From Thelocarpon superellum (Eukaryota), in NCBI GenBank assembly GCA_026025795.1, contig JAPEUG010000148.1, positions 1 to 36,585 on the forward strand: a stretch of 36,585 bases of DNA. The letters run 5' to 3'. Shown one piece after another: positions 1-36,585 of this stretch (position 1 is its first letter; each line of letters starts with the position of its first letter). The position numbers and the translations under genes were made by a program. Below the pieces are notes generated by a model, which made no database searches, had not been told where the DNA came from, and saw nothing but the letters and a program-made list of their open reading frames with translations.

Positions 1-1215
1 AATTGCTGAACGTCCAGGACGGCGTATACACTGGCGTGACTTTCAATCACAGCACCTAGGGCACGCGCCTGCTCTAAATGCTGGTGGATTGCCTCTGCTA
101 CATCTGGTGCGACATGGGAAGAAGTGGAAGAGCGCCGTGAGTGCAGATGTTGGATCGAAGCGGCTGTCAGTGTCGCTCCGACTGACAACGTCAGTGCTGG
201 CCGGCGCCCCTCCAACTGCCTCCTGACATTTCCACCGCCCCGAGAACGCACTCTAGCTCGCGGCAGAGAAGTGTGGCGGCGGCGGTGGCCTTTCCCACAT
301 TGTAGCTGTGTCCTGCATGGCAATCGAAGCAACTGAGAATGATCTGGCCATGTGCCTCTCGCTCTCGCACCTGCCTCATGAGCTGGTGGAACTGGGCGCT
401 GTCGTGCGGCACGCCCGCACGATGGTAAACCCTGTGAACCCTTGACGAAGACCTTTGCGGCGTATCCGGCGCCTCCAATTGCCATGGATGATCAATTAGC
501 ACACTGATGCTGTCTTTCCCCAGAAGACTGAAAGCCTTGCCAGTCTTTCGACTCGAGAAGGCGGACAGGGGATTCCATAGAGTACCTGTCGCGGATGTAT
601 CAGGCCAGCATATTCCCTCGACGTAGGGATGTGTCTATACGTTTGATTGACTGTCCCTTTCGTGGTTTGAAGCCAGCAGAGGGACTAAGTTCTCCATCTC
701 AACGACGGTTGATGCCACGACTTTGACCGCCTGCAGCGTCTGCCCTATCTATAAACGGGTGACTTGGGTCGTCTACAATAATCGCGTCAGTTCCCGTGCG
801 GCATGCCGGACGTGATAAAGTCCCGGCCTTGTGGACGCATTCAGCAGTGACGGAGAGGGACCCAAAGATCTGTCCTCGCGATTAATTTGTCAGACGAAAA
901 AAGGACGGAGTACACGCGGAAGGATGAACACACGAAATGCATCTCGAAATATCGTAAGCTGGATCGGAAGAGAGGAGAAATCCTGTCATCCAGTGCATCA
1001 TGTAGTGACCACGGAGGCGTAATGTCATAATCTACCTTGTGCGTCTTGACATGTGGTCGAAGCCCAAACCCCAAATCCGTCGCTGCCATTCGCATGCAGT
1101 CACAATTCCTGGCGACCTTCGCTCGAACAATGACCGCAGCGGGCAGAGGAACCATGTCGAGCTTTTGGCCCATTCAACGGGACCGTAGTGCCTCATGCTC
1201 CATTGAGGCAGACAT
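1..1215 (-). pseudogene. DSD1: D-serine dehydratase-like (PLP, alanine-racemase fold) pseudogene; 3' end runs off the window
   Basis: Family motifs occur in order: LRPHVKTHK, VASTVVE, VLYGIP, SVLIDHP, YHRAGV, HAGHSY, TLSVGAT, HASVYAVLDVQQ. Inferred exons 1215-1036, 772-641, 585-<1. In-frame TGA at 1176-1174, in-frame TAG at 751-749, and several frameshifts between about 530 and 190. Confidence 0.85.
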
Positions 1216-1891
1216 ATCAACTCGTGAGAAGAAACTTCCACAAATGCCCGCAATCACTCTGCCCTGTGATGACGAAGTGGTATGCTTCAGTCGCTTTCGT
1301 CCGTGCGACACCCCTCGGCTGCGACCGACCTGCCAGTGTCCCCGGTAGCGGGGCCTAACACATGGAGGGGCCCCAAGAGCGATCTTTCCCCGGACTCGTC
1401 ATGACGCACGTGACCGAGCCGACGCGATGTCAGCCAATCGGCCAAGCCGGATCTCGCATTCCAGGGCATGTGAGAGGTCGGCGGACACCGGAGGCCGGAG
1501 CCGTCAGCGGCGCTCGTTGCCCCAGCCCAGGTGCTAACAGAGCATCTGACCACTCGCCCAGCCCCAAGCATAGCGTACCATAGGTTGCTGAAGTCGTCGC
1601 GGTCGCATGGACTACCATCCCGTCCGAGGCCGAGTGGGCTGTAGGTACTCGCACAGCGTAGTCATCTCGTCAGCAGCCTGGCCTCGCCGTGCCCCTCGGG
1701 CACTCTCTCGAGCATGTGAAAGCCGATCTTACCTGAATCGTGTGCTGCTTCAATGCCGAGGTCCGTGCCTGACTTCTTGCCTCCCTCCTATTATCCTACG
1801 ACCTTGACCAACCTATCCACTTGCCTCTCTCCAGCTCACAACCCTCGATCCACTGTCGTAGCATTGAATCATTTGCTGCATTCTCCTCACC

Positions 1892-3801
1892 ATGTCAAAG
1901 ACCTTCTCCACTGCCGAAGTCGCCTCACATAACAAGGCAGACAGTCTTTGGGTCATCGTCGACGAAGACGTCTACGACCTGAGCAAATTCCAGGATGAGC
2001 ATCCAGGTCAGTATACCGTTGTGCACGCGTGCTGGTCTCCCAAGACTAACCCTACGCAGGCGGCAAGAAGAGTAAGTGACCCTGATGGCAGCGGTCTGGC
2101 CAACATCTAACGACCACGCCCGCAGTCTTGCAACGCGTCGCCGGCAAGGATGCTTCCAAACAATTCTGGAAGTACCACAATGAGGGGATCCTGAAAAAGT
2201 ACAAGGGGCAGCTCCAGCTGGGCTCATTGGATTCCAAGCCCAAGGCAGCCGCTCCGCCCACGCCACCCGCCACGCCTCCCGCGCCCGCCAAGAAAGCTGC
2301 CGCCAAGCCCGCGGCGACGCCCTCGGAGCCATCCGAGGCGATGGACGCCTTTGGTGATCTGGTGCCCTATGCCGATCCTTCGTGGTATCAGACGGTAGGT
2401 TCCTGGCATCTAGCATCGTCGCGCACGGACTAACGTCCTCAGTATCACTCACCCTACTTCAACGAGACCCACGTCGCCCTCCGCGCCGAGGTGCGCGAGT
2501 GGGTCGAGAAAGACATCGAGCCGTTCGTGGGTGAATGGGAGGAGGCGAAGAAGGTCCCAGACAGCATCTACAAGGCCATGGGCGAGCGAGGGTATCTGGC
2601 CGGCTTGATGGGGGTGCACTATCCCACACACCTGACGGCGAACACGGTCCAGAGCGTGGATCCGTCACGGTGGGATCTCTTCCACGAGATGCTGTTGACC
2701 GACGAGCTCTCCCGTAGCGGGAGTGGAGGCTTTGTGTGGAACGTCATCGGCGGCTTCGGCATTGGCTGCCCGCCGGTGATCAAGTTCGGGCAGAAGTCGC
2801 TGGTGGAGCGGATCCTGCCGGGCATCCTGAATGGCGACAAACGCATCTGCTTGGCCATCACCGAGCCTGATGCGGGCAGCGATGTGGCCAACTTGACGTG
2901 CGAGGCCAAGCTGAGCGAGGATGGCAAGCACTACATCGTCAATGGCGAGAAGAAGTGGATCACCAACGGCATCTGGTGCGACTACTTCACCACGGCTGTC
3001 CGCACGGGCGGCGAGGGCATGAACGGCGTCAGTATGCTGTTGATCGAGCGATCCGCGGGTGGGGTGAGCACGCGACGGATGGACTGCCAAGGCGTGTGGA
3101 GCAGCGGGACGACCTATATCACCTTTGAGGACGTCAAGGTGCCCGTGGAGAATCTGATCGGCAAGGCGAATCAAGGATTCAAGGGTACGTGACTCCCGAG
3201 ACGTCACTACGCCTGCCCTTGCCGGTGCTGACAGAGGCCTTAGTGATCATGACGAACTTCAACCACGAGCGCATTGGTATCATCATCCAATGTCTCCGCT
3301 TCTCGCGTGTCTGCTACGAGGAATCGGTCAAATACGCGCACAAGCGCCGCACCTTTGGGCAGAAGCTGATCGACCACCCGGTGATCCGACTCAAGCTGGC
3401 GCACATGGCGCGCCAGATCGAAGCCAGCTACAACTGGCTGGAGAACCTCATCTATCAATGCGAGAAGATGGGCGAGATGGAGGCCATGCTCAAGCTCGGT
3501 GGTGCCATTGCGAGCTTGAAAGCCCAAGCTACCGTCACCTTTGAATTCTGTGCGCGCGAGGCGTCGCAAATCTTTGGCGGCCTCAGCTACTCGCGTGGTG
3601 GACAAGGTGGGAAGGTCGAGCGGCTGTACCGTGACGTGCGGGCGTATGCCATTCCAGGTAGGTCGCTTCCATCTCCGACTCTCCCTTCTTCTCGACCTTG
3701 CTAAGCACCGTCGGTGATTAGGTGGATCAGAGGAGATTATGCTTGACCTGAGCATTCGACAGTCGCTCCGGGTGAACAAGGCCATCGGGATGCGGCTGTA
3801 G
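1892..3801 (+). CDS. Acyl-CoA dehydrogenase with N-terminal cytochrome b5 domain
   Basis: Spliced exons 1892-2006, 2060-2071, 2126-2394, 2443-3184, 3244-3657, 3722-3801, all GT-AG and in frame. b5 motifs VYDLSKF..EHPGG..GKDAS..H. ACAD motifs CLAITEPDAGSDVA, NGEKKWITNG, NFNHER, FGGLSY, IPGGSEEIM. Confidence 0.95.
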
Positions 3802-5689
3802 AGGGGTATCGCAGCACACTCAGAGGCGCAGGGAATCGGTCTGATCGTGCGTTTGGAAGATGTAACGAAACGTCCACTACGTATGTCGCTAGGAAAGACT
3901 AGGCTGTATTAACTCTTTGGTTGCATTGTCTACGCATCTGTTTCCACAACCTCAGTGAATGGGAGAAGATTATGATCAATGGAGCGGACAAAGCGCACGG
4001 GATTCGCAACCAACCCATCTCCGCGTCCACGGGCGCGACCGCGAGAACTCGCCTCGGCGGCCGACACCCGAACATGACTTAGAATTGCTCGAAATCGGAT
4101 GGATGACGGACATGCAACTGATAAAGGACAGTAGTCGGGTTGTACGGCGTCGGCATTCGATGACAGCAGAATTGGTCGAGATGCATTGGCGATCATGGTG
4201 CATGGACCACGGCCTACGACGCGCGTACGAGGACTCCTCCGCCGTTGCTGCGCGCCGCTTGAGCCTCGGTGGATGGTGCTGCGGGCTCGACTCGGCCCCG
4301 ATGAGCTAAGCGTGAACGGAGCGGCAGCTCGCCCGCCCGCCCCGCCACAATGCAAGAACGAAGTGTAGAGTGCGCCGAGGCGACTTGGACCAAGTACCGT
4401 GCCGTCCGGTCCAGCGCTGGAGGGTACGAGTTCTTCGTACAGGGATGCCGCAGACCTGCGCCTGCGCCTGCGTCCGTACGGGTACGCACACTAGGCGAAG
4501 CCCTCCTGCAGAAGGAAAAGAACGAAAGCTCCGGCATGCCATGCACAGAAAGGCGGTGATGGGGTGTGAGTGCACGGAGCCACCCCACCTGGCCCACACC
4601 TCCCCTCTCCCACCTCCCACTCACCTGTCACACCTGCGGATCCCGCCCACCCGTTCGCCGCCACGGACCCCCACCGGCAACGGTTTCCGCGTTGCAGGAC
4701 TGCAGGCCCGCTGGACCGCAGGATTGCCGGACAGCACTCGTCCCCGGTAGACGTCCTCGTACAAGTAGAAAGGCATTCCTTGTGTCACCTCCGCGTCGAC
4801 TCCATCGGCCCCGTCGTTGTGCCCTTGATTTCGTGCGGCTGCATGCGACCGCGTGTACGACGCTCCAAGGTAGGGGAAGTCGTCCTGGAGCCCTTCGCTG
4901 CCCCGGCTCCCTCGATCTGCCTCGTCCCATCCAGCTGACCCCGTGCAGGCGAGCTATCGCGCGGGGCTTGTTACGCACCCCTTGCCTACGGGGCATAGCA
5001 CCCTTCCGCTTTCCCCCCACCCGGCCCTGGAGGATCGTCCGTCGCCATTGTTCGGACGGGGCAGAAGACAGGGAGCGCGAGAACGGCGGCGTTACGTCTG
5101 CTCCCGGCACGACCACCAGCAGGGGAGCCGGGACCCATCAGCACTGGCTTGACAGCTCTCATATGTACGTCTTTTTCATCGTCCATGTCCGCGCCGTGGA
5201 TCGCCGTCCTCGATGACGGCCGGCATTATGCCTGTCCGTCTCTTGTTCTTGATATAAACCTTCCCCCGGGCACGCTGGGTCCGGGGACAACGTCCGCTCA
5301 TGATGAATCGTCCAGGACCCTCGGTTGCGTTGGTCTCGACCTCCACGGCCCCGCCCTTGCCCTCGCTCTCGCCCGCCCACGGCACACGCAAGCCCACGGA
5401 CCAAGCCAAACGGCGCGCCTCGCGCTTCTTCCCCGGCTCCTGGTCATTACTTCGTGCCGCTCGCGCTCGTCCAGGGTCGATCGACGCTCCGGTGCCCCCC
5501 GCGCCCGCGTCTCCCATTCGCGAGCGCCGGCCCTCCGTCCCCATCGTTGTTCGACCGCGACACGTGCCCATCGTTATCCCGCCGCACGCATGCCCCTTTG
5601 GTCCGCTGCCTGATCCCAAGGTTAGCCTCGAATGTGATTTCTCCCGTCTGTACTCTTTTTCCATCGCCTCGTTGCGACAATATCCCGCC

Positions 5690-8470
5690 ATGTCGCGACC
5701 CACCACCAGCGCGAGCCACGCGAGCACGGTGGACTCGGCCACCTCGGCCTCACCCGCCCCACCTTACGGCAGCTTGAGCAGGGACGGCCTTGTCCCACAC
5801 CCCTCGGATCTGGATAGCCATGCCCCCGGGACCAACCGCGGCAACGTCCCGGACGCCGCGCGGGAGCATGACGGCGCTGGTCCGACGCGCGATGCTGCCA
5901 AAGGGCCTGGCCTTTCTTCGCAACCTGCCGCGCCATCGCCGGCGGTCTCGCAGCAGACCCCGTCCGCCGCGGCCACCTCGGCCGCGTCGAACTCCACCGC
6001 CCTTTCGGGCTTGGTGTGCAACGTCCATCGCACCACGGGCAGAGAGCCCCATCCGCTGGTCGGAGCAACGACGACCATTCTGGGGGACAAGCTGTATGTC
6101 TTTGGTGGCCGGGTGCTCTCACGGACGAGGCCTCAATTGACCAACGATCTATTCGAGCTCGATCTCGTGCGACGACACTGGACGCGAATTGACACCCGAG
6201 GCAACATCCCCGCCCCCCGCTACTTCCACAGCGTGTGCGCGCTGGGCGACACGAAGCTCGTGTGTTACGGGGGCATGTCCCCAGCCGCCTCGCTGCCATC
6301 GGGACCCTCCACTGGAGGGAGCACGACACAAGCCCCGGGCAGTGGCCAAGACCAGCCCGAGGTCGTGGTCATGTCGGACATTCACATCTACGACGTCGTC
6401 ACCCGCACGTGGACGTATATCTCGACACATGACACTCCCCAAGGACGATACGCCCACTGTGCCACCATCCTGCCCTCCTCGGCCGTCTTCACCTCGGCCA
6501 CGGCGCACTCGTCGGCCATCCATCACAATCCAGCCTCGAGCACCGGGAATCCCAACCAGGGCTCGATCGGGGTGGCGTTGGACGGCGCCGGCGGCGCGGA
6601 GATGGTCGTGGTCGGCGGCCAGGACAGCGCCAACCATTATATTGAACAGATCAGCGTCTTCAATCTGCGTAGCCTGCGCTGGATCGCGACCGACCCGCTG
6701 GGGAAGAGCTGTGGTGCCTACCGCAGCGTCGTCGCGCCCTTGACCGGCATGTCGGCGTCTCGCATCGGCCGAGGTCCCGGGTCGAAAGGAGGCCCGACGG
6801 ATGGCAAGCGACGCGATGGCGCCGAGGGGCGCGAGGCCGGCTCGTCTTTGCTCATCTATTCCAACTATAACTTCTTGGACGTCAAACTCGAGCTGCAGGT
6901 GCGCCTGCCGGATGGATCGTTATCGGAGAAGCCGATGCGGGGGGATTTCTCCCCGCCGGGCCTCCGATTCCCCAATGGCGGGGTGATCGATCGCCACCTC
7001 GTCATCAGCGGCACGTACCTCACGTCCTCCAAACAGGAGTACGCGTTGTGGGCGTTGGATTTGAATACGCTGACCTGGAGTCGGATCGACGCTGGCGGCA
7101 ATCACTTTAGCCAGGGCAGTTGGAATCGGGGCGTGCTGTGGACCCGACGCAACACCTTTGTCGTGCTCGGCAACCGGAAGCGGAGCTTGGTGGAGGATTA
7201 CAACCATCGGCGGATCAATTTCTCGAATGTGTGCATGGTGGAGCTGGAGGCGTTTGGCATGTACGACAACCCACGGAAGACGACGCCGACGTCTGCCTTC
7301 GTCTCGGCCAGCTCACCGGCTCCCGCGCCGTTGGCGGCGCTGCGCGAGAAGGCTACGTGGCTGAGCAACGGACGACCGCAGTCGGTCGCGGCCGAGGAGC
7401 TGGGCAAGATGATGATGGGGTACCGTGAGCTGGCGGATATGTCGCTCCTCGCCATGGGCGGCGAACGGATCCCGGTCAACTCTCATATCGTTGCGCAGCG
7501 ATGGGGGCCGTACTTTATTCAGATCCTCCGAGAAGGTGCGGCCGGTGGGGACAATGAGGAGGGGGGTGGGCACCGACGTGGCATGGAGAACGGGCCGAGC
7601 CGGAACTCCAGCGTCACCATCACCCCGAGCATTGGCGCCTCATCCACCTCGACTGCCACGGCGACGACGCTTCCCGTCTCTCAGACGAGCAACGGGCGAC
7701 GACCGTCGAACAACGACTTCTTCTCCTCGCCCACGGTGCAGAGTCTCGGGCCCGCGACGCGCCCGCGAACACTATATCTCCCTCATACGCATTCGACGCT
7801 GCAAACATTGGTGCATTATCTGTATACCTCGTCGCTCCCGCCACCTCATCACCCGTTGTGCACCCCTCAGATCTTGTGTTCCCTCCTCCAGATCGCGCGA
7901 CCCTACCAGATCGACGGCCTACTGGAAGCGGTCGTCGAGCGCCTGCACCAAGTCCTAGATGGACGCAACGCGGCGGCAGTCTTCAACGCGGCCGCCATGG
8001 CGGCCGGTGGGGGCCAAAGTACCACCACCGGGACGCGTGGTGCCGGGATCGGTCCGCGACCGCTGCTGCGAGGCGACACCATCAGCGACGACAGTACGGT
8101 GGCGGAAACGTCCCGCTCGTCGCTGACGGCATCGACTCGGCTGCCGGTGCCGAGCACGGCGACGGCATCGGCGCCCAGCGAGGATGAGTCGGACGTGTCC
8201 AGCGTCACGTCGGCGTCTGTCTCGACCAACACGACCGGGTCCGAGGTGGATCTCAGCGATGGCGGTGCCGGCCGAAACGTCGGCGCCGAGCGCGAGATCT
8301 GGGCAGGGGAGCTGAGCTCGGTCGTGGGATTGCAGAAGCGTGGTCTGCGCGGCTTGATGGAGGGTCGTCGCATCCGCGAGCGAGGGAAGAGCGTGGGAGC
8401 GAGCACGACCAGCATTCCCAGTGCGATTGAGAGGAGCCAGGATCGGGTGGGCTTGGGTATTGCTGGATGA
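5690..8470 (+). CDS. ral2: Ral2/Mds3/Pmd1-like Kelch-repeat + BTB-like regulatory protein (intronless)
   Basis: Kelch motifs (LVGATTTILGDKLYVFGG, PAPRYFHS, PQGRYAH, VVVGGQD, PPGLRFP). BTB-like region ADMSLLAMGGERIPVNSHIVAQRWGPYF ... LVHYLYTSSL. ATG 5690 (cccgccATG) chosen as start; the frame is open back to ATG 5300. Confidence 0.85.
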   Translation: MSRPTTSASHASTVDSATSASPAPPYGSLSRDGLVPHPSDLDSHAPGTNRGNVPDAAREHDGAGPTRDAAKGPGLSSQPAAPSPAVSQQTPSAAATSAASNSTALSGLVCNVHRTTGREPHPLVGATTTILGDKLYVFGGRVLSRTRPQLTNDLFELDLVRRHWTRIDTRGNIPAPRYFHSVCALGDTKLVCYGGMSPAASLPSGPSTGGSTTQAPGSGQDQPEVVVMSDIHIYDVVTRTWTYISTHDTPQGRYAHCATILPSSAVFTSATAHSSAIHHNPASSTGNPNQGSIGVALDGAGGAEMVVVGGQDSANHYIEQISVFNLRSLRWIATDPLGKSCGAYRSVVAPLTGMSASRIGRGPGSKGGPTDGKRRDGAEGREAGSSLLIYSNYNFLDVKLELQVRLPDGSLSEKPMRGDFSPPGLRFPNGGVIDRHLVISGTYLTSSKQEYALWALDLNTLTWSRIDAGGNHFSQGSWNRGVLWTRRNTFVVLGNRKRSLVEDYNHRRINFSNVCMVELEAFGMYDNPRKTTPTSAFVSASSPAPAPLAALREKATWLSNGRPQSVAAEELGKMMMGYRELADMSLLAMGGERIPVNSHIVAQRWGPYFIQILREGAAGGDNEEGGGHRRGMENGPSRNSSVTITPSIGASSTSTATATTLPVSQTSNGRRPSNNDFFSSPTVQSLGPATRPRTLYLPHTHSTLQTLVHYLYTSSLPPPHHPLCTPQILCSLLQIARPYQIDGLLEAVVERLHQVLDGRNAAAVFNAAAMAAGGGQSTTTGTRGAGIGPRPLLRGDTISDDSTVAETSRSSLTASTRLPVPSTATASAPSEDESDVSSVTSASVSTNTTGSEVDLSDGGAGRNVGAEREIWAGELSSVVGLQKRGLRGLMEGRRIRERGKSVGASTTSIPSAIERSQDRVGLGIAG

Positions 8471-9819
8471 GAATGAGGGGCAGATGGGGGGTGAGTTGGA
8501 CATGTCGGACGCAGGAGATGAAGGGTTGAGACCCGTTGGATCAGGATATGACGGGGACGGATCAAAGGAGTCGCATCCGCGGTCTCGATCTTGGATCAGG
8601 GAATGGAATTGGGCATATCGACAGCATGTATTGGGGGAACGATATAGATTCTGATGTGCTTCACCAATGGTCCCGGCCCTGTCCAGCGAACCCAAAGAAT
8701 GCTCTCCTAAGTCGCCGTGGTCGGAATGAGTTGGCGTGCAGCTGGACACGGGAAGGATTGTCGATTGCTTTTCATTCATTCGGTGAGTGAATGGATTGGT
8801 CACCACGTCAGCGGTGATGCTGAGGCGGATTACGCGGATTACAGTTTCAACCAACCAAGGCTTAGCTCCAGCAACGTGCCAAATGCCGGAGCGAAACGCT
8901 TACGAGTAGTAACTTACCCCTCCTGCCCTACCTAGCGATTACCCCAGTCTGGGCGGGTGGTCACGCCCCCAGTTGCGAGCAGCTGTAGCCCGGTCTCGCT
9001 TGAGATTTTGGCACCGTCGCATTGGCCCACACATCTCGTCCCGCCACCGTGCCATTCCTCCCCTACGCCCCCGCCACTATCACAGAGAACTATCACTCGC
9101 TAGTAGCAGTATGTATCTTCTGAGCCTTGTCCAGGGGGCGCACTCGTACCTTGGTCCGCGCTCCAAATGCCGGAACGGAAACATGTCCTGGTCCTTGTAC
9201 ATCTTTTCGAGTACCGATAGATGGCTAACCCAACTGGAGGCCGCGGCTGAAAGAAGTGATGCCGAGACACGGCTAGATTGTTCGACGCTCTCAGCATGGC
9301 AAACCCTTGAATCCCCGACCAACGCCATACATCTGTAGAGGGGAGCCGGCGTGTCGGAATGAGACATCTAGCTACAGAACACACGCACGTCAGCCGTGTC
9401 TTTTGCAGACCAGTGTCAAGGGCATTGCCAGGACAGAGATGGATCTCGATCCCCCTCCGTTGTCGACTTTTGTACCTACCTCTACCCGGCGGAGCCGAAA
9501 CGAGCCGTGGTAGAGGACGGAGTAGCTAACGTTCGATGACTTGAACCGACGCCACGATTACTGGATCCTGCCCAGGTGCTGCAAGAGCGGTGCTAATGGA
9601 GACGAGCGACCCTAAGCGCCTTGACACTTGACCGATCTAACCGTGGACTTGCGACGTGTACGAGTACGGCAGGGTGCGCAGAGTTAAGTCGCGGTCCGGC
9701 AGCGACTTCCACATCTTGGGATAGGTGCGAGGACCTAATATAGTGCTATGTTAGCGGTACTCGAACTCGTGCCGTATGATAGCTCTCGGGGCTGCGACAG
9801 GGGACTGGACGACTTCCGT

Positions 9820-9860
9820 GCCCCATGCCCCGTGCCCCGTGCCCCAAGCCCCGAGCCCCG
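9820..9860. repeat. Heptamer minisatellite (nnGCCCC) x6
   Basis: C4 runs start at 9821, 9828, 9835, 9842, 9849 and 9856 (exact 7-bp period). Confidence 0.9.
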
Positions 9861-10313
9861 CATTATGGGACCAAGAGCACTGGCGAGGGCCGCTCGCTTG
9901 CACGGAACATGGACTTGTGACAAGCATGGCATTGGTCTCGACGCCACCGGATTGGACGACAGATCCCGTCCCACACAACCTTACCGTCCTCGTCCCGGCC
10001 GTCCGCCTTGACCCATCGACGAACTCTGGGACGGTACGAGTAATTCGCCGAGAGAGACGGGAAGTCCAGTCGCCTTAACTCGGCCCGGCAAGGATCGTCA
10101 GAGCAATGCACGTCGCTATCTACCCTATTAGGACCAGGGTGTGCATGCTAGATGGATCAAGTCTTGCATGAGCAAGCCCAGGTTCGACATAAGTATGCCG
10201 ACGACCTCGATACGGCCCTTGCTGTCCCTGCCCGTCTGCCTTGACAGCTCAGGTCATCCCAAGCTCGACTGGATCATCCCCTCCATCCGACCCAGAAAGT
10301 CTCCGGCATCAGC

Positions 10314-11875
10314 ATGGACCCACATAACACGCCCGTGTTGCCGCCCCCAGCGGGCGTGACACCGAACTTCGTCGATCCGCCGTCAAAGGCGTACCTCGAA
10401 ACAGCATTCTCCATCTTCTGCCCCGTTCTTGCCGGTGTCTTCGTCATCGCTCGCGTCATCTCGCGGCTATGGATTTCCCGCGCGATCGGGCTGGACGATG
10501 GTCCGTACCACCGCGCGTCTGATGCGACGTCCGCCCACTAACCAATGTGACAGTGATGAGCGTCTTTGCAATGGTCAGTCGCCAGGGGACAGAGAATGGC
10601 CTCACGATTCTGATTCGAACGTCCGCAGGCGATTTCGATTGCCTTTTCCGTTAGCTTGATTGTGCGTACGTATAGCTCGCTGGGCCGTCGTGAAGCCGAG
10701 CCGCTGCTGAGGGTGCTGGACACAGGTGAGCCTACCGGCATCGGCAAACATCTGTGGGATGTCCGGCTCTCGGACTTTGCCCCTCGGTTCGGGCAGGTGA
10801 GTGCTGCCGCTGTCTTTCCCGGCCTGTGTCACGGCTGACGCATCTCCTTCCCGCCAGTGGTTCGTGGCGGCGGCAGTTCTCTACGACGTGTTTCTTTTTG
10901 CCTTCAAGATGGCCATCCTGCTCCTCTACCGGCGCTTGTTCTCCGTCAACAAGCGTTTTATGATCGTCGCCTACACGGTCATGTTCTTTATCTCGAGCTA
11001 CACCTTGGCTGGCCTGTTCGTCATCATCTTCGAATGCTCGCCCTATTGGGTAGGTGGTCGAGGTCACCCGCCGCAGCAAGCACGAGGCTCACCATCTGGC
11101 AGAAAGTGTGGGACCCACAGGTTCCAGGATCATGCCTCAATACCGAAGCCAGCGCCACCACCTTTGCCGTTTTCAACGTGTTGACCGATGTTGCCGTTCT
11201 ACTCATGCCCATGCCCGTGGTGATGAAACTCCAGCTTGAAAGGCGCATACGCTGGGGACTCTTCTTCGTGTTCCTCACCGGTGCTCTGTCAGTCACACTT
11301 CCGCTCTGCTTGTCATCGTCGCCGTCTGACTCTCGTCTAGCGTGGTGGTGGTCAGCATCTCCCGGCTCGTGGCTACCGTCGTCACCTACAGCAATCCTGA
11401 TCTGACCTGGGGGATCGTCACCTGGGATATCGCGTCGTACGCCCCCCCCACCCTTCTTTTCGCTGCCATTCCTGATCCGAGTTCTACCAGTCTCTTCGAG
11501 GGAAACGTCGGTATCATTGTGGGCTGCCTGCCTGTCGTCTTGCCGCTGGTCCAACGTCTCGTGCCATGTCTCATGACTCGTTCGCAGCGTTCGTCGATGA
11601 GGCGCACCACCGCCAAGACCGATCCGTCGAGCCAAGCGAGAAAGTACATTGACAGCGAGGAGCAGTCTGACGGAACATACGTTGAAATGGACAGCAAGCC
11701 GCGCACCACGGTTTCCTCGGGCAAGGAGTCTCGGGGCGCTGCCAAATCGGCCACTCGCACGGAAAATGAGAGCCAAGAGGCTATCATCGACTCCCATCAA
11801 GGAACCGGGATCATGAAGACCGTGGGCATTGACCTGCAACAGGAGAAAGTGGGCGATGACTATCGTCAGCGATGA
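10314..11875 (+). CDS. PTH11-like / fungal rhodopsin-domain integral membrane protein (no CFEM)
   Basis: Exons 10314-10500, 10554-10573, 10629-10665, 10726-10796, 10858-11049, 11103-11287, 11341-11436, 11491-11875. Motifs PPPAGVTPNFVDP, GLDD, GIGKHLWDV, KMAILLLYRRLF, NVLTDVAVLLMPMP, EGNVGIIVGCLP; about 7 hydrophobic segments. Confidence 0.9.
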
Positions 11876-12315
11876 AGGGCCTCGTCAGACTTTGCGGTAC
11901 CTCTGGAAGCTGATTTTGTCTGATTCATAGGCCATGGGTTGGTAACAGGCCATTGATGACGTTTCGGCGTTGTGTCATGAAATATATCCCAGGACGTGGT
12001 TTCTGCTCCGCTCTGCACAGTATACGATGGTCGCGCAATGTACGATACCCAACCGCAGTGCGTTGGCGTCTCCAGTGGGATATGTAGGTTGATTGAATGA
12101 CTTGCGAGGTGGAGATGATCAAGCCTGACAAATCTGATGGAGTAAGCCGTACATCGACGAGAGACTCGACCTCAGATCGCTATGTGATCACGACGCAGGC
12201 AAGCGTAAGGTGGATCCCTGGAGCAGTGAGAACCTACAGGGCCAGCGGGGCCGGACGCGATCGACATGGTGCACGCCGTCTGGCCTCGGTCCGGAGTCCA
12301 TCCTCTCGACCCTAG

Positions 12316-13344
12316 GAGCGCCTCCTCAGCACAACCAGCCCTCGAACGTCCCCCGCGGCGTCCTCCCCCAAGGCAGCATCCTCCCTTGCACTTTCCTCTC
12401 CCACCCGCACCGACATCCTCCAAAACGAGCTCCTAACGCTCCCCAACAAGCAACAGATCGGCTACACGGCGGTCAATCCCCGAAGCACAGCACACCACGT
12501 CTTCTTTGTGCACGGCTTCCCCAGCTCACAGCTCGAAGGGCTCGCGCTGACCCAGCTCGCGCACAAGCGGGGCCTCTGCATCATCTCGCCCGACTGGCCC
12601 GGGATCGGGCTCGCCTCTCCGCTGTTAGGCCGCACGCCGCTCTCCTACCCGTCTTAAATCGCCTCCTTGGCCACCCATCTCGGGCTGGAGAGCTACAGCG
12701 TCGTTGGCGGATCAGGCGGGCGGCCCTATGCGATGGCGTGCGCGAAGGAGTCGCCGGCTCTGCTGCTCTCGCGCCGCTTGAACCGCGTCGCGGTCCTCGC
12801 GGGCGTCGGCCCCATCGCTGATCCGGGCTACGTGGGCTACAAGGACATGCGGTGTGAGACGAGGTGGCTGCTGAAGGGAACGTATAGGTTTCCGGGATTG
12901 GTACGCGCGTGCTTGAATACCTTCGTGGTGCCGCGTGCGCTGCATCCGGACCCGGAGGCGTGGTGGAGACATATGATGGCGCAGCTGGAGTACGCCAAGA
13001 AGAGCGAGAGGGAGCTGCTCGTGAAGGATTCTGAGGCCTTTGCGCTGCTATTGCGCATCACGCGTGAGCATTTTCGGCAGGGCGGAGGGGCGTTTATGGA
13101 CGAGGCGGCACTGGTTATGCGACCGTGGGGGTTTGCGTTGGATGAAGACGCGTTCGGGCGGGAAGGGGATGAATGAGGGATCACATTCTGTTGTAGTGCC
13201 CGGGACCGCAACACTCCTGTGTCCATGGCGCGAGCGATGGTCAGGAGGCTGCCGAATGCCCGGTTGAAGGTGTGGGAGGACGAGTCGCATTTGGATCTGT
13301 TTGATGAGCATGGCGAGGAGGCTTTGACGCATTTGCTGGTGTGA
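12316..13344 (+). pseudogene. Alpha/beta-hydrolase fold pseudogene (5' start uncertain)
   Basis: One frame gives LTLPNKQQIGY..VFFVHGFPSSQLE..IISPDWPGIG..VVGGSGGRPYAMACA..RPWGF..DRNTPVSM..EDESH. It is interrupted by TAA at 12655-12657 and TGA at 13174-13176; terminal TGA at 13342-13344. Confidence 0.85.
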
Positions 13345-13574
13345 CGCGGTGGGCGGACGAGGGCTCTTGTCAACTCTGGGGTACGGTGTTGGGCGGCCTG
13401 CTCTCCACTCCTGTCATGATACCCCCACTTCCACTCCTGCTTGACAAAAAGATTCCACTCCACATACTTCGCTCTTCCAGCAAGCAGCTCACTCGTTGGT
13501 CGAAAGGAGCTCAAAGGGTAGGTACAACCAAGTGGGATTCCCCACCGTTTTCACGATCTCGGTCCATGGAAGGC

Positions 13575-14680
13575 CTAAATGACGCCGGACTTGTCGTAGC
13601 GCCAGCCCATGCTCTGGTGTCTTTCCTTGCGCTGAATCGTACGTCGAGCAAACCAAATGTCATGAGCAAACATCCAGACAACAAATATGGCAAGAAGGAC
13701 AAGCGCAAACATCACCAGAAGAAGAGTGACGACAGAGAACCAACGTGCAACGCTCAAGAAAGCCGACCAGCCATCGCTGCCACTCGACACTGCCGGGACG
13801 GCAAGCCCGACCTGCATGGCGTTGAGGACGACCGAGAAGATGGCAAAGAGGGAGAGCAGCGGCGTGATATAGCCACCGAGGAGCGCGCCCCATTGCGCCT
13901 CGAGGTGGTGGAAGGCAAGCTTCCTCAGGAACAGCCTGGTGTAGAAGTTGAGCCGCGTCAGCCGCAGCTCGCCGTAGCTATATCTGGGGCACACAAGCTC
14001 GTCGTTCATGTCTTCAAAGGAGGCAATGAAGGCCGCGAATCGTTCCCACGTGATGAGGTCCGTGCCGTCGTCCGCTGGGATAAGGCAGTACTCTTCGCGA
14101 CGCGCCAGCCGGAAATCCGACTCGTGCCGGATCAGGAACGAGTACGTTCGTATAAACCCCGCCGCTGCTTTCCAGATCTCTTCATTCTGCCTGCCGACTG
14201 TCGCTCCACGGCCCAGATACTCCCAGAAGGCGCGAGAGAGGAGATAGCGCGGAATAGGCTTGATGTAGATCTGGCTGTACGCCCACACAAGATGTAGTTG
14301 GGGATTCTCGGCGACCACAATCGACCGGCCTCGGACGGCCTGATGATGCAGGGGAGAGATGTGAGAGCTGACGGGGGTGGAAATCTAGCAGGCAAAACGG
14401 CGGCGCCCGACATTAGCTCCTGGTCTGACATGGAAGGGCAGAAGCTTGGATCACATACTAGCCAGAGCTTAGGAGCGAGCTTGTCCAGATCAGGGACCAT
14501 GATGTCGCTCTGGAGAAATCTTGTGAGTTCCTGATCTTCCAGCCTCACCCGGGGCTGGCCGGGCAATGTCGATGTGCCCGAAGCCGTCCGTGATCGTGAG
14601 ACTAGCAAGCGGTCGATGCCGCCGATACTCAACTGCGTATTGAGCTGCGTAGCCTCTGAGAACGGAGGGGCGCTCATCAT
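13575..14680 (-). CDS. DUF6601-like protein with two C-terminal transmembrane helices
   Basis: Exons 14680-14459 and 14384-13575 (GT-AG). Family-type motifs LDKLAPKLWL, ISPLHHQAVRGRSIVVAENPQLHLVW, IYIKPIPRYLLS, GFIRTYSFLIRHESDFRLA, RYSYGELRLTRLN, SVVLNAMQVGLA, then a second hydrophobic helix. No subtilisin catalytic motifs visible. Confidence 0.8.
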
Positions 14681-14942
14681 TGATGGATTGTGGGGAGTCG
14701 CTGCTGTCTTCAAAACGTATCAAGGCCCATACCCACAGCATATTGGGACAATGAGCTACCGAAGACTTGTATCAGTATGTGGTAAAGGTGAGGCTACGCG
14801 CGGCAAGGCTGACATGATGCCAAAAATAGGAAGCACTGCTCGCTGTCATGCTTCAGACATCGCCAGCCAGCCCATCAGCACCTTCAAGCAACGTCCATCG
14901 GACATAGGCTGTTGAGAGTCAAGCCCACTGGCGGTGAACATC

Positions 14943-17900
14943 ATGGTAAAGCCAGTGCCAATCCGTCAGACAGCGCTGCAACCCGCTGACACGATGAGCA
15001 GGCAGTCATCGGAGAAAAGAGGGGCTACGTCACCCAGTTCTATCCGCCGGTCGGTTCCGGCCGGGAGAGCGAGGTCGAGTAAGGTCGAGCCCTAGTACTC
15101 GGAATGTACTTCGTCGAGTAACACACCCAGCATCGTTGCCGTCCACGGGCTGGGCACAGAGTCTCCAACGACGTGGATTGCCTACGATGACTCTCAGAAG
15201 GATGGCATCGAAGGCAGCCCTTCAGCTCCGGACCCGGGCCGACGCTACGTCAACTGGCTCGGCGACGAGAACATGCTCCCAAATAAGGTCCCGACAGCGC
15301 GCATCTTGTCGTTCAACTATGACTCCAGCTGGTACTTCCATGCACCAGCTCAGAGGCTGCTTCCACTTGCGGAGACGCTGTTGACGACGTTGTCGGACTT
15401 CCGGAAGAAGGCAAGTGCTGCGTCTCGAGGTATGACTGGCACTCACCAGCACTTAGAATTGCACGCTTGAACGACCGGTGATCTTCGTTGCCTCGAGCTT
15501 TGGTGGACTTGTCGTCGCCCAGGTACGTCGACGAAGCAGCAAAGTTCCTTCCGTGGCAATTTAGCGAATGCCTGGAAAGGTCGACTGATGGGAGGCTGTT
15601 CAGGCTCTCGAGCGTGCCAGCCAGGTTGAAGAGTTTAGAAGCCTTTTACTTGCCACCGTTGGTGTGGTCTTCTTGGGATGCCCCTTACGGGGCACTCGTC
15701 ATGCCAAAGCTACATCATGGGTGACAATGGTGTCCGGGATTTTGGGCCGCAGGCCTTCAGACACTCTTACGAGAGATCTTGAGGGCAACAATGGGGTTTT
15801 GGAAGACCTGCACCATCGCTTCAGCACCTTGGCCCGAGAGCTGGGTCTGGAGCTTCGATTCTTCTACGAGATGCAGCCTACTGCGATCTTTCCCGCATGG
15901 GGAATCATTTCGAGATACACCGAAGTGCTCGTAAGTCCCCGCATGGAGCATGTTGGTTTGAGAACTCACTGAAGATCGTCAAGCTTGTGGATCAGATCTC
16001 GGCATGCATCGATACCTATCAAAGATGGGGTCTCAATGTCCGACATTGCATGATGAATAAGTTTGCCGATCCGCAAGACGGCAACTATGAGCTTGTCGCT
16101 GGCCGTGTTCTCGATCTCGCACAAAATTTGACCAAGATCATGGCCGCCAGGCGCAAAGGTACGTGTCCATATCCATTTACTTTCAGTTCTGCGCAAGTGC
16201 GCCTCGGACCCGACGCTTGCTCCAGCAACGCGTCGGACTCGCCGGTCCCATGTGCTGTCAGGCGCCGCATTATCGAGCTTATCTGATGTGGCAACATAGA
16301 GGTCGTGTACACCTATTTGCCGCTAGAGAGAAACGAAGACGTCGTCATTCGCGGCTCGCTTTTCAAGCAGCTGAATGTGCACCTTCCTCTGGGTAATCAG
16401 CGACAAGCGGCCGCCCTCTGGGGTTTAGGGGGCTCTGGGTATGTCATGCGTCCAAACCGGCTAAACCAGAGCTGATCAAAGTAAGAAAAACTCAGGTTGC
16501 TCTCGAATTCGCATTCCAGAGGCATGATCAAAGCTCTTGCTCGGTGTTCTGGGTCCACGCAGACAGTGTCGCAAGCTTCACCCGCGACTACGAAGGCATT
16601 GCCAAGAATGTCGGGCTCAGCCTGGAGATCAAGGGAGAAGAACTCTTGGACTCGGTACGACTATGGCTTGAGCAACAGAGCAGCTACCTGCTAGTCCTCG
16701 ACAATGCCGACGTCCTCAACATCTTTCGCGGACACAGTACAGCAGGAAACCCCAACCCAGGACCAATCGAGCTGTCTCGGTTTGTCCCTCAAGGATCTAC
16801 TGGGAGCATCTTATGGACATCTCGAGACTCTCAGATCGTCGGAAACTGGGTGAGCGCGCAGAAGGGGGTTGAAGTCGGGAAGATGGAGCCCGCCGAAGCC
16901 TTGGATCTACTTCGCTGCCTCAGCTGCAGTACCTTGACCGGCGAGGCTTCTTGCGCCGAAATGGACCTCATCGACGAGCTCCACAAGCTTCCGCTCGCCG
17001 TGGCGCAAGCAGCGGCTTCCATCAGAACCACTGGTATCTCCGTAGGGGCTTACGTCAAGAGACTGGGCTCGGAGGAGAAGTGGATCAAGTCCTTGGACAG
17101 AGATTTCGTCGACCGATATCGACGATCAGACGTCCCAAACAGCGTGCTCAGAACCTGGCTGATCTCCATGGACCAGATTGCCGCAGAAAACGCTCTCGCT
17201 AAGAAGATTTTTACTACCATCGTCTTCTTCGACCGACAAGGAATCCCCTTCGAGCTTTTGCGTGCAGCTGCTGGCCTCGAGCTGGACGACGACGACGACG
17301 ACAACGACGAGGACGAAGCTCTCCAGGCCGCTACGCGACTGAAGGAATTCTCATTCCTGAAGGTCATGGCTCAGGAGCTTGGAGACATGCCTCAGTATGA
17401 GCTTCACCCACTAGTCCAGAAAGCCACCCGACTCTCCTTGGACAAATCGACCCGCGCCGAGCATGTCAACGCTGCGGCTCAAATCATGGGGAAAGTCTTC
17501 CCTTCCGGCGAGTACGGTAGCTGGGAAAAATGTCGGCTCTTCGTACCGCACGCAACAACAGCCTTGGCGTGGCTTAAAGGCGTCAAGCAGAAAATACGTC
17601 ACCTTAATCTTACTGTCAACGTTGCTCGTTATTTTTACGAGCAAGGCCGGTCGACAGAGGCAGAGAAGCTCGGGTTCCAGGTGCTGGAGCTGCGCAAGGG
17701 CGTGCTGGGAGAGAGGCACCCTGACACCCTGGACAGTATGGACGACCTGGCTTCGACATACCATCAGCAAGGCCGGTCGAAGGAGGCAGAGGAGCTCCAC
17801 GCCCAGGCATTGGAGCTACGTAAGAGCGTGCTGGGAGAGAGGCACCCCAACACGCTGACCGGTATAGCCAATCTGGCAGCGACATACAGGCAGCAAGGCC

Positions 17901-18865
17901 GATTGAAGGAGGCAGAGGAGCTTGAAGTCCAGGTGCTGGAGCTGCGCAAGGACATACTGGAGGAGAGGCATCCCGACACGCTACGCAGCATGGCCAACCT
18001 GGCAGCGACCTACCATCAGCAAGGTCGGTCGACAGAGGCAGAAGAGCTCCATGTACAGGTGCTGGAGCTCCGCAAGGATATGCTGGAAGAAAAGCACCCA
18101 GAAATGCTGCGCAGCATGGCCAACCTGGCAGCGACCTACCATCAACAAGGTCGGTCGTCAGAGGCAGAGGAGCTCCACGTACAGGTGCTGGAGCTACGCA
18201 AGGACGTGCTGGGACAGGCGCATCCCGACACGCTGACCAGCATGGCTAATCTATCAGCAACATACAGGCAGCAAGGCCGGTCGACAGAGGCAGAGGAGCT
18301 TCTCGTCCAGGTGCTGGAGCTCCGCAAGAATGTGCTGGGAGAGAGGCACCCCGACACACTACGCAGCGTAGCCAACTTGGCAGCAGCATACAGGCAGCAA
18401 GGTCATTTAAAGGAGGCAGAAGAGCTCCACGCCCAGGCATTGGAGCTACGCAAGGACGTGCAGGGAAAGAGGCACCCCAATACGCTACGCAGCATGTCCA
18501 ACCTGGCAGTGACGTACTTGCAGCAAGGCCGGTCAAAGGAGGCAGAGGAGCTCCACGTTCAGGCATTGGAGCTACGCAAGGACGTGCTGGGAGAGAGGCA
18601 CTCCAGCACGCTGCGCAGCATGGCCAACCTGGCAATGACATACTGGCAGCAAGGCCGGTCAAAGGAGGCAGAGGAGCTCCACGTTCAGGCATTGGAGCTA
18701 CGCAAGGACGTGCTGGGAGAGAGGCACCCCAACACGCTAGCCAGCAGGGCCCACCTGGCAGCGACCTACCGGCAGCAAGGTCGGTTGAAGGAGGCGGAAC
18801 AGCTCGAGGCCCAGGAGCTGGAGCTGCGGAAGGAAAGCCGAACTCCTTCTCTGCCCAGACCTTGA
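14943..18865 (+). CDS. Fungal NLR: SesB/DUF676-like alpha/beta-hydrolase + NB-ARC + TPR (kinesin-light-chain-like) repeats
   Basis: Exons 14943-14945 (ATG only), 15002-15078, 15131-15410, 15457-15522, 15604-15930, 15984 (or 15975)-16158, 16300-16438, 16486-18865. Hydrolase motifs DIVAVHGLG, VNWL..ARILSFNYDS, RPVIFVASSFGGLVV, VVFLGCPLRGT, HCMMNKF. NB-ARC motifs GLGGSGKTQVA, LLVLDNAD, ILWTSRD, LPLAVAQ, LHPLVQ. 42-aa TPR units at the C-terminus. Confidence 0.9.
17648..18830 (+). repeat. Tandem 126-bp (42-aa) TPR repeats, 9 full + 1 partial
   Basis: Consensus RSxEAEELHVQVLELRKDVLGERHPDTLRSMANLAATYxQQG. Units start at 17648 + 126n; the partial 10th starts at 18782. Confidence 0.97.
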
Positions 18866-19730
18866 TGCTTCACAAATCTTGTTTGAATTGGCTCATCGTG
18901 CTCGCGCAGTTGTGAAGTCTCGGCTCGTCCATGGTTGAAACAAGTCAGTGTCATATCTATGTCTATTGCGCGGGCCACCAACAGTGTTAGGAGCATTGCA
19001 AGGCTCTAAAGATAACACAACATTAAACCCCAATGGAGTTCGCGGGGCGCATAGTCAAGGCACGTACATCACAACGATCACCTCAGGGATCTCGACGTCC
19101 GTCTGCCTGACATGTACGCACTTGTCGTTGATCTGCTCGTGGGCACGCGCGGCGTGTTTAGCCTGGTCTCATGGCCAGCGGCCTTCAGCATTCGAGCTTG
19201 ACTCGTTGCGGTTGGAAGATCTGCGGCTCCTGAAACGCTGCCAAGCGTGGAGGCTGTCTTGCGCGCACACCGCCCTTCTCTGGGCTTTTTGACGACGACG
19301 GCTCCGCCCTGTGTTTGTGTTCTTGATGCGAGACTTGTATCTCGTTGTGGTGGCGCTTGCATGCTTCGGTCGAGACCAAAGATTTGCGCCTCTGTCTAGT
19401 TAGGTGTCCGTCTAACGCGCAGTAAGTAGCACGGAAGCCGGCGCGATTCGCGGCTGGAAATTGACCTCGCGCGGCTGTACCAGCTGTCCCGCCACCTCTG
19501 CAGCATAACGGATTCATTGGTCTTGTTACACTGCCTGACTTACAAATACGTGATATCTGAGAAGTCTTCGTTCACTCGGAAAATAGAGGCGATTGGAAAG
19601 ATTCACAAAGGCTTTTGACACTGCGTCGCTCCATGACCAGAAAGGCATTGACTTCCTGAGCAGTGAGCACGAGCCAGCCCTGGTATGGAGTCGACACTGG
19701 AGCGGGCCAGTAACGTTCATCCCTCCTGGT

Positions 19731-20693
19731 TTATTTCTTGCTGACGTTGGTGTATCGGAGATATCTAGATGCCGTCAGCTGGATGCTTGTTTTCTTTCAT
19801 CGGCTGGGAAGTTAAAACGTACGGCTTGACCTCGCGAACCTCTCCGAATTTGGCCTTGGCATCGGCGGTGCTGACCGGGGGAGGAACGACGACGTCGTCG
19901 TTCGGAACCCAGCCCACGGGCGTGGTGACGCCGAACTTATCGCCCGTCTGGAGCGCGTCGACCACTCGTAGGATCTCCGACACGTTGCGGCCGACCGACG
20001 CCGGGTAGGAGAGCGTCAGGCGGATTTTCTTGCTCGGGTCGATGACGAAGACGGAGCGGATCGTGAGGGCCATTCCTGCATCGTCGACTTCCGTTACTTT
20101 ACTGGGCATAGAAGACGGGTCACCGGTAGGGAAACGTACCGCCCGCATCCACGTTGGTCACATCCTGTTGATCCACCATGTCATACAACCACGCCACCTT
20201 TCGCTTCGTGTCGGAGATGATGGGGTATCGTAGGCTGGCGCCCGAGATCTCGTCAATGTCTTTGATCCATTTGCTGTTCTTTTCCACCTCGTCTGCGCTC
20301 TGCATTCCGTCAAATGAGCATCACCCCCTGCCATTGTACATATAGCTGAGGTGACTAACCAGACCAATCAGCTTGACCCCTCGAGCTTCAAACTCTGGAT
20401 TCAGCTTCGCAAATGCCCCCAGTTCCGTCGTGCAAATCGGCGTGTTTGCAGCTGTGGCGACATGTTAAAATCCGTCCATTCTTTGCCAAGGTACCTCACC
20501 TACCGGGATGAGAGAAGAGAATGGCCCATTTGCCGTTGATGTATTCGTGAAAGTCGATCTTGCCGTTGCTCGTTTCGGCCTGGAAGTTGGGCGCCACGGA
20601 ACCGAGACGAATGCTGATGACATCAGTAACAGTCACGAGCTCTCCTCCTTCCTTTTCGCCTACTCACGGCTGAGGTCGTTCGGTGGTAGACAT
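19731..20693 (-). CDS. PRX1: 1-Cys peroxiredoxin (Prx6/PRX1 family)
   Basis: Exons 20693-20668, 20613-20504, 20451-20360, 20299-20140, 20075-19823, 19764-19731. Motifs IRLGSVAPNF, WAILFSHPAANTPICTTELG, TIRSVFVIDPSKKIRL, YPASVGRN, KPYLRYT. Confidence 0.95.
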
Positions 20694-21127
20694 GGTGACG
20701 ACAGGTTACGCAGACGCAGGCGCGGAATCAAGATCAGGGTACCAAGGTCAGGGTAAACGTGCAAGGTGCAGACGCAAGTCAAGGCCGGACAAGTCTGAGT
20801 TGCAGGCTCCAAAGCGCAAGCGGGGGGGGGAAGGAAAAAAAGGTCCGACTTGCTGCAAGGTGGGGTATAAGTAGTTGCTATCGGGGCGCCCCAGGAAAGT
20901 GCCCCTAGCAGGGAGCGATAGCAAGCACGCCATGCCACCACCGCGGCGGCCGCGGGGCCCAAACACCGGCTTTGTCAACACCTGCGTTCTGCACCCTGGA
21001 TTCGTCGTCTTCCGCGAGACGCAGAGCACGCAATCGGTTCTAGAGCAGCAGTGCGTTAGCGAGCGTTGCCGGTGGCGGAACTAGACGGCGCCAATGATCC
21101 CCGTGCATCTCGCTGCCTGGACTCTTT

Positions 21128-21152
21128 CTCGCTCGCTCGCTCGCTCGCTCGC
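21128..21152. repeat. (CTCG)n tetranucleotide microsatellite
   Basis: ctcgctcgctcgctcgctcgctcgc lies in the divergent intergenic region between the peroxiredoxin and the HTH gene. Confidence 0.9.
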
Positions 21153-21356
21153 CTTACTCATCATCGGCTTTCAAGAATCGCGCCCGAGTCGTGTCGGAGC
21201 TCCGGTCATGGGTGCGGTCACGAACTACAACTTTTATCACCATGCCTGCCCAATTCCCTAGTCCGTGGTAGTCTCCAGGGCGCCATGACTCCATATCTCG
21301 ACGGATTCTCCTAGATCAATCTGCACCGTCATCCTTGTGTTCATCCTCGTCTCAGC

Positions 21357-22115
21357 ATGAGTGAAGACGCCACGCCCGGGGGAGCCACGGCGGCGGCGAG
21401 CGCCCCCGACGAGACCATGGGCGACGACGCTTCCTTGTCGCCCACTCCACCGCCCGCCGGAGCTCACGTACCCTCTGACGACGCAGCCGCAACGACACCC
21501 ACGACCCCCCGCCGCCGGACCCAATTGACACGAGACCAACGAATCCAAGTGCAGACGCTGCGGCGGGTGGGATGGAAATACAGCGACATCGCCGCGCACC
21601 TGCACATCACTCCACGCCAGGTGCAGATCGCGTCCACGGCCAGCACGCCGACGCCGAAGAAGCGACCAGGGCGGCCGCCGAAGCTCGACGAGGTCCATCG
21701 GCGCCAGTTGATGGACTTTGTGGCCGCGTCACCGGATCATCGCCGCCTTACCTATGCCCAGATGCGGGAGGGGCTGGGCTGGCTGGATCGTGTCTCGGAT
21801 CATGCGATCCGTCGGGCCTTGAAGACGGAAGGGTTCGTCAGGGACGATGTCCCTGTTGGTGGAGGACAGGGCAGACGTCATGGAGCGCTGACGGAGCTGG
21901 AGACGGTGCCGGTCTCGGCCACGCCTACGTCTGCCTCGTCGAATCGCCAGGTGACGCCCGATTCTGCGTTGGAACTGACGGCACCTGCTCTAGCTCCAGC
22001 TCCTGCTCCAGCTCCAGCTCCAGCACAGCCAGCGTCGTCGCCATCATATCTGCCGAAACCGATACCAACCATGACAAAGAGAGACGGCGGACCGACCGAA
22101 GGAGAGCGTGCTTGA
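21357..22115 (+). CDS. Tc1/mariner transposase-like bipartite HTH DNA-binding protein lacking the DDE domain
   Basis: Core about 21510-21845: QLTRDQRIQVQTLRRVGWKYSDIAAHLHITPRQVQ..TPKKRPGRPPKL..RRLTY..VSDHAIRRALKTEGF, i.e. HTH1, GRP linker, HTH2. Flanks are low-complexity (AP repeat about 21993-22024). Uninterrupted 252-aa ORF. Confidence 0.75.
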   Translation: MSEDATPGGATAAASAPDETMGDDASLSPTPPPAGAHVPSDDAAATTPTTPRRRTQLTRDQRIQVQTLRRVGWKYSDIAAHLHITPRQVQIASTASTPTPKKRPGRPPKLDEVHRRQLMDFVAASPDHRRLTYAQMREGLGWLDRVSDHAIRRALKTEGFVRDDVPVGGGQGRRHGALTELETVPVSATPTSASSNRQVTPDSALELTAPALAPAPAPAPAPAQPASSPSYLPKPIPTMTKRDGGPTEGERA

Positions 22116-22361
22116 TCCCACAGAGCGACCTTTGTGCCTCCAGCCACCACCAGGGAAACGGTACCGTCCGTCTCGGACTCCGGTGCCCCATTACCCCAAA
22201 CCACCCGATGCTCATCTATGACATCTTCCATTCAGCATCTCCTGTACGATAATACTACTGTACAAGACTAGATACCCGTTCAATCTGGCCCCATCTCGCC
22301 GTCAATATGGCAGGTCATATGGCTATCGTTCATCTATGTTCACAGCCTGAGAGAATCTTCC

Positions 22362-24167
22362 TCATCCCGCCGCCATATTGATATGCACCGATTTGATGTT
22401 GGAATACGCCGCCAGCCCGGCCTCGCCCAGCTCGCGACCAATGCCGCTCTGCTTGATGCCGCCAAATGGCACGCGGAAGTCGCCGTCATTGCTGCTGTTG
22501 ACCCACACCATCCCCGCCTCGATGCCCCGCGCCACGCGATGGGCCCGGGTGAGGTTCTGCGTGAAGACGGAGCTCCCCAGCCCAAATGTAGTATCGTTGG
22601 CCCGTTCCAGTGCCTCTTCCTCCGTCTTGAAGGACGAGATCACCACAAATGGCCCGAATACCTCTTCCCGGTAGATTTTCATGTGGTCCTTGACTTGCGT
22701 GAAGATGGTCGGTTCGATGAAGAAGCCCTTGCCGTTGGCATTCTTGTGCGGCACGCCACCGGCGGTGAGCACGGCGCCTTCGGACTTGCCCGACTCGATG
22801 TAGGAGAGCACGCGGTCGAACTGGGCCTTGGTGACCTGGGGCCCTTGGAAGGTGCCCTCCTCGAACGGATCGCCAACTTTGGAGACCTTGCTGATTTGTT
22901 TCTTGAAGAGCTCCACGAACTGATCATACACCGTTTCCTGCACCAGCACGCGGCTCGTCGCCGTGCAGATCTGCCCTGAGTTACCTGTGACGGATGAGCG
23001 CAGCCTCTCAATCGGATCCGTGGCACTCACTCATGATGCCTATGTGCGCCCACTTGACCGCTTCCTCCAGGTTGGCATCGTCAAAGACGATAAGGGGAGA
23101 CTTGCCTCCCGTCTCGAGCGTGATGTTCTTCATGTTGATCGCCGCCATCTTCATGATCTGTTTGCCGGTCGCCGTGGACCCCGTAAAGGCAATCTTGTCA
23201 ATGTCAAGGTGAGAAGCAATGGCTGCCCCGGCCGTCCGGCCCTCTCCGTTCAGGATGTTGACGACACCCGGAGGAAAGCCGGCCTCTTTCACCAAGGTGG
23301 CGAGGTATAGGATGGACAGGGGCGTCTGCTCGGCTGCTTTCATGACGACCGTGTTTCCGCAGGCCAGAGCGGGACCAAGCTTCCACGCGGCCATGGCGAG
23401 AGGATAGTTCCATCTGGAAGATTAGCCGAAGACGAGGAAATAGGCTGACGAGACCCACGGAATGATCTGGCCACACACTCCCACGGGTTCCCGAGTAGTG
23501 TAGACGAATTTCGAGCTCGAGGTGGTGATGACGTTTCCATGGATCTTGTCGGTCCAGCCGGCGTAATATTTCAAGACTCCCGTCACCATTGGAAGATCCA
23601 GGTTTAGAGAGGTTTGATAGGGCTTTCCTAAGTAAGGTTAGACCTGCCATCTGCACTCCGATCGTCTCCCATGCCTACCATTGTCCCATGTCTCGATGGT
23701 CGCCAGTGTCTCCACATGTTCTTGTATCAGATGTGCCAGCTTCATGATAAGATCCCCACGTGCGGCGGAATCCATGTTGCGCCATGACGGATCTTTCAGC
23801 GCCTTCCGGGCTGCCACGACCGCAACGTCGACGTCATCTGGTCCGGCGGCATAGACGGACGTGATTTCCGATTCATCGCTATGATGCATCAGCGTGTCGG
23901 TCCAGGGAGTGTCCTTCGAAGCTCATACCTCGGATTCACGCTGGTAATCTTTTCCCCAGACTTGGACTTGACGAATTCGTTGTTGATGAACAGACCGGTG
24001 GGCTGCCTATACTTTCGGCCATTGGGGGCCGTGAGAGTGATGTGCAAGTCCGACATTCTGCGATAGGTAGTAGGAAAGGGCGTTCGGAAGGTGGTGGCGG
24101 TGCAGATGGCAGTTGGTCGAAAGTTGTGAACGCAGCGGTGCCGCAGACGGAGCGGGTTCTTCGACAT
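22362..24167 (-). CDS. NAD(P)-dependent aldehyde dehydrogenase (ALDH1/2 type); alternative starts at 24167 and 24056
   Basis: Exons 24167/24056-23929, 23878-23679, 23627-23459, 23413-23031, 22984-22362. Motifs [54 protein letters not shown]. Confidence 0.96.
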
Positions 24168-24298
24168 GGGAATGTTCACCTCGGCACGAAGGGGTGGCGA
24201 CAAGTGCATGGAAATGTCTCAAGTACGAAGTACTACAGCTCCCTCCGTAGATCTGACCTGTGCCCTGGCCCTTGGAGTTACCCGATATCGTTTGGGCT

Positions 24299-24340
24299 GT
24301 GGGGCCGTGGGGCCGTGGGGTCGTGGGGCCCTGGGGCCGT
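24299..24340. repeat. Octamer minisatellite (GTGGGGCC) x5 in the ALDH/NTM1 divergent promoter
   Basis: G4 runs start at 24301, 24309, 24317, 24325 and 24333 (8-bp period). Confidence 0.9.
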
Positions 24341-24580
24341 TGTCTGCCAGGTAGCCCAGGTACCCGTAGCTTTCAGATGTTGGGTTGCGAGTAGAAGGAT
24401 CCGTCTCGCTCGGGCCGGAGTAACCATTTCAGTATAGCTTAAGCTTCTGCCCCGCGCCATGCCCCATCCCCCACGCCCACCCACCGTGCAAACTGACGAA
24501 GGCCCACGACGGCCAAATTCCATGTTCGCCTTCAACCTCATCCACGTCCAATCCGCAACTGTCCATTTCAGTCACCGGCC

Positions 24581-25352
24581 ATGCCAGACTCCGCCGATCC
24601 GGCGGACAGCAACATCGACCATGACGCCGCGATGAGATACTGGTCCACGGTCAAGCCCGACGTCAGTGGCATGCTCGGCGGCTATCCACAGGTCTCACGC
24701 ATCGATTTACAAGGGTCGGCTAACTTCCTCGCCAAGGTCCGGCGACTTTCTCCCTCGTCACCGTCCACGCTCGAACGCGGGGTAGATTGCGGAGCGGGCA
24801 TCGGTCGAGTCACGCAAGGGCTCCTTGCACGCGTCTGCGATGTGGTGGATCTGGTGGAACCTGTGGAGACGTTTGTGCACGAGCTAAGGCAGGGTGAGGT
24901 GCTGGCGGAATGGCGGCTGAAGGGTCGCGTCGGAAACGTCTTCGCCGTGGGGCTGGAGGATTGGGACCCGCCGCCAGAAACGTATCATCTCTTCTGGAAC
25001 CAATGGTGTCTCGGACACCTGACAGATGAGCAAGTGCGCGCGTACCTGGGCCGATGTCGCGCGGCACTGAAGCAGGGAGGGTGGATCATGGTCAAGGAGA
25101 ACATGAGTACCCATCCGGAGCAGGAGGATATCTTTGATGATGTAGACAGTAGCGTCACGAGGTGTGGAGGATCCCCGACCCATGTGATGATGATGTGACG
25201 GCTCATGGTCGAACAGATCTCACGACAAGTTCCTCTCCCTGTTTCGCGACGCTCAACTGCACGTCGTCCGCACGGAGATCCAGACCGGCTTCCCCAGAGA
25301 ACTGGGTCTATACCCCGTGCGGCAATATGCGCTGCGGCCGGTGAACCCTTGA
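24581..25352 (+). CDS. TAE1: Alpha N-terminal protein methyltransferase (NTM1/Tae1)
   Basis: Exons 24581-25161 and 25217-25352. Motifs GMLGGY, VDCGAGIGRVT, WNQWCLGHLTD, VKEN, DDVDSSVTR, LYPVRQYALRP. Confidence 0.95.
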
Positions 25353-25415
25353 GACCGATCCGGCCCAACAACCATCAATCTGTTCCATCCATCTTTCCGC
25401 GGCATAGGGGGCCGA

Positions 25416-26428
25416 TCACGCCGACTGTGCCGCGTGCTCCTTGGCCTGGACGTGCCCCATTATAAAGGCCCACTCCTCCTCGGTCACCTCGGTCACACTC
25501 AGCCGACTGATCTTTACCACTTGCATCTTCTCCAGTGGCTGGCCCGGGCCCGCAAGTTGTTTCATCTCCGTCAAGGACACGGGGACGTCAAATTTCGACG
25601 AAAAGGCCACCTTGACCGCGAACCATCGGGGATTCTCCCTGGTACTTTTGGCGTCGTAGTAACGATTCTGTGGATCAAAGGCGGATTCTATACACCACAT
25701 CAACCAATAGCTCTTCCTGGCTTTGACGGGGGATCATACCGTCTACCGAAGCTTCTTCAACCACCTCCATGATGCCAGCGATGCCGGGTTCCTTGCAATT
25801 GGAATGATAGAAGAACGCGAGATCTCCTTTCTCCATCGCTTGCATGTTGTTCCGAGCTAGAGTAGGGCGGGTATCAGCGTGAGCAGCACACGGCGGGCAA
25901 GAGGCAAGCCGACCTCGAAAATTTCGGACGCCTGCGTCCTCCATATCAGCCTCATCGGTGCAATACATCACGGCAAGTAGAGCCCATACCGTCCCATTGC
26001 TCCGGCGCCTTGGCATCCCGCAGATCATCAATGGAGTAAGACACCTTGACGCCATTTTCGACGCGGAGGTCCGGCTCCGCTTTCATCAGCCAGTAGCGCT
26101 TCTGTCCCTTTCCCTTATCCTTCCCCGTCTCCGTGCCAGCTTCGTTCTCTTCGTCATGGACAACAGGAACGTCGGCAGAAGCCTGCGCGCCCTTACGCTT
26201 CGTCGAGCCACCCTTCACCGGAGACGCCTTCGCATCGCCTCCGTCCACGCCATTCGTCGCAGGAGAGCGCTCCTCTTCCTTTCCCGCGCCGCTCGACCTC
26301 GCGCTGGTGCGAAGAGGACGCGTCGCGGTCGCGGTCGTAGTCGTAGAAGCCTCGCCCCGAGCCACGTTTTGCTTCTTGGAGCTAGAGCTTTTCGCGGCGC
26401 CCGGGGCGCTCTTTCGCTTGGCTGCCAT
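25416..26428 (-). CDS. THYN1: EVE-domain protein (THYN1/Thy28-like) with basic low-complexity N-terminus
   Basis: Exons 26428-25990, 25931-25914, 25856-25740, 25687-25416. Motifs YWLMKAEP, SIDDL, WDGVRNFRARNNM, AFFYHSNCKEPGIAG, YYDAKS..PRW, SRLSV. Confidence 0.92.
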
Positions 26429-27000
26429 CCGGATCGGGGACGGGGAGGGTTGATGGAGGAGCTCCTGCGTTTGCGGCCTCGCTTGGTGGTGTGGTAGCGG
26501 GTCGTGGCGAGCTCCGCATGCTTTACATTACCTAGCCACGAAGCGTGGACGCTCGAGCAAAGATGTCATGGTGACTTCTGTGCGAAGTACGCGGATGACG
26601 GAGATCTCCAGAGATGGTGGAGGTCGCCCTTACGTCATAGGAACGCGGTGCAGCTTCATCGGACGGAACTGTAAGTAACGCAAGCAGCTCAACGACTAGG
26701 AGGGAGCGAAAGCTAGCATGAGTAAGGGAAGGGGGTGCTTCTTGATGCGCTATCGTTGGGTTATGGTAATCTGCCATTGCCCGATACCTCCTCTCACTGC
26801 TCAGCATAGATGGGGCCGGGAAAGATTGGATCGCCGGAGGATGACCTCAAACAATGTGCGAAGTACTTTGCACTTCGTACATACTATGTAGTAGTCACGG
26901 TGGACCCCCAGGTATGGATACGTCTTCATTGAACGAGAGGTTGGGGTCTCGTACGCTACGTAATCAACACTAACCCCAAAGCCCCGCAAACAATGCCCCG

Positions 27001-30000
27001 CTAAGGCCCCCCTGCCTTGCCCCTGTCCAGCCTGACGCCCACCACCGGCAGGCTCGTCTTCAGCAGCAAACTGCTGCTGACCACGCTGACGCTGCTGAGC
27101 GCCATCGCCAGGCTCGCCCACACGGGGTCGAGCCGCACGTGAGACCCGTGGCTCACCACGGGGTATAACACCCCCGCCGCGATGGGCAGCGCCACGAGGT
27201 TGTAGGCCAGGGCCCACAGGAAATTGAACTTGACCCGCCGGAAGACCGCCCGGCTCAGCTCGAGCAAGCTGAGGACCGCGCGGAGGTCCGACGAGACCAA
27301 GACAAATGACGCCGACGACACGGCGATATCCGACCCTGAGCCCAGGGCGATCCCCACGTCCGCCATGGCCAGGGCGGGCGCGTCGTTGATGCCGTCGCCG
27401 ACCATCGCCACGATGGCGTGCCCCGAGACGGTCGAGGTCCCCCGTGGTAGACCAAAGTGAGAGCGGGGCGCCGCGCTCAGGCTCCGCTGGAGGTAGCGGA
27501 TCTTGTCCGCCTTCTGGTCAGGGAGGACGCCAGCGAGAATGTGGTCGGCCGGAATGCCCACCATCTGACCCACGGCCCGTGCCGTGGTCGGATGGTCGCC
27601 CGAGATCATCCACACCTCCATCCCCCGCTCCTGCACCGCCTGCACCACCAACGCCGCCTCCGGCCGAAGCGGATCCGCCGCGGCGAACGCCGCCGCCAGC
27701 CTCCAGCGAGGAGATTCGACGCCCTCGGACTCGCCGCCAACAGCGAGGAGAGCAACCGACTTGGCCTGGGCTTTCCATCCCTCCATCAGCTGAGCCGTGT
27801 GCTCGTCAATCTCCACCGCGTGGTCGGCTAAGAGTGCCTCATTGCCGAGGAGGAGGTGCGTGGGCGACTTCGAGCCCACGTCCGTGGGCTGTCGACCCTT
27901 CATCCCCTTTCCCGCCACTTCCTCCACCTGATCGACCATCGCACCTCGCACGGCGCGGGCATCACAGAAGGCCAGCATGGCTTTCGCCAGCGGGTGGGTG
28001 CTGTGCTCTTCCAAGGCCTTGATCGCGCTCAGCAAGAAGTCGTCCTGGCCCTCGGAAATGAAGGCATGATCGGTGATGACCGGCGCGCTTCCCACCGTCA
28101 AGGTCCCGGTCTTATCGAAGACGACGCAATCGAGATGACTGGCCTCTTGAAACGCCTCGCCGCCGCCTTTCACCAGGATGCCATGTCTCGCGGCCCGGCC
28201 TCCGCCTACGAACAGGGCAGTCGGCGCCGCCAGACCGATGCCACACGGGCAGGCGATGACGAACACGGCGATGGCGAACTGAAGCGACCAGAACGGCCAG
28301 CCACCGACCATGCCATCGAGATAGCCCAGGGGCAGGCGGCCCGAAAGGCCCAGGCCAAGCCAGAGGAGCCAGATGGTGATGGCGAAGAGGACCACGGCGG
28401 GGACGAAGTGACTGGTGAGCACGTCCGCCACGCGTTCGATCGGTGCACGGCGCGCCTGGCCTTGGCGGACAACATCGACGATCTGATCCAGCATCGACGA
28501 GCCAGCGACGGTGGAGATGCGGACGGAGATGGGACCCGCCTGATTGACGGTGCCGGCAAAGACGCCATCGCCCACGCGCTTTTCCACTGGTCGCGACTCG
28601 CCCGTCAGACTAGCCTCGTCGAATCGAGTCTCGCCCTCGACCACGATCGCGTCAAAAGGAGGGGAGGCGCCTTGGGGGACCCTGACGATGTCACCCACGT
28701 CGAGGAGATCGACCGAGACTTGTCGGATCGTGTCTTTGGAAGGATCCGTCGAGCGACTCGGGAGCGCCAGTAGCGCCTCCGTCGGACGTAGCCGTCCCAG
28801 CAAAGTCACGGCATCGCCCGCCTTGGCTTTGCTGTACGCCTCTAAGAAGCGGCCGATGAGGAGAAACATGGTTAGAAACACCACGGAATCGAAGTAGGAC
28901 GTCGTCGCCATGCCGGGCAAGGCGGCGGAGCGGGTGGCGCTGATGCCCAACTCGGCAATGGACGAGAAGTAGGCAATGGTGGTGCCCAAAGACATGAGCA
29001 TGCTCATGCTCCCGAAGCGAGTAAAGCGATGGAGGAGCGGCGTGCTGCTGCCCGGTCGCCACATGATACGCAGGTCGTGCAGCGCGGGCCGATGAAAGGC
29101 GTCGGCAGCGAAGAAGTAGACGGGCGTGGCGATGAAGAAGAGCGCCCAGTCGCCACGGCTCACCTGACCCGTCCACAGCGGACTCATGATGTACTCTCGC
29201 AGGCTGTGACTTGGAGGGAGGAGACTCATCAACACGATGCCAATCACGAAGGTGGGGATAGCCGCGAGGACGCACAGGCCCAGTCGCATGAGTATGAGAC
29301 GGCGGGTTCGGTGCTGCATCTTCTCTGCCCGTTCCTCCAGCGTCGGCGGATGAACGATAACCACGCGAAAGGCTGGGTCGGTGGCCGTAATGGAGGCGAT
29401 GATGTCCCGCGCGGTGAAATCGGGCGCGTGGGGCCGATAGGAGAGATGCAGCACAGGGTCGGCGACGGTGGCGCCCTTGTCCACGACGACTCGGTCACCC
29501 CAGACTCGTTGCAAGGTCTCCGTGACACGTGGTGGGCAGTGCTGGCAATGCATGCCATCGACGCGCATCCAGAGCGTCCGGGTGGGGTCTGGGTCCGTAG
29601 TGACATCGCAGTTGACAAGCGACACCAGGGTAACGCCGTGACCCGCATCTTCGATGGTCTGTTCCACCGTGGACCGATGCTCTTTGCCCACAAACCTCAC
29701 CGACGCACTGTGCGAGATGAGATTCACGTCGGCTCGCGCGACCCACGGGTGCTGCTGGAGGACGCTGGTGATATTGGCCACGCACGCGCTACAGGTCATG
29801 CCGCTGATGGCGAACGAGGCTTCCCACGTGTCGCGGCCATCGGCCACGCTCTGTCGCGGGTTCACCTCCTCGCTCGTCTCGACGGTCGCGTCATATCCGA
29901 GCTTGGTGATTGCGTCCGCGACTGCCTGCACGCGGGCATTCCCCTCGACGATGACCGAGGCGCTGTTGGTGAGGAGGGAGACATCGACCGAGTGAATCCA

Positions 30001-30777
30001 CGGATAGCTGTCGAGGGCGCGGGATATGGTGCCGACACAGGAGCTGCAGGTCATGCCTTCGATCATGACGGAGACTCGGATGAGCTCGGGTCTCGACGTG
30101 TCCACGGCGACCGAGGTCAGGCTCGCGAGCTCGATCTTGCTCTGGCTTCCCGACGCCGGCAGATTGCCCTCGTCAATCAGCTGGATCTTCTCCGAGGCAC
30201 CATCAAGCTGAGGCGGGCCGGCGAGCATGAATCGAGGTAACATCTTTTCGGCGCCAGCGGCCTCCGCACGGCACTGTTCGCACTGCTCCAGATGTCGGAG
30301 TGCCTTTTCGACGTCTTGGGAGTCATGGACGGCGCTCTTTCCCCGCCATTTCTGGACCGCGGCCGCGAAAGCATCGGTCCAGTCCGGGCCAAAAGTATCC
30401 TCCAGATTGGCCTCCGGGTCACATGTTTGGGGGGACGCGTCGGGATAGATGCCAGAGACCTCGAAGCCGGCATGCTCCAGCGCGCCAGTGATGGCCGACA
30501 CGGAGAGCGAGACATCGTGGCTAACGGTGATGGAGTGCGAGGTGATGGAATGTGCGAGGGCAACCGGCTGGGGGACCAACGGATTGATCGAGGAATGTAC
30601 CGTCGCGATACACGACGGACAGTGAAGATTAGGGATGAGGAATGTCGTCGCGATTGTCTGACTGGTGCCGGTGGCGTCCATGGCGGCAGTGGCGCCGTCA
30701 ACGGGCGGAGTGACGCCGGCTTTTGGAGCCCCTCCGCTGCAGGGATCCGCAAGCGAGGCCCGAGCCATCCCTGCCAT
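27001..30777 (-). CDS. P1B-type (Cu+) heavy-metal ATPase with four HMA domains (intronless)
   Basis: HMA motifs LHCPSC, GMTCSSC, GMTCSAC, GMHCQHC. Also LTGES, IACPC, DKTGT, HPLA, SGD, GDGIND, and YN plus MALSS (P1B-1 ligands). Confidence 0.96.
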   Translation of the reverse strand: MAGMARASLADPCSGGAPKAGVTPPVDGATAAMDATGTSQTIATTFLIPNLHCPSCIATVHSSINPLVPQPVALAHSITSHSITVSHDVSLSVSAITGALEHAGFEVSGIYPDASPQTCDPEANLEDTFGPDWTDAFAAAVQKWRGKSAVHDSQDVEKALRHLEQCEQCRAEAAGAEKMLPRFMLAGPPQLDGASEKIQLIDEGNLPASGSQSKIELASLTSVAVDTSRPELIRVSVMIEGMTCSSCVGTISRALDSYPWIHSVDVSLLTNSASVIVEGNARVQAVADAITKLGYDATVETSEEVNPRQSVADGRDTWEASFAISGMTCSACVANITSVLQQHPWVARADVNLISHSASVRFVGKEHRSTVEQTIEDAGHGVTLVSLVNCDVTTDPDPTRTLWMRVDGMHCQHCPPRVTETLQRVWGDRVVVDKGATVADPVLHLSYRPHAPDFTARDIIASITATDPAFRVVIVHPPTLEERAEKMQHRTRRLILMRLGLCVLAAIPTFVIGIVLMSLLPPSHSLREYIMSPLWTGQVSRGDWALFFIATPVYFFAADAFHRPALHDLRIMWRPGSSTPLLHRFTRFGSMSMLMSLGTTIAYFSSIAELGISATRSAALPGMATTSYFDSVVFLTMFLLIGRFLEAYSKAKAGDAVTLLGRLRPTEALLALPSRSTDPSKDTIRQVSVDLLDVGDIVRVPQGASPPFDAIVVEGETRFDEASLTGESRPVEKRVGDGVFAGTVNQAGPISVRISTVAGSSMLDQIVDVVRQGQARRAPIERVADVLTSHFVPAVVLFAITIWLLWLGLGLSGRLPLGYLDGMVGGWPFWSLQFAIAVFVIACPCGIGLAAPTALFVGGGRAARHGILVKGGGEAFQEASHLDCVVFDKTGTLTVGSAPVITDHAFISEGQDDFLLSAIKALEEHSTHPLAKAMLAFCDARAVRGAMVDQVEEVAGKGMKGRQPTDVGSKSPTHLLLGNEALLADHAVEIDEHTAQLMEGWKAQAKSVALLAVGGESEGVESPRWRLAAAFAAADPLRPEAALVVQAVQERGMEVWMISGDHPTTARAVGQMVGIPADHILAGVLPDQKADKIRYLQRSLSAAPRSHFGLPRGTSTVSGHAIVAMVGDGINDAPALAMADVGIALGSGSDIAVSSASFVLVSSDLRAVLSLLELSRAVFRRVKFNFLWALAYNLVALPIAAGVLYPVVSHGSHVRLDPVWASLAMALSSVSVVSSSLLLKTSLPVVGVRLDRGKAGGP

Positions 30778-31408
30778 TGACTTGCGGTTGAGCGAGCCGC
30801 GTCACCGTCGGAGAACGTAAAGTCGTGGACATGAGGTGACCTGGCAACGATCTCATTCCTGTTGACCAGGTATGGAGGTATGAAGTGATGCCGCGTCTCG
30901 AAGAAAGCAAAGTGATGGGCGGCCGAGTTGGGTCGTTTGATGTATGGGCTCTGGCGGCCACCGAGTGCGCTACGGGCTTTGGGTCTAAACGACGCACAAA
31001 TATCGCAGGAGCCACCCATACGTCGCAGCTAGCGCGCCACCGCACAAAACGCGCGTTTGTCGACGGCGGCTTCCCGGGTATGGGTAAACCTCGTTACCGC
31101 CATTGGACTTGCTCCGTGACCGTCATGCTTTCCCCAGATCACGGACCACAAGCTTGGGTTACGTGGGTGAGATTGGAGGCCAAGCAGGTTCTACATTTCT
31201 GCAGTGAGGCGTACTCGAGAGCGTGGTATATCCTGGTCCATGATCGCATGCTGTACATCTACTTCCATCGATGCGGGCCCGAACTCAGCCTAATCAGTGC
31301 ACCGCGGCGACAAGCCGAGAGCCATCGCTGACTACCTATATCGTATGCATATCTATTGGGATACTCGTGCCTGCCGACCTCGTACCTGCCAGGGTCTACG
31401 GGCCCCGA

Positions 31409-32963
31409 TTAATCCGTCTCGCCACGAGAGAACATGAACGCGGGGTCAGGATCTTGGTCGTCGTGGTCGTGGTCGTCGTGGTCGTAGCCCGTCTTTTCGA
31501 CCGCGTCGTGGAAGCCCTCAGGCTCGTCCTGCAACTCGCCTAGCCCGTGGTCGGACCCGGTCGGCAGCGACTGCCGTGAGTCTGTATGGAGCCCTTCGCT
31601 GCGTCCTCGCACTCCCACCTCGAGCCGAGCCTTGCCCGGCCCGTCTACCGCGTCTGACGCGGCTTGTAGGATTTCTCGTCCCTCTCTGAAAGCCTCCACC
31701 TCCGCCCCAATGCAACATTGCAAGAGCGTCCAATCACGCTTCTCGGCCAGCTCCAGCTTCTCTTCGAGTCGTGCGACGCTGAGGTCCATTTGTAACAAGA
31801 GCTCACGGAGGCCATGAGGCGCGGCACCGGACGTGGAACGGCCGTGCCCGGTGGGTGCAGGTGGAGTCAGGCCCTGCACCTGCAACCGGAGCTGTCGCTC
31901 AAAGTAGACGACTTCCTTGACCACTTCCTTCCACACCTCACGCCCTTCCACGAGCGCATCTCGTTCCATCTGCGTCTGTCGCCGCCGCTCGAGGCGCCTT
32001 TGGTTCTCGCTTTCCCAGTATTCCCGGGCCATCTCAAGCGTCCGCCGGCTGGCGGGAAGCGACACGAAGGTCGACGACGATGCGGCAGGCGCGACCGCGA
32101 GAATCGGTCGTGGCGGCTTCGCCAGGAAGCCGTGCACCTGCTTGTCCAAGTCGGATAAGGATGCTTGGTAGGAGGACAGCTTGGCTTGGACCGCGTTCTC
32201 GATCTGGGAGAGCTCGGAGGTGAGATGAAGATGCTTGGCCTTGAGTTCGTAGAGCCGGGTCTCCATATCGTGAATCTCGCCCTGGAGCCATCAGCGGGAG
32301 GGCGATGCATGGCGGCGTAGCTTGTACCTGGAGCGCCTTCTCCTGTGCCTGGAGGTCTTCGACCAACTGACCTTCCTCCGTCGTCTTGATACGCCGAATC
32401 TCTGCCTCTAGCCCTTCCCGGGTCTGGCGCCACTCCTCCACTCGTGTGAGCAGACCCTCTCGATCCCGCATCTCGGCCTCGATCACGGTCTCTTCCTCGC
32501 CCTTCACCAAGGCCAGCTCCTGCATCGTGTCCGCGATCCCGCGGCGCGCCGCACGTAGTCCAATCTTCTCGGGCCGCGGCTGGCGAACGGGAACAGTGGG
32601 TGGGGGGCGGACATTGGACGCGGACGTGGTGGGGGTGGAGCGACCATGCGAATCGCTGTCGGGCGCCCCTCCTTGAACGAGTCCCGCCAGCAAGCCATCG
32701 CCCTGCGCGTCCAGGAGCATTTGGAGGTGACGCTGGAGCTGCTTCTCCTTGCGCTCGAGCACCAGTAGCGGACCTGCTACGGTCGCAGCGGCACGCAAAT
32801 TGGCCACGGTTGGGGAGAGATGGGAGGTTGACAGCGCCAGGGAGGAGGCCATCCTGGGCGGGCGCGCAACCTTGCGCGGGCCGTTCAACACCGGGAGCTC
32901 GTATTCGTACTGGGGAAGGAGGGGAGGAGACCGTGTCGTTCGGAAGAGGGCGCTGAGGTCCAT
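31409..32963 (-). CDS. ATG28: Atg28-like coiled-coil autophagy/pexophagy protein
   Basis: Exons 32963-32328 and 32281-31409. Motifs LQMLLDAQGDGLLAGL, IGLRAARRGI, WTLLQCCIGAEVEAF match recalled filamentous-fungal Atg28-like sequences; coiled-coil composition. Confidence 0.7.
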
Positions 32964-33550
32964 CTTGCCGGCAGGTCAGCCAGCGACCGCGGAGAGACAG
33001 GGAGGTCAATCATCATACCACTTGGGTGCGCTCCGGCCCATGCTTATCGCACCTGTCGCACTCGTGTGTGAGGGCGTGACCCGACGGTAGCATCTTTACT
33101 CCTAGGTCGTCGGGCAGCTTCGGCCGGCACAGCTCGATGACTGGGTCCACCGGAACTTGCCGAGGATACCAATGGCCGACGAGGCTGTCACGTCCCCCAT
33201 GCACGCGATCATCTGCCCCGGTCCCTGGTCAAGGTCCAAGGTCCAGTAGTAGCCACCGCGCAGAAACATGACCAAGGAGTGAGGCAGCCTGTACAGCGGG
33301 TGGCACGTGAAAGCACCGCTCATCGCCTGGCGGATTACTTACACCGCGGATGCCACGGATTGCTCTAAGTACTGGTACCTGGCTAACTTTACAGGCACAT
33401 CCGGGTATGGCTCGCAAGCACCACTAGAGACATGCTTCTTGACCCAGAACAACGCCGACTCCGCCTGATGCTCGGGGTCCAAGAAGACGGCAACGATGAC
33501 GATGTGCACGCATACGGTCACGGTGACCGGGGAGAAGAGTGTCTGGGGTA

Positions 33551-35899
33551 CTATAATTTGACCCCCCAGATCCCACGGCCGCCACTGACTCCGAGCCAGT
33601 CCCCGCCATGGCTGGTGAGCGCGCTCTGCGGCGCCCAGCTGAGGTTGCCCACCTCGTAGTCGCATCGCCAGGCCGCCATCGGACTCCGTCCAATGTCGCC
33701 CCCCGCCGCTCCGTGCGTGCCGGTCTGTCCCCCATTCGTGTTGCCACCCGGCATCCCACCGGTGCTCTGGTTGAGGAGATCCCACACTAGCACGAGGGAA
33801 TCGTCCGCCCCCGACGCAAGCATGCCGCGCCGCGACGGTGACCACTCGATGCAGTTGATGGAGGACGAGTGTCCCCGCAGTTCGAGCAACGCCTGGCCGG
33901 GCTGCCGCACATCAAGGATGCGGATGATGTTGGAGTCTTGCGAGAAGGTGGCAAGGAGATGTGCGTCATGCGGCGACGCCGAGAGTCGTAGCAACGGCGG
34001 CGCGTAGGACATGGTCTGCTGCGCCGTCGTCGGGCTCATCTTGCCCGGGCTAGAGACTGTACCGAACGTTAGGCACACGACACGGACAGGAGTGGCGGGG
34101 AAGGAGCGGGCACGAAGAGACGTACGTTTATCACCCTTGTCTGTGGGTTCATAGATGATGGTGCTGTGTTCCAGGCTCCGCAGATCGAACATGCGGACGC
34201 TGCCGTCGGCGCCGCAGCTCACAAACACATCCACGCTGTTGGCGCAGAAACGCACATCAAAGACCTCCTTGTCGTGCGCGATGAGCTGCGTCTTGGCGGT
34301 CAGGGTGGGGATGTCCCAGATAGTACAGGTTGTATCGATGCTGGACGTGATGATCAGACTCGGCGAGAGGGTGTTCCAGTCGAGCGAGGTCAGGGGCGCG
34401 GTATGCTCCGGTGACTTGGAGTTGGAGAGCAGCGCGAGCGGCGTCAGCTTGTACGGCGCCGGCTCACGGTTGTTGGAGGAGCGGGTGATGCTGTTCGAGG
34501 CCATGGGCGCGGTGGCGTTGGCGGGCAAGGACCAGAGCCGGAGATGATCCCCCGATGTCGCCAGGAGATCGGTCGATTGCTTCTGCGACGACGGCGGCTC
34601 CCAGAGGATGCGCGTGACGGGGTAGGAGTGCGTGGCCTCGGCCATCTTCAGAAAGTCGATGCCATACGACGGGGTCCCCGGAGAGGTCACATCGGAGCTG
34701 GACGGCGGCGTCAGCTGTGTATCGAGGATTTGGATCTAGACGCGCATTAGTCGCGGTCGACGGCACCAGGCGTCGCGAGGGATACCGACAAAATTGTGAC
34801 CATCCTCGAGATAGCTCCCCACGGCCACTTTGCCGGCGCCTCCCCCAGCGCCGGGCTGGGTCACGGACCACTTACACCAGTCAAAGGCGTACAGGGCCCA
34901 CGGGGCTTGGTAGCTGCAACTCGAAGGTGGGGTCAAGATGCCGTCGTAGGAGTAGGGGTTGGCGCTCAGCGGGTCGTCGGACATGCCCGAGTCGGCCCGC
35001 GGCCGGATATCGGCGAGGCCTAGCGGCGAATTGGACGCGGGACCTTGCGCCGGTACGGGCGTGTACTTCTGGATGGGCGGACTGGCGTATTTGGACGCGT
35101 CCGGGCCGGCACTGGAATAGGGCACGTACTTCTGCCCGTCGAACCCGCCCGGGCTCGACCGCGAATAGCTGTGCGCGTGATTTGTCGCGGAGGAGCGCGA
35201 GGGCGAGCCGTACTGCGAGGATTGGGTGGAGAACTGCGACGTGGATGGCACCGTCGTCGGAGTGGTCACGACGGATGAGGGCACTGGCCGACCCGCATTG
35301 CCCGGTTGGAGAACGCCAGGGACCCCGCTTCCCGGATGTGGAGAGAAGGCCCCACTCGAGGTTTGCGGGGTGGCCTGCTGCACCTTGATGTTGGGCCCTC
35401 CCAACCCGTGCTCCTGGGACGCTGGATAGGCCGATGATTGTCCCGGCGTCGACGGGGGATGCGCGGACGAGGGCGTCGCCGCCATGTGAAGCTCCTCCGA
35501 CGGCCGCGAGAAGGCGCTTGGCCGTCGTGGCGCGTCGGTGTGATGCTGGGTGTAGGGAGAGACGGTGGAGGTGGGCGTGGAGGTGGAATAAGACGAGCCT
35601 GGTCCTGCGAAACCCGCAGCGGCATTGGGCGACGGGGCTTGGCCACTGCCGCCGCTGCTCCCGCTCAAGCCAGACATCTCCTGGTTGCCCGTGGACAGGT
35701 ACAGCCGTTCTGGGCCAAGGCCGGAGCTGCTACCGGCGGCCATCTTCCGTGAGGTACCGGGTGAGGTGGCAATGGAGCCCATGACTGGGCCAGCATCGGA
35801 GTGTCCGCTAGACGGGCCAGGGTGGATGGGAGACCTAGCCGAAGCGCTGTTTTGGGATGCGTGGGACGGTGACGGGCGATGGCCAGATTGACGCGGCAT
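33551..35899 (-). CDS. WDR68: WD40 protein of the WDR68/DCAF7/TTG1 (yeast YPL247C) family with long S/P-rich N-terminus
   Basis: Exons about 35899-34790, 34735-34126, 34056-33551. Motifs YQAPWALYAFDW, AVGSYLED, HSYPVTRILWEP, LLATSGDHLRLW, TSSIDTTCTIWD, QLIAHDKEVFD, VRMFDLRSLEHSTIIYE. Start uncertain: a short upstream exon near 36002-35971 (MMKWPFPPPSP, then gtaagc) is phase-compatible with downstream acceptors. Confidence 0.9.
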
Positions 35900-36585
35900 C
35901 CTCAGCTTGTCTGCCCCCCCAAAGGCCGACCGTAGAGACTTCCAAGGTACGAGCGACACCCTCCGCTTACGGCGACGGTGGAGGAAACGGCCACTTCATC
36001 ATTTCATATCTTATCAAAGCCTTTTGTGTCTCTCCCCTCCTATTACCCTTCATTGCTTGGGATTCTCTTGCTCCGCCTCAGTGCGTTCTGCTGGTGCGAC
36101 TACTCGCTTACTGTTGGGTCTCGGGGAGCACTGGCAGCTACGTCTTGGTCCGGGTCGGCGCGGGACTCTGCGGACCACTGTCGGTGGCAAGTCTCCTGCG
36201 CCCGAGGACGAAGGATCGCAATACCTCTTCTTGGATGGGTCTGATCTGTTGTATTTCGTGCTCTCCCTGTAGGCAGACCCGTCTCGGAGTGGACGGAGAA
36301 TTCATCTCATCTCGTGGATGGGCGGACACAGCGTAAATCCACCGACAGGACTTGCCCATCTGACTTGGTCTCGTTCCCGGTATCCCACGCATCTGGTTCG
36401 GCCATTCTACCACGCCGCATCACTATCAAAGGTTTGGTGATCGTGAAAGGAGAATACATTGACGTTGTGGTTCTCCCGCTATCCCGTCATGGCTGCGCCG
36501 GCGTCTCTCCTCTTACTTCCGCCACCGCCTTTCCCGGCGACGTATACGTCGCTGAGACGGGCGTATGGGCACGCGTTCACACAGG

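Follow-up and report, generated by a model that had tools for sequence, protein, structure and literature searches.

The receptor PLP-1, which joins a patatin domain to NB-ARC and TPR parts, senses the SNARE SEC-9, encoded by a linked gene. Known fungal NLR modules of the nwd2/het-S and gasdermin/protease types carry the gene of an executioner beside that of its receptor (PMC12881547), and clusters of the nwd2/het-S type are widespread in Pezizomycotina (PMC9815663, PMC12881547). Receptors of the sesB-like class carry a predicted lipase/esterase of the alpha/beta-hydrolase type on the N-terminal side of NACHT or NB-ARC, together with ANK or TPR repeats; sesB-like hydrolases rank with the commonest output domains of fungal NLRs, and the accessible portions of the papers that treat them describe neither their target nor their mode of action (PMC4986451, PMC12258605).

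The window considered here (the whole stretch of DNA that was analysed, 36,585 nucleotides) contains two divergent genes, a DUF6601 gene (gene A) and a putative receptor gene with an N-terminal hydrolase domain (gene B), whose features are as follows.

13575-14680, minus strand: gene A, 343 aa, no internal stops, start ATG at 14680
14459-14680, minus strand: exon 1 of gene A, 74 codons, with the conserved N-terminal motifs PF...LN...LPGQPRV
14385-14458, minus strand: intron of gene A, 74 nt, GTATGT...TGCTAG
13575-14384, minus strand: exon 2 of gene A, stop included, with most of the DUF6601 domain, the hairpin and the tail
13644-13892, minus strand: two hydrophobic helices, predicted membrane hairpin (residues ~239-274 and ~280-321)
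14681-14942, no strand: divergent intergenic region, 262 bp between the start codons at 14680 and 14943
14943-18865, plus strand: gene B, 7-exon model, 1168 aa, no internal stop
14943-15073, 15131-15410, 15457-15522 and 15604-15930, plus strand: exons 1-4 of gene B, predicted
15975-16158, 16300-16438 and 16486-18865, plus strand: exons 5-7 of gene B, predicted
14943-15073, plus strand: exon 1 of gene B, leader preceding the hydrolase domain
15131-16158, plus strand: putative alpha/beta-hydrolase effector domain of the sesB-like class (exons 2-5 of gene B)
16300-17639, plus strand: NTPase region, NB-ARC-type STAND, preceded by the intron 16159-16299
17640-18865, plus strand: TPR_10/TPR_12 array, 126-bp period, 9.5 copies, stop codon 18863-18865

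Exon 2 of gene A matches the Pfam profile of DUF6601 (PF20246) with 231.2 bits (E = 1.9e-68; cut-off 27 bits), over profile positions 28-239 of 240. In the alignment the homologues are continuous through the residues on either side of the intron (KLWL|ISTP), and since they also align through exon 1, LPGQPR motif included, we take the start at 14680 to be correct; the database version of the protein (P0001, 283 aa) starts later, at an internal Met. The preliminary description of this DNA had a DUF6601-like protein with a hairpin of two helices at its end, and this is borne out by the Pfam score, by the two hydrophobic segments in the Kyte-Doolittle analysis, and by the AlphaFold model of a homologue (P0006, 58-60% identical), in which two long helices span residues 237-267 and 276-327. 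The first hairpin helix of gene A carries an AMQV motif whose M, Q and V columns are conserved, and the protein ends in a basic tail with KSGVI as its last residues. The soluble domain has a confident fold prediction that found no match among 48,161 solved representative chains (best Z = 2.8); as modelled, the fold is apparently new, with no solved counterpart. Pfam recognizes DUF6601 alone in gene A, with no HeLo domain, HeLo-like domain or gasdermin, and when the 43-aa leader of gene B was compared with DUF6601 exon 2, BLASTP gave no alignment (E up to 100) that would indicate a shared motif, in agreement with the earlier statement that HeLo, gasdermin and amyloid-type motifs are absent from this pair. 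Gasdermins are likewise absent from the Foldseek and VIA rows for DUF6601, a kind of comparison that a true relationship can escape.

The distance of 262 bp between the start codons, as first reported, holds in both gene models; in the 10 related loci with both starts readable the ATG-to-ATG spacing is 320-551 bp. The interval 14681-14942 is presumed to be a promoter shared by genes A and B.

The least certain elements of the gene B model are the start codon, the first intron (15074-15130, 57 nt, with a weak GTCGAG donor) and the GC-AG intron 15411-15456, which lies inside the hydrolase region together with the introns 15523-15603 and 15931-15974. It is very improbable, in our judgement, that gene B is a decaying pseudogene in the window and the pair non-functional here, as the weak first donor, a Pfam NB-ARC score below threshold and two in-frame stops in a naive reading (TAG 15093 and TGA 16284) might suggest. 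Predicted splicing removes both stops, and introns of 44-141 nt, all with GT/GC-AG ends, span every break; the resulting product of 1168 aa has its catalytic and NTPase motifs all intact, and the introns around the nucleophile exon recur at the same positions in related loci.

The alpha/beta-hydrolase signature is complete in gene B, with an HG oxyanion motif (residues 49-50, in IVAVHGLG), a nucleophile elbow (ASSFGG, with Ser151 encoded at 15496-15498), and Glu248 (in FFYE) and His292 (in RHCMMNKF) as the other catalytic candidates. Among relatives of this domain the Glu column is filled in 76 rows, 75 of them with E, and the His column in 73, of which 71 have H. The elbow is present at 52 of 55 hydrolase matches, its nucleophile being Cys in 34 and Ser, the form found in the window, in 18; in the nucleophile column of 77 database relatives the counts are C 43, S 21, other 2 and gap 11. 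Judging from these residues, the hydrolase domain of the gene B type looks catalytic, and the frequent Cys nucleophile suggests a chemistry beyond that of a plain lipase. The use of Cys by many of the partners is a point that the preliminary description had not touched upon. With an intron-free relative (L052) the Pfam proxies gave 24.3 bits for Abhydrolase_6 (cut-off 26.3), 22.2 bits for DUF676 (cut-off 20.3) and 11.9 bits for PGAP1.

Downstream of the hydrolase domain the Walker A motif of gene B (GLGGSG|KT) is interrupted by the intron 16439-16485, and is followed by further NTPase motifs (LLVLDN, TSRD, LPLAVA) and by a DUF7779-like winged-helix part. The NTPase stretch matches those of L029, L030, L031, L032, L037, L061, L066, L068 and L077 (1.5e-7 to 1.8e-21); at five of these loci (L030, L031, L032, L037, L061) the ORFs at the matched places pass Pfam NB-ARC, and the NTPase region aligns with the partner NTPase of L066 at 5e-24. 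A profile of mixed NACHT- and NB-ARC-type relatives (A3) matches APAF-1 and plant NLR chains. The array that follows carries about 10 TPR units, with 80% matches between units at the DNA level, and is recognized by Pfam both as TPR_12 (E = 5.8e-130, 9 stretches) and as TPR_10 (E = 7.6e-108, 10 stretches). Of the hydrolase-NB-ARC-TPR architecture first assigned to gene B, the hydrolase motifs, the NTPase motifs and the TPR array all stand; the NB-ARC label itself falls short in Pfam, where the intron-truncated ORF scores 12.3 bits and the cut-off is 23.5.

Relatives of gene A are encoded in 339 metagenome stretches, of which the best 80, the nearest relatives of the gene A protein and many of them from a few related data sets, served as comparison loci (L numbers). 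The profile with which hydrolases were detected represents their first exon; it was built from matches beside DUF6601 and therefore may detect that subfamily only, and it matches in 52 of these 80 best loci of 339. In the 53 informative loci among the same 80 (those with at least 1500 bp upstream of DUF6601) the hydrolase is head-to-head in 43, in tandem in 2 and missing in 8, a strongly positive outcome for the enrichment of divergent NLR neighbours raised in the preliminary description. Counted per cluster, the pairing occurs in 32 of 37 clusters at 80% identity and in 18 of 22 at 60%. Within 4 kb of DUF6601 there are 56 hydrolase match pieces (413 kb surveyed), and beyond that distance there is 1 (358 kb). 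The pairing of DUF6601 with a hydrolase gene is not due to chance. An independent case comes from Curvularia clavata, for which the tabulated portion of PMC10512319 lists a DUF6601 protein, orf(-4), that adjoins orf(-3), a 1014-aa protein with NB-ARC and TPR_12.

The DUF6601-hydrolase pair survives rearrangement: L029, L045 and L066 have it in tandem orientation, and in L020 the DUF6601 gene and its partner are separated by an inserted DAO gene. Bidirectional promoters can tie unrelated genes to each other, and the two genes might thus be mere neighbours with a common promoter region and joint inheritance, without acting on each other. We consider this quite improbable, because the pair outlives such changes of orientation and insertion, the linked hydrolase domain reaches, within 4 kb of DUF6601, ~49 times the density that it has farther out, and the pairing persists down to ~39% DUF6601 identity although every other flanking gene differs (M16 peptidase, Rad4, M3 peptidase, GDE1, ALG10, HET and peroxiredoxin genes, depending on the locus). 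The recurring pairing points to a two-gene module of cell death or immunity.

Partner ORFs were examined with Pfam in 29 loci. Thirteen of the 29 combine the hydrolase with NACHT (NPHP3_N), 11 of these also with ankyrin repeats, and 6 combine it with NB-ARC and TPR; 5 carry TPR beside a NOD missed by Pfam, and the remaining 5 show no clear architecture. NACHT and NB-ARC partners are interspersed in the tree of DUF6601, even between close relatives. What stays constant in the partner is its N-terminal hydrolase domain rather than the stretch from NB-ARC to TPR, a point that the preliminary description could not see; its proposed linkage to NLR genes holds. Ankyrin and TPR sensors are unrelated folds, and as DUF6601 accompanies both, its tie is more probably to the output domain that these receptors share. 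The comparison between the two partners that had been suggested at the outset shows that DUF6601 and hydrolase distances are correlated (Mantel r = 0.72 over 33 pairs, with 0 of 2000 permutations as high), although the history that the species have in common inflates this value. In L062 a Peptidase_S8 ORF (E = 7.3e-12) directly follows the hydrolase.

Tight linkage and co-divergence of DUF6601 and hydrolase would also be expected of a guard or allorecognition pair, in which DUF6601 would be a guardee or decoy and the NLR would sense its state or allelic form, much as PLP-1 does with SEC-9. Such a pair would fit the C-terminal position of the membrane anchor, which is like that of SNAREs, and the highly repetitive TPR array (126-bp units, 80%), comparable to that of the polymorphic Podospora sesB-like/NB-ARC/TPR gene as presented in the accessible part of PMC4986451. 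It would also fit the presence of the NLR in one and its absence from the other of two loci that are 95-97% identical (L003 and L006). Nevertheless DUF6601 stays while the sensor switches between ankyrin and TPR and the NOD between NACHT and NB-ARC, and a tie to the hydrolase takes fewer assumptions than recognition of one protein by two unrelated repeat folds; we therefore regard a guard pair as unlikely.

A literature search found no paper describing the DUF6601/hydrolase-NLR pair. The explanation that we favour, and hold to be fairly probable, is that DUF6601 cooperates with the receptor through the hydrolase output domain rather than through the sensor, as a target or an anchor of that domain, the two genes forming a conserved divergent module. 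Gene B would be a fungal NLR in which the TPR repeats act as sensor, the NB-ARC-type NTPase as switch, and the N-terminal alpha/beta-hydrolase, of the sesB-like lipase/esterase class, as output domain. DUF6601 would be a membrane protein anchored by its hairpin, with a soluble domain of ~230 aa and a basic tail that are predicted to be cytosolic. Upon oligomerization of the NLR, the clustered Cys/Ser hydrolase domains would dock on membrane-bound DUF6601 and either modify it, by cleavage or deacylation, or use it as an anchor toward membrane lipids; in the end the membrane would be damaged and the cell would die in a regulated manner. More tentatively, and with confidence well below even, we suggest that DUF6601 may represent a new class of membrane executioners with a fold not seen before, activated through covalent processing by the Cys/Ser hydrolase of sesB-like NLRs.

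Loci in which the two genes are separated bear on a further scheme, in which DUF6601 would be an antidote that either binds the hydrolase domain and keeps it silent or repairs the damage it does, guarding against a leaky receptor in toxin-antidote style. In L006 AT-rich DNA (18-28% GC) occupies the position of the NLR and DUF6601 is kept, and solo DUF6601 genes occur in L014, L071, L075 and L036/L040. That DUF6601 outlasts the NLR in this manner agrees with an antidote, yet an unused executioner would equally persist without its NLR. Presumed divergent co-expression from a short shared region is in line with the scheme, and no clear lone hydrolase-NLR was seen, a point on which only one locus bears (L060, where a single hydrolase gene lies apart from DUF6601 and has no second DUF6601 beside it in the 1.6 kb available). 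On the other hand, a hairpin and a large conserved soluble domain exceed the needs of a simple inhibitor, and we consider an antidote decidedly unlikely.

The association of DUF6601 with the hydrolase domain sets an uncharacterized Pfam family, spread across Pezizomycotina, in a functional context for the first time, and a dedicated membrane partner that co-diverges with the hydrolase is a concrete genetic handle on how sesB-like hydrolases act. If DUF6601 were indeed an executioner, the pair would represent a third route of fungal regulated cell death, beside HeLo/amyloid and gasdermin/protease, and would explain what is acted upon by an output domain class that is among the largest in fungal NLRs.

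The locus resembles plp-1/sec-9 in the combination of a lipase-class N-terminus, NB-ARC and TPR with the linked gene of a C-terminally anchored membrane protein; it differs in that the hydrolase is not a patatin, the partner is not a SNARE and the pairing extends to NACHT-ankyrin receptors. With nwd2/het-S, as outlined in the available parts of its descriptions, it shares adjacent genes for an NLR and a membrane-targeting protein that would act as a unit, a likeness seen here from the genes alone; unlike in that system, the partner has no HeLo or HeLo-like domain, and gene B carries a full enzymatic N-terminal domain in place of a short amyloid motif. Gene B fits by description the class of the sesB-like NLRs (sesA/sesB/het-eN cluster), whose published descriptions, in their accessible portions, name neither a DUF6601 partner nor a Cys-nucleophile form. 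In comparison with the gasdermin/protease clusters (het-Q1/het-Q2, with S8 or CHAT receptors), Pfam and fold searches bring up no gasdermin for DUF6601, and the receptor of the window carries an alpha/beta-hydrolase in place of an S8 or CHAT protease domain, S8 being found only in the related L062. Nonetheless, in both cases the gene of a membrane-acting protein (putatively so for DUF6601) adjoins that of a fusion between a nucleophile-triad enzyme and a NOD/repeat receptor (PMC12881547, in the part that covers these clusters), and by this analogy the gasdermin/protease clusters may offer the closest parallel for how the DUF6601-hydrolase pair could work.

The window is an entire fungal contig of 36.6 kb, in which two divergent genes lie between positions 13575 and 18865; the remaining genes are ordinary housekeeping genes. 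The features referred to below are the following.

14680 (ATG) to 13575-13577 (stop), minus strand: gene A, encoding a DUF6601 (PF20246) protein of 343 aa, with a single 74-nt intron at 14385-14458
14943 (ATG, 262 bp from the start of gene A) to 18865, plus strand: gene B, encoding a hydrolase-NB-ARC-type-TPR NLR, 1168 aa in a predicted seven-exon model (six introns, 44-141 nt)
15411-15456, plus strand: intron of gene B (46 nt) with a GC donor (GCAAGT...TTAG)
17640-18834, plus strand: TPR array of gene B, a 126-bp tandem repeat in 9.5 copies with 80% DNA identity
10839-11402, plus strand: ORF with a Fung_rhodopsin domain downstream of the DUF6601 gene, as also at 12155-12688 (minus) in the metagenome locus L020, which may be coincidence
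21315-22112, plus strand: ORF weakly matching HTH_32 (homeodomain-like; E 3.2e-7, under the curated cut-off), which may be a transposase remnant

Exon 2 of gene A scores 231 bits against the Pfam DUF6601 model, and exon 1, including an 'LPGQPR' motif, aligns continuously with 43 homologues; because this alignment runs on through exon 1, we take the ATG at 14680, and not an internal Met, as the true start. The database entry for this gene, P0001 (283 aa), begins at the internal Met, and is without about 60 conserved N-terminal residues common to the homologues. The C-terminal region of the protein contains two hydrophobic stretches followed by a basic tail. Read without splicing, gene B displays frame changes and two in-frame stops; the predicted six-intron model restores the frame, and the notion that gene B is decayed in the window is, in our judgement, hardly credible. 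The GC-donor intron is the sole option by which the first hydrolase exon joins the nucleophile exon in frame, as alternative introns with a GT donor in this region either lose the frame or are too short. In the predicted frame gene B encodes the alpha/beta-hydrolase motifs HG, ASSFGG, FFYE and RHCMMNKF, a P-loop NTPase whose motifs resemble those of NB-ARC, and a C-terminal array of 42-residue TPR units. The assignment of the putative NTPase to the NB-ARC type rests on these motifs and on similarity to the partners at related loci, among which some pass the Pfam model, while the intron-truncated ORF of gene B itself, at 12.3 bits, does not reach the threshold of that model. Internally similar repeats of the kind seen in the TPR array are described as hypervariable in Podospora NLRs in the accessible part of one study (PMC4986451). 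The intergenic region between the two genes has no match to bacterial promoter or terminator models, which are not meaningful for a fungus.

Public metagenome contigs were scanned with the DUF6601 alignment: 511 stretches matched, 339 of them encoding a relative, and the best 80 of these 339 were taken with at most 10 kb per side. At 80% identity the 80 loci form 52 clusters and at 60% they form 28, several clusters being derived from related data sets. When searched by tblastn with pieces of gene B, most loci show a match to the first hydrolase exon of that gene immediately upstream of DUF6601 and in the opposite orientation, and a profile built from those matches recognizes the hydrolase domain in 52 of the 80 loci, as a single copy in all but one. 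The exception is L031, in which two Cys-type hydrolase genes flank DUF6601, at 2510-2890 (minus) and 5914-6336 (plus), the upstream one running into NB-ARC and TPR regions. The preliminary description had proposed genes A and B as a two-gene immune or allorecognition module, and had called for DUF6601 genes to be tested for divergent NLR neighbours; among the nearest metagenome relatives such neighbours are indeed the rule, since in the 53 loci with at least 1500 bp of upstream sequence, where pairing could be judged, the hydrolase is head-to-head with DUF6601 in 43, in tandem downstream in 2, and absent in 8. Counted by clusters, an adjacent hydrolase is found in 32/37 at 80% identity and in 18/22 at 60%. 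Pieces matching the hydrolase profile number 56 in the 413 kb within 4 kb of DUF6601, and 1 in the 358 kb beyond that distance. The flanking genes vary between loci, and the start-to-start spacing ranges from 320 to 551 bp in the 10 loci in which both starts are readable. In Curvularia clavata, a DUF6601 ORF adjoins an ORF of 1014 aa with NB-ARC and TPR_12 in the accessible part of a published table (PMC10512319). Overall, the DUF6601 gene and the hydrolase-NLR gene very probably form a conserved functional unit; that genes A and B are mere neighbours appears very unlikely to us.

Among the loci without an adjacent hydrolase, L024 was counted as negative because its contig is short and, like L020, has a gene for a DAO (FAD oxidoreductase) between the pair (L020:7937-9121, L024:173-1357). 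DAO and DUF6601 are also merged in one gene model in a database protein of 746 aa (P0122). The loci L006 and L003 (positions 1-10000 of each were compared) are 95-97% identical from about 9058 onward, a boundary some 0.9 kb upstream of DUF6601; beyond that boundary L003 carries a hydrolase-NACHT-ankyrin gene, whereas L006 has AT-rich DNA of 18-28% GC, in which no NLR remnant was detectable. The two loci differ in whether the NLR is present, and both retain DUF6601. AT-rich DNA is found upstream of DUF6601 in L036 too, and the copies in L014, L071 and L075 look like genuine solo copies of DUF6601. A role of DUF6601 as an antidote, with which its persistence in such loci would agree, is in our view quite unlikely. 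A search for fusions of DUF6601 to a NOD (the NACHT or NB-ARC NTPase part) found none among 10 longer proteins from 3946 candidates, which is weak evidence; in those 10 the gene model seems to have been merged with DAO, Mak16/eL28/TPR_12 or ankyrin.

Returning to the conserved pair, the partner-side ORFs of 29 loci were scanned with Pfam. The hydrolase is combined with NACHT (NPHP3_N) in 13 loci, 11 of which also have ankyrin repeats, and with NB-ARC and TPR in 6; a further 5 have TPR and a NOD that is not called by Pfam, and the other 5, cut by contig ends, are assigned to none of these types, one of them having a Peptidase_S8 ORF after the hydrolase. In L062 (7227-9563, minus), Peptidase_S8 ORFs (E 7.3e-12) follow the DUF6601-linked hydrolase ORFs on the same strand, and the name 'subtilisin-like serine protease' given to some DUF6601 database proteins may stem from neighbours of this kind. 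In L061 (6820-7527, minus) the ORF with the first hydrolase exon has, ahead of HG, an extension of about 140 residues that contains several hydrophobic stretches, unlike the other partners. In a tree of 59 DUF6601 sequences, obtained with a quick method, NACHT and NB-ARC partners are intermixed, even inside well-supported shallow clades. The distances between DUF6601 sequences and those between the neighbouring hydrolases are correlated (r = 0.72, with 0/2000 permutations as high), a value to which shared species history contributes. Since the NODs and repeats are swapped and the hydrolase is constant, it is DUF6601 and the hydrolase domain, as far as sequences tell, that constitute the lasting unit. 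This fits the statement, in the portion of a survey available to us, that sesB-like domains occur together with every NB type (PMC12258605).

In most partner genes the nucleophile elbow of the hydrolase is encoded by a small exon with an intron at either side. The elbow was detected at 52 of 55 hydrolase matches, of which 34 have a Cys elbow ([AG][HS]C[FY]GG) and 18 a Ser elbow (HS[FM]GG, or ASSFGG in the window). The L049 hydrolase ORF as query retrieved 1153 cluster representatives at E ≤0.001; 76 of the 150 listed (250-1550 aa) were aligned together with the L052 ORF to give 77 rows. The nucleophile column contains C in 43 rows, S in 21, other residues in 2 and a gap in 11, while the His column has H in 71/73 filled rows and the Glu column of the 'CF.E' motif has E in 75/76. 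With His and Glu fixed while Ser and Cys replace each other, the alignment speaks for a functional catalyst of the acyl-enzyme type. The intron-free domain of L052 is placed weakly by Pfam in Abhydrolase_6, DUF676 and PGAP1, and a sequence search of the PDB with the hydrolase part retrieved only MpaH', an acyl-CoA hydrolase (E 1.2e-3, around the elbow).

The DUF6601 family is spread across Pezizomycotina, as judged from the source names of its database relatives. An AlphaFold model of a homologue with 58-60% identity (pLDDT 91.2, pTM 0.85) consists of a mixed alpha/beta domain in the first ~230 residues and of a long helical hairpin in the remainder, whose two long helices match the hydrophobic stretches of gene A; the soluble domain modelled alone, from 25 sequences, has pLDDT 87 and pTM 0.84. 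Foldseek, a run of which on this protein had also been proposed at the outset, found 0 matches at E ≤0.001 with either the whole model or the soluble domain alone. With VIA-align the whole model matched through the helical hairpin alone (Z ≤8.2, generic), and an exhaustive comparison of the soluble domain with 48,161 representative chains produced 3 chains with Z ≥2, the best at 2.8; unmatched models are typically at Z 7-8. The search with the modelled soluble domain is thus unusually empty, which is no proof of a new fold. By sequence, the PDB contains no relative of DUF6601 (best E 0.83), and the ESM Atlas gave no usable match. Strictly conserved polar residues (Q, E, H, K, R, Y, D, R, R, R, N) are scattered over the soluble domain in the family alignment (A5), and an 'MQV' motif is kept in the first hydrophobic helix. 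The positive-inside rule predicts a cytosolic location for both the soluble domain and the tail, on the side on which NLRs are located.

We favour a role of DUF6601 downstream of the receptor because it tracks the output domain rather than the sensor. DUF6601 probably acts with the hydrolase domain as a membrane-resident target, co-effector or anchor: the receptor would oligomerise, the hydrolase would then engage DUF6601 in one of these capacities, and the outcome of this engagement would be membrane damage. The evidence is compatible with either the target or the anchor role. Weighed beside the tracking of the output domain, the alternative that the two genes are a guard or allorecognition pair seems unlikely. 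As to an anchor role, human SERAC1 has a membrane anchor of its own. In the accessible part of one article, sesB-like domains are likened to SERAC1, a phospholipid-remodelling esterase (PMC4986451), and by analogy this comparison suggests that DUF6601 may be an anchor.

In the literature, 'DUF6601' and 'PF20246' were found only as the entry in the accessible part of the table mentioned for Curvularia (PMC10512319), and subscription journals and supplements may hold more. The accessible text of fungal NLR surveys and of a 2025 review describes no DUF6601-like partner of sesB-like NLRs, while the supplementary tables of PMC9815663 and PMC12258605 may list neighbours; likewise, the accessible literature on sesB-like domains with a transmembrane partner, or on a fungal NLR hydrolase adjoining a membrane protein, yielded no such pair. 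Arrangements of this kind, in which a partner gene adjoins that of a fungal NLR, are already known. The closest working analogy for the DUF6601/hydrolase pair is the gasdermin/protease cluster, in which, according to the available part of the source, a hydrolytic domain fused to NOD or repeat modules activates a membrane protein encoded next door (PMC12881547). In comparison with the known clusters of NLRs and partners, DUF6601 is a family without assigned function or fold match, and the proposed coupling shows no recognizable shared amyloid motif, HeLo domain or gasdermin, in agreement with what the preliminary description had reported for the window. A further difference is that DUF6601 goes with the large sesB-like class, and does so in NACHT as well as NB-ARC receptors.
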